Assembly: GCA_033764315.1 (NCBI GenBank)
Contig: JANRJA010000145.1
Coordinates: 1-55,630, forward strand
DNA: 55,630 nt
Source: Oculatellaceae cyanobacterium bins.114
Lineage (GTDB): Bacteria; Cyanobacteriota; Cyanobacteriia; Elainellales; Elainellaceae
Reading direction: 5' to 3'
Shown: positions 1-55,630 of the stretch, one piece after another
Numbering within the stretch: the stretch's first letter is position 1
How the letters are laid out: each line of letters begins with the position of its first letter
Translations under genes and position numbers: made by a program
Notes under the pieces: generated by a model
What the model saw: the letters and a program-made list of their open reading frames with translations, nothing else
What the model was told of the DNA's origin: nothing
The model's database searches: none

Positions 1-328
1 TGACACACCGAAAGATTGCAGTTGCTTAGATAACGATTTCCGAAGGAGATTTCCGTTTTTGTCCCATCCCCCTTATTTCCGATTAAGTCTAATGTTGAAA
101 GCCACTTGCTCAATTCTGCAGGGTGGTATCTGCATCCAGAAAATCTCGATCGCGGGTTTCGATAGGTTTTGTTTGATCCAAATGTAGACGCTGCCTCAGG
201 GTTTTATCGCTACCCCCAATTTAGCAGAGCTAGGTGAGGACAACATTCTCAAGGAAGCGACCTCCGCGCGATAACATTACTTCTCACTCAACTAGAGCAA
301 CTGTCAAGACGATAACCCTATTTAAGCC

Positions 329-1684
329 TTAAACTGAGGCCGGTTGCAGGTGTTTCAGTGTCACCTGAATTCCGGTTTCAGGACGCAGGGTGATTGAGGG
401 TTGCGGCACAATCTCAAAGCCAGGAATCACTTCAATCTGATATTTTTGAGCGATCGCTGCCAGGATTAAAACCGCTTCCATCAGAGCAAACCCTTTGCCA
501 ATACAAATGCGCGGGCCATCCCCAAACGGAATATAAACCCCTCTTGGCAGCGATCGCTCAAGATCGTTTTCCCAGCGTTCGGGTTTAAATAAGTCTGGGT
601 CGTCGAAATACTTTGGACTGCGGTGCATCACCCATTGGCTAATCATAATCACCGTGCCCGATGCCACCTCATAATCGCCAATCCTCGTATCTTTTGCCAC
701 CTCACGCCCAAAAATAGACACGGGTGGATACAAACGCATCGACTCTTTAACAACCTGATTGGTATATTGCAATCGAGGCAAATCTTCAATAGTTGGAGGG
801 CGATCGCCTAACACCTCTGTTAATTCAGTTTGGAGCTTTTGCCGCACCTTTGGGTGTTGAGATAACAACATCCACGTCCACGACAGTGCATTAGCTGTGG
901 TTTCATGCCCTGCCAGCATCAGCGTTGCCACTTCATCTCGCAGCAAGCGATCGCCCATCTGCTCACCCGTTTCTTCGTCTCGTGCATGCATTAACATCGA
1001 GAGCAAGTCGTTTGTTTCTTCAGTCTTGGCGCGTCGTTCTCGAATCAGATTATAAATAGCGTCGTCCATCTCAGCGATCGCTTGACGATAGCGAATATTT
1101 TCTGGACGAGGAAACCATTCTAAAACTAAAAACCCTTGTTTACGTTTGCTCTCAAACCAGTCCATTGTGACATCCAGAGCACGGGCAACAGTCTTTGCTT
1201 CCCCTTCCGCAACATCTTTGTTAAAGATGCATTTCATCACAATGCTCAACGTTAAACGCATCATTTCTTGATGAATATCGCGTGTTTCACCGTCATGCCA
1301 GGTTTGCAGCATTTGCTCAGTGTAGTCAATCATCACCTGACCATATCCTTGAATGCGTTTTTGATGAAAGACGGGTTGCGCCAATTTGCGTTGCCAAAAC
1401 CAGGACTCTCCTTCAGCGGTGAGCAGCCCTTCTCCTAACAGTGTTTTTAAGACTCTAAATCCACGACTTTTGACAAAGGTGTCTCGGTCTTTAAGAACCT
1501 GCTCAATATACTCTGGCTTTGTGATCAGGCAAGTCGAGGTCAGCCCTAATTGAAGTGGCACAATATCACCAAACTCACGAGCACAGTGGGTCAAAAATCC
1601 TAGTGGGTCGCGTCCTAATTCGAGCAAACTTCCTGCGATCGTATTGCCTTGAGGACCGGGCAAATCCAGCACGTCTTGAGCCAT
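329..1684 (-). CDS. Cytochrome P450
   Basis: Heme-Cys motif FGDGPRICIG, I-helix AGHETT, ExxR (ESMR) and PERW. Likely start MAQDVL at 1684; the ORF extends to 1714. Confidence 0.95.
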   Translation of the reverse strand: MAQDVLDLPGPQGNTIAGSLLELGRDPLGFLTHCAREFGDIVPLQLGLTSTCLITKPEYIEQVLKDRDTFVKSRGFRVLKTLLGEGLLTAEGESWFWQRKLAQPVFHQKRIQGYGQVMIDYTEQMLQTWHDGETRDIHQEMMRLTLSIVMKCIFNKDVAEGEAKTVARALDVTMDWFESKRKQGFLVLEWFPRPENIRYRQAIAEMDDAIYNLIRERRAKTEETNDLLSMLMHARDEETGEQMGDRLLRDEVATLMLAGHETTANALSWTWMLLSQHPKVRQKLQTELTEVLGDRPPTIEDLPRLQYTNQVVKESMRLYPPVSIFGREVAKDTRIGDYEVASGTVIMISQWVMHRSPKYFDDPDLFKPERWENDLERSLPRGVYIPFGDGPRICIGKGFALMEAVLILAAIAQKYQIEVIPGFEIVPQPSITLRPETGIQVTLKHLQPASV

Positions 1685-2181
1685 AATGTCTATCTGATGA
1701 GGGTTGCGGCTCATCTTAACGCAGGCTACGTTGCAAACCCTCTGCCCTTTGGTACAAGCTCAATTCAATCTGATGTTGCTCCTGCTGGTTACGTTTTTAG
1801 GTCAGTCATGCTCAATACAAGATGACAACTGATGATCCCCGTTCTACGTCTGCTGTGGAAGTGAAATGGGGTATTCATGCGGCGAGTGACAGGCGATCGC
1901 AATGGACAGAACCCTTACAGGTGACGACCCTTTCTATCTTAACCAGTCAGCAACAATGTCAGGTAAAAATGGATACTGACACAAACAAGATTGAGTAGAA
2001 CGACAGCTATCTAATTAAACCTTGAAAAACTTGCCATGAAACACTAGAAGGGCTAAAAACTTTGTTATTAATTGGCGGATTTATCAGAAAAACTGCCATA
2101 CTAGCTTGTGATTTTTGTTGGTGCAGCTTACAGGTTCGTTGATCAACAATCCAAAATTCTTAATTTAGGTGGAGACTCTAA

Positions 2182-3414
2182 ATGGTCAGTGACAGAGCTG
2201 GTAATAGCCTGAGAAATGCAAACAATTTGGGCAGAATTGGCTTTACCTCCCAAGCGCGTCGTGATTGGGTCGGGGCATCTGATATTAATGACATCTATCG
2301 CTTTCAAGTGGCACAAAATAGTCGTCTAAAGCTTGAACTCTTTGGATTAAAGCCAGGTAGCAATGTTGATATTGAATTGTTGAGCTTAAGAGGCAACACC
2401 CAGAGGACACTCAGGGAGATTGGAAGTACCGATTTTCAACGGCTGACTCGTAGACAAATTACCCAGTTTTTGAGATTTTTAGGGCGATCGCGCCAGAGCA
2501 GTAACCAAAATGAAACAATTAATACTGAGCTAACTCCCGGTGATTATTACATTCGGGTCACTCGCAAACAAGGGCAAAGTCAGTACAACCTGCGGCTTAC
2601 CTCTGAAAACCCCTCCAACACAGGCACTACACCTGGTACCACACCCGGCACCACACCTGGCACCACTCCAACTAACAACGGTCAATTTGACATTATCTTT
2701 GACTACCAATTTGATACTCAAGGATGGTTTACACCAGAGCGGCGCACACTGCTTGAGGCAGCCGCCAACCTGTGGGCATCTAAAATTCAGGATGATTTTG
2801 CGACGGTTCCGGCAGGGACTCCGTTGCGGTTGAGAAATCCTGAAACGCTACAATCAGTCCAATTTACCTCAAGCAAACCCATTGAAGATCTGGTTATTTT
2901 TGTCGGAGCTAGTTCTCTAGGAGGTGCAGCAGCCGATTCGGGCTTTGGTGTAGTGCCTGTTAGTAGTGTTCTCAATAATCGTTTGACAGGGTCAGATTAT
3001 GAACCCTTTATCGGAACGATGACATTCAACAATTCCTTACCCTCTTCCCTGACTTGGTTTTTTGATCCAACACCAGCCACCAGTGATGATATTCCCTATG
3101 CTCAAGGAGCCATTGATTTCTTTAGTACAGCAGCTCACGAAATTGGTCACGTTTTAGGGATTGGGACAGCTCCAGGTTTCGCGTCAATTTGGGATCAAGG
3201 AACCGAGTTTAGTGGTGTTAATGTGTTGAGGGTAAATCAAAATAGACCTGTCCCTCTGGACACTGTTAATCGAGGACATATCTCAAACCAAGTGGTTGTT
3301 AATGGCTTAAGAGATTTGATGAACACACCAGGAGGCAGCGATCGCAGCCGTGTTCCGACCCAAATTGATCTGGCAATATTAGCAGATATGGGTTACATCA
3401 TTCCTAATCTCTAA
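2182..3414 (+). CDS. PPC-domain zinc metallopeptidase-like protein
   Basis: N-terminal PPC-like segment (DINDIYRF...GDYYIRV), a TTPG-repeat linker (12-bp repeats at about 2626-2670) and an HEIGH zincin motif. Confidence 0.7.
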   Translation: MVSDRAGNSLRNANNLGRIGFTSQARRDWVGASDINDIYRFQVAQNSRLKLELFGLKPGSNVDIELLSLRGNTQRTLREIGSTDFQRLTRRQITQFLRFLGRSRQSSNQNETINTELTPGDYYIRVTRKQGQSQYNLRLTSENPSNTGTTPGTTPGTTPGTTPTNNGQFDIIFDYQFDTQGWFTPERRTLLEAAANLWASKIQDDFATVPAGTPLRLRNPETLQSVQFTSSKPIEDLVIFVGASSLGGAAADSGFGVVPVSSVLNNRLTGSDYEPFIGTMTFNNSLPSSLTWFFDPTPATSDDIPYAQGAIDFFSTAAHEIGHVLGIGTAPGFASIWDQGTEFSGVNVLRVNQNRPVPLDTVNRGHISNQVVVNGLRDLMNTPGGSDRSRVPTQIDLAILADMGYIIPNL

Positions 3415-3427
3415 CTTTACGCCAAAA

Positions 3428-4789
3428 CTAAAGCGAAAATAGCTCTTCTGCACTAGATGGATGAATGCCGATCGCAGTGTCTAAATCGGCCTTGGTCATT
3501 CCCAATCTCAACGCAACCGCAAGGGATTGAATAATTTCTACAGCTCCATCTCCCACCATGTGAATGCCTAATACTCGATCAGAGTCTTGCTGATTGACAA
3601 CGACTTTCACAAAGGTCTTTTCATCCCCTCCTGCCAAGCAATAGAGCAACGGACGAAAGCGGGTTCGGTAACAGCGGACTGCTGCCCCAAATCGCTCTAT
3701 TGCTTGGATTTCAGAAAATCCTACTGTGGCAGCCTCTGGATGAGAAGAAAGGGACATGGGAACCCAACTCAAACTAGCTCGGTGTAAATGTGCACCAAAC
3801 TCTGCGTCAGCAAATGCTCGTCCTTGCGCGATCGCACTGGGAGTTAATGGAATGCGTTCTGTGCAATCTCCAACTGCAAAAATATTGGTATGGGTGGTAC
3901 GGCTAAATTCATCCACTCGAATTGCCCCAGATGTAGTCAGTTGAATGCCAACTTTGCTGAGATTTAAATGGGTTAAATTAGGTTGCCGGGGAGCATCTAC
4001 TAACACCACATCAACATCTAAAGAATCTACGTTTAGTGAATCTGCAGTATTGCTTGCTAATTTGACAGAATAGCGATCGCCCTGACGCTCGATTTGGGTT
4101 GTGCGAGTTTGAGAAAATAGGTGTACTCCTTGACGGATCAAACTTTCTTGAATGACATGACTCACCTCTGCATCCAAAAAAGTCAAGATGCGATCTTCTG
4201 AAATCACTTGAGTGACGTCAGACCCTAAAGCATTCATACTGCCAGTAATTTTGACCCCAATCGGGTCACCCCCAATAATGGCGAGAGATTGAGGTTGCTT
4301 TGGCAGACGATATAGTTCATGCCAGGTGATGGTGTGTTCAACACCAGAAATCGTTGGTTTGATGGGCTTTGCACCTACAGCGATCAAAATCTTCTCAGCT
4401 TTAATCGGGATGTCTTTAACAACTACAGTATGTTCATCTAAAAAACTGGCATGTCCTTGTATGACTTGCACACCTGCATCTTTGAGATGATGTAAATGCA
4501 ACTCATTAAGATGTTCTATATGGTGTTCTTTAGCTATTATAAAGTAACTCCAATCAAACGTTGTTGCACTCTCTCGCCAACCATAACTGAGTGCTATTTG
4601 ATTTAACCGTCTAAAACTAGCTGCATAGTCTAATAATTTCTCTGGAATGCACCCATAATTGACGCACGCTCCACCCGGTTTAGCCTGTTCAGCGATCGCC
4701 ACTCGTGCTCCATAACTTGCAGCTCTTTCTGCGGCTGCCAATCCTCCAGACCCTGCTCCAATCACCAGAAGATCAAAGTCAAATGGCAT
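3428..4789 (-). CDS. Glutathione reductase-like flavoprotein disulfide reductase (atypical NAD(P)H motif)
   Basis: FAD motif GAGSGG, redox motif CVNYGC and C-terminal HPSSAEE. The second dinucleotide motif is degenerate (GGDPIG). Confidence 0.8.
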   Translation of the reverse strand: MPFDFDLLVIGAGSGGLAAAERAASYGARVAIAEQAKPGGACVNYGCIPEKLLDYAASFRRLNQIALSYGWRESATTFDWSYFIIAKEHHIEHLNELHLHHLKDAGVQVIQGHASFLDEHTVVVKDIPIKAEKILIAVGAKPIKPTISGVEHTITWHELYRLPKQPQSLAIIGGDPIGVKITGSMNALGSDVTQVISEDRILTFLDAEVSHVIQESLIRQGVHLFSQTRTTQIERQGDRYSVKLASNTADSLNVDSLDVDVVLVDAPRQPNLTHLNLSKVGIQLTTSGAIRVDEFSRTTHTNIFAVGDCTERIPLTPSAIAQGRAFADAEFGAHLHRASLSWVPMSLSSHPEAATVGFSEIQAIERFGAAVRCYRTRFRPLLYCLAGGDEKTFVKVVVNQQDSDRVLGIHMVGDGAVEIIQSLAVALRLGMTKADLDTAIGIHPSSAEELFSL

Positions 4790-4925
4790 AGATTATTCGA
4801 CCTTCCAAACTGGGAATGGTTTATCAAACCCTTATCCTAAAAGGCGCGATCGCTCTTTTCCTCTAACTGGAGACATAAGTATTAAGCAGTAAATGTAACG
4901 ACACTGACATAGAGACAGATGATGC

Positions 4926-6896
4926 TTGAAACCAAATGTCTATACTGAAAACACTGGCGGTGCCCCCGATGAGATTTGGATGGAGCATATGGACGTGGAT
5001 GAACTGTTGAAAGAATTTGAAGATCTCTTCGATCAGGGAATGGAGGGGTTACTGGATATTGTTCGTGTGATCGAAGGACGAACCGAAGCAGAGGAATTTA
5101 AAGCCGATGTCCGGCGTCACCCTCCCCGCGACTCCGAGCACTCGTCTGCCAATACAACTGCCAGTCGTGGAGAGTCGTCTCAAAGCGAAATGGCTTCGCG
5201 TCGCTCTAGTGAAGGGACTGCCAGCACGCGCGATCGCTACTATTCAACGCCTAAAAATTCTGCCACGACAACCACTGATGAGGTGCTCATTACTCCTCCG
5301 TCAGAAGATAGCCATGCATCAGTATCACTTGATGGTGTTGGGGGGTTATCGGAGGTCATTCAAGACTTACGAGAGCTAGTGGAGTTACCTCTAAAACGCC
5401 CTGATTTGCTGCGTTTATTGGGATTAGAACCCACGACAGGGGTGTTGTTGGTGGGGCCACCGGGCACTGGCAAAACCTTGACAGCTCGTGCTTTGGCTCA
5501 AGAACTGGGAGTTAATTATATCGCCATCGTCGGCCCAGAGGTGATGGGCAAATATTATGGAGAGGCCGAAGCTCGCTTGCGGAGCCTGTTTCAAAAAGCC
5601 ACTCGATCGGCTCCCTGCATTGTGTTTATTGATGAAATTGACAGTCTTGCACCCGATCGCGCCAAGGTTGAAGGCGAAGTCGAAAAGCGAGTTGTGGCTC
5701 AACTGTTAAGCCTGATGGATGGTTTTGCCAAAACTCAAGGCGTCATCGTGTTGGCAGCAACCAATCGTCCTGACCATCTGGATCCGGCGTTGCGGCGTCC
5801 TGGACGATTTGATCGCGAGGTTCAATTTCGGGTGCCCGATCGCCTTGGACGGTTAGCCATTCTCAAGATTCTCACCAAGGCGATGCCGTTAGCCAGTGCC
5901 GTTGATTTGGGGGCGATCGCCGATCTCTCTGTTGGCATGGTTGGAGCCGATCTGAAAGCCTTGTGTCAAAAAGCAGCGTATACGGCTCTGCGTCGGTCGG
6001 TGCCTTCGCTGAACGGCCCAGTTCCTAAAACCATGACTGTAACCCAAGCCGATTTTTTGTCTGCCATCAAGCAAATTAAACCTGCGGTATTGCGATCGGT
6101 TGAGGTTGAGACGCCTAATGTCTCGTGGGATGCGATCGGCGGACTCGATGAACTGAAACAAACGTTGCAAGAGTCAGTAGAAGGAGCCTTGCTTTATCCC
6201 GAACTGTATCACCACACCAAGGCAAAGGCTCCTAGAGGCATTTTGTTGTGGGGTCCACCCGGAACGGGCAAAACCCTGCTGGCAAAAGCAGTGGCTTCCC
6301 AAGCCAGAGCTAACTTCATCGCTGTAAATGGCCCGGAGTTGTTGAGCAAATGGGTGGGTGCGTCAGAACAAGCCGTTCGAGAATTGTTTGGCAAAGCTCG
6401 ACAAGCAGCTCCCTGCGTGGTTTTTGTCGATGAGATTGATACTCTTGCTCCGGCTAGAGGCAGTTTTCAAGGGGATTCAGGGGTGGGCGATCGCGTTGTC
6501 GGTCAACTCTTAACTGAACTCGATGGCTTGCAAGATTGTCCCAATCTGTTATTAATTGCGGCGACTAATCGCCCAGAAGCCCTGGATCCGGCACTTCTGC
6601 GATCGGGACGCCTCGATCTGCTGCTTAAAGTCGATTTACCTGATTTAGCCAGTCGCCTCGCTATTTTGCAGGTGCACAATCACGATCGCCCAATCGCCCA
6701 AGTTGATTTGACCCACTGGGCAACTCAAACCGAGGGTTGGAACGGGGCTGATCTAGCACTGCTGAGCAACCAAGCTGCTTTAGAAGCTGTCCGTCGCTAT
6801 CGCAATCAGGGTTTTACCCAGCCTCAAGACATTCAAATCACAACTGACGACTTTACCACTGCCTGCGATCGCCTCATGGCACAACGGCAAGGGTGA
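4926..6896 (+). CDS. CDC48/VCP-like double AAA+ ATPase
   Basis: Two GPPGTGKT Walker A motifs, two DEID Walker B motifs and SRH motifs (ALRRPGRFD, ALLRSGRLD). The true start may be an ATG near 4980-4989. Confidence 0.9.
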   Translation: MKPNVYTENTGGAPDEIWMEHMDVDELLKEFEDLFDQGMEGLLDIVRVIEGRTEAEEFKADVRRHPPRDSEHSSANTTASRGESSQSEMASRRSSEGTASTRDRYYSTPKNSATTTTDEVLITPPSEDSHASVSLDGVGGLSEVIQDLRELVELPLKRPDLLRLLGLEPTTGVLLVGPPGTGKTLTARALAQELGVNYIAIVGPEVMGKYYGEAEARLRSLFQKATRSAPCIVFIDEIDSLAPDRAKVEGEVEKRVVAQLLSLMDGFAKTQGVIVLAATNRPDHLDPALRRPGRFDREVQFRVPDRLGRLAILKILTKAMPLASAVDLGAIADLSVGMVGADLKALCQKAAYTALRRSVPSLNGPVPKTMTVTQADFLSAIKQIKPAVLRSVEVETPNVSWDAIGGLDELKQTLQESVEGALLYPELYHHTKAKAPRGILLWGPPGTGKTLLAKAVASQARANFIAVNGPELLSKWVGASEQAVRELFGKARQAAPCVVFVDEIDTLAPARGSFQGDSGVGDRVVGQLLTELDGLQDCPNLLLIAATNRPEALDPALLRSGRLDLLLKVDLPDLASRLAILQVHNHDRPIAQVDLTHWATQTEGWNGADLALLSNQAALEAVRRYRNQGFTQPQDIQITTDDFTTACDRLMAQRQG

Positions 6897-6915
6897 AGAG
6901 GGGAGTAGAGAAGAT

Positions 6916-6978
6916 GTAGGGTGGGTTGAAGCGTGAAACTCACATCCACACGGGTTACACCTTGCCAACCCATCCTAT
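6916..6978. repeat. REP-like (GTAG-class) inverted pair
   Basis: GTAGGGTGGGTTG...CAACCCATCCTA lies between convergent genes and resembles the REPs flanking the RAYT at 27064. Confidence 0.6.
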
Positions 6979-6981
6979 CGA

Positions 6982-8814
6982 CTAAACCTCTTTCAACAAA
7001 TCAGTTGAGTTAGCAAGAGGAGTAGCAATCATGACGGGTTCTTGATAGAGCGGCACCGTAAAAGTCACTGTCGAACCCAAACCCTCACCCATGCTATAAA
7101 AGTTGACTACGCCACCCATCGCTTCTACCAGTTTTTGAGAGATAGTCAGCCCTAACCCTGTGCCCCCATATTGGCGGGTTCGAGAGCCATCCACCTGGCT
7201 AAAAGTCTGAAACAACTTATCTTGCTTTTCGAGTGAAACTCCAATGCCTGTGTCTGCCACACTAATCTTGACAAACCCAGGTCGTTCTTGATTGTGAACG
7301 ATCACTTTTTTAGGCAAAATTTCGGCACTAATCGCAATGCCGCCCTCATGAGTAAACTTGATGGCATTCCCTACCAAATTCAGCATGACTTGCAAGAGTC
7401 GCTGATAGTTGCCATAGAGAATAACCTCATCTCGGGTGTCAGGAGTGAGAATCTCAAAACTCAAATGCTTTTGCTGTGCTTGCGGTCGCGTAAATTTCTC
7501 GACATCCGTTAACAAATCGTCTAGCTTCACCGGATCGAGGTCTAACGGCATCTTGCCTGCTTCTATCCGCGCGACATCTAAGATGTCATTGATGATATTT
7601 AGGAGGTGAACAGCAGAGCGATGGGCTTCTTCAATGAATTCACTTTGCTCAGCCGGGTCGTCTGCCATGCCATCCATGATCAGCTTGAGAAAGCCAATCA
7701 TCCCGTTGAGGGGAGTCCGCAACTCATGGGAGGTGTTCGCCAAAAATTCGCTCTTGAGGCGAGACGCTTCCTCTGCTTGCTTACGAGCTTCCTCTAGCTC
7801 CTGGTGTTGTTGACGCAGGCTATCGTTTGCCCGTTGCAGCTCAGCCGCAAGACTATGACTAGCCGCAAACAAAGTTGCATGGGCAATTCCTGTTCCAACC
7901 TGGTCTGCAAGCTCTTGAATCAGTTCAATTTCAACCTCGTTCCAAATGCGGCTGCGATCGAACTGATACAGAATGATCACCCCATTGGCTTGGTCTTTAT
8001 AAGAAGTCGGAACAGCCAACAAAGAATAGGGTTGCCCCTGTTCAGAGCGAGTGACATTCACCACGGCAGGTTTGAGAGTGGTTAGAGCCTGCTGTAAATA
8101 AGGTTCGTTGTCGATTAAAAACTGCCGCCCTAGCATCGACTTCAACGTCGATTGATAATATTCAGCGACTACTTCAACCTGGGTATCAGAGACCTCATAG
8201 GGACAGAGCAAACAGCGACTGGCTTCGAGGGCAATCCCTAGACCGTTGACGGTTTGCTGCCAAATGGTTTCTAGATCAAGGGTTCGACGAATATTCCAGG
8301 CAACCTGGGTCAGCAGCTTTTGATAGCGACTGGAACTGGGAGGAAGAGTGGGATAGGCAATACTATCCACTAATTCAAAGGCCTCAAATTTTGAGCAGAC
8401 ATAGAGAAATTGCCCAACAATCACCACCGCTGTAGCAGACCCCTGAGGCATCAAAACGGGGCTAATGTTGAGGTCAAAAACGAGATATTGATCAGCGCAG
8501 AGAAAAGGGTAATTGAACCGCTCTGGTACCAAATACTCTAAAATTCGGTGAATTCGGCTGAGATAGGACTCCTGGTTGATCGGCAAAAAACCATCTTCGA
8601 GTGGCTTACCCACTAACTGATCGCAAAGAAGGTGGTAGTGTTCGGCATCTCGCCAATAAAACGATAAACATTGACCAGCAGCGTTTTGGACAAGAACAAG
8701 GTCAACTCCAGGAGTGGGTAGAACAGGGTCCAATTGCTTAGCTACTGTCAATTCGACAGACTTCGTTAGGGGAAATGGGAGATCGCCAGGCAAAGTCATC
8801 AGCGTCAACTGCAA
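6982..8814 (-). CDS. GAF sensor histidine kinase
   Basis: GAF domain, coiled coil, H-box SHELRTPLN, N-box NLVGNAIKFT and G-boxes DTGIG and GTGLGL. Start uncertain. Confidence 0.92.
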   Translation of the reverse strand: MQLTLMTLPGDLPFPLTKSVELTVAKQLDPVLPTPGVDLVLVQNAAGQCLSFYWRDAEHYHLLCDQLVGKPLEDGFLPINQESYLSRIHRILEYLVPERFNYPFLCADQYLVFDLNISPVLMPQGSATAVVIVGQFLYVCSKFEAFELVDSIAYPTLPPSSSRYQKLLTQVAWNIRRTLDLETIWQQTVNGLGIALEASRCLLCPYEVSDTQVEVVAEYYQSTLKSMLGRQFLIDNEPYLQQALTTLKPAVVNVTRSEQGQPYSLLAVPTSYKDQANGVIILYQFDRSRIWNEVEIELIQELADQVGTGIAHATLFAASHSLAAELQRANDSLRQQHQELEEARKQAEEASRLKSEFLANTSHELRTPLNGMIGFLKLIMDGMADDPAEQSEFIEEAHRSAVHLLNIINDILDVARIEAGKMPLDLDPVKLDDLLTDVEKFTRPQAQQKHLSFEILTPDTRDEVILYGNYQRLLQVMLNLVGNAIKFTHEGGIAISAEILPKKVIVHNQERPGFVKISVADTGIGVSLEKQDKLFQTFSQVDGSRTRQYGGTGLGLTISQKLVEAMGGVVNFYSMGEGLGSTVTFTVPLYQEPVMIATPLANSTDLLKEV

Positions 8815-8980
8815 ACAACAGAATAAATAGAGTTCAGCCTAAAAAGGCTAAGGAATACCACCACGCTAAGATGCAACCCTGTTTGCTGAAGAGTCTGTAA
8901 TGTTAAGGCTCAATGCCTTGTGGTAAAACCTCCGCTCTAACTTAGCTTATCTATAGCCATGTGATCCACAAAAAAATGAG

Positions 8981-9013
8981 AATTTACTTAAGATGACCTA
9001 TCTTAAGTAAATT
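8981..9013. terminator. Perfect 14-bp inverted repeat, probable terminator or stabilising hairpin
   Basis: AATTTACTTAAGAT-gacct-ATCTTAAGTAAATT directly downstream of the 9020-9250 gene. Confidence 0.55.
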
Positions 9014-9019
9014 TAGGAA

Positions 9020-9250
9020 TCAATCGTTCCACTCTCCTCTGGGGGGAACAACTGGATTTCGTTGTAGAGTGCGGGTCAAATCGTCATCTCGTCTTGCACC
9101 TCCGCGCAGCCATTGACGCACGGCTACTTCAATCACCTTGCTGGGATCGTTGGTCAGATGGCTGATTTGATCGAGTAGGTCAGCATCTATCTGAATTGAG
9201 AGGTCGATTTTATTGGATGACTGCTCAGATTGAACAGCAGGATCATTCAT
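9020..9250 (-). CDS. Small cyanobacterial ribbon-helix-helix/CcdA-like protein
   Basis: 76 aa with an RHH-like pattern (LSIQIDADLLDQI...VIEVAVRQWL) and C-terminal PPRGEWND. Start at MNDPAV. Confidence 0.65.
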   Translation of the reverse strand: MNDPAVQSEQSSNKIDLSIQIDADLLDQISHLTNDPSKVIEVAVRQWLRGGARRDDDLTRTLQRNPVVPPRGEWND

Positions 9251-9305
9251 AGAGACTAAAGCTCCTGGAGAAGGGTTATCTAAACAGCACCGCAAAGAAC
9301 GAACT

Positions 9306-9433
9306 CTTAGTACAACTCGTCGCAAATAGGGGTGGGAATTTGGGGTGCAGGGGTGAAACCCCTGGCTGGGGGCGCGGCCCCCACACCCCCTTGGTTTTAT
9401 TTCCGAACCCTATCTGTGAAAAGCAGTACTTAG
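9306..9433. mobile_element. MITE-like element
   Basis: Imperfect terminal inverted repeats CTTAGTAC...CGCAAATAGGG and CCCTATCTGTG...GTACTTAG, with internal GC hairpins (AGGGGTGAAACCCCT). Confidence 0.55.
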
Positions 9434-9739
9434 TGCAGCATTGGGGGAAAGGTAAAAATATAGTCAAACGCTCTCATACTGTATTGTAGCGATGACTCGC
9501 AACTAAACATTAGAACAAATCCTAATAATTTCAGCAATATACAGGAATGTATAGGTGTCCTCAGTTGAGTTGGGGTATGACGATTAGCTTTCTGACAAAA
9601 TTAGGGCTGGTTTCATTTGCCTGCCCTGCCTTCTCCAGGTTATTTCATGAAAAAATGCCTGATGAAGATAGAAGGATTACAATACCTTAAGCAGCTTATA
9701 AATCATGATTGTTGGCTGATTCGCTCTATAACAAGGTCT

Positions 9740-11542
9740 ATGACTGACGTACCTGTTTCCCGAATCCGAAATTTTTCGATCATTGCTCACATTGATCACG
9801 GCAAATCGACCCTGGCTGACCGATTGTTACAAACGACGGGCACAGTGAGTGCGCGTCAAATGAAGGAACAGTTCCTCGACAACATGGATTTAGAGCGAGA
9901 GCGAGGCATTACGATTAAACTGCAAGCGGCTCGCATGTCTTATCCCTCTCAAGATGGTGAAACCTATGTGTTGAACTTGATTGACACACCGGGGCATGTT
10001 GACTTTTCTTATGAGGTGTCGCGATCGCTCGCTGCCTGTGAAGGAGCACTGTTGGTGGTGGATGCCTCACAAGGGGTGGAGGCTCAAACGCTTGCCAACG
10101 TCTACCTGGCTTTAGAACACAACTTAGAAATTATTCCTGTTCTAAATAAAATTGACCTGCCAGGGGCAGAGCCTGAGCGGGTGAAGCAGGAAATTGAGGA
10201 AATTATTGGGCTGGATTGCAGTGGAGCCATTCTAGCTTCGGCAAAAGAAGGAATCGGCATTGATGAGATTCTGGAGTCGATTGTGCACTTGGTTCCGCCG
10301 CCTCAAGATACGGTCAAAGAACCCTTACGGGCGTTAATCTTTGATAGTTATTACGATCCCTATCGGGGAGTCATCGTTTACTTCCGTGTCATGGATGGTG
10401 CTTTAAAAAAGGGCGATCGCATTCGACTGATGGCATCCCATAAGGAATATCAGATTGATGAACTGGGGGTACTCTCTCCTGCTCAGGTGCAAGTGGAAGA
10501 ACTGCACGCAGGGGAAGTGGGTTATTTAGCCGCTGCGATTAAAGCCGTTGAAGATGCTCGTGTGGGAGATACGATTACCCTCGCGACTGCCGCTGCCAAA
10601 GAACCCTTACCGGGCTACACCGAAGCAAAACCAATGGTGTTTTGTGGGCTGTTTCCGACCGACGCTGACGATTTTGAAAACCTGCGGGAGGCGTTAGAGA
10701 AATTGCGCCTCAACGATGCGGCTCTGCAATATGAGCCTGAAACCTCTAGCGCGATGGGGTTTGGTTTTCGCTGTGGGTTCTTGGGGCTGTTGCACATGGA
10801 GATCGTGCAAGAACGCCTGGAACGCGAATATAACCTGGATTTGATTACAACGGCTCCTTCAGTGGTCTATCAGGTCACCAAGCTCAGCGGTGAAGTGCTG
10901 CATATTGATAACCCCAGCCACTTACCCGATCCTCAAGATCGCGAAAAGATGGAGGAGCCATATGTGCAGGTAGACATGATTACCCCTGAAGAGTTTGTTG
11001 GGGCACTGATGGAACTCAGCCAGAGCCGCCGGGGAGTGTTTAAAGACATGAAATACCTGGCACAGGGGCGCACTACTCTGATGTATGAGATTCCTCTAGC
11101 AGAAGTGGTGACCGACTTTTTTGACCAGATGAAGTCGCGATCGCGTGGGTATGCCAGCATGGAATATCATCTCATCGGCTACCGAGAAAACCCGTTGGTG
11201 AAGCTGGACATTCTGATTAATGGCGATCCTGTCGATCCCCTGGCGACGATTGTGCATCGAGATAAAGCCTATTATGTCGGTAAGGCACTGGTAGAAAAGC
11301 TCAAGGAACTGATCCCCAGGCACCAGTTCAAGATCCCCATCCAAGCGACTATTGGCAGTCGGGTAATCGCCAGTGAGCACATTCCAGCCCTGCGTAAGGA
11401 CGTGTTAGCAAAATGCTATGGCGGTGACATCAGCCGTAAGAAAAAACTGTTGCAAAAACAAGCCAAGGGTAAGAAACGATTGAAGGCGATCGGGACGGTG
11501 GATGTGCCTCAAGAGGCGTTTATGGCGGTGCTGAAGCTTTAA
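9740..11542 (+). CDS. lepA: Elongation factor 4 (LepA)
   Basis: [28 protein letters not shown] and C-terminal [19 protein letters not shown]; 600 aa from ATG 9740. Confidence 0.99.
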
Positions 11543-11560
11543 TCTACTTAATCTTTAAGA

Positions 11561-11588
11561 GTAGGGACATGACATACCATGTCCCTAT
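11561..11588. repeat. REP-like palindrome after lepA
   Basis: GTAGGGACATG-acatac-CATGTCCCTA. Confidence 0.6.
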
Positions 11589-11959
11589 CAGTTTTTTAAG
11601 GGTGTGGAGATAAAACCTGTCTCCAAATGCTTTGAAAACCAGGGATGGTTATCAAACTTTACGCATGGCAACACACTTCAACTTGATTTAACTTTACATT
11701 CTGGGTGAGGTCATTTAAGATTGCCGCTATTGCCTCTATATCTATGCTTGTAGCAATTCATGCTGAGGGTGGGCAAGACTAGGTTTGACCGTTGCTTTCT
11801 CAAGACGATTAGCAACACTGGCGTTCCTACACTTTAGATGGATTGCTGTAGTAGGTGTAAGGCATGAAGTCATGCTTAATCAGGGATTGTGTACGGTTAC
11901 TCCCGATCGCATCGCTTGATGAGCAGGCTTCGATGTCAAATTTGGGCTGTTTTTAACGA

Positions 11960-13894
11960 ATGCATTGGTTATCTAGCTCTTCTCCGTCTATTTCTCGACG
12001 TACTTTACTAAAACTCCTTGGAATCGGCACAGTAGGTGGATTAGTTGGCTATTCCCGGTTGATGAAACCCCAGCCAACTGTTTTTAAGCAAGATATGCTT
12101 GCCCTCCCTTATAACGTTGATCAACCTAAGCAAGTCGTGGTGGTTGGTGGAGGATTGGCAGGCTTAGCTTGTGCCTATGAGTTAAGCCAACGCGGATTTG
12201 CGGTTACGTTGCTAGAACGGGCAGCACAACTCGGTGGCAAAATTGCCAGTTGGGACATCCAAGTAGGGGATCAAGCTTTTCGCATGGAGCATGGGTTTCA
12301 TGGTTTTTTCCCACAATATTACAACCTCAAAAGCCTTGTCTCAGAGTTAGAGATTGAGAACCATTTCAAATCGCTCAACTACTACTCAGTGGTTTACAAG
12401 GATAAGAAATATGACCCAGAGGTCTTTCGTCCCAGCCATTCTGCCTTTCCCTGGAACATTGTTGATCTGGCGATCGCCTCAACGAATCGCTTGCAGTGGG
12501 GCTTGAATCTAACCAAATACGCGCACTGGCAGGTCTTTCGAGAGATCACCGGATTTCACCCTCAGAAGAGCTACAACCGATTGGATCATCTCTCTGTGGC
12601 TCAATGGGTTGAAAATGAGTTTCCACGCGGGTTGTACGATCTTTACTTCTTACCCTTTGCCAAATCTAGCTTGAACTCCCCAGATGTTATGAGTGCAGCA
12701 GAACTGATGCAGTTCTTCCACTTTTATTTCTTTGGCAATCCAGAAGGTTTGGCATTTAACGGCACCGTTCAAGATATGGGCAGAAGCCTGGTAGATCCGA
12801 TTGTCAATGCTATTACGGCAACGGGGGGACAGGTGATTACTGAGGCCACCGTCAATCGTGTTAGCTGGGATCAAGGGCAAATCAGCAGTCTAGACTATCA
12901 GGTGGGTGGCAATAGCGGCACTGTGCCCTTTTGGGTCAAGCGCAATCCTCTGTTGAGCACAGATGAGGTGGAGTTTTTTGGAGCCGGGGATGCGGTCTAT
13001 GCGATCGCGGCTAACCAACGAGAAGCGATGTCTCTCTCTTGTACTCATCAGGGGTGTACTGTTCATACTGAAACCGATGGGCACTTTCATTGCCCGTGTC
13101 ATGGGGCTGAGTATGACGACCGGGGTCGAGTCTTGCGAGGCCCTGCTCAACGCGATTTGCCCCGGTTTCAAGTGCTCAATCGCAACGGAGATCAGATTCA
13201 ACTGGTGGCAATGCAAGGGGATACAACTCCGACTCAAACGGTTCAGGCCGACTATTATGTTTTTGCAGCAGACGTTCCTGGTGTTCAGCATTTGTTCTCA
13301 CTGGCCAGCGGAGAACCTCATGCTCAGGTAGCGCAACAAGTGCAACAACTCACTGTTGCCGATCCATTTGCGGTGGCTCGGTTCTGGTTTGATCGCGATT
13401 TCGATTGGGAACACAGCGACTTCACGTCGTTGTCAGGCTACCGCCTCACCGATAGCATCACTCTATATCACCGGATTCAAGACGATTACATCGCCTGGGC
13501 AAGTCGGACAGGAGGCAGTGTCGTCGAGTTGCACGCCTATTGCTATAAAGAGAGAGAATTTCCCACACAACAGGCATTGCTCAACACCTTTGAAAACGAA
13601 CTGTATGAAATCGTGCCTGCCCTGCAATCGGCAAATCTGTTGCACTGTGAGTTGGTGAATCAGAAAAACTTTGCCGGATTTCCACCCAATAGTTTTAGCG
13701 ATCGCCCTGAAACCGCTACGCTAGTGTCTAATTTGATGTTTGCCGGAGACTGGGTGAAGATGCCATTCCCCTGTGGCTTGATGGAACGTGCCGTTAGCAG
13801 TGGTTTATTAGCCGCCAACGAAATTTTGTATCGAGAAGGTGTCCAACGGCGATCGCTCCTGACGGTTTCCCCTCAAGGGCTTCTGCAAATCTAA
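11960..13894 (+). CDS. cruE: CrtU-like carotenoid desaturase/methyltransferase with Rieske insert (probable CruE)
   Basis: FAD motif GGGLAG, EHGFHGFF, internal Rieske motifs CTHQGC and CPCHG, C-terminal AGDW...MERAV and an N-terminal RR motif. This is the architecture of cyanobacterial CruE. Confidence 0.72.
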   Translation: MHWLSSSSPSISRRTLLKLLGIGTVGGLVGYSRLMKPQPTVFKQDMLALPYNVDQPKQVVVVGGGLAGLACAYELSQRGFAVTLLERAAQLGGKIASWDIQVGDQAFRMEHGFHGFFPQYYNLKSLVSELEIENHFKSLNYYSVVYKDKKYDPEVFRPSHSAFPWNIVDLAIASTNRLQWGLNLTKYAHWQVFREITGFHPQKSYNRLDHLSVAQWVENEFPRGLYDLYFLPFAKSSLNSPDVMSAAELMQFFHFYFFGNPEGLAFNGTVQDMGRSLVDPIVNAITATGGQVITEATVNRVSWDQGQISSLDYQVGGNSGTVPFWVKRNPLLSTDEVEFFGAGDAVYAIAANQREAMSLSCTHQGCTVHTETDGHFHCPCHGAEYDDRGRVLRGPAQRDLPRFQVLNRNGDQIQLVAMQGDTTPTQTVQADYYVFAADVPGVQHLFSLASGEPHAQVAQQVQQLTVADPFAVARFWFDRDFDWEHSDFTSLSGYRLTDSITLYHRIQDDYIAWASRTGGSVVELHAYCYKEREFPTQQALLNTFENELYEIVPALQSANLLHCELVNQKNFAGFPPNSFSDRPETATLVSNLMFAGDWVKMPFPCGLMERAVSSGLLAANEILYREGVQRRSLLTVSPQGLLQI

Positions 13895-13916
13895 CGGTAG
13901 ATGGGTAGATAAATAC

Positions 13917-13944
13917 GTAAAGACGCGATTAATCGTGTCTCTGC
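13917..13944. repeat. REP-like palindrome
   Basis: GTAAAGACGCGATTAATCGTGTCTCTGC, a degenerate GTAG...CTAC-type palindrome. Confidence 0.55.
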
Positions 13945-14039
13945 CACTCATCCACTCCCTGCTAATGTGGCTATACAAACGCAATGAATTGCGTCTCTCC
14001 TGTTCAATTCCTCACCTTTTCACTCCCGTTCCCCCAACT

Positions 14040-15113
14040 ATGCTCGACACTCCCCTCTCCACCACTTCTACTCGTGATGTGCGCCGTTTGGGTATTAACC
14101 TAAACCATTGGTATGTCGTTGCCCAAAGCGGTGAAGTGCAGGCTAAGCCTGTGGGAGTGACCTTGTGGCATCAAGCGATCGTGCTCTATCGCGACCAAGC
14201 AGGTCAGGTACATGCGCTCGAAGATCGCTGCCCCCATCGGCACGTCAAGTTAAGCGAAGGAAATGTAGTAGACGGTCAGTTGGAATGTGCTTATCACGGT
14301 TGGCAATTTAACGCTGAGGGACGCTGTGCAGCCGTTCCCTATCTCGCAGACAATCAGAAGTTACCCACTTGCCAGATTCGTACCTATCCCGTGCAAGAAC
14401 AGGACGGTTTTGTCTGGCTATTTCCAGGAGATGCAACGCTGCAACATACCGTTCCCTTGATGGGCTTGCCGGAATGGGATCACCTGAATTACATCGGGTC
14501 ATTCACCACGATCGAGTGTGAGGCGCACTACTCTTACTTGATTGAAAACCTGATGGATATGCACCACGGGCATTTGCATCAAAACTATCAGGCGTGGGCA
14601 GAGGCAAAACTAGAGGATTTAGAGGAAACGAGCGATCGCGTCGTGGCGCACTATCAAGCCCAGAGCTATTACAACATCAACCAGATCTGGTCAGTGGCAC
14701 AACTATTTATCCCTGCTATGCGGCAATTGCACCCAGAGCCACTGGATGTCAGCTATGTCTATCCTCACTGGGCATCAAGCCTGGGTAACGACTTCAAAAT
14801 CTATTGTTTGCTCTGCCCCATTGACGAAACCCATACTCGTGCGTACCTCATTCATTTCACATCGTTGAATGCCTTTCCTCGGTTGCACAAACTGCCGGAA
14901 TGGTTCCGTCGTTTCATTAAAGACAGCTTTTTTGGTTCTGCAAAGGCTCTACTCGACGGACTGGTTCGCCAAGATGTGCTGATGATCGAGCAAGAACAGC
15001 AAGCCTATCTCGCGAATCCGCAACAAAAGGGATATGAGTTAAACCGGGCGTTGGGGAGCGTGCAACGGTTAATGCAACGACAAGTCGGTGACCTGCGATC
15101 GCCCCGTGAATGA
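14040..15113 (+). CDS. Rieske non-heme iron oxygenase (possible CruH)
   Basis: Rieske motifs CPHR and CAYHGW, and mononuclear iron motif ENLMDMHHGHLH. It sits next to the cruE-like gene. Confidence 0.85.
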   Translation: MLDTPLSTTSTRDVRRLGINLNHWYVVAQSGEVQAKPVGVTLWHQAIVLYRDQAGQVHALEDRCPHRHVKLSEGNVVDGQLECAYHGWQFNAEGRCAAVPYLADNQKLPTCQIRTYPVQEQDGFVWLFPGDATLQHTVPLMGLPEWDHLNYIGSFTTIECEAHYSYLIENLMDMHHGHLHQNYQAWAEAKLEDLEETSDRVVAHYQAQSYYNINQIWSVAQLFIPAMRQLHPEPLDVSYVYPHWASSLGNDFKIYCLLCPIDETHTRAYLIHFTSLNAFPRLHKLPEWFRRFIKDSFFGSAKALLDGLVRQDVLMIEQEQQAYLANPQQKGYELNRALGSVQRLMQRQVGDLRSPRE

Positions 15114-15172
15114 CTTGGGGGATTGGAGAATGTCTCATAACCAATTCAACAAATAACGGTTACAGATTAACG

Positions 15173-15200
15173 GTAAGGGCGTTTCGCAAAATGCCCTTGC
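15173..15200. repeat. REP-like palindrome
   Basis: GTAAGGGCGTTTCGCAAAATGCCCTTGC. Confidence 0.5.
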
Positions 15201-15382
15201 GAAATCATGTGCAGCAAAGCCAATTCAAATTGGTATCAGATCCATGAAGTACAAGGGTTTCCACCTCTGCACCCCGGTTTTTTGTACCTCATCAACTTCA
15301 AACGTGTTGTAAAAGAAAAGATGAAGTGGAAAAAACTACTTCATTCGAGTAAAAAAGAGGTAGACTTACGATCGCCTTTTCT

Positions 15383-15540
15383 ATGTCACCCGTCCCACCT
15401 GGGTTTATCTGCTATGCCCATCAGGATAATGAGAGTCCTGATCCAAATCGGCATCGGCGTTGGTTAGATCGATTGCTAGGGTATTTAGAACCGCTCAATC
15501 AACAAGGAAAGTTGCAAATTTGGTCAGACCAACAGTTGCT
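15383..15540 (+). pseudogene. TIR domain N-terminal fragment
   Basis: FICYAHQD...WLDRLLGYLEPL...IWSDQQL resembles the start of a TIR_2 domain. Similarity stops at the IS200 end. Confidence 0.6.
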
Positions 15541-16160
15541 TCGCTGGGGGCTTGATGAGTGTGACCGCTCTTGGGGCGGGTGTCCTTGCTGGGGGTTATT
15601 CTCGGCTACCCGCTAGAACTCCCCCCTTTATCAGCAATCTCCTTCCTGTTCTCGAATATAGTGACGCACAGCTTCTAGTTCAAATCCCACAGTTGAAACT
15701 GCATATCCTCTCGCCCAAAAGTTCTCCCCATTGAAATTGCGTTGCTTGCCACTAAATTGACGTGCAATCGCTATGGCACTCTTGCCCTTGAGAAACCCCA
15801 CCACCGATGCAACGGTGTATTTTGGGGGAATCTCAATACACATATGCACCTGGTCGGGCATCAACTGCCCTTCAAGGATACGATACTCCTTCTGCCGAGC
15901 CAGTTCATGGAAAATCGGACTTAGAAATTTCCGAATTTCTCCAAACATCACCTTGCGACGATATTTAGGCGTAAACACAATGGGATACTTACAATCCCAC
16001 TTGGAGTGAGATAGGCTTTGATACAATTCCGACATGTTCTTTCCTCCTACGGTTTTGCTTCATCAAGCCACCGTGGGAGTTACTTTATTGTGGAACGCTC
16101 AAAGCGGGTCGAGTCGCACTGGTCGAACCAGTGGCTTACCTCAGAAATTTAGCTAGGGTG
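15536..16160 (-). mobile_element. IS200-family element, degenerate (ends approximate)
   Basis: Contains tnpA and hairpins near its upstream end, for example CACTGGTCGAACCAGTG at about 16117-16133. Confidence 0.75.
15631..16035 (-). pseudogene. tnpA: IS200/IS605 TnpA (Y1 HUH transposase), probably inactive
   Basis: CKYxIVFTPKYRRK, KGKSA, FWARGY and YIREQ are present, but the HUH motif reads DQVH instead of DHVH. Confidence 0.8.
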
Positions 16161-16274
16161 GGTTTGTTTAATGGAGTCGCTTGTCTCTTTTAGGGATATA
16201 TCGGCTCATCATTGCAGGCACTGTAAAATTAGAACAACTAAGGCAAGCAATGTTTGACCAGAGGTAGAACAATT

Positions 16275-16520
16275 ATGACGGTTCAAGAACTTGAGCAACA
16301 ACTGCTTCGTCTTTCACCCTCAGACAAACTTCGTGTCATTCAACTCCTTGTTCAAAGCTTAAATACGCTTTGGAGTGATGAGCACAATCATAGTCAGTCA
16401 AGTTCACCAACACAGCTTTCTGAGTTTTTTCGTCAGTCTCCCCTGACTGAAGTGGCTGCCACTGGAGAACTTGACCTCAGCCGCGATCGCAGTCTGTCAA
16501 GCGATCGCTTCACTCTATGA
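16275..16520 (+). CDS. Putative antitoxin of the adjacent PIN toxin
   Basis: Small ORF overlapping the vapC start by ATGA, with an antitoxin-like C-terminus (ELDLSRDRS). Confidence 0.7.
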   Translation: MTVQELEQQLLRLSPSDKLRVIQLLVQSLNTLWSDEHNHSQSSSPTQLSEFFRQSPLTEVAATGELDLSRDRSLSSDRFTL

Positions 16521-16936
16521 CCTATCTTCTCGATACTTGCCTCATCTCTGAATTGGTTGCCAAGCAACCTAACTCAAACGTTGTAGCTTGGCTTGATGCC
16601 CAAACTCCAGAAACACTTTATATTAGCGTGATTACGATTGGTGAAATTGCTAAAGGTATTAGCAAACTTGCCTCATCCCAGCGTAAAGATTCCTTAGAGA
16701 CCTGGCTTAATCAAACTCTTCCAACTCGTTTTGTAGATCGAATCTTGGGCATTGACGTAACAACAATGTTGTTGTGGGGTGATTTGGTTGGACGGCTTGA
16801 GCAACAGGGTCGAACATTACCTATCATTGACTCTCTGATTGCTGCGATCGCACTTCAACACTCCTTGTCACTCGTTACCCGCAATGAAAGCGACTTTAAT
16901 GGAACAAGTGTTGCAATTGTTAATCCCTGGTTATAG
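16517..16936 (+). CDS. vapC: VapC/PIN domain toxin
   Basis: YLLDTCLISE, DSLIAAIA, LVTRNESDF and VNPW motifs. Confidence 0.92.
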   Translation: MTYLLDTCLISELVAKQPNSNVVAWLDAQTPETLYISVITIGEIAKGISKLASSQRKDSLETWLNQTLPTRFVDRILGIDVTTMLLWGDLVGRLEQQGRTLPIIDSLIAAIALQHSLSLVTRNESDFNGTSVAIVNPWL

Positions 16937-16957
16937 TAATCGATTAACAACTATTAG

Positions 16958-17716
16958 ATGATGACTCTCCAAAACAAAACCGTTCTCATTACTGGAGCCT
17001 CCGGGGGTATCGGTCACGCCACCGCGATCGCCTTTGTCACGGCTGGAGCCACAGTTGCCCTACATTACGGTCAACGACAGGAAACCGCACAACAGATTCG
17101 AGATGCCCTTCCTGGTTCGGGTCATGTCTTGGTGCAGGCGGATCTGACTGATGCGATCGCGGTAGAGCAGATGGTTAATGAGGCGATCGCCCAATTGGGT
17201 CACATCGATGTTTTGGTGAACAATGCTGGCGTATATCAGGAGCATCCATTGGATCAGGTTAGCTATCAAGAGTGGCAAACCGTCTGGCAGCAAACTTTAG
17301 GTGTAAATCTCGTAGGAGCCGCCAACATCACCTATTGCGTAGCATGCCACATGATCGAGCGGCGATCGGGACGCATCATCAACGTCTCCTCACGGGGGGC
17401 CTTTCGAGGGGAACCCAACGCAACAGCTTATGGAGCCAGCAAAGCGGGACTCAATGCGTTGAGTCAATCATTGGCGCAACACCTTGCCCCTCACAATATT
17501 GGAGTGATGACCGTCGCTCCAGGGTTTGTCGAAACCGACATGGCACGGGAGGTTTTAGAAAGTCCTGCGGGAGATAGCGTTCGCCAACAGAGTCCTCTAA
17601 ATCGGGTTGCCAAACCTGAGGAAGTTGCTCATACGGTTTTATTTTTGGCGGCAGATGAGTCTTTGTTCCTCACGGGTGGCATTGTTGATGTCAATGGAGC
17701 CAGTTACCTGCGATGA
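16958..17716 (+). CDS. SDR family oxidoreductase
   Basis: TGASGGIG, NNAG and YGASK motifs. Confidence 0.93.
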   Translation: MMTLQNKTVLITGASGGIGHATAIAFVTAGATVALHYGQRQETAQQIRDALPGSGHVLVQADLTDAIAVEQMVNEAIAQLGHIDVLVNNAGVYQEHPLDQVSYQEWQTVWQQTLGVNLVGAANITYCVACHMIERRSGRIINVSSRGAFRGEPNATAYGASKAGLNALSQSLAQHLAPHNIGVMTVAPGFVETDMAREVLESPAGDSVRQQSPLNRVAKPEEVAHTVLFLAADESLFLTGGIVDVNGASYLR

Positions 17717-17821
17717 ATATAGTTCTAGACATGATCTTCGAGGGGGGCGAGTAGTGCAGCGAGAAAAATATCAGAAGAACTTTCTTAAAATGTTGTAAAC
17801 TTTTATTAATGTTTACTTGCA

Positions 17822-18253
17822 ATGCCCATGTCTGCCAATCTTGGATTTGGAAAGCCACAGTCGCAACCCAAAGCACCTAAGCGATCGCCTGAGCGTGCTA
17901 AAGCGGCACAACAATACGATCGGCTGAAGACCGATGGCACTCCTGATTATGAGATTTACATTCGCATTCAAGGCAGACCCAATTGGTTTCCTGTTGGGGC
18001 GATCGCGATCAAGCGTTCTAGCCAAATTAACCAGGCCATCTTTGATAGTCAGCAAGAGTTGTTGCAGGGAGCGTTTCGGCTCTTTCCTATGCTGCGGAAG
18101 CACCAACAGCATTTAGAATATGGCTATCGCCTTAAAGAGTTCAAAGATGAACCTATCCAGTTGGCAGTTCCCCCTAAATCGAGCCGCAATCCTTTACAGA
18201 ATGCCGTGGGTCAACTTGGCGATCGCCTCACATCCATCTTTAAACGGGGTTAG
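17822..18253 (+). CDS. HHL1-like cyanobacterial protein
   Basis: GFG N-terminus, WFPVGAI and LEYGYRLKEFKDEPI, recognised from memory of the family. Confidence 0.7.
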   Translation: MPMSANLGFGKPQSQPKAPKRSPERAKAAQQYDRLKTDGTPDYEIYIRIQGRPNWFPVGAIAIKRSSQINQAIFDSQQELLQGAFRLFPMLRKHQQHLEYGYRLKEFKDEPIQLAVPPKSSRNPLQNAVGQLGDRLTSIFKRG

Positions 18254-18262
18254 AGCATCCTC

Positions 18263-18670
18263 ATGGGACAGTTAGAACGCTTAGTTCTCATGGCAGAGGA
18301 CGAATTGACCCAATACAGCACTGATGCTCGCAAAATTGAGAAGTTGCGCCCCAAGATAGCGTTATCGGTTCCAATCGCTGAGCAACGACAAATCAAGGAA
18401 ACGCTGCGAGCTGAGATGCCCACTGATGCGATTAGCCAGTTGGTTGAAAAACAACGTCAAACCGTTGCGCTTCCCTTTTGGGGCATTGCCGGACTCAGTA
18501 TGTTGTTGGGCATCTCCTTTATTCAACCGTTAGATCTGCTGATTACGATCGCATCTGGCTATGCTGCAATCAGAATTCAGAAGTGGGGTTGGAAGCTGCA
18601 AGCTAAACGATTAGTGATTCAAACGCTAGACGATATTGAAGATCGCATTCAAAATCCAACTCAGGATTAA
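18263..18670 (+). CDS. Hypothetical membrane protein
   Basis: 135-aa ORF co-oriented with the HHL1-like gene; carries a hydrophobic hairpin. Confidence 0.7.
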   Translation: MGQLERLVLMAEDELTQYSTDARKIEKLRPKIALSVPIAEQRQIKETLRAEMPTDAISQLVEKQRQTVALPFWGIAGLSMLLGISFIQPLDLLITIASGYAAIRIQKWGWKLQAKRLVIQTLDDIEDRIQNPTQD

Positions 18671-18694
18671 CGGGAATTCGGGATAAGGATTTTG

Positions 18695-18810
18695 GCGGTT
18701 GAAACCGCTGCTATACGAGCAAAACCGACCTGCGTCGGTTCAGTAAACTTTTGGTTTTGGTAGTCCGCGACGGCAGACTTTGCTCTGGTAGTCGCGAATT
18801 GATTCGCTGG
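18695..18810. repeat. REP doublet / short dispersed repeat
   Basis: Nested hairpins GCGGTTGAAACCGC, AACCGACCTGCGTCGGTT, AGTCCGC...CAGACT and GCGAATTGATTCGC. Confidence 0.6.
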
Positions 18811-19028
18811 GCTGCTTAAACTGAACTGACGTACTTTAGGTCTAAAGGGTCAATGTGAGAGCCTGGTTTGCGACCCTTCCCCATCCCCTCTCTCCTGATT
18901 GGCAAGCAAAACGCTAGCCAGCGTAGCCGAGTCATATTCCTTTCCCGCTTGTCTCTTGTTTCGCGATCGCCCAAAGCGGTAAGCTCAGACACAACGTGAT
19001 TTGAAACACATCGCAGCGGGATAGGCCA

Positions 19029-19874
19029 ATGGCAAACGGGGAACACATCATTGAAGTCGGCTCTCTCAACTGGTTTTATCGGGAGGCTTTACCCCTGGGC
19101 AATAGCGATCGCCTCCCGGTTTTGTTGTTGCATGGGTTGGTGTCTCAGAGCTATGGCTGGCGTGAGGTATTGCCTGCTCTAGCAGAAGAGGGGTTTCGAG
19201 CGATCGCCCCCGATTGGATTGGGTCTGGCTATTCTGCGAAGCCCGATCGTCGCGATTTTGCTTATACCCCAGAGGTATTTATTGAAGCGTTGGGGAGTTT
19301 GGTTGATGCGCTTCAGTTAGAGCAATTTCATTTAGTGACTCAAGGATTTTTGGGTTCTGTCGGCATCCAATATGCCTTACGTCACCCTGAACGGGTCGAT
19401 CGTCTGGCAATTCTCAACGCCCCTGTGACTCAAACCGCGACTGTGCCCTGGCGCATTCGGCAAATGGGGATACCGCTGGTGGGTGACATGATCACTCAAG
19501 ATCCCCTCCTGGTCGATCGCACCTTAGAGGGAGGTGGGGGCTATCGTGTTGAAGATAAGGATTTAGACATCTATCGTCGTCCCTGGATCAAAAGCTCAGA
19601 TGCTGGACGGGCACTGTTAGCTACGGTGCAAAACCTGCAACTCAAAACGGTCACGGCTGAGATTGAGACGGGGTTACAACAGTGGCAGCATCCCTTGCTT
19701 TTGGCGTGGGGAATTCGGGATCCCTGGTTGCCTGTTGACATAGCACAGACCTTTGCTCAATCCCTTAAAGGAACGGAGTTTGTCACATTAGAGGAAGTGG
19801 GTCACTATCCTCAAGAAGACTGGCACGAAAAAGTTAGTGCTACTTTAGCTCTATTCTTTAAGCGACGGTTTTAG
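19029..19874 (+). CDS. Alpha/beta hydrolase (haloalkane dehalogenase-like)
   Basis: LLLHG, APDWIGSGYS and GHYPQED motifs. Confidence 0.9.
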   Translation: MANGEHIIEVGSLNWFYREALPLGNSDRLPVLLLHGLVSQSYGWREVLPALAEEGFRAIAPDWIGSGYSAKPDRRDFAYTPEVFIEALGSLVDALQLEQFHLVTQGFLGSVGIQYALRHPERVDRLAILNAPVTQTATVPWRIRQMGIPLVGDMITQDPLLVDRTLEGGGGYRVEDKDLDIYRRPWIKSSDAGRALLATVQNLQLKTVTAEIETGLQQWQHPLLLAWGIRDPWLPVDIAQTFAQSLKGTEFVTLEEVGHYPQEDWHEKVSATLALFFKRRF

Positions 19875-20004
19875 CCGCGATCGCATGGGGCAATAACCAC
19901 ATAATTTTCTCTAAAAGTGGTCGTTTTAATTTAAGTAAATACATCTATCTTTAGAGGGATGACCTGGGTAAGGTCTGGGAGAAATCTTCTGTTGAGATGC
20001 TCCT

Positions 20005-20496
20005 ATGCCTTCTTTGTCGTCTGCAAATTACCACCTCGCCCAAGTCAATACTGCTATCTTGCGCCTACCACTATCTCATCCAGATGCAGCGGATTTTGTC
20101 GCGCAGATTAACCATATCAACTCAATTGCAGACGCTGATCCGGGGTTTGTTTGGCGATTGCGAGCTGAAGGATCGGAAGATGCAACTCAACTGCGAGTGT
20201 TTGAAGATGAACGCATTTTGATTACCCTAACGGTTTGGCGATCGCTAGAGTCGTTGTCAAATTATGTCTATGGTCATGCTCATGCAGGCATCATGCGCGA
20301 TCGGCGTCGCTGGTTTGAAAAAAGTGATAGTCCCAATTTGGCCATGTGGTGGATTCCGGCAGATCACACGCCCACAGTTGAAGAAGCCAAAGAGCGGCTG
20401 TGTCACTTGCAGCAACACGGTTCCACACCCTATGCCTTTTCGTTCAAACACCCCTTTGCGGTAACAGAATCCGTTTTAGTTGAGATGGTTGTTTAA
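20005..20496 (+). CDS. DUF3291 family protein
   Basis: HLAQVN, ADADPGFVWR, RRRWFE and GSTPYAFSF pattern. Confidence 0.8.
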   Translation: MPSLSSANYHLAQVNTAILRLPLSHPDAADFVAQINHINSIADADPGFVWRLRAEGSEDATQLRVFEDERILITLTVWRSLESLSNYVYGHAHAGIMRDRRRWFEKSDSPNLAMWWIPADHTPTVEEAKERLCHLQQHGSTPYAFSFKHPFAVTESVLVEMVV

Positions 20497-20507
20497 TACC
20501 AAAAAGT

Positions 20508-20818
20508 TATACCAATTGAATTGCAAGTATGTGAAAACCAAGCATTGGGGGAGTCTCCCCCAAACCCCCATTGGGGGACGCCACTGCCTCCCCCAAACCC
20601 CCTAGCAGACAGTGTTTCAGCTTACCCAAAGACGCGCTTCGCATCTGTTCCAAGTCCGGGTGTTTTGGGTGAGGGCAAGACTCTTAGCAACGGCTCAATA
20701 TCCCTAAAAGTTAGAGATTTAGGGGTTAAGAGGACTTGTGTGTACACGGTAGCCTTTTTAAGGGGGATGCCGGAGGCAGGGGGATCTGATGTGTCGCATT
20801 CATAACTCAAATTGGTAT
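20508..20818. mobile_element. Composite MITE: outer ATACCAATT...AATTGGTAT element with an inner partial copy (20532-20754) of the element at 32171
   Basis: Terminal inverted repeats are visible. The inner segment is the reverse complement of about 32171-32394 and ends in TGTGTGTACACGGTAGCC. Confidence 0.7.
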
Positions 20819-20919
20819 CAATTGGTATCATTTTCAACAAAATCATGAGAACGGGTGAAGTGCAACTTTTAGGAGAGCCGCTATGATAAGCGACTATTTA
20901 CTTTCACCCAAGACACCCC

Positions 20920-21855
20920 TTGAACGCTGATCTGCAAAAACCATCAACCCAAACAGGTGCCATCTACGCCATTCTCGCCTATACCACCTGGGGCATGTTG
21001 CCCATCTACTGGAAATTTTTTGGGCAGGTTCCGGCAATAGAGGTGCTCACACATCGGGTAATCTGGTCGATGGTTTTTCTCACAGGGTTGCTGTTTTTGC
21101 AACACCGCCGAGCAGAATTTAGTAGCCTGTGGCAGGCTCCCGGTAAATTAGCTGTGTTGTTTACCACCGCTGCTCTGCTTGCCTTTAATTGGGGTTTGTA
21201 TATTTACGCGGTCAACGCCAATCATGTGATCGAGACCAGTTTGGGTTACTTCATCAACCCACTGGTCAACGTGCTGCTGGGGTTTATCTTCCTCAAAGAA
21301 AAGCTGACTCGATGGCAATGGTTTGCGGTTATGTTAGCCACCGTTGGAGTCGCTTATTTTGTGTTGCAATTTGGTCGGGTGCCGTGGATTGCCTTAGCTC
21401 TGGCTTTTTCGTTTGGGTGCTATGGCTTGTTACGCAAAATGGTGGCAGTCGCTCCAATGGTGGGTCTGGCAATGGAAACGTTGCTCGTGACGCCGATCGC
21501 TCTAGCCCTGACCGGATATTGGGCAGTCACAGGCGTGGGTCACTTTGGCATGGGTTGGGGCATCACCCTGTTATTTATGGGAGCCGGGATAACGACTTCG
21601 TTGCCGTTGCTGTGGTTTAACAATGCCGCTAAACGAATGCAACTCTCGACGTTGGGGTTCTTTCAATACCTCGCACCTAGTTTGCAGTTGGTGCTAGGGG
21701 TGTTGCTCTATCATGAGCCATTTACTGTGACTCATATCGTCACGTTTGGGTTGATCTGGTCGGCTCTGTTGGTGTATTCCACTACGTCGTTGATGCGGCA
21801 GAGGGGAGCCGGACGGGTCTTCGGCGAACCTACCAACCCATCCGACTCGGTTTGA
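20920..21855 (+). CDS. rarD: EamA family transporter RarD
   Basis: WGMLPIYWK, ETSLGYFINPL, YGLLRK and LGFFQYLAPSLQ; about 10 transmembrane helices. Confidence 0.92.
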   Translation: MNADLQKPSTQTGAIYAILAYTTWGMLPIYWKFFGQVPAIEVLTHRVIWSMVFLTGLLFLQHRRAEFSSLWQAPGKLAVLFTTAALLAFNWGLYIYAVNANHVIETSLGYFINPLVNVLLGFIFLKEKLTRWQWFAVMLATVGVAYFVLQFGRVPWIALALAFSFGCYGLLRKMVAVAPMVGLAMETLLVTPIALALTGYWAVTGVGHFGMGWGITLLFMGAGITTSLPLLWFNNAAKRMQLSTLGFFQYLAPSLQLVLGVLLYHEPFTVTHIVTFGLIWSALLVYSTTSLMRQRGAGRVFGEPTNPSDSV

Positions 21856-21946
21856 TTTTTGGATAGGCTTTCCCTATCGCTGGAGCAGACTGGACTCTCT
21901 GTATACACCTGATCGAATCCCTTCAACCAGCTCTGATGGTAGTTAG

Positions 21947-22097
21947 GTAGGGTGGGCACTGCCCACAGCCTGATTATCAATGTATCCTTGGCTAAAATTA
22001 TTGCCAAAGTGGAGCACTCAAATGCTTATTTTGTGGGCGATGCCCACCCTACAATTCTCAAATGCCTATTTTGTGGGCGATGCCCACCCTACCATTC
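21947..22097. repeat. REP cluster upstream of RAYT1
   Basis: GTAGGGTGGGCACTGCCCAC at 21947, and two inverted copies GTGGGCGATGCCCACCCTAC inside a 40-bp tandem duplication (22017-22056 and 22057-22096). Confidence 0.85.
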
Positions 22098-22191
22098 TGT
22101 CCACTATTGATGTCGAACCTGTTTCTAAAAGCCGGACGCTGGGTAATCTCAGGATAAAGTGTTATCCCCTACCCTCGATCGCACCGCTTCA

Positions 22192-22761
22192 ATGCCCCAA
22201 TATCGTCGTGTTTATACTCCCGGTGGTACCGTTTCTCTGACTCTTGTCACCTATAACCGTATTCCTATTTTTGCCGACTCCCAAAACATTGTCTACTTGC
22301 GATCGGCTTTAGCGGCACTGCGTTCTGAGATGCCCTTTGAAATTACGGCTGCTGTTATTCTGCCCGATCATCTCCATTTTCTGTGGACATTACCTCCTGA
22401 TGATTGCAATTATTCCAAACGAATTGGGCGGCTAAAAGTACTGTTCACCCGATCCTTACGAGGAAAACAAGCTTTACCTCAAAATGTTTCGTTATCTCGT
22501 CGTAAGCATCGAGAGAGTAATGTGTGGCAACGGCGATTTTGGGAGCATACGATTACGGATGAAACAGATTTGGCAAATCATTTTGATTATCTGCATTACA
22601 ATCCGGTCAAACATGGTTTGGCTAAATGCCCCCACCAATGGCAATATTCTAGTTTTCATCGATATGTGCAGAGAGAAGTATATAACCGTGATTGGGGATG
22701 TCAATGTGATGGGAAGAGTTCAGAGTTGTCGATATTTGATGATGTGAATATGGGGGAATAA
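22192..22761 (+). CDS. REP-associated tyrosine transposase (RAYT) 1
   Basis: YRR...TLVT, LPDHLH (HUH), WQRRFWEH, YLHYNPVKHGL and WQYSS; flanked by REPs. Confidence 0.92.
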   Translation: MPQYRRVYTPGGTVSLTLVTYNRIPIFADSQNIVYLRSALAALRSEMPFEITAAVILPDHLHFLWTLPPDDCNYSKRIGRLKVLFTRSLRGKQALPQNVSLSRRKHRESNVWQRRFWEHTITDETDLANHFDYLHYNPVKHGLAKCPHQWQYSSFHRYVQREVYNRDWGCQCDGKSSELSIFDDVNMGE

Positions 22762-22771
22762 GTTGGATGCT

Positions 22772-22987
22772 TTAGTGCCCACCTACCTCTATACATAAAG
22801 CTTTAATAGGGTGGGCACTGCCCACCCTACGCGACTGAACTAGCAAGTCATACAAGCCGTTGATCATGCGTTCTCCAAGGGTAAAGCGATGATCGCGGGG
22901 TAGGCGATTGAGGATGGGGATGTACCATTTCACCAGGTCATAGGTTTTTTGAATCACAGGCAGATCGAGTGACGCAGGTTTGATCAT
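22772..22987 (-). pseudogene. avd: DGR accessory variability determinant Avd, C-terminally truncated
   Basis: [41 protein letters not shown] matches the N-terminal half of cyanobacterial Avd as I recall it. The frame then reads into the REP at about 22830. Confidence 0.85.
22807..22830. repeat. REP downstream of RAYT1
   Basis: TAGGGTGGGCACTGCCCACCCTAC, with a partial copy at about 22774-22787. Confidence 0.85.
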
Positions 22988-23162
22988 GAAATCCCCTGAT
23001 GTAGAGTACAATAGAGTTCGAGTGCTATTAATGCCACTAGATATAGAGCATAGTGCATAAGTGACAAGACCCCTAATTTGTAAAAAAAAATTTGAGCGCG
23101 CAGAGCGCGAAGGAAAGAAGAGTAAAGAAGTACAAAGCGCAAGAGGGGAAAAGGGCAAAGGG

Positions 23163-23300
23163 CTAAGCAGTCCTGGAAGAAACACAGACGACTCGAAACC
23201 CAATGTCGTAGTCCCGATAACCGGGCGTGAGCCGATTGCGGTTAGCAGAGCGGCAGAGCCCAGGAGCGTCGTGCCAGGAGCCGCCCCGCAGCACGCGATA
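23163..23300 (-). other. DGR variable repeat (VR) candidate
   Basis: 3' end of the CLec domain (RGGSW to GFRV). Putative variable codons end in C/T (CAC, GAC, GCT, CTC, AAC, AAT, CTC, GGT, TAT, GAC, TAC, GAC), and avd lies immediately downstream. Confidence 0.7.
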
Positions 23301-26300
23301 GCGATCGTCACCTTCTGTGACCCAGGCACTTCCATCAGTCGGTGCTCCCTGATAGGACGGATGCCAATGATCTAAACACCATTCCCAGACGTTGCCATGC
23401 ATTTCTGATAAACCAAAGGCATTGACAACCCCAAAACTACCGACCTCACTAGTTTTTTGTCGATAGATTCCTTTGACCCCGTCTCCGTAGGTGTAGTTGC
23501 CGTTATAGTTAGCAAGATCGGTTGAGAGGGTGTCTCCCAAATGAAACGGTGGATAGACTCTCCCCTTGCCTTCTGAGAGAGGGGCTGGGGGTGAGGGGAC
23601 AGCCCGACAGGCATACTCCCATTCGGCTTCAGAGGGCAAGCGATAGATTTTACCCGTGTGCTGAGATAGACGGTCACAAAATTCCATCGCCGCACGCCAA
23701 GACACGACTTCTATGGGGTGGTTGTCGCCTTTAAAGTTGGCTGGGTCAAGTTCTAGATCGCGGTTGACGCGGGGTAACTGGGCGACAAATCGCCATTGCG
23801 CCTGGGTAATGGGAAACTGGCTCATGGAGAAGGACGGCACGGTGACGAGGTGTTGAGCCTCCACATCCACATCCTTGAGTTCTGGAAAGGAATATTGATA
23901 CCAATCTCGACCTACTTCATCGGGGGGAGAACCCATAAGAAACTCACCTGCCGGAATTGTCACCAAATCTAAGCTCAGGTCTTCCGTTAGATTCTCCTTG
24001 AAGACGGGAATGGATTTAACCTGGGCAATGACTTCCCCCTGCTTTAACTCCACAATCAGCATAGGCACTGGTTCACCACTAGCGGCACCAATCAGGCTCA
24101 AGGCTCTGGTGGCACCTTGCCGAAGCGGGAGGGGTTGACCATCACTTTCCACTATCTGACGGAGTTCAGCCTGTCCTGCCTTCATCATGCCCAGTGCTTC
24201 AGCCGCGCTGCGTCGCACCGCGATTTCTTCGTCGGCGTGCTGCAACAGGGCAAGCAACTTTTCAGCCCCAATTCCCAGCTTGCCTAATGCTTGAGCCGCG
24301 GCTTGCCGTGCTTCCAGGGTTTGATTGCGGTTCTCCAACATGCCAATCAAGTTGGGAGCGGCGATTTTGGCAGCGGCTCCGCGTTGACTCAAATCGTTAG
24401 CCGCCCGGATTCGATATTCCAATTCTGGGGCAGACAGTTCTGAGATTAACTTACGAATTCGACGGTTTTCTTGCACCCGCTCTAATTCTTTGCGGTTAAC
24501 TCCCGCTTTAGGATCTAACTCGGTTGTGACAAAGTCTGGAATCTTTGCCTCTCGTGCCCTATCTTCACAGCAGTCCCACACGGCCAGCAAAAAGCCACGA
24601 ATCACGTCTGAGGTTTCGTTAGCCTGAGCAAGTTTCTGATCGATCTCTTGAAAGAACTCTTGCCAAGCACTGTCTGGATTTTCCTGGCGGCAATTGTGTT
24701 CGACTCGATAGGTCGCGGCTAGATATTCTGCCAGTGGATCGAGGATGATGCGAATTTTATCTCTCGGTTCTGGGGATTGCACCACCAGCAATCGTTGCTC
24801 TAGATAAGTGAGGCGTGCTTTGGCATCGTCGGTTGCTGCTTTTGACAGGGCGGCGATCGCCTCTTCTTTTTTCACCAATGTCGGTCGATAGGTTTGCTTG
24901 AGGCATTCCCAAGCAACGATTTGAGCATCGCGTTGTATCTCTAGATCATCTCGCTTGTCGGGGATGTTTTGATTGAGGCGATTTAAGTAGCTGAGCATTA
25001 GCTTGGGCACCGAATCGGGCAAGATGCCCCCTGCTCCTTCTCGTTCTTGAATCAGGTGGTCAATATAGAGCCGTGCTAATAACACCGTGATGGGACGTTC
25101 ACCCGCAATGCGGCGGAGGCGATCGCAGGCATCCGAATATTCATCATCCCCAAACAAAGCTTGTTTGTGAATCGATTCTAGGTAAGCAGACATAAACGCC
25201 CAGAGGCGATTGGACTCAATTTGCAAGGGTTTCAAAACGGTTTTTCCAGCCCCTCCGAGAGGTTCCTGTAATCGAGACGTAACGATCAATGCTTTGGCTG
25301 GAAAGCTGGCTAAATCTGGAGTGACCCGTTTGCGGGTTGTTTCGCTCATCTCTGATAGGTGATCGACAATGACCAGAATGCGCTGGCGTTGCAGCAATTT
25401 TTGCAGCAAGTGGGGTGCGATATCTTCTGTCTGATTGATTAGAGCTTTGAGTTGCCCTGCGATCGCATCAACCAGCGTCTTGTTTTCATCCAACTCGGTT
25501 TCGATCAATACGGGCAGCAGACGATGAGCCAAAAGCTGTTTCTCTAGCCCCCACTGGGCAATCTGGCAGGTCAAGCTGGTTTTTCCGGCTCCTCCTTCCC
25601 CCATGATCAGCAGCACGGCTGTTTTTCGCTTAAAGGAATCACTAAGATCACTGCCCTTCAGTTGATTAATCAGTGTTCCATCCAGATGAACAGGCAGAGG
25701 AATATGAATGTTCCTATCCTTGACGGTATCTAGCTTTAAGAACCCTGCTTGAGTTTCCTGCCAATGCTGTTCTACCCAAGCATCTAATACACGAGGATGG
25801 TACTTTAAGGGCGACAACAGCTTCAACAACCAAGCTAGCCAGCTTCCCACGTGGGGGATCTTTTCCACCGCCTCGATCTTCTCATCCTCAATCCCGAATT
25901 TCAGTAACCATAACGGTTTCCATACAAAAATGCTGCCGTATGCACTTCCTATCACAACCAGCACTAACCCTGTTGCTACGATCCAAGGATAGCTTTGCCC
26001 CCAAGACACGACTTGATAGGTTGGCTGGGCGGTCAAGCTTCTCAACTGGGTTTGCAGTGCATTCCGAGTCAGGCGTAGGGATTCTAAATCGTCTGCTTTC
26101 GTTGCCCAATTGCTTTCATCTTGTTCGAGCAGTGTAAATACGCTATCTAGCTGTTGATAAAGGTCTTGCAAGTTCTGAATGTCTTTGGTTTGCCAACCTT
26201 GCAATTGATCTGAATACATTTGACTATCTCGACCGATCGCGCTTAAAGCCCGAATTGCATTGCTGCGAACTTGTAAGTCACTATCGCCCTGACTCATCAA

Positions 26301-26633
26301 CACCAAATCAGGAACTGCTGATTTAGCTTCCCAACCCATTTGTCCCAAGGTTTCGGCAGCATAAAACCGTGTCGTTGCATCGGCACTCAAGGCATTTGCA
26401 AGCGGCTGAACGGCTGCCTCACCACATTGCTCTAAAACCTGTTGGGCATCTACACGCTGTTGATCGTCTTGAAGCTGCTCAATGGCTTGCTCCAAAGAGT
26501 TGCGATCGCAGGGTTTACCATTATTCGCTAGAGCCGGAAGAAAGGGGAATACCACCAGAACCGTAACAACTGGTAGCCAATGTCCAACCCATCTGCCCAT
26601 AAACTTAGCTCTGGATAAAATGCGAAAAACCAA
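23163..26633 (-). CDS. HEAT repeat / NACHT-like NTPase / HEAT / FGE-sulfatase (CLec) protein, DGR target
   Basis: Signal-like N-terminus (possible start 26600), HEAT repeats, a transmembrane helix, Walker A GEGGAGKT, Walker B VIVDHL and more HEAT repeats. FGE motifs [23 protein letters not shown] and RVLRGGSW...GFRVV close the protein. Confidence 0.92.
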
Positions 26634-26734
26634 CTGCTGCTAAAAGCCTACTGCTACATTCAAGCTGAAAGCAGTATATTCCGAAAAATTACTCACAGAC
26701 GAAAAATAAGGGGAGATTTCAACGCAGAAGCTGA

Positions 26735-26811
26735 GTAGCGGCAGAGCCGCTTCATCTTGGAGGAGGCAGAGACTCCAAATCTGTGTTCCCAGGCAGAGCC
26801 TGAGGAACGAG
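26735..26811. repeat. GGCAGAGCC-type dispersed repeat
   Basis: Three GGCAGAG(C/A)C hairpin units, ending ...TTCCCAGGCAGAGCCTGAGGAACGAG. Confidence 0.55.
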
Positions 26812-26967
26812 GCTAAACTGAGCATCAAGAGGAAATGGCAGAGTTCTACCGTAAATTCTAGTGAGGTATTGAATTCTGTTTCTGTTATTCCTAAGTATTG
26901 TGATGCGATCGCTTCCAAAGCATCTTAAGTTAGAGTCAGCAGACGCAGGGATAGTGCGATCGCCCCG

Positions 26968-27655
26968 GTAGGTTGGGTTGAAGTGACGAAACCCAACTCA
27001 ATCATTCTGTTAAGCAATGCTCCTGATTACCCATACTAATCTCATCTACGATTGGGTCATCAGATGCGTTATCGTCGTGCCATCACACCTAGAGCCACTT
27101 ATTTCTTTACCGTTGTGACTTATCAACGGCAACAACTGTTTCACCTGCCCCAGAACATTGAGCATCTCCGTTACGCTTTTCGCACGGTTAAAGCCAGTCA
27201 TCCATTTACTATTGAGGCGATCGTTGTATTGCCAGACCATCTTCACTGCATCTGGACACTTCCACCAGGTGATGCAGATTTTTCTACACGATGGCGGTTA
27301 ATCAAAACAATCTTTACCCGCACCTGCCCTAATCAACACAAACGGCAACAAAATCAAGCTCGACTGCATAAAAAGGAACAAGCTGTATGGCAACGCCGTT
27401 TTTGGGAGCACCAAATTCGAGATGAGCATGATTTGAATCAACACATCGATTACATTCATTACAACCCAGTGCATCACCAACTTGTGCAGCATCCCAAAGA
27501 TTGGCAATATTCAAGTTTTCATCGGTTTGTAGCCAGAGGGGTATATGAGGTTGATTGGGGAGCAGGAGATGCCATTTTGTTTGAAGTAAATGTTGGATAT
27601 GAGTAACAAATAAGAGATAGGTGAATGTTGGGTTTCCTCCGTCAACCCAACCTAC
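26968..27655 (+). mobile_element. REPtron 2 (RAYT with inverted flanking REPs)
   Basis: GTAGGTTGGGTTGA...AAACCCAAC (26968-26997) and GTTGGGTTT...TCAACCCAACCTAC (27627-27655) bracket the RAYT gene. Confidence 0.8.
27064..27606 (+). CDS. REP-associated tyrosine transposase (RAYT) 2
   Basis: YRR...YFFTVVT, LPDHLH, WQRRFWEH, YIHYNPV and WQYSSF. Confidence 0.93.
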   Translation: MRYRRAITPRATYFFTVVTYQRQQLFHLPQNIEHLRYAFRTVKASHPFTIEAIVVLPDHLHCIWTLPPGDADFSTRWRLIKTIFTRTCPNQHKRQQNQARLHKKEQAVWQRRFWEHQIRDEHDLNQHIDYIHYNPVHHQLVQHPKDWQYSSFHRFVARGVYEVDWGAGDAILFEVNVGYE

Positions 27656-27661
27656 TGGAGG

Positions 27662-28594
27662 CTACTGCCGCAAAAAATCCAGCATCTCCTGATAAAACGG
27701 TAACGCTTTGTTCTGAACCTCAGCGGCAGTGGCTAACACACCTAATACCTCAACCAGTGCCGCTTGTGTTGCATCAATGATCAGCGTATAAAAGGGTTCC
27801 CAGTTGTCAGATTGTTGTCCCTGGATTAAGGCTTCGATGTACCGCTGTCGATTTTCATTTGAGATGATGGCGATCGGATAGCCTGCTCGTAACAACAGCA
27901 AATTCATCAACAGTCGCCCTGCCTGCCCATTGCCATCGCGAAATGGATGAATAGTTACCAATTGGTGATGCGCCTCTGCCGCATAGAGAACCGGGTGCAA
28001 CGCTTGAGTATCCGCAAAATTAAGCCAACTGATAAATTCTGCCATTAGCTCCGATAATAAATCGTGAGGAGGATAGACATACCCCGTTCCCGCTGCCTGC
28101 CCATCTAAAGTCCGGTAACGTCCGGCTTCTTCGGGATGGATCTTGCGGAGAATCAAGCTGTGAATTTAGCGAATTTCCCATTCTCTCAGCGGTATCGATT
28201 GTTGGGCTAACGCTTCGATGTAGGCGATCGCCTCTGCATGTCCAATAACCTCTAAATGCTCCTGAAGCGTTTTTCCCCCAACCGTAATGCCTGTTGTTAA
28301 CACCAACTCTGTTTCACTCTGGGTTAGTGTGTTGCCTTCTAATGCATTGGAATGGTAAGTAAAGCGAACTTGATACCGTTGCCGCAGTTCACTTACAACC
28401 GAAGCAGGCAGCGGACGAAAGGTGTCGAGCCAAGTTTTAAGCTGTTGAATGACTTGAAGCGGTTCTTGTAGGGACATGGGATGAGCCGTTAACCATTGCC
28501 AAAGCAACGTCTCCGCATTCCAAATGCGGTGTTGTTTAAGATAGGCAATTAGTTCCGCTTGGGTTGCAGCCGTATTGCGGAGGTTCACTGTCAT
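27662..28594 (-). pseudogene. Fic family protein with an in-frame stop
   Basis: TYHSNALEGNTL and HPFRDGNGQAGR are in one frame, separated by TAA at 28166-28168 (EIR*IHSLIL). The first Arg of the Fic motif is replaced by Gln. Confidence 0.85.
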
Positions 28595-28772
28595 CGTTTT
28601 ACCTGTTCGCTGCTTTAGCTCCCATTGTAGGGGTATCTATCCCTGACGTATTCAAGCTTGAGCCAAGTAAAACAGACAACCCATTTGTAGATCGCATCAC
28701 ACTGCGCTGACGAATCCTCTATAAGAATGAAGCGTGATTGAGTCCACGATTTATAGCTTTATGACTCAAGCA

Positions 28773-28940
28773 GTTAAATTTGTATCTCCAGTATCAAACT
28801 TTGTATTTCAGGTATTCAAATTTGTAGGGCAACTCTTCAAATTTGTACTTCAGACATTCAAGTTTGTACTTCAGACATGCAAATTTATATCCCAGGTATT
28901 CAAGTTTGGATGCCGGATACTCAAGTTTGGATGCCAAACA
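28773..28940. repeat. Tandem array of eight 21-bp units
   Basis: Units start at 28773, 28794, 28815, 28836, 28857, 28878, 28899 and 28920. Each has a consensus core TTCAA(A/G)TTTG(T/G)A plus about 9 variable bp; a degenerate ninth unit follows. Confidence 0.9.
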
Positions 28941-29123
28941 ATCAACTATTGGATTTGAAGCAACACCATCCTTAAATATACGGATGCTTTAGAATGGCTC
29001 AGTTAAAACTTCCGTATTTCACACGGCTCTTACTCCGTTAAGAACCTATCAATTTGGGGCATTTCTAGTTGGACTGAGTCATAACTGTCGATGTCCATCT
29101 ACTAAATTCCATAAGGATCTAAA

Positions 29124-29600
29124 ATGCCATTCCAACCCTTGAATGCTAGCCTTTCTGCCGCTGACCAAGCCTCGATAGCAGCAGCCGTTAATACGATTCG
29201 TGAAAAGCTTCCCTTTTTAGTCACCATGACAGCCGAGGAGCGGCGAAAACTAGCAAAATTAGGCGATAAAACCCGTGCCTTTGTACAAAAGTCTGCCGAA
29301 TTTGCAGCTCGCAATCCGGATTATCTGCCACGCCGATTTGATCTGGATGCAATGCAGGAAGATGTCAATTTGTTTATGGCACTTCATCCCATTTGGGTGT
29401 CGCTCAACGACCTGCAAGAACTGGTCTACAACACCTATATGCTGGCAGGTAGTGAAGCTTACGCCGCTGCACGAGAGGTTTATAGCTCTGCCAAAGCAAC
29501 GGGTAAAGGCGAAATTGATAGCTCCCTCAACGAGATGGGGCGACGATTCCGCAAATCTCGCAAAGTGCAGTCGGAAGTAGAAGCTAGTAATTCAAAATAA
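29124..29600 (+). CDS. Conserved hypothetical alpha-helical protein
   Basis: 158 aa with RBS AAGGA. Motifs KLPFLV...EERRKLAKLGDK..AFV and AGSEAY...VY resemble a widespread uncharacterised family. Confidence 0.85.
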   Translation: MPFQPLNASLSAADQASIAAAVNTIREKLPFLVTMTAEERRKLAKLGDKTRAFVQKSAEFAARNPDYLPRRFDLDAMQEDVNLFMALHPIWVSLNDLQELVYNTYMLAGSEAYAAAREVYSSAKATGKGEIDSSLNEMGRRFRKSRKVQSEVEASNSK

Positions 29601-29611
29601 TGAATGGGATC

Positions 29612-29657
29612 GGGAATGGTTTTATGGTGCGGTCTAGCCCTCTACATAACCATTCCC
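29612..29657 (+). terminator. Hairpin after the 158-aa gene
   Basis: GGGAATGGTT...AACCATTCCC inverted repeat. Confidence 0.5.
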
Positions 29658-29782
29658 AAATTTCTACCTGCAAGTTATCCTTCGTTGCCGAAAAATTCTA
29701 TTAGGTTGGGTTTTGTCACCTCAACCCCAATCCCATCACCTTGTTAATCAATGCTTTTGATGACCTATTCTTCTATTTTTCT

Positions 29783-30040
29783 CTAGCCCCCACTCACAGG
29801 TGGAATGAGCACGACTTCATCATCATTTTTCAAAACCGTATCAGGTTCGACAAATTGCAAATTGACTCCAAAACGGGTTAAATCGCGCCACTGTTGCAGT
29901 TCGGGATGCTCTGCAATGAGGCGATCGCGCACAGTGGCTACCGTTGACCCGGATGGCAGATGCAGAACTAAATCAGACACTCCATAGGCATCTTGATAAG
30001 CCGCAAACAGTTTGACCGTGATTTGAATGGTTGATGTCAT
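29783..30040 (-). CDS. moaD: Molybdopterin synthase sulfur carrier subunit
   Basis: VKLFAAY and C-terminal DEVVLIPPVSGG. Confidence 0.93.
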   Translation of the reverse strand: MTSTIQITVKLFAAYQDAYGVSDLVLHLPSGSTVATVRDRLIAEHPELQQWRDLTRFGVNLQFVEPDTVLKNDDEVVLIPPVSGG

Positions 30041-30095
30041 TGGTATATCGTCAATGGTCAATCATGATTTTGAGTGCTGAGTGCAAGTATGATTT

Positions 30096-30180
30096 CCCTC
30101 ATCCCCAGCCCTTCTCCCCAAGGAGAAGGGAGCTAGAATCCGGTTCCCTCGCCCTTTGGGAGAGGACTAGGGTGAGGGCG
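30096..30180. repeat. CCCTCATCCCCAGCCC...GGGTGAGGG palindromic dispersed repeat
   Basis: Inverted arms; related copies at about 33230-33313 and 23558-23598. Confidence 0.7.
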
Positions 30181-30385
30181 GCTTGGCAATGCATATCTCT
30201 CTGTTTAGCAATACCTCTATTTTGAGTGCTGAACGACTCTCATCATCTCATCATGGCTTCTTCATCCTTGACTCCCTCGGCTGTTACGCGCTCTTCCCCC
30301 AAGGATGGATGAACTCTCGATCTAGGAAAAACACTGTAGATGAGCAACCAAATGGGGCTAACCCCACATCATGGAGGTTCAATTT

Positions 30386-30625
30386 ATGGTATCCACAGCC
30401 AATGGTCAAACCCAAGCTATCAGCAATTTAGAGTATGACCTGCTAACGGTTTTGCACAACAAAGCTGAAGCTTTGAAAGCTTACGAAACTTATATCAGAG
30501 ATGCCCAAGAAATGCAGTCTCAACCCTGTGTTGAGCTATTTCAAAAGCTGCAACAGGCTGAGATGCAGCAAGTCAATGAAATTAGACATCACCTTCAAGA
30601 AGTGATGCAAAAGGGCAAGATGTAA
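30386..30625 (+). CDS. Small conserved hypothetical (ferritin-like helical) protein
   Basis: RBS GGAGG; ISNLEYDLLTVLHNKAEALKAYETYIRDA. Confidence 0.75.
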   Translation: MVSTANGQTQAISNLEYDLLTVLHNKAEALKAYETYIRDAQEMQSQPCVELFQKLQQAEMQQVNEIRHHLQEVMQKGKM

Positions 30626-30690
30626 GGTTTGGGTGTTAACGAACGATCCCCTCTTTCTAAAAATAGGCAGAGGGGGTTTCGTTTCTTAAC

Positions 30691-30795
30691 CTATTCTTCA
30701 CCGCCTTGCAACTTGAGTAGCAAAAAGCCTAAACCTAAGCCGACTAGAATGAGGCTAAAGGATAGAACTGCGGCGTTAAGAAGTTCAGTATTCAT
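30691..30795 (-). CDS. petM: Cytochrome b6f complex subunit VII (PetM)
   Basis: Translated by hand: [34 protein letters not shown]. It is too short for the ORF track and is divergent from pdxA. Confidence 0.92.
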
Positions 30796-30936
30796 TACGC
30801 GATTACTCCGCATCAAATTTTAAAACCAGCAGAAAGCCTGCCTAAAGTATTCTAGAGCAGTTTAGTGCCGAGTCTTTGGCACAGTGTGATCGAAATATTA
30901 AAGTGTGAGTGAAATAGAGAGTGTGAGTGAGATATT

Positions 30937-32055
30937 GTGCAACAACTCAATGCTGACCTGACTAAGACCGCAACCGACCGATCGCCCCATCCTCAAATTG
31001 CGATCGCCATTGGAGATCCGGCGGGTATTGGCCCTGAGGTTACACTCAAAGCGTTGGCTAACCCGGCTCTGACGTGTGATTGTGATATTACGGTTGTGGG
31101 CAGTCATCGGGTATTGCAACAAACCTATGATCGCCTCAAACAACTGCCTCACCTGGTTCACTATCCCCTTCCTAAACCAGATTCGCTACAGGTTATAGAT
31201 GTTGCACTTGAGTCAGAAACTGCAACGTCTATAACATTAGGCCAGGGAAATGAGACGAGTGGTGAGGCGAGTTTTCGCTATCTCGAAACGGCGATCGCGG
31301 GTGCCCTAAACGGTGACTTTCATGGTATTGTCACAGCTCCGATCTCCAAAGCAGCCTGGCATGCCGCCCAACATTTTTATCCAGGGCAGACCGAGCTACT
31401 GGCAGACCGAGCCGGGGTTGATCGATTTGGCATGTTATTTGTGGCGCGATCGCCCCACACGAATTGGACTCTTCGTACCCTGTTAGCCACGACTCATATT
31501 GCTCTGCGACAGGTGCCCGATGCTTTGACACCTGATCTGATGACCCTCAAGCTAGAACTGTTGATTGCCACCCTCGCTCAAGATTTTGGGATCACCACTC
31601 CCCGCATTGCGATCGCTGGGTTAAATCCTCATAGTGGTGAGCAGGGGCAACTGGGGCGTGAAGAAGTGGACTGGTTAATTCCGTGGATTCAGGCGATGGG
31701 CGATCGCTTTCCGGCTGTGCGTTTAGAGGGCCCCATTCCCCCTGATACTCTGTGGGTGCGTCCTGGTCAGGCATGGTATGGGTCGGCAGCTCAAACTCAT
31801 GCCCATGATGCCTACCTCGCTCTCTATCACGATCAGGGGTTAATTCCCGTGAAACTCTTAGCCTTTGATCAAGCTGTCAATACCACAATCGGATTACCCT
31901 TTGTTCGCACCTCCCCCGATCACGGCACCGCTTTTGATATCGCTGGACGGGGAATCGCAGATGCAGCTAGTATGCAATCGGCTCTGCAACTAGCCACAGA
32001 ACTGGTAAGCCAAAGGATGAAAGGGGAAAAGGGAAGGATGAAGGGTGAAGGATGA
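30937..32055 (+). CDS. pdxA: 4-hydroxythreonine-4-phosphate dehydrogenase
   Basis: [31 protein letters not shown] and [14 protein letters not shown]. Confidence 0.97.
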
Positions 32056-32069
32056 AAAGGGAAGGATGA
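32012..32069 (+). repeat. Heptamer STRR-like tandem repeat
   Basis: About 8 AAGGATG-like units spanning the pdxA stop codon. Confidence 0.75.
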
Positions 32070-32170
32070 CAGAGAAAAGTGAGTGTTGCTGGATGCAACT
32101 ATGATTTCCCTCATCCCCGTCCCTTTTGCCTAAAAAGAAGAAAGCTAGGATCTAGTTTCTCTGACCTATA

Positions 32171-32453
32171 GGCTACCGTGTACACACAAGGCCCTAGCCT
32201 CCTAAATCCTCCAATTTTGGGGGACTTTGAGTCTTTGTCCAGGATTTTGAGCCGATCAGAAGCACCCGTACTGGGTACAGATGCGAAGCGCGTCTTTGGG
32301 TCAACCGCAACACCTTCGGCTAGGGGGTTTGGGGGAGGCAGTGGCGTCCCCCAATTGGGGGTTTGGGGGATTCTCCCCCAATGCCTGGTTTTCAAACTCA
32401 TTGAAGCAACCGAGTGTCTCATTGACAAAACAAAGATGTGTATACACGGCAGG
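32171..32453. mobile_element. MITE (about 280 bp)
   Basis: Terminal inverted repeats GGCTACCGTGTACACACA and TGTGTATACACGGCAGG; second partial copy at 20532-20754. Confidence 0.8.
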
Positions 32454-32485
32454 ACTTGTCGGGGAAGAGTTCCAGCTTTCTAACC

Positions 32486-32577
32486 TTTATCCTTCATCTT
32501 TTATTCTTTATTCTTTATTCTTTATCCTTCATCTTTTATCCTTTATCCTTTATTCTTTATTCTTTATCCTTCATCCC
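32486..32577. repeat. Heptamer STRR tandem repeat
   Basis: About 13 units of TTTATCC, TTTATTC, TTCATCT or TTCATCC. Confidence 0.9.
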
Positions 32578-33109
32578 TCTGCCCTTCCCCTTTTGTCTTC
32601 AACACATACTCTTTTGCCAAAGGTGCCAATTTTTCTTCTAATACAGAAATAATGGCGCGATCGCGCTCTGACCAGGCTCTGGGTTGCCCAAAGATACACG
32701 GCTGCAAAATGCCCCACAGTTGCCCGTCTTGTCGTAGGTGAGCATGAACGAGAGCCCGATGCCCAAAATATTGACGCTCAAAGTCTCGATTGAGCACGGT
32801 TGCGTCGGCAGTTTCTACATCCTCGACATAAACGGAGGGCTTGCCTTGCAAGGCGGCTGCAAACAGAGGATCTTCTTTTTCCCACTCGTCTTCCTGCCTC
32901 CACTGATAGTCAGTCATATCGGGCACCTCTGGCTTGCGTCGCCAACAATAGGCTACTTTGCCGATGCGTGTTGAGGGATTGCGGAGCATCAAAAAACAGC
33001 GATCGCACTCTAACACCTCACACAGAGGAGGCAGCACCCCTGAGAACACCGCCTCTGGTTCCTGGGACTGATCAAAAACAACTTGCAACTCTGGTGGTAA
33101 TTGAGTCAT
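32564..33109 (-). CDS. Stand-alone GAF domain protein
   Basis: LECDRCFL...GQLWGIL...PRAWSERD pattern typical of GAF domains. Confidence 0.85.
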   Translation of the reverse strand: MTQLPPELQVVFDQSQEPEAVFSGVLPPLCEVLECDRCFLMLRNPSTRIGKVAYCWRRKPEVPDMTDYQWRQEDEWEKEDPLFAAALQGKPSVYVEDVETADATVLNRDFERQYFGHRALVHAHLRQDGQLWGILQPCIFGQPRAWSERDRAIISVLEEKLAPLAKEYVLKTKGEGQRDEG

Positions 33110-33204
33110 GACTATACGCAAAAATAAAATAAGGTCGTTAATATGTCCATTGTTAATCGTTCTACCTATTGACGATCACCTGTATATCCGATTATGTTGA
33201 CCTA

Positions 33205-33358
33205 TTTAACGGGATGTACAACTAATTTGCCCTCATCCCAACCTTTCTCCTGTAGGCGAAGGTCTTCCAGGGACTCCAGTTCCCTCTCCTGTGGGAGAGG
33301 GCCAGGGTGAGGGTCAGAACTGGCGGGAGTTTCAGAAAAGTTGCACATTAGGTTATTT
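33205..33358. mobile_element. MITE-like element containing the CCCTCATCCC...GGGTGAGGG repeat
   Basis: Imperfect outer inverted repeat (ATGTACAACT / AGTTGCACAT) around the palindromic core. Confidence 0.55.
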
Positions 33359-33437
33359 ACGGCTTTCATATTGTGATCGTTTGACCACAAATCTTAGGTG
33401 ATTCTTTAAGTTGTAATGAGCAGGGAGAGGGCTGAGG

Positions 33438-34814
33438 TTGAGCGATCGATCTGAATTGATGCAAGAGCAAGCGTGGGAATTGCTCGAAAACTCTATTTTG
33501 TTTTACCGAGAGCAACCGATTGGCACGATCGCAGCTCGCGATCCAGACGGTGCTTCACTCAATTACGACCAGTGTTTTGTGCGAGACTTTGTTTCCTCAG
33601 GATTGCTTTTTTTGCTAAAAGGCAAACCCGACATTGTCCGCAACTTTTTAGAGGAAACCCTCAAACTCCAACCTAAAACAGGGCAATTTGACTCCTCAAA
33701 GCCCAGTCGTGGGTTAATGCCTGCCAGCTTTAAGATTCAAACCATTGGCACGCAGGAACATCTCAAAGCTGATTTTGGAGATTATGCCATTGGGCGAGTG
33801 GCTCCGGCTGACTCTGGCTTGTGGTGGATCATTTTGCTGCGGGCTTATGCGATCGCCACTCAAGATAGAGATCTAGTGCAGCGAGCCGACTTTCAAGAAG
33901 GCATTCGGCTCATTCTCGAACTCTGTCTGGTGATTCGCTTTGATATGTATCCAATGGTGTTGGTGCCCGATGCTGCCAGCATGATTGATCGTCGCATGGG
34001 GTTGTATGGACATCCCCTCGATATTCAGTCCCTGTTTTATGCGGCATTAAGAGCTAGCCTTGAGCTTTTAGTGCCAAATGCTGACAATCAAAATATTTTG
34101 CTGGCTGTTCGCCGTCGCCTACCCCCGTTGCTCAAACAACTCCGAGAAAATTATTGGATCGACCCAGAACGGTTGAATGTGATCTATCGCTATCGAGTTG
34201 AAGAATATGGCGAAGAAGCACTTAACCAATTCAATATTTTTTCAGACTCCATTCCCTTTTATCGGTTGGCAAAATGGTTGCCAGAAGCAGGAGGCTATCT
34301 CGCTGGCAATCTGGGCCCCTCTCAACTCGATACTCGTTTCTTTGCCATTGGCAATTTGATGGCTATCATTACAGCTTTGACCAACGAATATCAGTCCCAT
34401 TGCATTCTTAACGTGATTGAATTGCGATGGAACGATTTGATCGGTCAAATGCCAATGAAATTGTGTTTTCCAGCGTTAGAAGATTCAGATTGGAAAACAG
34501 TCACAGGTGCCGATCCTAAAAATCGTCCTTGGTCTTATCACAATGGCGGCAGTTGGCCTGTTTTGTTGTGGATGCTAGCGGCGGCTGCCAAAAAAATGGG
34601 GCGCGGAGAATTGGCACTGCATGCGATCGCCATTGCTGAACGACGACTCTTATTTGACCAGTGGCCCGAATACTATGATGGCCCCGATGCTCGTCTGATT
34701 GGCAAGGAAGCTCGACGCTTTCAAACCTGGACGATTACTGGTTACTTGTTAACTAAAGAGTTGATTGCTAACCCTAGTCATCTCAAACTCATCACCTTTG
34801 AAGAGGAAGATTGA
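33438..34814 (+). CDS. Alkaline/neutral invertase (GH100)
   Basis: LNYDQCFVRDF, DSGLWWIILLRAY, MIDRRMG, YHNGGSWP and WPEYYDG. Confidence 0.96.
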   Translation: MSDRSELMQEQAWELLENSILFYREQPIGTIAARDPDGASLNYDQCFVRDFVSSGLLFLLKGKPDIVRNFLEETLKLQPKTGQFDSSKPSRGLMPASFKIQTIGTQEHLKADFGDYAIGRVAPADSGLWWIILLRAYAIATQDRDLVQRADFQEGIRLILELCLVIRFDMYPMVLVPDAASMIDRRMGLYGHPLDIQSLFYAALRASLELLVPNADNQNILLAVRRRLPPLLKQLRENYWIDPERLNVIYRYRVEEYGEEALNQFNIFSDSIPFYRLAKWLPEAGGYLAGNLGPSQLDTRFFAIGNLMAIITALTNEYQSHCILNVIELRWNDLIGQMPMKLCFPALEDSDWKTVTGADPKNRPWSYHNGGSWPVLLWMLAAAAKKMGRGELALHAIAIAERRLLFDQWPEYYDGPDARLIGKEARRFQTWTITGYLLTKELIANPSHLKLITFEEED

Positions 34815-34956
34815 AATAGCGGTTTCAAGCCAAGTGTCAATAGTGTTGTGGTGGGCTAAATCAGAAGGTTTAAACCCAGATGTAATTAAAAAAGATGTAC
34901 AGAGATCAGGTGAGTTATTTGATTGAAGAAGAAATGAAACGATTGGAAGGCTAAAA

Positions 34957-35433
34957 ATGTCTGAACATTTTGCGATAGTTCAATGGTATCGGAGTCAAGA
35001 AAAATTCACAGATAACCGATATAGTCGTGAACACACCTGGAGATTTGATGGAGGAGCTGAGGTGTCTGCCTCCGCTTCGCCTCACGTTGTTCCTGAGCCT
35101 TATTCTAATGCCGCTTATATTGATCCAGAAGAGGCGTTTATAGCGTCTCTGTCGAGTTGTCATATGTTGTGGTTTCTCTCTATTGCCGCCAAACAAAAGT
35201 TTGTGGTTGAGAGTTATGTTGACCAAGCCGTAGGCATCATGGACAAAAATGAACAGGGGAAATTAGCGATTACGACAGTGTATTTGCGCCCGCAGGTGGC
35301 TTTTGCAGAAGACCACTCACCAACAACGCAACAGATTGAAACGATGCACGAAGAAGCCCATCACAGTTGTTTTTTGGCAAGTTCTGTGAAGTCAGCGGTG
35401 ATTGTTGAAGCGATCGCCCCACCCGCAAAATAG
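34957..35433 (+). CDS. OsmC family protein
   Basis: DPEEAFIASLSSCHML and AHHSCFLASSV (two conserved Cys). Confidence 0.92.
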   Translation: MSEHFAIVQWYRSQEKFTDNRYSREHTWRFDGGAEVSASASPHVVPEPYSNAAYIDPEEAFIASLSSCHMLWFLSIAAKQKFVVESYVDQAVGIMDKNEQGKLAITTVYLRPQVAFAEDHSPTTQQIETMHEEAHHSCFLASSVKSAVIVEAIAPPAK

Positions 35434-35541
35434 TCAGAATTTGCCTTGAGAGATCCCCTTTTAGCAGATGCTTGATCGATCATTCAAGAATGTTTATAGT
35501 GATGATGGATAGATCAGTCAAGTTCTGAGTTTAAGCGATCT

Positions 35542-36126
35542 GTGGTTCGGCAAAGAGAATTCGATACAGATGAGGTGTTGGCGATCGCTATGGACTTGTT
35601 CTGGCAGCGTGGCTACACCAACACGTCTATGAAAGATGTGGTACAAGCCACAGGAGTTCAACCTGGCAGTCTCTACAGTGCCTTTGGTGACAAAGAAAAG
35701 CTGTTTCAGCAGGCACTTCGCAAATATACACAAGATTTCTTTCGTGCCTCAATGCCACGTCATTGTCCGCCGCTAGATTGTATTCAGCAATGGTTTGAGC
35801 GTTTAGCGCAAGCGATGACCAGTGATCCCAAACAAAAGGGGTGTTTGATCATCAACACAGCGATGGAACGAGAAGCCCATTCGTCTAGCACGATCGCCAT
35901 TATTGAAGATCGGCTCGATGAAATCGAATCTTTCTTTCGCCAAAATTTGCAGCAAGCCAAAGCAGATGGGGATTTGCCAAAATCTCTAGACATCGATGTT
36001 ACGGCAAAATTTTTGTTAGGGGCTGTTGTGGGCATGTTGTCAGTTGCCCGTATGCATCGGGATGCTCAAACGCTGAATAGCATTGCACTAGGGGCGATCG
36101 CTCTGCTCAAACCAGGTCAACCATAA
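35542..36126 (+). CDS. TetR family regulator
   Basis: N-terminal HTH (FWQRGY...SLYSAFGDKEKLF) and KGCLIIN. Confidence 0.95.
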   Translation: MVRQREFDTDEVLAIAMDLFWQRGYTNTSMKDVVQATGVQPGSLYSAFGDKEKLFQQALRKYTQDFFRASMPRHCPPLDCIQQWFERLAQAMTSDPKQKGCLIINTAMEREAHSSSTIAIIEDRLDEIESFFRQNLQQAKADGDLPKSLDIDVTAKFLLGAVVGMLSVARMHRDAQTLNSIALGAIALLKPGQP

Positions 36127-36293
36127 GATTAGGTTTGATATTATTCTCTAAATTTTGAACAGTTATTCAGGAATACAGACTGAAATAGCGGCCAATTGCG
36201 TCATGCTGTGGCGATTCTTTTGGGCATGAATTGCTACTCCTAAAGCTTCCCACCAATTTATCTGCTGATTAGCAAGAAACTTTGAGAATTGAC

Positions 36294-36354
36294 TTGACAG
36301 GTAAATTATTCTGACGCTATCTTGAACGAGTATTCAATTTGAGCGAACGTTCAA
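36294..36354 (+). promoter_or_regulatory. Putative GST promoter with two TetR-type operators
   Basis: TTGACA (36294) and TATCTT (36318). The palindromes TTGAACGAGTATTCAA and TTGAGCGAACGTTCAA overlap or follow the -10 box; similar sites occur at 35472 and 36155. Confidence 0.6.
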
Positions 36355-36380
36355 GAACAATTACCTCAACCAAAAACATC

Positions 36381-37031
36381 ATGAGTGAACTGATTCTGTA
36401 TGGGTTTCCAGTGAGTCCTTATGTGCGATCGGCGCGCATTGCCTTGATTGAAAAAGGAGTGAATTACCACTTCAACGAAATTGGGTTTGACCATCTTGCT
36501 ACCGATGAATACGTTAAGCTCAATCCCTTTCGCAAGATGCCTGTTTTGCAGCAAGCGAATTTTGTTCTCTACGAAACTCCGGCTATTTTGAGTTACGTTG
36601 ACGAAGCATTTGATGGAGCCTCTTTGCAACCTGCTGATGTTAAAGCACGAGCACACATGCGAAAGTGGCTAGGTATTGCGGCTAATGTCTTATATCCCGT
36701 TGGGGTCATGCAACTGTTTCTACACCGAGTTATGTTTCCAATTATGGGAAATGCACCCGATGAAACGGTTGTAGCCACCTCAGTAGAGGCGATCGCCTCC
36801 TATCTTGATGTGCTCGAACGTGAGCTTGAACATGCATTTTTGGTGAGTGACACCTTAAGTCTGGCAGACATCATGACCGGAGCAATGGTGGATTACATCA
36901 ACTTGACCAAAGAAGGTGCGGCGTTGATTCAGGCTCGACCTAAAACGGCTGTGTGGTTGAGTCAACTCAGTCAGAGAGCCAGTTTTCAGCAGACTCTAGC
37001 CAGTCTATTGCAAGGTCAGGAACAACCCTAG
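36381..37031 (+). CDS. Glutathione S-transferase
   Basis: SPYVR, LNPFRKMPVL, LYETPAILSY and LSLADI. Confidence 0.93.
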   Translation: MSELILYGFPVSPYVRSARIALIEKGVNYHFNEIGFDHLATDEYVKLNPFRKMPVLQQANFVLYETPAILSYVDEAFDGASLQPADVKARAHMRKWLGIAANVLYPVGVMQLFLHRVMFPIMGNAPDETVVATSVEAIASYLDVLERELEHAFLVSDTLSLADIMTGAMVDYINLTKEGAALIQARPKTAVWLSQLSQRASFQQTLASLLQGQEQP

Positions 37032-37044
37032 AGAGACTTAAACC

Positions 37045-37767
37045 ATGAGTGTGTATACCTTAAAAAATCAGCATGTTGTGATCATCGGTGGCAGCAGTGG
37101 CATTGGGTTGGCAACCGGAACTCTTGCCAAACAGTTAGAGGCAGACGTGACTTTGATTAGCCGTGATGCTAAGAAACTAAATCAAGCCGCTCAACAGATT
37201 GGTAATGTGCGAACGGCGATCGCCGATTTTACAGATGAAGCGGCCATTCGTCAGGCGATCGCCGGCTTGCCCACCATTCACCATGTCTATATTGCCGCAG
37301 GAAGTTTTGTCGGAGGCAATGTCTTAGAAGGAAACATGGCTGATTTTCGTCGAGCGATCGATACCCGTGTTTGGGGGTCAGTGCATGTGGTGCGATCGGC
37401 TGTGCCCAACATGAATGGAACTGGCTCACTAACGTTTACGGGAGGACTATCGACCGATCGTCCTGTAGCCGGGGCTTGGGCGACTGCGGTTGCCACTGCC
37501 GCTGCTGAACAATTAGCACGAGCCTTGGCACTTGAGTTAGCTCCCATCCGAGTTAATGCCGTTTCACCAGGTTGGACGGACACCCCCATGTGGAATGACA
37601 TTTTGGGAGAAGCGAAGCAGGATGTATTTGGTGGAGTTGCGACTCAAGTTCCAGTGAAACGCCTCTCAACGGCAGCAGATGTTGCCCAAGCGGTGCTTTT
37701 TCTCATGAGCAGTGAAACTATCACAGGAGAAGTGATCCATGTAGATAGCGGACACCGTCTGGTTTGA
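37045..37767 (+). CDS. SDR family oxidoreductase (atypical)
   Basis: GGSSGIG and RVNAVSPG; lacks YxxxK. Confidence 0.88.
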   Translation: MSVYTLKNQHVVIIGGSSGIGLATGTLAKQLEADVTLISRDAKKLNQAAQQIGNVRTAIADFTDEAAIRQAIAGLPTIHHVYIAAGSFVGGNVLEGNMADFRRAIDTRVWGSVHVVRSAVPNMNGTGSLTFTGGLSTDRPVAGAWATAVATAAAEQLARALALELAPIRVNAVSPGWTDTPMWNDILGEAKQDVFGGVATQVPVKRLSTAADVAQAVLFLMSSETITGEVIHVDSGHRLV

Positions 37768-37795
37768 TTTAGCTGGATATGGATTAGGAGTTGTC

Positions 37796-38776
37796 TCAAA
37801 CTTTGTGTTGCACTGAGAGCGTATTGCGTTCCCAAAACACACCCTTAGAAAAGCCTTGAATCTCTGGAGTGATCTCAGCCAACTCTAATCTTCTCTCTGC
37901 CAGCAAACAATACTCCTCACTCAAGTCAATTCCTAAGTACTGTCTGCCTAACTTCTTGCAAACAACAGATGACGTTCCGCTGCCTAAATAGGGATCAAGC
38001 ACGCGATCGTTGGGATTTGTACTTGCCAGCACCAGCTTGGCAATCAACTTCTCACTTTTTTGAGTGGGATGCAGGGTATTCTCTGGCATCGACCAAAATG
38101 GAACCGTAATATCAGTCCAAATATTAGAAGGATGGGTATCTCTAAAGTTGCCACTGGCTGTCGTGTCCCAATCTTTTGGAGTGCCATCGGTGTTTCGATA
38201 AGGAGCCAGGACTTTACGCCGGAGTTTCACCGCCTCTAAATTAAACGTATAGTGATCAGAGACTGTGCAAAACCAGATATCCTCACTCGAATTCTTCCAG
38301 TTTGATTTAGCTCCTCGTCCTTTTTCTCGCTCCCAGGTAATGCGGTTGCGAACTGTGAAGTGTGACGAAGCAACGGCAAAAATTGAGGCTGAGGTTAACC
38401 AATCTCCGCAGATGTAGATCGACGCTGTATCCGTAAGGAGAGGCTTGAATGTGGTCACAACTGCTTCAAGCCAAACCGAGTATTCATCTACTTTTCGTTT
38501 TGCAAACTTATATCCATCAAAATCCTTGCTGAGATTGTAGGGAGGATCCAGCAGGAGGAGATCTACTGATTTGAGAGGCAACTGTTTTGCAAGCTGGGTT
38601 GAGTCGCCCTGCATTGTGCCCGTTGGAAACTCAGAGAAGTAACCTTCAGACGGCACTTTTAGGAGTCGTTGACGTAATCGATCGCGATCGCCCTCTGTTA
38701 ACTCAAGGGTGCGGTTCATCGGTGCACGTCTTTTGTTAGCTGAATGGGGTCTGGATGGCTCACCCTGATCTTTCAT
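37796..38776 (-). CDS. Orphan N4-C/N6-A DNA methyltransferase (beta class)
   Basis: DPPY comes before HPTQK and the SAM-binding motif DPYLGSG. Start uncertain. Confidence 0.92.
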   Translation of the reverse strand: MKDQGEPSRPHSANKRRAPMNRTLELTEGDRDRLRQRLLKVPSEGYFSEFPTGTMQGDSTQLAKQLPLKSVDLLLLDPPYNLSKDFDGYKFAKRKVDEYSVWLEAVVTTFKPLLTDTASIYICGDWLTSASIFAVASSHFTVRNRITWEREKGRGAKSNWKNSSEDIWFCTVSDHYTFNLEAVKLRRKVLAPYRNTDGTPKDWDTTASGNFRDTHPSNIWTDITVPFWSMPENTLHPTQKSEKLIAKLVLASTNPNDRVLDPYLGSGTSSVVCKKLGRQYLGIDLSEEYCLLAERRLELAEITPEIQGFSKGVFWERNTLSVQHKV

Positions 38777-39012
38777 TCGTGTGTGTAGTTGCCCAACGGC
38801 TATGGGCAAAGGACTTTGCCGAGTTTAATCCCTCTTTTTTAAAAAGGGTTAGAAATGTCAAAAGCTCTTAAAACATAGCCTAGTATAAAGTGGCAAGAAT
38901 TCCCCTGCTATAGTGCAGGCATCTTGCTTGCGTCAGTAGGACACTCACCCTATCAACAGTGGCTTGGTTTAAGCCCAGACTGGCCCCTTGCCCACAAGTC
39001 ATGAGCGGTTTC

Positions 39013-39858
39013 CTAGCCAGGTACGCGAACTAGCAAAACTGGGCAGTTGGCATACACTCGAATGTAGTCTGACAAAGATTGCCCTAACAGGCGATCGAGA
39101 TCGGGCAACGCTTTAGCGATCGAAGGACGACGCTCAGGAGAACCCAACACCAATAAATCGACACTCAACTCTTCTGCAACCTGGCAAATCCGCTCACCTG
39201 GTTTGCCTACGGGAGCCACTGTCTTACAGTTAATCCCTAATTTTTTGGCTTCGTTTGCAGCGGCAATGAGTAACGGATCTTCCTCTGGATTTGGAATTTC
39301 ACCCGGTTTGATCTTCATATCTGGGTTGGCGTGAACGAGTACTAACTGGCCGCCTTTAATGTCTCGTAAAAATGTTAATGCTTGAGCCAGAGCTTGTTTT
39401 GCAGGCTCCGATTTATCTAACGCCACCATGACCCGGTTAATTTTTTTGACGTAGATATCGTCTCTAACTAGCAACATGGGACGAGAGGCCAACTGAAACA
39501 CATATTGGCTGACTGAGTTTTCTAGAATGGATTGCAAACGTTTCAGCCCTCTCGATCCCATAATAATCAAGTCAGCATCGATTTCATCTGCCACTCGACA
39601 AACTACGTCTTTAGGGTCACCTTCACGCAAAATTGCGGTTACTCGATTGGGGTCAAGCTTTAATTGCTGGACTGCTTTTGCCAAAAGCTTGCCGCCTTCT
39701 TCCCACTTATCGGTCATTGTCTCGGCAGAAACTTGCGGTGGAACGACGTGGAGTATGGTGATGGCCGCTCCCCCGATTGCAGGAATTTCCATCAGTGCCT
39801 TTAACATCTCCTCGGTTTGTCCCGTTCCAGAGTTGGCTAGCAAAATTTTTTCTATCAT
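39013..39858 (-). CDS. Tandem universal stress protein
   Basis: Two USP domains (DLIIMGSRG...SVSQY and DLLVLGS...CPVLLVR). Confidence 0.93.
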   Translation of the reverse strand: MIEKILLANSGTGQTEEMLKALMEIPAIGGAAITILHVVPPQVSAETMTDKWEEGGKLLAKAVQQLKLDPNRVTAILREGDPKDVVCRVADEIDADLIIMGSRGLKRLQSILENSVSQYVFQLASRPMLLVRDDIYVKKINRVMVALDKSEPAKQALAQALTFLRDIKGGQLVLVHANPDMKIKPGEIPNPEEDPLLIAAANEAKKLGINCKTVAPVGKPGERICQVAEELSVDLLVLGSPERRPSIAKALPDLDRLLGQSLSDYIRVYANCPVLLVRVPG

Positions 39859-40228
39859 GATTGCCCCTTAACAAAAATTTTCAAGTTGCATCAAGTCCGG
39901 TTCTTACTGATACTAAAAGCTCAGAAAATGAACCGACTGTTTGAGGCTGAAATCTATCCTTACAACCAGCAATCATACTCCTGACGATGCAATGTTTGAT
40001 GGGTTTTATCATTTAAATTTACGTCGATGTTATTAATAGTTTCTAATCAATGATGGCAGTAGTAAACCTACATAAAAGCCCTATCATTTCAGGGAAGCGA
40101 GCAAAATTGAGATAAGATTGTCGAAATTTCTTATGCAGCGATCGCCCCCTTATCGCCTGAAAGATTATGTAAAAATAGGTATAGAAATATAACTTTTAGT
40201 ACAACTTGGATTGTTCAGGAATATCTCT

Positions 40229-40699
40229 ATGCAACCTGAGTTAGAGTCAACTAGCGCGATCGCCCCATCTTCTCCAACAACGGATACAAAATGGTTTGAA
40301 TATCTTGTTAGAGTGCAGCCCCATCACACCGATTATTCGGGTGCAGTCTGGCATGGCTCCTACATCGTTTGGATGGAGGAAGCACGGGTAGAATGCCTGC
40401 GATCGCTGGGAGTCAATTTTGCCGATCTCGTTGCATTAGGCTGTGATTTGCCCGTTGTTGAATTATCCATTCGCTATCACCGCTCTATGCAAATGGGGAT
40501 GGAAGCTGCTGTTAAGACTCGCATGAGCAGCATTGAAGGAGTGCGAATCAACTGGGACTACTGCATCCAGGCACCTGATACTCAAGAAATTTACGTTACG
40601 GCTCAGGTGACATTGGTAACAGTCGATCGCGAAAAAGGTAAAATTATGCGGCAATTGCCTACTTCGGTTAAAGATGCCTTAATGCGGCTCTCAGTGTAG
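40229..40699 (+). CDS. Acyl-CoA thioesterase (4HBT/YbgC family)
   Basis: HTDYSGAVWHGSYIVWMEEAR hot-dog fold motif. Confidence 0.9.
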   Translation: MQPELESTSAIAPSSPTTDTKWFEYLVRVQPHHTDYSGAVWHGSYIVWMEEARVECLRSLGVNFADLVALGCDLPVVELSIRYHRSMQMGMEAAVKTRMSSIEGVRINWDYCIQAPDTQEIYVTAQVTLVTVDREKGKIMRQLPTSVKDALMRLSV

Positions 40700-40857
40700 C
40701 AGGGAAGGTTATTTCTGGCACGGGTTACCCAATCAATGCTTTAGAATCTTCGAGGTTTGATAATTCTTTAGCAAAATTTGTCACACGGTCTGGTGATTTC
40801 TCTGATTTCAAGCACACACTATTGTAAACACGGTCTGCTATCTCCCTGACTAACCCT

Positions 40858-42111
40858 ATGCCCTCTTCTGGTTCTCCTACTTCTAGTAGTGGTTTCTTTC
40901 AGCTACTTCAAAATCGCTCATTTTTGTTGTTGTGGTGTGGGCAGGGGCTTTCTCAAATCGCTGATAAAGTTTTTTTTGTTTTACTCATCTCGCTGTTGGT
41001 TAACTATCAAACCCCCGATGATCCAGTTAACTCTATGCGCTCGGCACTGATGATAGCCGCCACCTTACCGGCCATTTTTTTAGGGTCTGCGGCAGGAATT
41101 TTTGTGGATCGGTTTGAGAAAAAACACATTTTGACCGTTTGTAATTATCTGCGGGGAGCTTTAACCCTGCTCATTCCCGTTTTGCCCACGGCGTTTTTTA
41201 TCTTGTTGGCGATCGCCTTTTTAGAATCCATCCTCACCCAATTTTTTGCTCCGGCTGAGCAAGCAGCAATTCCTCTGTTAGTGAGTCATGATGAGTTGAT
41301 GCCTGCCAATGCCTTGTTTACAACAACTATCATGGGGGCTTTAATTGTCGGTTTCGCCATTGGAGAACCGCTGTTAAGCATGGCAAAACTGTGGAACGCC
41401 GAGTTAGGGCAGACGGCACTGGTGGGTGGGCTATATATCCTTGCAGGAGGAATATTGCAGTGGGTCAAGCTGAAAGAGCCTAAAGCCAGCCCAGCTACGT
41501 TGTCTGTTCATCCCTGGAGTGACTTTAAAGCGGGACTGCGTTATTTGCGGCAAAACCCTCTGGTTAGCAATGCCATGATGCAGCTAACGATCCTTTATTC
41601 TGTATTCGCGGCACTAACCATTCTGGCAATTCAACTGGCACAAGAAATTGGGTTGAAATCAACTCAGTTTGGCTTTCTTTTGGCCGCTTCAGGGATAGGC
41701 ATGGTGCTGGGAGCCGCATTTTTAGGACATTGGGGCGATCGCTTTCACCACAAACCATTGCCCTTGATTGGTTTCATCATCATGGCGTCGATGCTAGCCA
41801 TTTTTGCTGTGGTCAATGATTTGTGGCTGGGGTTAACCCTCAGTGCTTTTTTGGGAATTGGGGCCTCGTTAATTGCCATTCCCATGCAGACGTTGATTCA
41901 ACGGCAAACCCCTGAAACGATGCGTGGCAAAGTATTTGGGTTTCAAAATAACGTGATTAATATTGCCTTGAGTGCACCGTTGGCGATCGCTGGCCCCCTC
42001 ACGGATATGTTTGGCTTGTCTGCGGTTTTGCTAGGAATTAGCGTTGTGGTTGCTCTTGGAGGCATTTGGGCCTGGAAGAACACCCATCGAGTCCTAGAAG
42101 ACGTAATATAG
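40858..42111 (+). CDS. MFS transporter
   Basis: About 12 transmembrane helices; GIFVDRFEKK, QFFAPAE and MRGKVFG. Confidence 0.92.
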   Translation: MPSSGSPTSSSGFFQLLQNRSFLLLWCGQGLSQIADKVFFVLLISLLVNYQTPDDPVNSMRSALMIAATLPAIFLGSAAGIFVDRFEKKHILTVCNYLRGALTLLIPVLPTAFFILLAIAFLESILTQFFAPAEQAAIPLLVSHDELMPANALFTTTIMGALIVGFAIGEPLLSMAKLWNAELGQTALVGGLYILAGGILQWVKLKEPKASPATLSVHPWSDFKAGLRYLRQNPLVSNAMMQLTILYSVFAALTILAIQLAQEIGLKSTQFGFLLAASGIGMVLGAAFLGHWGDRFHHKPLPLIGFIIMASMLAIFAVVNDLWLGLTLSAFLGIGASLIAIPMQTLIQRQTPETMRGKVFGFQNNVINIALSAPLAIAGPLTDMFGLSAVLLGISVVVALGGIWAWKNTHRVLEDVI

Positions 42112-42361
42112 CGCGATCGTTCATCACTCATTCTTTGTTGAGAAATGTAAACTGAATAACAACCCCAGTCATCTCAGCAAATCGCCCAACTCAAAGGGGA
42201 TCACGCTCAATACCTGAATTTTGAGGACAGGCGTTCGATTTCGGAAGTCAAGTTTCCCTCACCAGGCTCTCGACAGGAACAAACCCTCAGAACTAGACTG
42301 AGATATTAACAGCATTGTGCATCAATCGATACAGACCTCCAACGATCATAGATTCCAAATT

Positions 42362-44248
42362 ATGCGTGAAGTTCTCTCTGCTCCCGTTCAGACTGACTTA
42401 TCGTCTCAATCGGCTCCCTTGGCTATGCTTGCTCCCGTTAGAGCATCTGGCGCATTTGCCCTGATCGACAGCCTGAGACGGCATGGAGTCAAGCATATTT
42501 TTGGCTATCCTGGTGGCGCAATTCTGCCAATTTACGATGAGCTATATCGAGCAGAAGAACGAAATGATCTGCAACATATTCTAGTCAGACACGAACAAGG
42601 GGCAGCGCACGCGGCGGATGGCTACGCGCGCGCCACAGGTGAAGTGGGTGTGTGTTTTGGGACGTCTGGCCCAGGTGCAACTAACCTGGTGACGGGCATC
42701 GCGACCGCCCAGATGGACTCGATTCCAATGGTGATCATTACAGGACAGGTAGGTCGTGCGGCGATCGGCAGTGATGCCTTCCAAGAAACAGATATTTATG
42801 GCATTACGCTGCCCATTGTCAAACACTCCTATGTGGTGCGTGATCCTCAAGATATGGCACGCATTGTCGCAGAAGCGTTTTATATTGCTCGCTCAGGTCG
42901 CCCCGGTCCCGTTTTGATTGATGTCCCTAAAGATGTCGGTTTAGAACAGTTTGATTATGTTCCGGTTGAGCCTTGGAGTGTGAGACTGCCCGGATATCGC
43001 CCCACCGTGAAGGGCAATCCACGTCAGATCAGTCAAGCTTTGAAGTTGATTCGTCAAGCACAACAACCGTTGCTTTATGTTGGTGGAGGGGCGATCGCGG
43101 CCAATGCTCATGCTGAGATTCGGGCTTTAGCCGAAAGATTTAACCTCCCAGTCACAACCACTTTGATGGGCAAAGGGGCATTTGATGAACGGCACCCCCT
43201 CGCGGTTGGCATGTTGGGGATGCATGGTACGGCCTATGCCAACTTTGCGGTGACTGAGTGTGACTTGTTGATTGCAGTGGGTGCTCGCTTTGACGATCGC
43301 GTCACAGGCAAGCTAGATGAGTTTGCTAACCGAGCCAAGGTGATTCACATTGATGTTGACCCGGCTGAGGTAGGCAAAAACCGCATTCCTGAAGTCCCTA
43401 TTGTGGGTGATGTTCGCAATGTGTTGATCGACATGTTGCGGCGTGATCAAGAAGATGGAGTGGCTCCGGATGCTACGTTGACTCAAGCCTGGTTAGCCCG
43501 GATCGACCGCTGGAAGCAAGACTATCCACTCGTTGTGCCCCACTATGAAGACAGCATTGCGCCACAAGAGGTGATTGTTGAATTGAGTGAACAGGCTCCC
43601 AATGCTTACTACACCACAGATGTAGGTCAACATCAAATGTGGGCGGCTCAGTTCCTCAAAAATGGCCCTCGGCAATGGATCTCCAGTGCTGGCTTAGGCA
43701 CAATGGGTTTTGGCTTACCAGCGGCAATGGGGGTCAAAGTAGCCCTTCCCGATCAGCAGGTGATTTGTATCAGTGGTGATGCCAGCTTCCAGATGAATCT
43801 TCAGGAGTTGGGCACTCTGGCGCAATATGGCATCAATGTCAAAACCGTGATTATCAACAATGGCTGGTAAGGCATGGTGCGCCAGTGGCAAGAAGCGTTT
43901 TATGGCGAACGCTATTCCAACTCGAATATGCAAACTGGGATGCCCAATTTTGTGATGTTGGCTCAAGCCTTTGGCATCAAAGGTATCGTGGTGCACGATC
44001 GCTCTGAGTTGAAGGCGGCGATCGCAGAGGCATTAGCCCATGATGGACCGGTGTTGATCGATGCTCACGTCACCAAAAACGAAAACTGTTACCCGATGGT
44101 GGCACCCGGCAAGAGCAACGCTCAAATGATCGGCTTACCCGAACGCCCTCAACCCGACCAGGCGATCGAACTGATCTATTGCAACAACTGCGGAGCAAAG
44201 AACGCCACGACTAACCGCTTCTGCCCCGACTGCGGCACCAAGCTGTAG
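42362..44248 (+). pseudogene. ilvB: Acetolactate synthase large subunit with an in-frame TAA at 43868-43870 (nonsense mutation or base-call error)
   Basis: FGYPGGA, RHEQ, GMHG, RFDDRV, GDASF...NNGW*GMVRQWQ and a C-terminal zinc ribbon. The two ORFs are in the same frame. Confidence 0.88.
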
Positions 44249-44301
44249 TGATTGGGTGAGATTTTAGCTCCCTGGCTGCTTCAAAGCAGTCGGGGAGTTT
44301 G

Positions 44302-45417
44302 CTAAGAGCGTTGGGTCAACCAGCGTTTAACCCGTTGAAAGAGTCCCTTAAACCCAGTTTTACCCTGGATCTCACGAATTTTAGCCAACGCTGTCTCTTG
44401 AAAAAACTCAAATTGAGTACCTTCAGCGAGTTCTGCCGCACGGTTTAGTGACTCAATGGCAGCCTCTTGTTGCCGCAATTTAAGCTGCACCACCGAGGTG
44501 AAATAGATCAAATTGCGGCTCTGGCTATATTGGTCGCCAATTTGTTGATAGAGAGTAAATGCCGTTTGGCAGTATTCCAACCCTTTGACACCGTCTTCTT
44601 CAGCCAAGCCAATGGCTTGCAACGTGTTGGCTTCGCCTAAGCGATCGCCAATCTCGCGGTAAAACGCCAACGCCTGTTCGTAGCGCTCTAAGGCTTCGGT
44701 GCGACGGTCAAGGAACTGCAACACATCGCCAATGGCTTTCAACGTGTTGGCTTCGCCTAAGCGAGCGCCAATCTCGCGGTAAAACGCCAACGCCTGTTCG
44801 TAGCGCTCTAAGGCTTCGGTTGCCTGGTAAAACCGAAACCTAGCTCGACCCGCCCAATAATAAATCTCTGCCTCTGCTGGGAGTGCAACCCGACCTGCCT
44901 CAACTTGTTCTAGCAAAGTCTCAATTAGGGTCTCAATCTCTGCCCGTCGATAAGCATTTGTCCAGCTTTGAGCTAGACTCCAGAGTTCATTTCCTTGCCA
45001 CTCGCGATCGACAATCACCCGATGATAAAGCCACTCGATTTGCAATTCTGGAGTGGTACCACTGGCAAAAAAGACTGCCGCTCGTACCGATAGTTGCTGA
45101 TACATTTCTGACTGATTCTGCCAGAGATGCTGCAACATCTGTTTACGGGTTTTTTCATGAATGTTGTGACCCCGTCCCTGAAACGGTTCCACAATCGGCA
45201 ATTCTTGCAACTTGAGATAGAGTTCTGCAATCTGAGGTTGCAAGTCTGGCTCCAACGCTGACAAGATTTCTGCGTCTGCCCAATGGGGAATTGCCATTGC
45301 CCACACGACTCGCACCAGATCAGGCTCCAGTGAGGTGAGTAAACTCTCGGTCAAAATCCACGATCGTTCCTCATCAGTTTCGGCTTGGGCTAACCGATTG
45401 AGCAAGTCATTGGTCAT
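44302..45417 (-). CDS. Tetratricopeptide repeat protein
   Basis: TPR repeats (EALERYEQALAFYREIG.RLGEANTL). A near-identical duplication with 120-bp period lies at 44609-44700 and 44729-44820. Confidence 0.88.
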   Translation of the reverse strand: MTNDLLNRLAQAETDEERSWILTESLLTSLEPDLVRVVWAMAIPHWADAEILSALEPDLQPQIAELYLKLQELPIVEPFQGRGHNIHEKTRKQMLQHLWQNQSEMYQQLSVRAAVFFASGTTPELQIEWLYHRVIVDREWQGNELWSLAQSWTNAYRRAEIETLIETLLEQVEAGRVALPAEAEIYYWAGRARFRFYQATEALERYEQALAFYREIGARLGEANTLKAIGDVLQFLDRRTEALERYEQALAFYREIGDRLGEANTLQAIGLAEEDGVKGLEYCQTAFTLYQQIGDQYSQSRNLIYFTSVVQLKLRQQEAAIESLNRAAELAEGTQFEFFQETALAKIREIQGKTGFKGLFQRVKRWLTQRS

Positions 45418-46183
45418 TGCTCCACCCCCGTTCCAGGCTTTTGAGCGCCTTACGAATCTCTAGAGGGTTGCCCTTATTGAGGCGAACGATTGCTTTAATG
45501 ACATCTCGATCAAAGGGTAAATGCTCCACTTGCGCTAATTGATACCACGCTTCGACTTGCTCAATGGCCTCTAAATAACACGATTCACAAGCACTACCCC
45601 AACCAATATTGTTGCAGTCAGGAACGGTTTGTCCTGCCACAACCACCACCAAGTTGGGCAAGCGTGGCACCATGCGCAGCAACTCGCTTTCAATCCAATT
45701 CTGTAGATCGCTCACCGCCAGTTGAAAGGTATCAAGCAAAATCACAACCCGCTGTTGGATTGCAGCCAAATCCTGAAAAAAGGCTCGTTGCAAGGCACCC
45801 AATCGATATCGACGGGTATTTTCATCCACATTCAACGCAATCTGAATGGTTTGCTGTCCTTCCATTTGGTTGTTGGCAAAGTTGATTGCCCCCGACACCA
45901 TTTGTCTTAACTCAGCGGTAAACTGCTGAAAACGGTCATACCCTAAGTCTTCGCAGACCCAGTTAAAAAAATAGGGAATGCCAAGATCTGCTCCCTTCAA
46001 ATCAAGGGGAACAACCAAAGCCTCTGAAGGGCAAGAATCTTGAAACTTTTTCAGCAAATCTGATTTGCCCATCCCTGAATCTGCTTGGATCAGCAAGATT
46101 TTGGCAGAGTGGTTGCCACAAACAATGTCAGAAAACAGTTGTAGCTCAGCCGTGCGATTGGCGATCGCTTTTGTCTTGATCAT
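45407..46183 (-). CDS. P-loop NTPase (AAA_16/STAND-like)
   Basis: NRTAEL, Walker A-like ADSGMGKS, Walker B VILLDTF and a GNPL motif. Confidence 0.8.
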   Translation of the reverse strand: MIKTKAIANRTAELQLFSDIVCGNHSAKILLIQADSGMGKSDLLKKFQDSCPSEALVVPLDLKGADLGIPYFFNWVCEDLGYDRFQQFTAELRQMVSGAINFANNQMEGQQTIQIALNVDENTRRYRLGALQRAFFQDLAAIQQRVVILLDTFQLAVSDLQNWIESELLRMVPRLPNLVVVVAGQTVPDCNNIGWGSACESCYLEAIEQVEAWYQLAQVEHLPFDRDVIKAIVRLNKGNPLEIRKALKSLERGWSNDQ

Positions 46184-46593
46184 GGCTGTTTGGGTTCATC
46201 CGCAGGGGCTTCAGGGTCAGCAGGGCGTCCCTCTTCAATTAAGAAATCTCGCTCTCCTTTGACCGTGTTGTCCTTCACTCTGACGCTGTCGCGACTGATG
46301 CGAAATGTCCCACCAGTTCCCTCAAACTTATTCCCACTAAAGTCTACTGAGTATGGAGGCTCTGGGGGTTGGGGTGTTTTGGCATCCGGAGCAGCCGCGT
46401 CAATACCAATCTCACCTTGAGGGGTGCGAACAAAAAATCGAGTGATGCGATCGCGCAACAACACAACAATAATGACTAATCCAACAACGACCGCTAAAAC
46501 GATATAAACGGTTGGGGTGATTTCACTACTGTTACGAGTCGCTTCAGGGCTAGGAGCAGCAGACGGTGATGAACTGGCGATCGTAATTTCCAT
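46180..46593 (-). CDS. Single-pass membrane hypothetical protein
   Basis: One transmembrane helix and a Pro-rich linker; its stop overlaps the next gene's start. Confidence 0.7.
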   Translation of the reverse strand: MEITIASSSPSAAPSPEATRNSSEITPTVYIVLAVVVGLVIIVVLLRDRITRFFVRTPQGEIGIDAAAPDAKTPQPPEPPYSVDFSGNKFEGTGGTFRISRDSVRVKDNTVKGERDFLIEEGRPADPEAPADEPKQP

Positions 46594-46758
46594 AATTTCT
46601 ACTCTTAAAGCGATTCTCTATGAAATTCAAACTTAAGAAATTTTATTTGCCCAAATCCTAACATTTACCTTAATGATTCTTCGGGTTCTTTAATGGTAAA
46701 CCTGCAAATTTCCGAAATATCTCCGCTTTCTCCCCATCGGGGTGATACCATACTTTCT

Positions 46759-48228
<1,470 letters not shown>

Positions 48229-48383
48229 TAACCCGTACACACTTCTTTACAGTCTGTAACTGTTTTTGTTAGCCTACTGCATGAAATGGGCTTTATAAAG
48301 CCAAAGCATTTCTGATTCCCGGAATTAAATAATGGAACCGGGAATTTATAAAAGCGAAAGCTTTCTCTACCCTGGAGCATTTC

Positions 48384-48971
48384 ATGCAGTACCCCCTCGA
48401 ACTCAATTTCAAAATTTGGACATTTGCACCCAGCATTTCAGTTACTGATACTCAAGGTAATCTCGTCTTTTTTGTTAGACAAAAACTGTTTAAGCTCAAA
48501 GAAGCGATTACGGTTCATGCCGATACAGAACGAACCCAGCCACTTTTTGAGATTAAAGCCGATCGCATCCTTGACTTCTCTGCTCGATATAACTTTGCAG
48601 ATAACAACGGCACTTATATTGGCTCCGTTAAACGACGGGGATTGCGATCGCTCTGGAGTGCTCGATATGACATTTTTGATGGTGAAACCAGCAGTTTGAT
48701 GATTCAAGAAGAAAACCCCTGGGTAAAGGTGTTAGATGCGTTGTTTCAAGAGATTCCTTTTATTGGTTTGCTGAGCGGTTATGTGCTCCATCCCAAATAT
48801 TTAGTCACCCGCACCGATACCGGAAATGTGGTGATGCATTTAGAGAAAACACCTTCTTTGATCTCTAGACGTTTCAGAATTAAACAGGTGGATCAATTGA
48901 GCGAGCGGGAGGAACAACAAGTTCTTTTGAGTTTGCTGATGATGGTTTTGTTAGAGCGCAGTCGTGGCTAA
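48384..48971 (+). CDS. Hypothetical protein (LURP-one/scramblase-like)
   Basis: VRQKLFKLKE, IKADRILDFSARY and GLRSLWSARY pattern. Confidence 0.7.
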   Translation: MQYPLELNFKIWTFAPSISVTDTQGNLVFFVRQKLFKLKEAITVHADTERTQPLFEIKADRILDFSARYNFADNNGTYIGSVKRRGLRSLWSARYDIFDGETSSLMIQEENPWVKVLDALFQEIPFIGLLSGYVLHPKYLVTRTDTGNVVMHLEKTPSLISRRFRIKQVDQLSEREEQQVLLSLLMMVLLERSRG

Positions 48972-49273
48972 AGGTTCGTAAAACTCTCTGTTCTAAATTG
49001 ACAAGGAATGGCGATCGCTTCTCATCAGGGCGATCGCTTTTTTAGCAACTATAGAAATCTCAACGAGGTGCTAAGCGTTCAAACTAAAGGGTTTGCCATT
49101 ACAAGTTCGGAAATGCGATCGCTCTCTTTCCCAACAACCGAACCTCTTAAAAGAATTGCCTTTGATAGATTAAATGTCAGGAGAAGGGTGAAAGAATGAA
49201 TCTAATTTAAACAATGTAACCCGCTAACTCCTGATAGTCACTGAAATCATAACAACCTTTAGGAGGGAGTATT

Positions 49274-49711
49274 ATGGCACTGGTTCGTTGGGCACCATTT
49301 CGTGAAATTGAAACCTTGCAACGTGAATTGAATCAGTTGTTTGATACATTAGGTTCTGACTCTAACCGCTCTGAAATGGTTGCTTTTGCTCCATCAGCAG
49401 AAATTCAAGAAACGCCTGATGCGATCAAACTGAGAGTTGAAATTCCTGGCATTGATGCAAAAGATTTAGACGTTCAAGTCATGGCTGATGCTGTTTCCAT
49501 TAGTGGTGAGCGTAAGTCTGAAGTCCGTACTGAAAATCAAGGAGTTATCCGCTCTGAGTTCCGTTATGGCAGTTTCCGCAGAGTCATCCCAATGCCAACT
49601 CGTATTCAGAATGACAAAGTTGAAGCTGATTACAAAGATGGCATTTTGAGCCTGCACCTTCCCAAAGTTGAGGAAGAAAAAAATAAGGTTGTGAAGGTTA
49701 GCCTGACATAA
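49274..49711 (+). CDS. hspA: Small heat shock protein (Hsp20)
   Basis: WAPFREIETLQ, SEFRYGSFRRVI and ADYKDGILSLHLPK; RBS AGGAGG. Confidence 0.95.
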   Translation: MALVRWAPFREIETLQRELNQLFDTLGSDSNRSEMVAFAPSAEIQETPDAIKLRVEIPGIDAKDLDVQVMADAVSISGERKSEVRTENQGVIRSEFRYGSFRRVIPMPTRIQNDKVEADYKDGILSLHLPKVEEEKNKVVKVSLT

Positions 49712-49795
49712 GAGTAGCCATTCACAGCGAGATAGCTCACTAATTCAATCGCTCTCCGATTTCTTGAGAAGTTAGAGAGCGATTGAATTAGCAAG

Positions 49796-49828
49796 AATAA
49801 AGCGGGGTTCATCGAACCCCGCTTTATT
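49796..49828. terminator. Bidirectional intrinsic terminator
   Basis: Perfect hairpin AATAAAGCGGGGTTC-atc-GAACCCCGCTTTATT between convergent genes. A second hairpin lies at about 49741-49790. Confidence 0.8.
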
Positions 49829-49983
49829 GCTTTAAATTGTTCTAAACCGTCGTCCCTTTACAAGCATTAGAACAAAAGTTGTAAAACCTTCGCTGAGAAG
49901 CGTGTACTGCCAGCAATCTAATTTCCGTACACAACGTGTAATCACACAATTATGTATGAAAATTAAATTTTACTAAGCCAATA

Positions 49984-50301
49984 TCAACGGCTAGCCATTG
50001 CCATTGGCAGTACTGCTGGTTCATCTTCCTGAACACGCAAGCTGGGGAACAGGAAATGATTCTCCTCAACATATTGGGCACCAAAGAGCCCTTTTTCTGC
50101 CCAAAAATAGCGATCTGTGGTGTGCTCATTCCGCTTAACCAGCAATAATGCTGGTGGCAGAATTCCTTCAGCACGGATAAAGTTACGAGCAGCCGTAACA
50201 GGCTTCTCTTCACCACATTCAATGCTAAACTGCGGAACTGCCTCTAGAATTCTACGCCCTTCGAGGCGACGACGACTTTTACGTTTCCGTCTCCTTGCCA
50301 A
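49984..50301 (-). CDS. DUF3155 cyanobacterial protein
   Basis: MARRRKRKSRRR...EHTTDRYFWAEKGLFGAQYVEENHFLFPSL; RBS GGAGG. Confidence 0.88.
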   Translation of the reverse strand: MARRRKRKSRRRLEGRRILEAVPQFSIECGEEKPVTAARNFIRAEGILPPALLLVKRNEHTTDRYFWAEKGLFGAQYVEENHFLFPSLRVQEDEPAVLPMAMASR

Positions 50302-50330
50302 CCTCCTTACCTCCTGTCTCTATAAATAGG

Positions 50331-50346
50331 TGTAACCCTGGTTACA
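50331..50346. promoter_or_regulatory. Putative NtcA site
   Basis: TGTA-ACCCTGGT-TACA, a GTA-N8-TAC match. Confidence 0.45.
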
Positions 50347-50695
50347 AAATATCAAACCGAGCAAAGTATATAGGCTTGAATTTAGAATTTCAACTTCCTT
50401 TAAATTATCGATACAAAATCTAAAGCGAACCTTAAGGAGCTTAGAGTCTGAGAAAGATCTTAAAGGATGTCGAAATCCTTTCCATAGGTACATCATAGCC
50501 AATTAAACAGTACTCAGGGTATGTTCTTTTGATTGCACCTCTGTAAAAATACCGTAAAGTTGGAAGGAAAGAAAGGTTAAGAAATGCAAAATCTTGCTTA
50601 AACAAACGAAAAATAGCAAATTTATAATCGTTAGAGTAGGTTCTTATGATTTGTCTGGTTTAGTCTTAACTTTCTAGTTTAAATTTGGGTTTTCC

Positions 50696-52129
50696 ATGCT
50701 CATGTCCACGAGTTCTGAGTTCTTAGTCCTGTGTCGATCGCAGGTAGCTATCCTGACGCAGGGGTTAGGGGCTTCTCTTAGCGTGGTTTACCTGACTCAA
50801 GATCTTTCAGAAACGATGAGCACTAAATTGGTGCCCATTGTGGCTTATCCAGAGATTGCGTTGAACTGGGAAGCAGATCAGGTTTTGTCGCTGTTATCGG
50901 GTAGAAACGATTGGACAAGTACAAACTTGCGGTTACTGACCTCAGAAACCAACTTAGACACAGCCGCTATTAAACCCTCCCTGTTGCCCGCATTGCCTGC
51001 CTCCGATGAATCTACCTCGGACACGCCCGATGCGGCACGGATACAAGTGTCACAGCATGTGATGTTGCCACTAATTCATGAGGGAGTAGTGATGGGGCTA
51101 TTAGTAACGGCTCGGTCAGATCGAAGCTGGAACGATCGCGAACGTGCCCAAATTGAAAGGATTGCTACAACCTTGTCTTTGGCGTGTGTCTTGGATCAGC
51201 GATCGCAATGGCTGGATCACGACATTCAACAACAACGGCTACTACAAGCCCAGCAACATGACATTTTAGATGACTTGCTGCATCAGTTTCGCAATCCCTT
51301 AACGGCTCTGCGAACATTTGGCAAATTGTTGCTGCGGCGATTGCGCTCTAATGACCCAAATCGAGATGCGGCGGCAGGAATTGTGCGAGAGAGCGATCGC
51401 CTGCAAGAGCTATTGCGGCAATTTGATGTGGCAATCGATTTGGGGGAAGCAGATCTACTGCCTTTTTTGCAGTCCGAGCCATCTCCAACGCTTGATCCTC
51501 CATCGTCTTTAGAGCGTCAATTTTCCGCCAGAGCGACGGCTTCAGACGGGGCTAAATCGGTTCCACTGTTGCCCAGTTCTCATTTTTTAACAGGGGCTGA
51601 GCTGCAATTGACCCCTCACTTGATTAGTGAAGCACTAAAGCCTTTACTGGATTCAGCCCGAGCAATTGCTCAAGATCGGTACTTAAATTTGCAGATTAAT
51701 ATTCCTGCAAACCTGACACCGATTGCAGTGGATATTCGGGCTCTTCGTGAAGTGCTGAGTAACCTGATTGACAATGCCCTGAAATATACGCCTGTTGCAG
51801 GAACTGTCTATCTCTGGATCAGCGAAGAAATTAAGGATGGTGAGATGTGTCAGATATTTGCCATCGCTGACACCGGGCCTGGAATTCCGACCCAAGATCA
51901 ACACCATTTATTTGAGAGACATTATCGAGGTGTGCAGGCTAGCACCGATATTCCTGGCACCGGTTTGGGATTGGCGATCGCTCGCGATTTGATTCACCAG
52001 ATGCAGGGTCATATTCAAATCTTTAGCCCTGCTTCTACCAGTCCAATCCCCAACCCCTTCCCGATGACAACGACGGTTGATGCTCCTGGCACAGTAGTTG
52101 TGGTTTGGTTTTCAACGCTACGGCAATAA
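50696..52129 (+). CDS. hik2: GAF sensor histidine kinase Hik2 (CSK homolog)
   Basis: N-terminal SEFLVLCRSQV...SVVYLT, H-box LLHQFRNPLT, NLIDNALKYT, DTGPG and GTGLGL. Confidence 0.85.
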   Translation: MLMSTSSEFLVLCRSQVAILTQGLGASLSVVYLTQDLSETMSTKLVPIVAYPEIALNWEADQVLSLLSGRNDWTSTNLRLLTSETNLDTAAIKPSLLPALPASDESTSDTPDAARIQVSQHVMLPLIHEGVVMGLLVTARSDRSWNDRERAQIERIATTLSLACVLDQRSQWLDHDIQQQRLLQAQQHDILDDLLHQFRNPLTALRTFGKLLLRRLRSNDPNRDAAAGIVRESDRLQELLRQFDVAIDLGEADLLPFLQSEPSPTLDPPSSLERQFSARATASDGAKSVPLLPSSHFLTGAELQLTPHLISEALKPLLDSARAIAQDRYLNLQINIPANLTPIAVDIRALREVLSNLIDNALKYTPVAGTVYLWISEEIKDGEMCQIFAIADTGPGIPTQDQHHLFERHYRGVQASTDIPGTGLGLAIARDLIHQMQGHIQIFSPASTSPIPNPFPMTTTVDAPGTVVVVWFSTLRQ

Positions 52130-52166
52130 GAGTGCAGCAGGGTTGGGATTGTCTGGTTGGGATTGT

Positions 52167-52634
52167 TTATTGCATACCCAGATTTAAAGCCTGAATAAAC
52201 TCTTGCAAGTTTCGGTTGATCAACTTGGCAGGCTCAGCGGGCATTTGTTGGGTGATGATTTCCTGAAGATGTTGATAAGCTCTGGCAGATTGAGCTTCTT
52301 TCCGCAGAGCCATCATGATATTTTGCATCCAAAGAATAAGCTGTTCCCGAAAAGCATTATCATCATCTTTGAGAATAGCAACGGCGATCGCTCGTAGAAC
52401 ATAGCTCATATCGCGTCGGCAGGTTTCACCATGTTGGCGAACGACAGCAGACTCAGTTTTTGCCAATCGATCTAAAACCTGCTGGATAAAGATGTCAGAC
52501 TTCTCGCACAGCAAGGAGTAGGTTGTCAAACGCACTTGATATGACTGAGCATATCCTTCGAGAGAGCTTAACTCTAAATCTGTAAGATATCGACCGTCGG
52601 CTTCGCGGATGTGCTGTTCGAGAGTACTATTCAT
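52167..52634 (-). CDS. Phycobiliprotein/globin-fold protein
   Basis: EADGRYL and TCRRDMSYVLR phycobilin-like motifs. Confidence 0.75.
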   Translation of the reverse strand: MNSTLEQHIREADGRYLTDLELSSLEGYAQSYQVRLTTYSLLCEKSDIFIQQVLDRLAKTESAVVRQHGETCRRDMSYVLRAIAVAILKDDDNAFREQLILWMQNIMMALRKEAQSARAYQHLQEIITQQMPAEPAKLINRNLQEFIQALNLGMQ

Positions 52635-52824
52635 AGAATTTGAGCCTGACTAGAGGGTTAATCCAACTTAATATTCAAAGGGTCTTAACGAACTCCGTAA
52701 TAGTTCGCATCTTTTTTAACTCTGATTTACATTCCTCAATATTTCTTCGTAACTGGGCTTTTTCCCTTACAATATCTGGGCATTGTTGCAATCGGTAGAT
52801 CTGGCAATAGATAAAAGGGCAATT

Positions 52825-53697
52825 ATGGCTCAAGCAAAAATTGGGATTATTGGTGGAAGCGGTTTGTACAAGATGGAAGCGTTGAAGGACGTTGAGGAGG
52901 TACAAATTGACACTCCCTTTGGTGCTCCTTCAGATGCGCTCATTGTAGGAACACTAGACGGGGTTTCTGTAGCGTTTTTAGCGCGACATGGGCGCAACCA
53001 TCATTTAATGCCGACCGAGTTGCCTTTTCGAGCTAATATCTACGCGATGAAAAGTTTGGGGGTGGAATACTTGATCTCTGCTTCTGCTGTTGGGTCGCTC
53101 AAAGCAGAAGCTAAACCATTGGATATGGTTGTGCCAGATCAGTTTATTGACCGCACAAAGAACCGGATCTCTACTTTTTTTGGAGAAGGTATCGTCGCCC
53201 ATATTGCCTTTGGCGACCCAGTATGCGGTAATTTGGCAGCTGTGTTAGGTGAGGCGATCGCCTCCTTAGAGTTGCCCGATGTGACCTTACATCGGGGGGG
53301 CACCTATGTGTGCATGGAAGGGCCTGCTTTTTCGACAAAGGCAGAATCAAACTTATATCGCAGTTGGGGTGCCACAGTTATTGGTATGACCAATCTGCCA
53401 GAGGCAAAACTGGCACGCGAGGCTGAAATTGCCTATGCAACTTTGGCATTAGTCACTGACTATGATTGCTGGCACCCTGATCACGACAGTGTCACGGTTG
53501 AGATGGTGATTGGCAATTTGATGAAGAATGCCGCTAATGCCCAACGAGTCATTCGTGAAACCATTCGGCGGCTCCATGAAAATCCCCCAACCTCAGATGC
53601 CCACTCTGCCCTAAAGTATGCCATTCTCACGCCGCTAGACAAAGTCCCTGCGGCAACGAAGGAGAAGCTAAGCTTGTTGTTGAAGAAGTATGTGTAA
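52825..53697 (+). CDS. mtnP: S-methyl-5'-thioadenosine phosphorylase
   Basis: [31 protein letters not shown] and VTDYDCW. Confidence 0.96.
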
Positions 53698-53827
53698 TTA
53701 GAGTTGGATGGGGCTGTCTCGATAAGGTATGAGCAGGTGTTGTGGTCAATAAAAAATGGTGGCTGAGGTGTCTCACATCGCAAGCCACACAACAGATTGT
53801 TACCTTTACCCGATGTTCAACTATGCC

Positions 53828-53895
53828 AGATCTCCGGTTTCTAGGGATGTAACCAGGCACCTTTCAGTCACCTCCAACAAGAAACCGGGGATCTA
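53828..53895. repeat. Inverted repeat between convergent genes
   Basis: AGATCTCCGGTTTCT...AGAAACCGGGGATCT. Confidence 0.55.
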
Positions 53896-53961
53896 AACTC
53901 CTAAATTGCACATCGCGTTACCTTAGCCTTTGTTCCTTTTTTAATCCTTGGGGGCTCCTTC

Positions 53962-55630
53962 TTATTCATTGGGGGTATGTCTTGAGAAAACGTAGATACG
54001 CTGGGTTTCTAGTTGCTCGCCAAGGTCAGATGGTTTAATCGTATTGGCTGCATTTAAACGAAAAACTTGGCGATCGAGTTGGACTTGCAAGTTGACCAGG
54101 GGGTCGCTGCCAGACGATATCAAAAATTCGATCTGCTCAATGCTTTGCCAGGTAGTGAGGTGGTCTAGAATTTGGGCGATCGCCTGTACACAGGGGTGAT
54201 CGGGCTGTTGATACCAATCAGCCGCAACGATATTGGGTTGGTCGAAACCGAAGTGGATCTTGAGCGATGATTTACTAAACAGGGCGATCGCCACGGGACG
54301 GGCTTCTTCTTGCAACAACAGGTCATAGGTTTTCGCTAAATGTCGCAGTTTTTCAAGTCGTTCATAGCGTTCTGTGACGGATTTAGGTTCATCTCGCCAA
54401 TGAATTGCTACGGTCACTAAATAAGTCTGTAACAGGAGATGTCCCAATTTTTGGGCTTTAGTTGCCAAATATTCAGCATTGTAGGGAGTTGCCTCAATTA
54501 ACAGCGGCATCCGGTCTACCATCTCTAACCCATAGCCCTTCAAGCCAGCTATTTTGCGTGGGTTATTGGTGATCAGGCAAAACTGTTTGGTTCCTAAATC
54601 ATTGAGAATTTGAGCTCCAATGCCATAGTTGCGCTGATCGGCTTGAAAGCCCAATCGTTCGTTTGCCTCTACGGTGTCTAACCCCATGTCTTGTAGAGAA
54701 TAGGCTTTGAGTTTATTGACCAAGCCAATTCCTCGCCCTTCCTGTCGCAGATAAACCACAATTCCCTGTCCGGCATTCTCAATCATTTTAAGAGCGGACT
54801 GCAACTGCATGCGGCAGTCACATCGTAGAGAACCGAGTGCATCTCCGGTCAAGCATTCCGAGTGAACTCGCACCATCACAGGTTTGTCTTGAAACGTTGC
54901 CGGATCGCCTTTTACGATCGCCAAATGTTCTGAGCGATCGAGCAAGTTGCGGTAGGCATAGACTTTGAAGTGCCCAAACTCAGTGGGTAAATCTGCCACG
55001 GCCTCACGTTGCACAAACCGCTCATGTTGTAAGCGATAGCTAATCAAATCGGCAATGCTAATCAGCTTTAGTTGATGTTGTTTGGCGTATTCAACGAGGT
55101 GAGGTAACCGCGCCATTGAGCCATCAAGGTTTTGAATTTCACAGATGACTCCCGCTGGATATAACCCTGCTAATCGAGCTAAATCAACTCCGGCTTCGGT
55201 ATGCCCAGCCCGCTTTAAAACGCCTCCATCCTTAGCTCGTAAAGGAAAGATGTGACCTGGACGGCGCAGGTCTTGAGGTTGACTGTTGGGGTTAATTGCA
55301 ATTTGAATGGTGCGAGCGCGATCGTCGGCAGAGATGCCTGTTGTGACACCAAGATGAACTGCTCCATCAATGCTGACGGTAAAAGCAGTTTGCTCACTCT
55401 CGTCTTCTTTCATGTTGCTCACCATCAGGGGCAAATCGAGTTGATCGAGGCGATCGCCTGTCATTGCCAAACAAATCAGTCCGCGAGCTTCAACGGCCAT
55501 GAAATTAATCATGTCAGGTGTAGCAAATTGAGCCGCACAAATAACATCGCCTTCATTTTCACGATTTTCATCATCGACGACGACAACGGCTCGCCCCGAC
55601 TTGAGATCTGCTAAAGCAGCGTCAATCGAA
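53962..55630 (-). CDS. ribBA: Bifunctional DHBP synthase / GTP cyclohydrolase II (5' end runs off the window)
   Basis: [37 protein letters not shown] and CDC...QEGRGIG. Confidence 0.97.

What the first reader, a model, noticed from the sequence alone, without database searches (positions are those of the whole stretch)
22772..26633. DGR remnant: NLR-like HEAT/NACHT/CLec target with a VR signature plus avd, but no TR or RT in the window
Seen: the 1156-aa gene ends in an FGE-sulfatase domain reading (minus strand) TGG CAC GAC GCT CCT GGG CTC TGC CGC TCT GCT AAC CGC AAT CGG CTC ACG CCC GGT TAT CGG GAC TAC GAC ATT GGG TTT CGA, and avd follows about 175 bp later. Known: cyanobacterial DGRs diversify C-terminal CLec/FGE domains by A-to-N mutagenesis of AAY-rich templates, which leaves variable codons ending in C/T as seen here. 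Inference: this is a hypervariable membrane-anchored STAND-type receptor (N-terminal HEAT outside; NTPase and CLec inside). It is either frozen after losing TR/RT or diversified in trans by a remote DGR.
Basis: partly seen in the sequence, partly recalled or inferred. Interest (0 to 1): 0.8.

Follow-up and report, generated by a model that had tools for sequence, protein, structure and literature searches.

The report
Decayed DGR beside an intact NLR-like receptor
This is a broken diversity-generating retroelement: its NLR-like receptor gene survives intact, but a small mobile unit (a REP-associated transposase) has replaced the mutagenesis machinery, a kind of decay already described in cyanobacteria.

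Summary
The 1156-aa gene (23163-26633, minus) carries two hydrophobic segments, HEAT repeats, a P-loop/NACHT-type module and a C-terminal FGE-sulfatase/CLec domain. An avd reading frame starts 175 nt after its stop.

Homology to intact Avd ends after about codon 49, at a REP hairpin. A REP-RAYT-REP unit (21946-22830) occupies the place of the avd 3' half, RT and TR.

The same genome holds two intact DGRs, on contigs C102 and C236. Their TRs do not fit this VR:
- Non-adenine mismatches are 16-21 of 78-79, against 0-3 of 78-79 for cognate pairs.
- The 3' recognition end matches at 19-21 of 29, against 28-29 of 29.

No other TR exists in the 6.64-Mb assembly, which is 90.7% complete.

An ortholog in another genus (G007) still has its TR, with 17 of 24 adenine and 3 of 98 non-adenine mismatches to its own VR. 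It also has an RT fragment and a RAYT in the gap. Differences among orthologs pile up at template-adenine codons.

Verdict: a frozen ex-DGR target and a new member of a known kind. Remnant targets and IS200/IS605 neighbours are already published for cyanobacteria. The repeated RAYT link to decayed cassettes is the only mildly new lead.

The parts
23163..26633 (-). Target (variable-protein) gene, 1156 aa from the TTG start; an ATG at codon 12 is a possible true start. Layout: signal-peptide-like or TM segment at residues 18-36, HEAT region, TM at residues 218-236, P-loop/NACHT-type NTPase (from about residue 336) with NCH4, HEAT_2, and FGE-sulfatase/CLec domain at residues 889-1149. The reading frame is intact.
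   Evidence: The CLec part hits the solved DGR variable protein TvpA 2y3c (E 1.8e-12) and PvdO 5hha (E 1.8e-27). PADLOC gave 0 families.
23173..23294 (-). Former variable region (VR), 122 nt, aligned to the TR of the G007 ortholog. The variable core, from the first to the last template-adenine codon, is about 23202-23273. The 3' IMH-like end is GGGTTTCGAGTCGTCTGTGTTTCTTCCAG.
23082..23162 (-). Element downstream of the VR: a pyrimidine-rich (CCCTTT/CCCTCTT) tract, then a 5-bp GC hairpin (23097-23109), then a T9 run (23082-23090). The same layout follows all four cognate VRs of the two intact DGRs in this genome and the G007 and G009 orthologs. It is lost in G026.
   Evidence: sequence comparison and DNA fold. 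Whether it acts as a DGR target-recognition hairpin or as a terminator is inferred, not shown.
22772..22987 (-). avd stump, an ORF of 71 aa. Residues 1-49 (22841-22987) are Avd: 78% identical over 46 aa to the Avd of the C102 DGR. The last 22 codons read through REP sequence and are not Avd.
22807..22830 (.). REP hairpin (TAGGGTGGGCAnTGCCCACCCTA) at the avd breakpoint. With up to 2 mismatches the 19-nt core occurs at 14 sites on 11 contigs of the genome.
22159..22761 (+). RAYT_a, a REP-associated tyrosine transposase of 200 aa, convergent with the target gene. It occupies the place where the avd 3' half, RT and TR should lie.
   Evidence: NCBIfam NF047646 at 181 bits against a cut-off of 80; Pfam Y1_Tnp. 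HUH-type (HLH) and YSSFHRY motifs are read from the translation; the motif names are recalled.
21946..22093 (.). Three REP copies (21946-21967, 22032-22052, 22072-22093) on the other side of RAYT_a, just after the EamA-type transporter gene that ends at 21855.
26965..27658 (+). Second REP-RAYT unit upstream of the target. RAYT_b (27052-27606, 184 aa) is flanked by a 17-nt inverted repeat at 26965-26981 and 27642-27658. It is 47-48% identical to RAYT_a and 88% identical to a copy on contig C100.

Best explanation
The locus is a decayed diversity-generating retroelement.

The ancestor had the order target - avd - RT - TR. That order is seen in both intact DGRs of this genome and is implied by the G007 ortholog.

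In this lineage a REP-RAYT-REP unit now sits where the avd 3' half, RT and TR used to be. About 1.8 kb of cassette is gone. What remains is the target gene, its ex-VR, the CT-tract/hairpin element downstream of the VR, and 49 codons of avd.

The target is a probable membrane-anchored STAND/NACHT-type NTPase with a cytoplasmic C-terminal CLec ligand-binding domain. It stays as an open 3.4-kb frame, so it probably still works as a sensor with a fixed binding surface. Its VR is frozen and no longer rewritten.

Shown: the anatomy, the lack of a cognate TR or RT in the assembly, the misfit to the two resident TRs, and DGR ancestry through the ortholog's TR.

Inferred: that the REP/RAYT unit caused the loss rather than arriving afterwards, that the protein is functional, its membrane topology, and a sensor or defence role.
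For: Domain content and the avd stump:
- Target domains.
- avd matches only the first 42-43 profile positions.
- avd homology ends after residue 49.

REP and RAYT:
- A REP hairpin lies at 22807-22830. Three more copies lie at 21946-22093 on the far side of RAYT_a.
- RAYT_a and RAYT_b both score above the NCBIfam cut-off.

No cognate machinery in the assembly:
- No RT was found on C187. Of the 4 RVT_1 hits in the genome, two are DGR-type with IGNLTSQ and YVDD (C102, C236). The other two (C31, C203) look like group II intron RTs.
- No orphan avd C-terminal half or RT fragment lies elsewhere in the assembly.
- No TR was found. A 438-nt VR query hit only paralogous CLec or TR sequences at 67-72% identity.

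Misfit to the resident TRs:
- Cognate pairs in this genome show 12-16 of 26-27 adenine mismatches and 0-3 of 78-79 non-adenine mismatches.
- The window VR shows 16-21 of 78-79 non-adenine mismatches.
- The last 29 nt match at 19-21 of 29, against 28-29 of 29 for cognate pairs.

DGR ancestry through orthologs:
- The G007 ortholog (59% aa identity) keeps a TR with 17 of 24 adenine and 3 of 98 non-adenine mismatches to its own VR. It also keeps an RT fragment (aa 156-257) and has a RAYT with REP arrays in between.
- Amino-acid differences between G000 and G007 fall at 11 of 13 template-adenine codons against 4 of 27 other codons (p = 3.5e-5). All 6 ortholog pairs give p <= 0.0063.
- The G026 ortholog (60% identity, full length) has no TR for its VR anywhere in a 99%-complete genome. 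The same ortholog group therefore persists without a cassette elsewhere.
Against: - The assembly is a 251-contig draft at 90.73% completeness. A cognate TR and RT in the missing part cannot be excluded.
- No population or read data were available for the VR, so present-day invariance is not shown.
- The order of events is not resolved. The RAYT unit may have arrived after a deletion.
- In the window, 4 of the 9 codons that are AAC in the G007 TR end in T rather than C. This fits drift after freezing, but it equally fits a lost TR that differed from the G007 TR.
- NACHT itself scores below Pfam's cut-off. PADLOC has no match. The defence or sensor role is therefore only by analogy.
Confidence: 0.85

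Rival explanations
1. The VR is still diversified in trans. The source would be one of the two resident DGRs (C102 or C236) or a cognate TR and RT in the unassembled 9% of the genome.
For: - Two apparently intact DGRs exist in the genome. The C102 element already serves three VRs.
- The window keeps the element downstream of the VR (CT tract, GC hairpin, T run) that is shared with active VRs.
- Trans diversification of remote targets is reported in Thiohalocapsa (PMC10907252, passages seen).
Against: - The window VR has 16-21 of 78-79 non-adenine mismatches to either TR, against 0-3 for cognate pairs.
- Its 3' 29 nt match at 19-21 of 29, against 28-29 of 29.
- No other TR-like sequence lies in the 6.64 Mb assembled.
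- No third DGR RT or Avd was found.
- Its own cis cassette is visibly destroyed.
Confidence: 0.06
2. Assembly artefact. The contig is mis-joined at the REP repeat, and the true locus carries a complete avd-RT-TR cassette.
For: The genome is a fragmented draft of 251 contigs. The break in avd lies at a repeated element present at 14 sites in the genome.
Against: - The REP core is only about 20-24 nt, shorter than the overlaps assemblers normally need (my own knowledge, not tested).
- No contig carries the missing avd C-terminal half, a third DGR RT or a fitting TR.
- The RAYT gene with REPs on both sides is a coherent unit.
- Comparable decayed arrangements occur in other genomes: G007:C8, G035:C456 and G047:C33.
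Confidence: 0.04
3. It was never a DGR target. It is an ordinary FGE-sulfatase/CLec paralog whose C-terminal codon pattern only resembles a VR.
For: CLec/FGE-sulfatase genes are very common in these cyanobacteria. In one search, 51 of 61 genomes matched, mostly through this domain. By my count of rows, only 14 genomes had a DGR-type RT at 52% identity or more.
Against: - An Avd N-terminal stump, 78% identical to a resident Avd, follows the gene at the canonical spacing.
- The ortholog in G007 has a cognate TR and an RT fragment.
- Variation among orthologs is concentrated at template-adenine codons.
Confidence: 0.02

Closest known systems
Cyanobacterial DGR variable proteins and their remnants (Vallota-Eastman et al. 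2020, BMC Genomics, PMC7517822; passages read)
   Same: - A C-terminal CLec-type VR in a regulatory or signalling-type protein.
- A paralog (all3226) with remnant TR-VR homology and no nearby RT.
- A degraded cassette flanked by transposases.
- IS200/IS605-family transposases as the commonest neighbours of variable proteins (9 VPs in 6 species).
- The idea that diversification parts are removed once a good variant is fixed.
   Different: Here the break can be mapped to the codon: avd is cut at about codon 49 at a REP hairpin. The neighbour is specifically a REP-associated tyrosine transposase (RAYT) with its REPs, not a generic IS. No residual TR is left in the genome. Their supplementary tables were not read.
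NACHT/STAND-CLec DGR targets and incomplete DGR loci of Thiohalocapsa PB-PSB1 and clade 5D/5E DGRs (Dore et al. 2024, PNAS, PMC10907252; passages read)
   Same: - A central NACHT/STAND NTPase fused to a DGR-diversified C-terminal CLec domain.
- TM segments that place the domains in the cytoplasm or the periplasm.
- Incomplete DGRs and remote targets.
- Transposons that shape DGR loci.
- A proposed antigen-sensor role.
   Different: Most of their incomplete loci were still diversified, some in trans. Here no fitting TR exists in the assembly. The N-terminal HEAT region between two hydrophobic segments is not a feature named in the passages I read.
TvpA, Treponema denticola variable protein 1 (PDB 2y3c)
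   Same: A DGR variable protein with the FGE-type CLec fold. Direct sequence match to the window's C-terminal domain, E 1.8e-12, query residues 61-216 of 222.
   Different: TvpA is a small surface lipoprotein served by an active DGR (recalled). The window protein is a 1156-aa multidomain NTPase without a cassette.
REP/RAYT systems, and the TnpA_REP association with prochlorosin genes in picocyanobacteria (bioRxiv 10.1101/2020.03.09.984088; passages read)
   Same: A Y1/HUH REP-associated transposase flanked by REP hairpins, sitting next to a hypervariable gene family in cyanobacteria.
   Different: In that work RAYTs are proposed to drive diversification of lanthipeptide genes. Here they sit in the wreck of another diversifier. 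No paper linking RAYT and DGR decay turned up: one search found 5 papers holding both terms, 4 were listed, and none is on that topic by title or abstract.

Membership tests
Functional DGR cassette | DGR-clade reverse transcriptase ([I/L/V]GxxxSQ motif, recalled) at or near the locus | tested here: not met
   No RVT_1 hit on contig C187. The only DGR-type RTs, both with IGNLTSQ and YVDD, are on C102 and C236.
Functional DGR cassette | A template repeat matching the VR with mismatches almost only at TR adenines | tested here: not met
   No such sequence lies in the 6.64-Mb assembly. Against the resident TRs the window has 16-21 of 78-79 non-adenine mismatches, against 0-3 for cognate pairs.
Functional DGR cassette | Intact accessory protein Avd (about 105-120 aa four-helix bundle, recalled) | tested here: not met
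   Only profile positions 1-43 of 104 (NF033474, 51.7 bits, below the cut-off of 80) and 3-42 of 107 (PF22296) are matched. Homology ends after residue 49.
DGR target / variable protein (by descent) | C-terminal CLec/FGE-sulfatase-fold domain carrying the VR at its very end, followed by avd | tested here: met
   - FGE-sulfatase covers residues 889-1149 of 1156.
- TvpA is hit in the PDB search.
- The avd stump starts 175 nt downstream.
- The ortholog's cognate TR aligns to the last 122 nt.
DGR target / variable protein (by descent) | Variation among relatives concentrated at template-adenine codons | tested here: met
   G000 against G007: 11 of 13 adenine codons differ, against 4 of 27 other codons. 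All 6 pairs among the 4 orthologs give p <= 0.0063. The pairs are not independent.
NACHT-clade STAND NTPase (NLR-like) | P-loop NTPase with Walker A and Walker B, plus NACHT-specific helical domains | tested here: inconclusive
   - Pfam NACHT scores 22.9 bits, below the cut-off of 26.7.
- NB-ARC scores 20.6 bits, below the cut-off of 23.5.
- NCH4 (NACHT C-terminal helical domain 4) scores 58.5 bits, above the cut-off of 27.
- GEGGAGKTS and LVIVDH are read from the translation.
- No PDB relative by sequence and no PADLOC family.
- No structure was predicted.
REP-associated tyrosine transposase (RAYT) | Y1/HUH transposase fold, with a single gene flanked by REP hairpins | tested here: met
   NF047646 scores 181 and 200 bits against a cut-off of 80. 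REP hairpins flank RAYT_a on both sides, and a 17-nt inverted repeat flanks RAYT_b.

The most novel reading that the evidence does not exclude
REP/RAYT units may be a recurrent agent or marker of DGR cassette decay in filamentous cyanobacteria. They would lodge in the avd-RT segment and so 'freeze' NLR-like CLec sensors.

Four loci carry DGR wreckage next to a Y1/RAYT gene:
- G000:C187
- G007:C8
- G035:C456
- G047:C33

Across 61 genomes, 8 RAYT-CLec pairs in 6 genomes lie within 1.3 kb of each other. A uniform-placement estimate expects 0.25 pairs. By contrast, 0 of 15 full-length uninterrupted DGR RT genes has a RAYT hit within 10 kb on its contig.
Probability: 0.3. Interest if true: 0.45.

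Novelty: new member of a known kind. Interest (0 to 1): 0.3.

Why it matters
The locus is a clean, codon-resolved example of how a targeted hypermutation system is switched off while its product is kept. An NLR-like receptor ends up with a binding surface written by a DGR and then fixed.

Loci of this kind give natural 'before and after' pairs. Here the comparison is this gene against the G007 ortholog, which still has its TR. Such pairs could show which receptor variants were selected.

For annotation, the locus shows that an avd hit plus a CLec gene does not mean an active DGR.

The repeated RAYT neighbourhood, if it holds under a better null model, would tie two poorly understood element classes together: domesticated REP transposases and DGRs. 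The basic phenomenon (remnant targets with IS200/IS605 neighbours) is already published, so the gain is incremental.

Tried and rejected
- **Read evidence for VR variation.** The look-up of sequencing runs listed 1 run, a wetland metagenome kept as contigs, holding 0.05 of the sampled words; no RNA holder was listed. Read laying placed 48 short pieces, 41 of them under 90% alike. No listed piece spans the whole stretch, and cover over the VR bins was thin. This is uninformative for diversification or expression.
- **The search for related loci in genome contigs.** The query was residues 1-860. 44 pattern matches came back and none was confirmed, so no organism names were obtained.
- **C203 RT.** It is a group II intron-type RT with an HNH ORF beside it, and it is truncated by the contig end. 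It is not a DGR.
- **C31 RT.** It is a 447-aa maturase-type RT. It is not a DGR.
- **C190 as the missing avd half.** The bAvd hit covers profile positions 45-93 at E 0.83 and lies inside a 440-aa frame. It was not recovered by tblastn with the Avd C-terminal halves. Rejected as chance.
- **Synteny.** No flanking gene of the window is shared with the G026, G007, G009 or G047 loci, apart from one distant gene in G007. The loci cannot be called positionally orthologous.
- **PADLOC.** It found no defence family for the target.
- **PDB sequence search of the NTPase part.** Only designed alpha-repeat proteins matched the HEAT region.
- **Earlier scan notes.** Nothing is on record for this genome or for these words.
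- **Not attempted.** Structure prediction, complex prediction, the large protein-database searches and the protein atlas were not used. The Pfam, NCBIfam and PDB hits already settled the domain identities.
Full report
**1. The observation**

The window is the whole contig C187 of a 6.64-Mb, 251-contig draft genome (90.73% complete, 0.42% contamination).

The ORF 23163-26633 on the minus strand encodes 1156 aa.

Pfam gives the following for this protein:
- FGE-sulfatase at residues 889-1149 (E 3.7e-46).
- NCH4 at residues 672-713 (58.5 bits, cut-off 27).
- HEAT_2 at residues 727-815.
- HEAT at residues 110-135.
- Sub-threshold NACHT (22.9 bits, cut-off 26.7) and NB-ARC matches around a P-loop at residues 336-457.

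A 19-residue hydropathy scan finds two hydrophobic segments, at residues 18-36 and 218-236. The first follows a basic N-terminus and ends in ALA. It is not a dedicated topology prediction.

The C-terminal domain matches the solved DGR variable protein TvpA (2y3c, E 1.8e-12) and PvdO (5hha, E 1.8e-27).

An avd-like ORF starts at 22987, 175 nt after the stop.

**2.

- The 71-aa ORF matches only positions 3-42 of 107 of Pfam bAvd.
- It matches only positions 1-43 of 104 of NCBIfam DivGenRetAVD (51.7 bits, cut-off 80).
- Aligned with the two intact Avds of the same genome, it is colinear through residue 49 (...GLYDLL) and then unrelated.
- By tblastn the homologous part is 22841-22978, 78% identical over 46 aa to the C102 Avd.

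The unrelated tail reads through a palindromic REP hairpin at 22807-22830. Directly beyond it, on the opposite strand, lies a REP-associated tyrosine transposase gene, RAYT_a (22159-22761). It scores 181 bits on NF047646 against a cut-off of 80.

Three more REP copies follow at 21946-22093. The next feature is the end of an EamA-type transporter ORF at 21855 (the family name is my reading of the translation and was not scanned).

A REP-RAYT-REP unit of about 0.9 kb therefore occupies the place where the intact cassettes carry the avd 3' half, RT and TR. That segment is about 1.8 kb in C102.

A second RAYT unit (27052-27606, flanked by a 17-nt inverted repeat) lies about 420 nt upstream of the target gene.

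**3. Is there a TR or RT elsewhere?**

The genome has four RVT_1 matches.
- Those on C102 and C236 are DGR-type, with IGNLTSQ and YVDD (the motif definition is recalled). Each has a full Avd and TR/VR pairs.
- C102 has one TR (8704-8829) and three VRs. C236 has one TR (1629-1760) and one VR.
- C203 and C31 look like group II intron RTs.

For the cognate pairs, mismatches fall at 12-16 of 26-27 template adenines and 0-3 of 78-79 other positions. The window VR differs from these TRs at 15-17 of 26-27 adenines and at 16-21 of 78-79 other positions.

Over the 29 nt at the 3' end, cognate pairs match at 28-29 of 29. The window matches at 21 of 29 (C102 TR) and 19 of 29 (C236 TR).

A blastn search with word size 7 and 438 nt of the gene's 3' end found nothing in the assembly closer than 67-72% identity. 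All those hits were paralogous CLec or TR sequences.

No spare avd C-terminal half or DGR RT fragment exists on any contig.

By established knowledge of DGR homing, the cDNA must match the VR's 3' end and flanks (recalled, e.g. Guo et al. 2011, as cited in PMC7517822). Trans-diversification by the resident elements is therefore unlikely. A cognate TR in the unassembled 9% cannot be excluded.

**4. Evidence from relatives**

Among 61 related genomes, 51 matched the protein at E <= 1e-20, mostly through the CLec domain alone. Long matches were few:

| Genome | Identity and residues covered | State |
|---|---|---|
| G026 | 60%, residues 16-1153 | Full length |
| G007 | 59%, residues 223-1154 | N-terminal part not matched |
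| G002 | 67% and 76% | Two contig-split pieces, each with a TAG |
| G009 | 56% and 70% | Two pieces about 1.5 kb apart, with 2 TAG |
| G047 | 42% | Long match |

The G007 locus reads as follows:
- target;
- CT tract, GC hairpin and T run;
- REP arrays;
- a RAYT (52% identical to RAYT_b);
- more REPs;
- an RT fragment (aa 156-257 only);
- a TR.

That TR matches G007's own VR with 17 of 24 adenine and 3 of 98 non-adenine mismatches. This ortholog group was therefore a genuine DGR target with its own cassette.

Against the G007 TR the window VR differs at 13 of 24 adenines and 21 of 98 other positions (p = 0.004).

At codon level, amino-acid differences between G000 and G007 hit 11 of 13 template-adenine codons against 4 of 27 others (p = 3.5e-5). 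All six pairs among the four orthologs give p <= 0.0063. The pairs are not independent.

G026's VR has no TR anywhere in its 99%-complete genome, although that genome has one DGR RT elsewhere. G009 has no DGR-type RT, and its copy of the gene is broken.

No genome searched has this ortholog beside an intact cassette.

**5. A recurring neighbour**

I cross-referenced RAYT matches (86 rows listed, by my count) with the CLec matches. This gives 8 RAYT-CLec pairs within 1.3 kb, in 6 genomes: G000, G001, G007, G035, G047 and G056. A uniform-placement estimate expects 0.25 pairs (Poisson P for 6 or more = 3e-7).

This null ignores the clustering of accessory genes in islands, so it overstates significance. 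One search also left 73 matches unlisted.

Four of these loci show explicit DGR wreckage:
- G000:C187.
- G007:C8.
- G035:C456: CLec, then an avd with a premature stop that loses homology near codon 66-70 at a different palindrome, then a Y1 transposase on the opposite strand, then a TR-like remnant.
- G047:C33: RAYT, CLec with a TGA, a 45-aa RT fragment, two TR-like copies, and a second CLec.

By my count, 30 rows are DGR-type RT matches at 52% identity or more. Of these, 15 are full-length without stops, and 0 of those 15 has a RAYT match within 10 kb on its contig. The nearest is about 310 kb away in G042:C9. Many of those contigs are short, which weakens the contrast.

The breakpoints and the RAYT or Y1 types differ between loci. 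G035's transposase is 25% identical to RAYT_a, and G007's is 45-52% identical. Independent events are likely, but a phylogeny was not made.

**6. Mechanism**

Best reading (confidence 0.85): an ancestral target-avd-RT-TR cassette lost everything after avd codon 49 in association with a REP/RAYT unit. The VR is frozen. The 3.4-kb target frame remains open and is probably still used as a STAND-type sensor with a fixed CLec surface.

- Shown: the anatomy, the lack of cognate parts in the assembly, the misfit to the resident TRs, and DGR ancestry.
- Inferred: causality of the RAYT unit, present function, topology and a sensor role.

The rivals are trans-diversification (0.06), a mis-join at the REP (0.04) and 'never a DGR target' (0.02).

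**7. Comparison with what is known**

Vallota-Eastman et al. 2020 (PMC7517822; passages read) describe the following in cyanobacteria:
- a variable-protein paralog (all3226) with remnant TR-VR homology and no RT;
- a degraded cassette flanked by transposases;
- IS200/IS605-family transposases as the most widespread neighbours of variable proteins;
- the idea that diversification parts are removed once a good variant is found.

Dore et al. 2024 (PMC10907252; passages read) describe NACHT-CLec DGR targets, TM-dependent localisation, incomplete DGRs, trans activity and transposon-shaped loci.

A preprint links TnpA_REP/RAYT genes with hypervariable prochlorosin genes in picocyanobacteria (10.1101/2020.03.09.984088; passages read).

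A full-text search for RAYT together with 'diversity-generating retroelement' found 5 papers and listed 4. None is on this link by title or abstract. Supplementary tables of the 2020 paper were not read and may bear on it.

**8. Verdict**

It is an ordinary instance of a published phenomenon, so it is a new member of a known kind, with interest 0.3. The only lead beyond that is the repeated association of RAYT/REP units with decayed rather than intact DGR cassettes. That lead needs a proper, island-aware survey.

Noticed in passing
G000 contig C102:7648-13148 (loci L002, L010, L013): An apparently intact DGR with one TR (8704-8829) and three VR-bearing CLec genes (VRs at 7718-7842, 10781-10904 and 12390-12513). 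Adenine mismatches are 12-16 of 27 and non-adenine mismatches 0-3 of 78. One of the three target matches carries a TGA.
   Followed up: partly
G000 contig C236:1629-4180 (loci L011, L014): A second intact DGR with the order target-avd-RT-TR and a single VR. Mismatches are 12 of 26 at adenines and 0 of 79 elsewhere.
   Followed up: partly
G000 contig C110:31772-32530 (locus L003): Another CLec gene with a VR-like end that fits neither resident TR (14-16 non-adenine mismatches). No avd or RT lies on its contig. It lies near the contig end and is possibly a second orphan target.
   Followed up: no
window 23082-23162, and the equivalent stretch after every VR compared: A conserved layout follows the stop codon: a CT-rich tract (CCCTTT...CCCTCTT), a 5-8-bp GC hairpin with a 3-4-nt loop, then TCGAAA/TCAAA and a T run. 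It is seen after all 4 cognate VRs of G000, the window VR, and the G007 and G009 orthologs. The hairpin is missing in G026. It may be the target-recognition hairpin of this DGR clade or simply a terminator.
   Followed up: partly
window 27662-28594 (minus strand): A Fic-domain gene is split into 142-aa and 164-aa ORFs by a single in-frame TAA at 28163-28165. It is a probable pseudogene or a read-through candidate.
   Followed up: no
window 22159-22761 and 27052-27606: Two different RAYT genes, 47-48% identical and each with its own flanking repeats, bracket the target gene within 5.5 kb. RAYT_b has an 88%-identical copy on contig C100.
   Followed up: partly
G009:C1:2959016-2963406 (locus L039): The ortholog in a closed genome is a pseudogene. 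It has two TAG stops, and about 1.5 kb separates the body from the CLec end. The inserted DNA was not examined.
   Followed up: no
G056:C1:6033577-6036933 (locus L045): Two CLec genes flank a RAYT (58% identical to RAYT_b) and a 52-nt-period tandem array at L045:6528-7042. The genome has no DGR-type RT.
   Followed up: no
G000 contig C106:59454-61277: A paralog of the TM-NTPase-HEAT body (43% identity to residues 204-806) lies in a 908-aa frame. The query's CLec part was not matched there.
   Followed up: no

Follow-up and report, generated by a model that had tools for sequence, protein, structure and literature searches.

A 1156-codon gene in a draft genome of the cyanobacterium Oculatellaceae cyanobacterium bins.114 ends in what looks like the variable region (VR) of a DGR, yet neither a TR nor an RT lies anywhere in the 55,630 nucleotides of DNA that we analyzed (hereafter the window). 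This locus raises the question of whether its receptor-like product is still being diversified and, if not, what has become of the diversifier. The original prediction described it as a DGR remnant and offered two options: a receptor frozen after the loss of TR and RT, or one diversified in trans by a remote DGR. Our in silico analysis of the window and of the surrounding assembly (6.64 Mb, 251 contigs, 90.7% complete) indicates that the locus is very probably a wrecked cis-acting DGR cassette whose core has been replaced by a REP-RAYT unit, with the VR left frozen and the target gene intact. The notion of a remnant was hence right, but it had overlooked the truncation of avd, the REP-RAYT unit as the cause of the damage, and a surviving relic of the post-TR element.

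The target gene occupies positions 23163-26633 of the minus strand (1156 codons from a TTG, with the stop codon at 23163-23165) and ends, as had been noted before, in an FGE-sulfatase domain; the family alignment points to the ATG at 26600 as the probable real start, which yields a protein of 1145 aa. Database searches returned 571 homologues at E ≤ 1e-30, the best of them with 74% identity. All features of the gene are read from the minus strand and encode, in this order, a signal peptide, HEAT repeats, a TM segment, a NACHT-type NTPase, NCH4, further HEAT repeats and the FGE-sulfatase/CLec domain. Kyte-Doolittle windows above 1.5 and the family alignment delineate an N-terminal, signal-peptide-like hydrophobic segment (26517-26591; residues ~15-39, ending ...PALA|NN), which is followed by HEAT/alphaRep-like repeats that are predicted to be periplasmic (26223-26534; Pfam HEAT at residues 110-135) and that match alphaRep/HEAT chains by sequence with E-values down to 1.8e-20. 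A second hydrophobic segment, a predicted transmembrane helix, lies at 25911-25994 (residues ~214-241, then K/R). The NACHT/NB-ARC-like P-loop NTPase core with its Walker motifs (25263-25628; Pfam NACHT at residues 340-435) scores 22.9 bits with the NACHT profile, under the Pfam cut-off of 26.7, and 20.6 bits with NB-ARC; a paralogue on contig C106 reaches 28.2 bits with NACHT, PF05729 is annotated (precomputed) in many of the target homologues, and the Walker A/B motifs, including GEGGAGKTS, are conserved among 34 family members. The NACHT C-terminal helical domain 4 (NCH4; 24495-24620, residues 672-713) was found with 58.5 bits (cut-off 27), and central HEAT_2 repeats at 24189-24455 (residues 727-815, E 7.9e-13). 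The CLec-type FGE-sulfatase domain (PF03781; 23187-23969, residues 889-1149, E 3.7e-46) matches by sequence PvdO (5hha, E 9e-32) and, over residues 124-279 of a 285-aa query, TvpA of Treponema denticola (PDB 2y3c, E 7.2e-14), which likewise is an FGE-type CLec protein with a C-terminal DGR VR. TvpA is a small surface lipoprotein; in contrast, the CLec domain studied here forms the C-terminal end of a 1145-aa NTPase, with a predicted location in the cytoplasm.

Since the two hydrophobic segments, the signal-peptidase-like ALA|NN site and the K/R residues past the second segment fit such a topology, the protein is probably anchored in the membrane with its N-terminal HEAT domain outside and the NTPase and CLec domains inside. 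The target would then be an NLR-like STAND NTPase with an exported HEAT domain, a single TM helix and a cytoplasmic NACHT-NCH4-HEAT-CLec part, whose once-diversified CLec tip may serve as a ligand sensor, the bound ligand driving NTP-dependent oligomerization. Judged from its sequence, the target protein looks functional, because its reading frame is open and both the Walker A/B motifs and the family-invariant residues are retained. The parts outside the VR are under purifying selection (dN/dS of 0.07-0.14, as compared to 0.66-0.92 within the VR), although these figures are rough because dS is near saturation. The gene is presumably still expressed; promoter-like sites occur at chance level (7 found vs. 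6.4 expected). The window holds no tRNA, and Rfam, searched at gathering thresholds, has no match at the locus.

The former VR makes up the last ~125 nt of the gene (23169-23294, minus strand), and its variable codons span 23202-23273. The codon string on which the original prediction was built (from TGG CAC GAC GCT to GGG TTT CGA) is exact, and the 3' boundary, AGG ACT, is of the VR type rather than of the TR type. When set against three templates from related loci, the window VR differs from them preferentially at template adenines (OR 3.9-8.4, p 0.004 to 2.6e-5): 13 of 24 adenines but 21 of 98 other positions differ from the TR of the G007 orthologue (p 0.004), 15/29 vs. 19/88 from the TR of RU_5_1 (p 0.004), and 15/26 vs. 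11/79 from the TR-like end of the Leptothermofonsia ETS-13 copy (OR 8.4, p 2.6e-5). That 14-22% of the non-adenine positions differ too is explained by the origin of these templates from other genera. A pyrimidine is retained as the third base in 11 of 11 template-AAY codons, as compared to 17 of 24 other codons. Mean entropy over the final 36 columns is 1.69 bits in the 34 family members vs. 0.59-0.96 in the rest of the FGE domain, and it is the AAY codons that make up the family's hypervariable columns. This VR signature is beyond chance, and the description of the receptor as hypervariable is correct for its past; its VR now looks frozen. The sole metagenome run that we compared (wetland, contigs) shares 0.05 of the words, and at 80% likeness it yielded only short pieces of distant relatives, 61 of 79 being less than 90% alike, with none usable at the VR.

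Downstream of the VR, a side-by-side comparison revealed a GC hairpin (CGCGC-TCT-GCGCG, followed by CTCAAA and T9; 23082-23109, minus strand) whose counterpart is conserved 3' of the VR in the complete DGRs of this genome; it is absent from the list of the terminator scan, and the spacer between VR and avd, folded as RNA, was nothing special (z-score -0.14). The spacing of about 175 bp between target and avd had been given correctly (stop codon to ATG), but what follows is a fragment of avd only: the first ~49 of ~115 codons (22841-22987, minus strand; ATG at 22987), which cover positions 1-43 of 104 of the Avd model NF033474 (51.7 bits vs. a cut-off of 80, E 8.5e-14) and positions 3-42 of 107 of the bAvd profile. 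Homology to Avd stops past ...GLYDLL, right at a REP hairpin, through which the open reading frame continues to a stop at 22772. The fragment is identical to the Avd of RU_5_1 in 40 of 42 residues (dN 0.038, dS 1.4). Further along, a genome-wide nhmmer search with a profile built from five TR-flanking sequences recovered a relic of the post-TR element, an Sp-like conserved element of this DGR clade, at 21802-21935 of the minus strand (79.7 bits, E 3.4e-22, model positions 13-149 of 170). The other strong matches of this profile in the genome lie only behind the TRs of contigs C102 and C236. On the minus strand, the target with its VR is followed by the hairpin, the avd fragment and the post-TR relic, an order shared with C102, C236 and RU_5_1.

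Between the avd fragment and the post-TR relic sits a REP-RAYT unit of 0.89 kb (21946-22835). It contains the gene for RAYT1, a REP-associated tyrosine transposase (22159-22761, plus strand; NF047646 181.1 bits, cut-off 80; Pfam Y1_Tnp), with REPs on either side: the hairpin TAGGGTGGGCACTGCCCACCCTAC (22807-22830) at the break in avd and three copies on the far side (21946-21967, 22032-22052 and 22072-22093). The REP is ~24 nt long, occurs four times within 900 bp, and its core pattern matches the genome at 13 sites. The post-TR relic begins 10 nt past the outer REP, at model position 13, its first 12 positions being gone. Since avd ends at a REP and the post-TR relic lies just past the RAYT1 unit, this unit has taken the place of the missing part of avd together with RT and TR. 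A second REP-RAYT unit is found upstream of the target (26965-27658, plus strand; RAYT2 gene at 27052-27606, NF047646 200.4 bits), bounded by its own 17-nt inverted repeats (26965-26981 and 27642-27658). REPs or inverted repeats thus flank both RAYT genes on both sides. The genome has three full RAYT genes of this class, and these two border the target gene. A single RAYT gene framed by its own REP hairpins is the arrangement of other REP-RAYT systems (NF047646), from which the RAYT1 unit differs in that it sits within a retroelement cassette.

The most plausible course of events starts from the order usual for cyanobacterial cassettes, target(VR)-avd-RT-TR-post-TR element. The REP-RAYT unit would have displaced the stretch from the 3' part of avd through the entire RT and the TR to the initial 12 nt of the post-TR element, and would have spared the target with its last-written VR, the GC hairpin past it, ~49 codons of avd and the remaining, distal part of the post-TR element. 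With the template lost and no matching TR elsewhere in the assembly, mutagenic retrohoming into the VR should have ceased and the VR sequence is accordingly regarded as frozen, the option that we favor among the two originally put forward.

The other option, diversification in trans, calls for a template outside the window. RVT_1 matches occur in the genome only on contigs C31, C102, C236 and C203, none of them in the window, and DGR-type RTs as well as avd 3' halves are present in the assembly only on C102 and C236; the DGR-clade RTs that the original prediction had proposed to look for do exist, but they belong to these two complete DGRs. Neither resident TR fits the window VR: the 25/87 (TR_A) and 21/88 (TR_B) non-adenine mismatches are no better than those for the VRs of unrelated cassettes, as compared to 0-3 in the cognate TR-VR pairs of this genome. 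A TR differing from the VR almost only at adenines was not recovered from the rest of the assembly, where the best non-self matches are just 67-69% identical, and an adenine-tolerant scan of the whole assembly gave as its best true candidate a sequence with 29 non-A mismatches in 135 nt. Of a functional cassette for this VR, the 6.64-Mb assembly (90.7% complete) thus offers no serving DGR-clade RT, no TR differing at adenines only and no full-length Avd; a third RT, avd 3' half or TR is likewise absent from it. A weak bAvd match on C190 (E 0.83) was not confirmed by tblastn with an avd 3' half. The RT fragment on C203 is 22.5% identical to a DGR RT and was set aside as not of the DGR type because its translation, on inspection, carries a YADD motif and an HNH-like tail. 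Given the completeness of 90.7% in 251 contigs, a TR or a third DGR could sit in unassembled DNA, and the two complete DGRs could provide RT and Avd to a VR that still has its VR-type 3' boundary and downstream GC hairpin; trans activity at incomplete loci has been proposed for Thiohalocapsa (PMC10907252). Against continued diversification by a resident DGR, or from a TR within the ~9% of the genome that is not assembled, stand the mismatch counts, the lack of a better template in the assembly, the restriction of post-TR elements to C102, C236 and the truncated relic, and the demonstrable destruction of the locus's own cassette, so that we consider it very unlikely.

A mis-joined contig would also account for the missing core if the chromosome in fact carried an intact avd-RT-TR segment, and repeated REPs in a 251-contig draft invite such errors. 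A REP is merely ~24 nt long, however, the window contains no N, and the other contigs carry neither an orphan 3' half of avd nor a third DGR RT or a third complete post-TR element; moreover, the RAYT unit has DGR relics to either side of it, correctly ordered and oriented, and in the G007 orthologue a replacement of this kind is seen with other break points. We therefore hold such an artefact to be extremely improbable. It is hardly credible that the gene was never a DGR target, that is, a CLec paralogue under ordinary positive selection at its tip next to a chance avd-like reading frame: many cyanobacterial CLec paralogues do lack TR homology, according to the text available to us (PMC7517822), and 6 of 10 long relatives have no DGR part nearby, but the E-values of the avd fragment and the post-TR relic, the adenine-specific differences from three templates and the TRs that match their own VRs in the RU_5_1 and G007 orthologues all speak against it. 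Decay of the whole locus, with a receptor gene that is unexpressed or useless and has merely escaped a stop codon so far, draws on the in-frame stops in the G009 and G002 orthologues and on the ETS-13 copy, which aligns only from residue 395 onward. The open 1156-codon frame, its family-invariant residues and a dN/dS of ~0.1 outside the VR make such decay very improbable. Both the avd fragment and the post-TR relic are so well preserved that the core is likely to have been lost recently; over so short a time, decay of the gene is hard to judge.

The frozen cassette has counterparts in various states among the related loci, and the comparison of orthologues that had been suggested bore out the concentration of differences at template adenines. 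The RU_5_1 orthologue locus comprises target, avd, a gene for a 355-aa RT, TR and post-TR element; its own TR and VR differ at 11 adenines and one other position, and its avd is split at an insertion bounded by inverted repeats. In the G007 orthologue, which also has a TR matching its own VR, a related REP-RAYT unit lies inside the cassette, and ETS-13 lost its core through VR x TR recombination. The states that we encountered thus include an RT fragment with a retained TR, a VR fused to the TR, an avd split by an insertion, and six loci empty nearby. The flanks show no synteny with those of the G007 and G009 loci apart from target and RAYT. Among 74 CLec-target loci, all four RAYT genes sit 0.2-0.6 kb 3' of the VR, in loci without avd or a full RT.

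DGRs of multicellular bacteria are described as diversifying NACHT/STAND-CLec "antigen sensor" targets (Dore et al., 2024; PMC10907252), and the portions of that paper available to us match the present target in the central STAND NTPase, the C-terminal CLec domain bearing the VR and, in some proteins, TM segments. They also report "degenerate" loci with missing or pseudogenized machinery and transposons that shape the loci. The locus studied here differs in that its TR is gone with no trans template in the assembly, and in that the damage stems from a REP-RAYT unit rather than from the IS/MITE elements that the paper names; those portions list no HEAT domain exported at the N-terminus. With the cyanobacterial DGR clade it shares an FGE-type CLec grafted onto signaling domains (Vallota-Eastman et al., 2020; PMC7517822). 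The available text of that study describes dispersed CLec paralogues with varying TR homology, IS200/IS605-family transposases near nine variable proteins in six species, and a degraded DGR cassette in Anabaena sp. 90; it emphasizes kinase and orthocaspase partners, and the terms NACHT and HEAT are absent from its main text. The present cassette, in contrast, retains pieces on either side of the inserted unit, and the deletion is therefore exactly mappable. Bacterial NACHT/Avs antiviral STAND NTPases have in common with the target a Walker A/B P-loop, NCH4 and a C-terminal repeat/sensor region; the target differs from them in having no PADLOC match (0 defence families) and no recognized enzymatic effector domain, and any role in defence is putative.

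One may ask whether core loss amounts to more than decay, namely to a "diversify, then lock" step that recurs in this receptor family: REP-RAYT or IS elements would insert time and again into the avd-RT-TR core, which is rich in hairpins, and would so fix the VR allele of the moment. The position of two of the three RAYT genes beside the target, the four RAYTs immediately downstream of VRs among the 74 loci, and the REP-RAYT unit in G007, the avd insertion in RU_5_1 and the recombination in ETS-13 suggested this idea to us. It is weakened by the loci of the 80 closest RAYT1 relatives: their 3-kb flanks contain avd, an RT or a post-TR element in none and a CLec-like piece in one. RAYTs in general are consequently not associated with DGRs, targeting as a general mechanism is not supported, and the step appears improbable. 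Among the papers listed that name both RAYTs and DGRs, no title or opening of an abstract points to a link between them.

Earlier papers already describe degenerate DGR loci, NACHT-CLec targets and IS200/IS605-family genes in the vicinity; new here are the truncation of avd at a REP, the replacement of the core by a REP-RAYT unit and the post-TR relic. The locus reveals no new mechanism, but it shows, at the level of single bases, how a DGR can be lost and its target survive. It also calls for caution when "DGR targets" or "remote targets" are counted by CLec homology alone, as most of the copies that we examined are frozen rather than hypervariable. Because the present locus is joined by related loci in various states of loss, our data suggest that a widespread cyanobacterial family of NACHT-CLec receptors has mostly outlived its diversifier.

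The target gene of the diversity-generating retroelement (DGR) resides on a contig that makes up the entire window (C187; 55,630 bases, 0 N) and belongs to a 6.64-Mb draft genome of 251 contigs with a completeness of 90.7%. It had been described as encoding 1156 aa, and we found a minus-strand open reading frame of 1156 codons that begins with a TTG at 26633 and ends with the stop codon at 23163-23165; alignment with the 33 closest homologues indicates the ATG at 26600 as the likely start, which shortens the product to 1145 aa. Pfam analysis detected a HEAT repeat (residues 110-135), a NACHT domain slightly below its cut-off (residues 340-435; 22.9 bits, cut-off 26.7), the NACHT C-terminal helical domain NCH4 (residues 672-713; 58.5 bits, cut-off 27), HEAT_2 (residues 727-815), and an FGE-sulfatase domain (residues 889-1149; E 3.7e-46), hereafter CLec. 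Both the Walker A (GEGGAGKTS) and Walker B motifs are conserved throughout the family alignment. By sequence match, the N-terminal part resembles HEAT/alphaRep proteins, and the C-terminal domain resembles PvdO (5hha) and the DGR variable protein TvpA (2y3c, E 7.2e-14). Strong hydrophobicity is limited to residues ~15-39, which have a signal-peptide-like end (...PALA|NN), and residues ~214-241, which are followed by K/R. These features agree with the original prediction that the HEAT part would lie outside and the NTPase and CLec domains inside, a topology that itself stays a prediction. PADLOC returned no model for the target protein; we infer that it serves as a sensor with a defence function. 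The same genome encodes a 908-aa paralogue (C106:59250-61970; L036:3251-5974) with 40% identity over residues 207-801, which possesses the same NACHT-NCH4-HEAT body but carries C-terminal HEAT repeats in place of the CLec domain.

The codon string previously quoted from the end of the target gene matches the window sequence exactly. We place the variable region (VR) at 23169-23294 (minus strand; variable codons 23202-23273), as delineated through adenine-biased mismatches, family entropy, and dN/dS. Since the template repeats (TRs) resident in this genome are too distantly related to test the window VR, we used templates from related loci outside this genome. Mismatches were enriched at template adenines against all three: the TR beside the orthologue of genome G007 (13/24 adenines versus 21/98 other positions; p 0.004), the TR-like end of the Leptothermofonsia ETS-13 copy (15/26 versus 11/79; OR 8.4, p 2.6e-5), and the TR of Leptolyngbyaceae RU_5_1 (15/29 versus 19/88; p 0.004). 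A third-position pyrimidine is retained in 11/11 template-AAY codons of the window VR, which by itself is weak evidence because the background already stands at 17/24 other codons. Among 34 family members, the mean entropy is 1.69 bits in the last 36 columns, compared to 0.59-0.96 in the remaining FGE domain, and the columns that vary coincide exactly with the AAY codons, with invariant scaffold residues in between. Pairwise dN/dS versus three orthologues, calculated with dS near saturation, rises from 0.07-0.14 outside the VR to 0.66-0.92 within it. As judged from these sequence comparisons, the VR signature that had been proposed is real.

In an intact cassette the target is followed by avd, the RT gene, the TR, and a post-TR element. 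An avd gene had been reported about 175 bp behind the target, and its ATG is indeed located at 22987, 175 bp past the stop codon; avd sequence is thus present, but only as a fragment that covers positions 1-43 of the 104-position Avd model (NF033474, 51.7 bits, cut-off 80; bAvd positions 3-42 of 107). Its homology to both full Avd proteins of this genome stops after ...GLYDLL and abuts a REP hairpin (TAGGGTGGGCACTGCCCACCCTAC) at 22807-22830. There follow a gene for a REP-associated tyrosine transposase (RAYT1; 22159-22761, plus strand; NF047646 181 bits, cut-off 80) and, beyond it, three more REP copies at 21946-22093. We built an nhmmer profile of the conserved post-TR stretch from five cassettes (C102, C236, G007, ETS-13, and RU_5_1) and searched the whole genome with it. 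This yielded three strong matches: one behind each of the two resident TRs, and one on the minus strand of the window, where positions 13-149 of the 170-position model align to 21802-21935 (79.7 bits, E 3.4e-22); this third match starts 10 nt past the outermost REP. The 0.89-kb REP-RAYT unit (21946-22835) occupies the place of the remaining avd, the RT gene, and the TR, as well as of the initial 12 nt of the post-TR element. Since avd ends at a REP and the post-TR relic begins beyond the outer REP on the far side of RAYT1, this unit replaced the cassette core, and the locus is the DGR remnant that the original prediction had envisaged. The avd fragment shares 40/42 residues with that of RU_5_1 (dN 0.038, dS 1.4) and the post-TR relic is well preserved, which argues that the core was probably lost recently relative to the split of the two lineages.

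Two complete DGRs exist elsewhere in this genome. The first (C102:7700-16300; L118) comprises avd, RT, a single TR (8706-8829), and three FGE-domain genes with frames of 936, 288, and 275 aa, each of which contains a VR; a MoxR-type AAA_5 gene is located directly upstream of the largest target. In the second (C236:1600-5450; L119), avd, RT, and TR accompany a target that joins an orthocaspase (Peptidase_C14) to a CLec domain. Mismatches between cognate TRs and VRs number 12-16 at adenines and 0-3 elsewhere, a range spanned by the C102 VRs, with 12 and 0 for C236. The window VR differs from the C102 template (TR_A) at 25/87 and from the C236 template (TR_B) at 21/88 non-adenine positions, and is no closer to either than each resident cassette's VR is to the TR of the other cassette. 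A relaxed blastn search of the whole assembly with the window VR gave no match above 69% identity, and the best true candidate in a scan forgiving mismatches at template adenines was TR_B, with 29 non-adenine mismatches in 135 nt. The proposed searches for a template and a DGR-clade RT hence recovered both full DGRs, but neither a TR matching the window VR nor a third DGR-type RT or avd 3' half in this 90.7% complete assembly. The other RVT_1 matches, on C31 and C203, share only 22.5-23.5% identity with a DGR RT, compared to 66% for C102 and C236. At a contig edge, the end of an orphan CLec gene (C110:31769-32593; L120) has a VR-like tip with 18-19 non-adenine differences from TR_A and TR_B, a GC hairpin and T-run downstream, and no avd.

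Such a GC hairpin followed by a T-run also survives downstream of the window VR (23082-23109). Equivalent sites, in which a conserved CT-rich tract precedes a GC hairpin of 5-6 bp and a T-run, are found 60-100 nt downstream of the VR at C102, C236, C110, L040, L044, and L105. They are conserved in full cassettes, including those of this genome, and in several orphans, and are missing from those orphans that are most eroded. The element may act as a terminator or as a cis element of the DGR.

The target protein family is widespread in filamentous cyanobacteria; among 7999 candidates scored, 571 homologues were found at E<=1e-30, the best being 74% identical, and no near-identical strain was found. 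We fetched ten long relatives with their flanks (L038-L047). RU_5_1 is the one relative that still has an RT and a matching TR. Its cassette extends across two contigs, with the target and the 5' portion of avd on one (L040 tail) and the 3' portion of avd, an RT of 355 aa, the TR, and the post-TR element on the other (L116 head). The split lies at about avd codon 76, and the inverted repeat (CTGTTTGTAAA / TTTACAAACAG) found within avd at the two contig ends suggests an insertion element inside this gene. In G007 (L032/L044, contig C8), the target is followed by REPs, RAYT, further REPs, an RT fragment (residues 156-257), and a TR, with the post-TR element kept; a single compensated change separates the REP core (GTAGGATGGGCA) from that of the window, and the TR differs from its own VR at 17 adenines and 3 other positions. 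Because G007 possesses two full DGR RTs elsewhere, along with a second RT fragment adjoining another CLec gene (contigs C62, C1, and C58), use of this stranded TR in trans is conceivable. In ETS-13 (L038:8180-8480), the coding sequence continues unbroken into a TR that is unmutated (AAY codons throughout) and on into the post-TR element; the locus looks like a VR x TR recombination product from which avd and RT were deleted. L045 has a RAYT-like gene 0.2 kb downstream of the target, at the contig end. No DGR part was present downstream in L039, L041, L042, L043, L046, and L047 (6, 6, 4.9, 6, 6, and 1.3 kb examined, respectively), and the VRs of L041, L042, and L043 had no second match in their own genomes at E<=1e-5. 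In-frame stops occur in the orthologues of genomes G009 and G002.

Of this class of RAYT, the genome under study has only three full genes, and two of them flank the target: RAYT1, and RAYT2 upstream at 27052-27606. RAYTs were found in 4/74 CLec-target loci (774 kb), in each case 0.2-0.6 kb past the target end and at loci without avd or a full RT. A general link between RAYTs and DGRs is unsupported by the reverse test, in which the best 80 RAYT1 relatives with 3-kb flanks revealed avd, RT, or post-TR elements in 0/80 and a CLec-like piece in 1/80. Two orphan CLec genes in other cyanobacterial MAGs (L067:1612-2480 and L105:6804-7840) are followed, 0.3-0.55 kb past the VR, by a RAYT2-like gene (66-67% identical) and its RAYT2-type REPs; these loci lack avd, RT, and post-TR elements. 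Vallota-Eastman et al. (2020; PMC7517822) have described IS200/IS605-family transposases near nine variable proteins in six species as well as a degraded Anabaena sp. 90 cassette. In the window itself, a PIN-domain gene has an IS200-type Y1 transposase gene (113 bits) as a close neighbour (15631-16936). A Fic-domain gene (27662-28594, minus strand) is seemingly split into adjacent frames of 142 and 164 aa, both matching the PADLOC candidate system PDC-S04 and the latter also SoFic (E 4.9e-27). A TPP riboswitch (46755-46850, plus strand; Rfam RF00059, 67 bits) precedes an open reading frame at 46858-48228, and the remainder is ordinary chromosome (LepA, PdxA, invertase, and a DNA methylase at 37796-38809).

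PMC10907252 describes NACHT/STAND-CLec targets in the DGRs of multicellular bacteria, along with degenerate loci, activity in trans, and remodelling by transposons, and the window locus resembles these in its NACHT/STAND-CLec target and degenerate cassette. Cyanobacterial CLec paralogues lacking TR homology are likewise described (PMC7517822). Since such targets, loci, and paralogues are already in print, the window locus belongs to a known class. It pairs a probably frozen receptor with a DGR in which a REP-RAYT unit took the place of the core, and it is unusually well resolved for a locus of this class.
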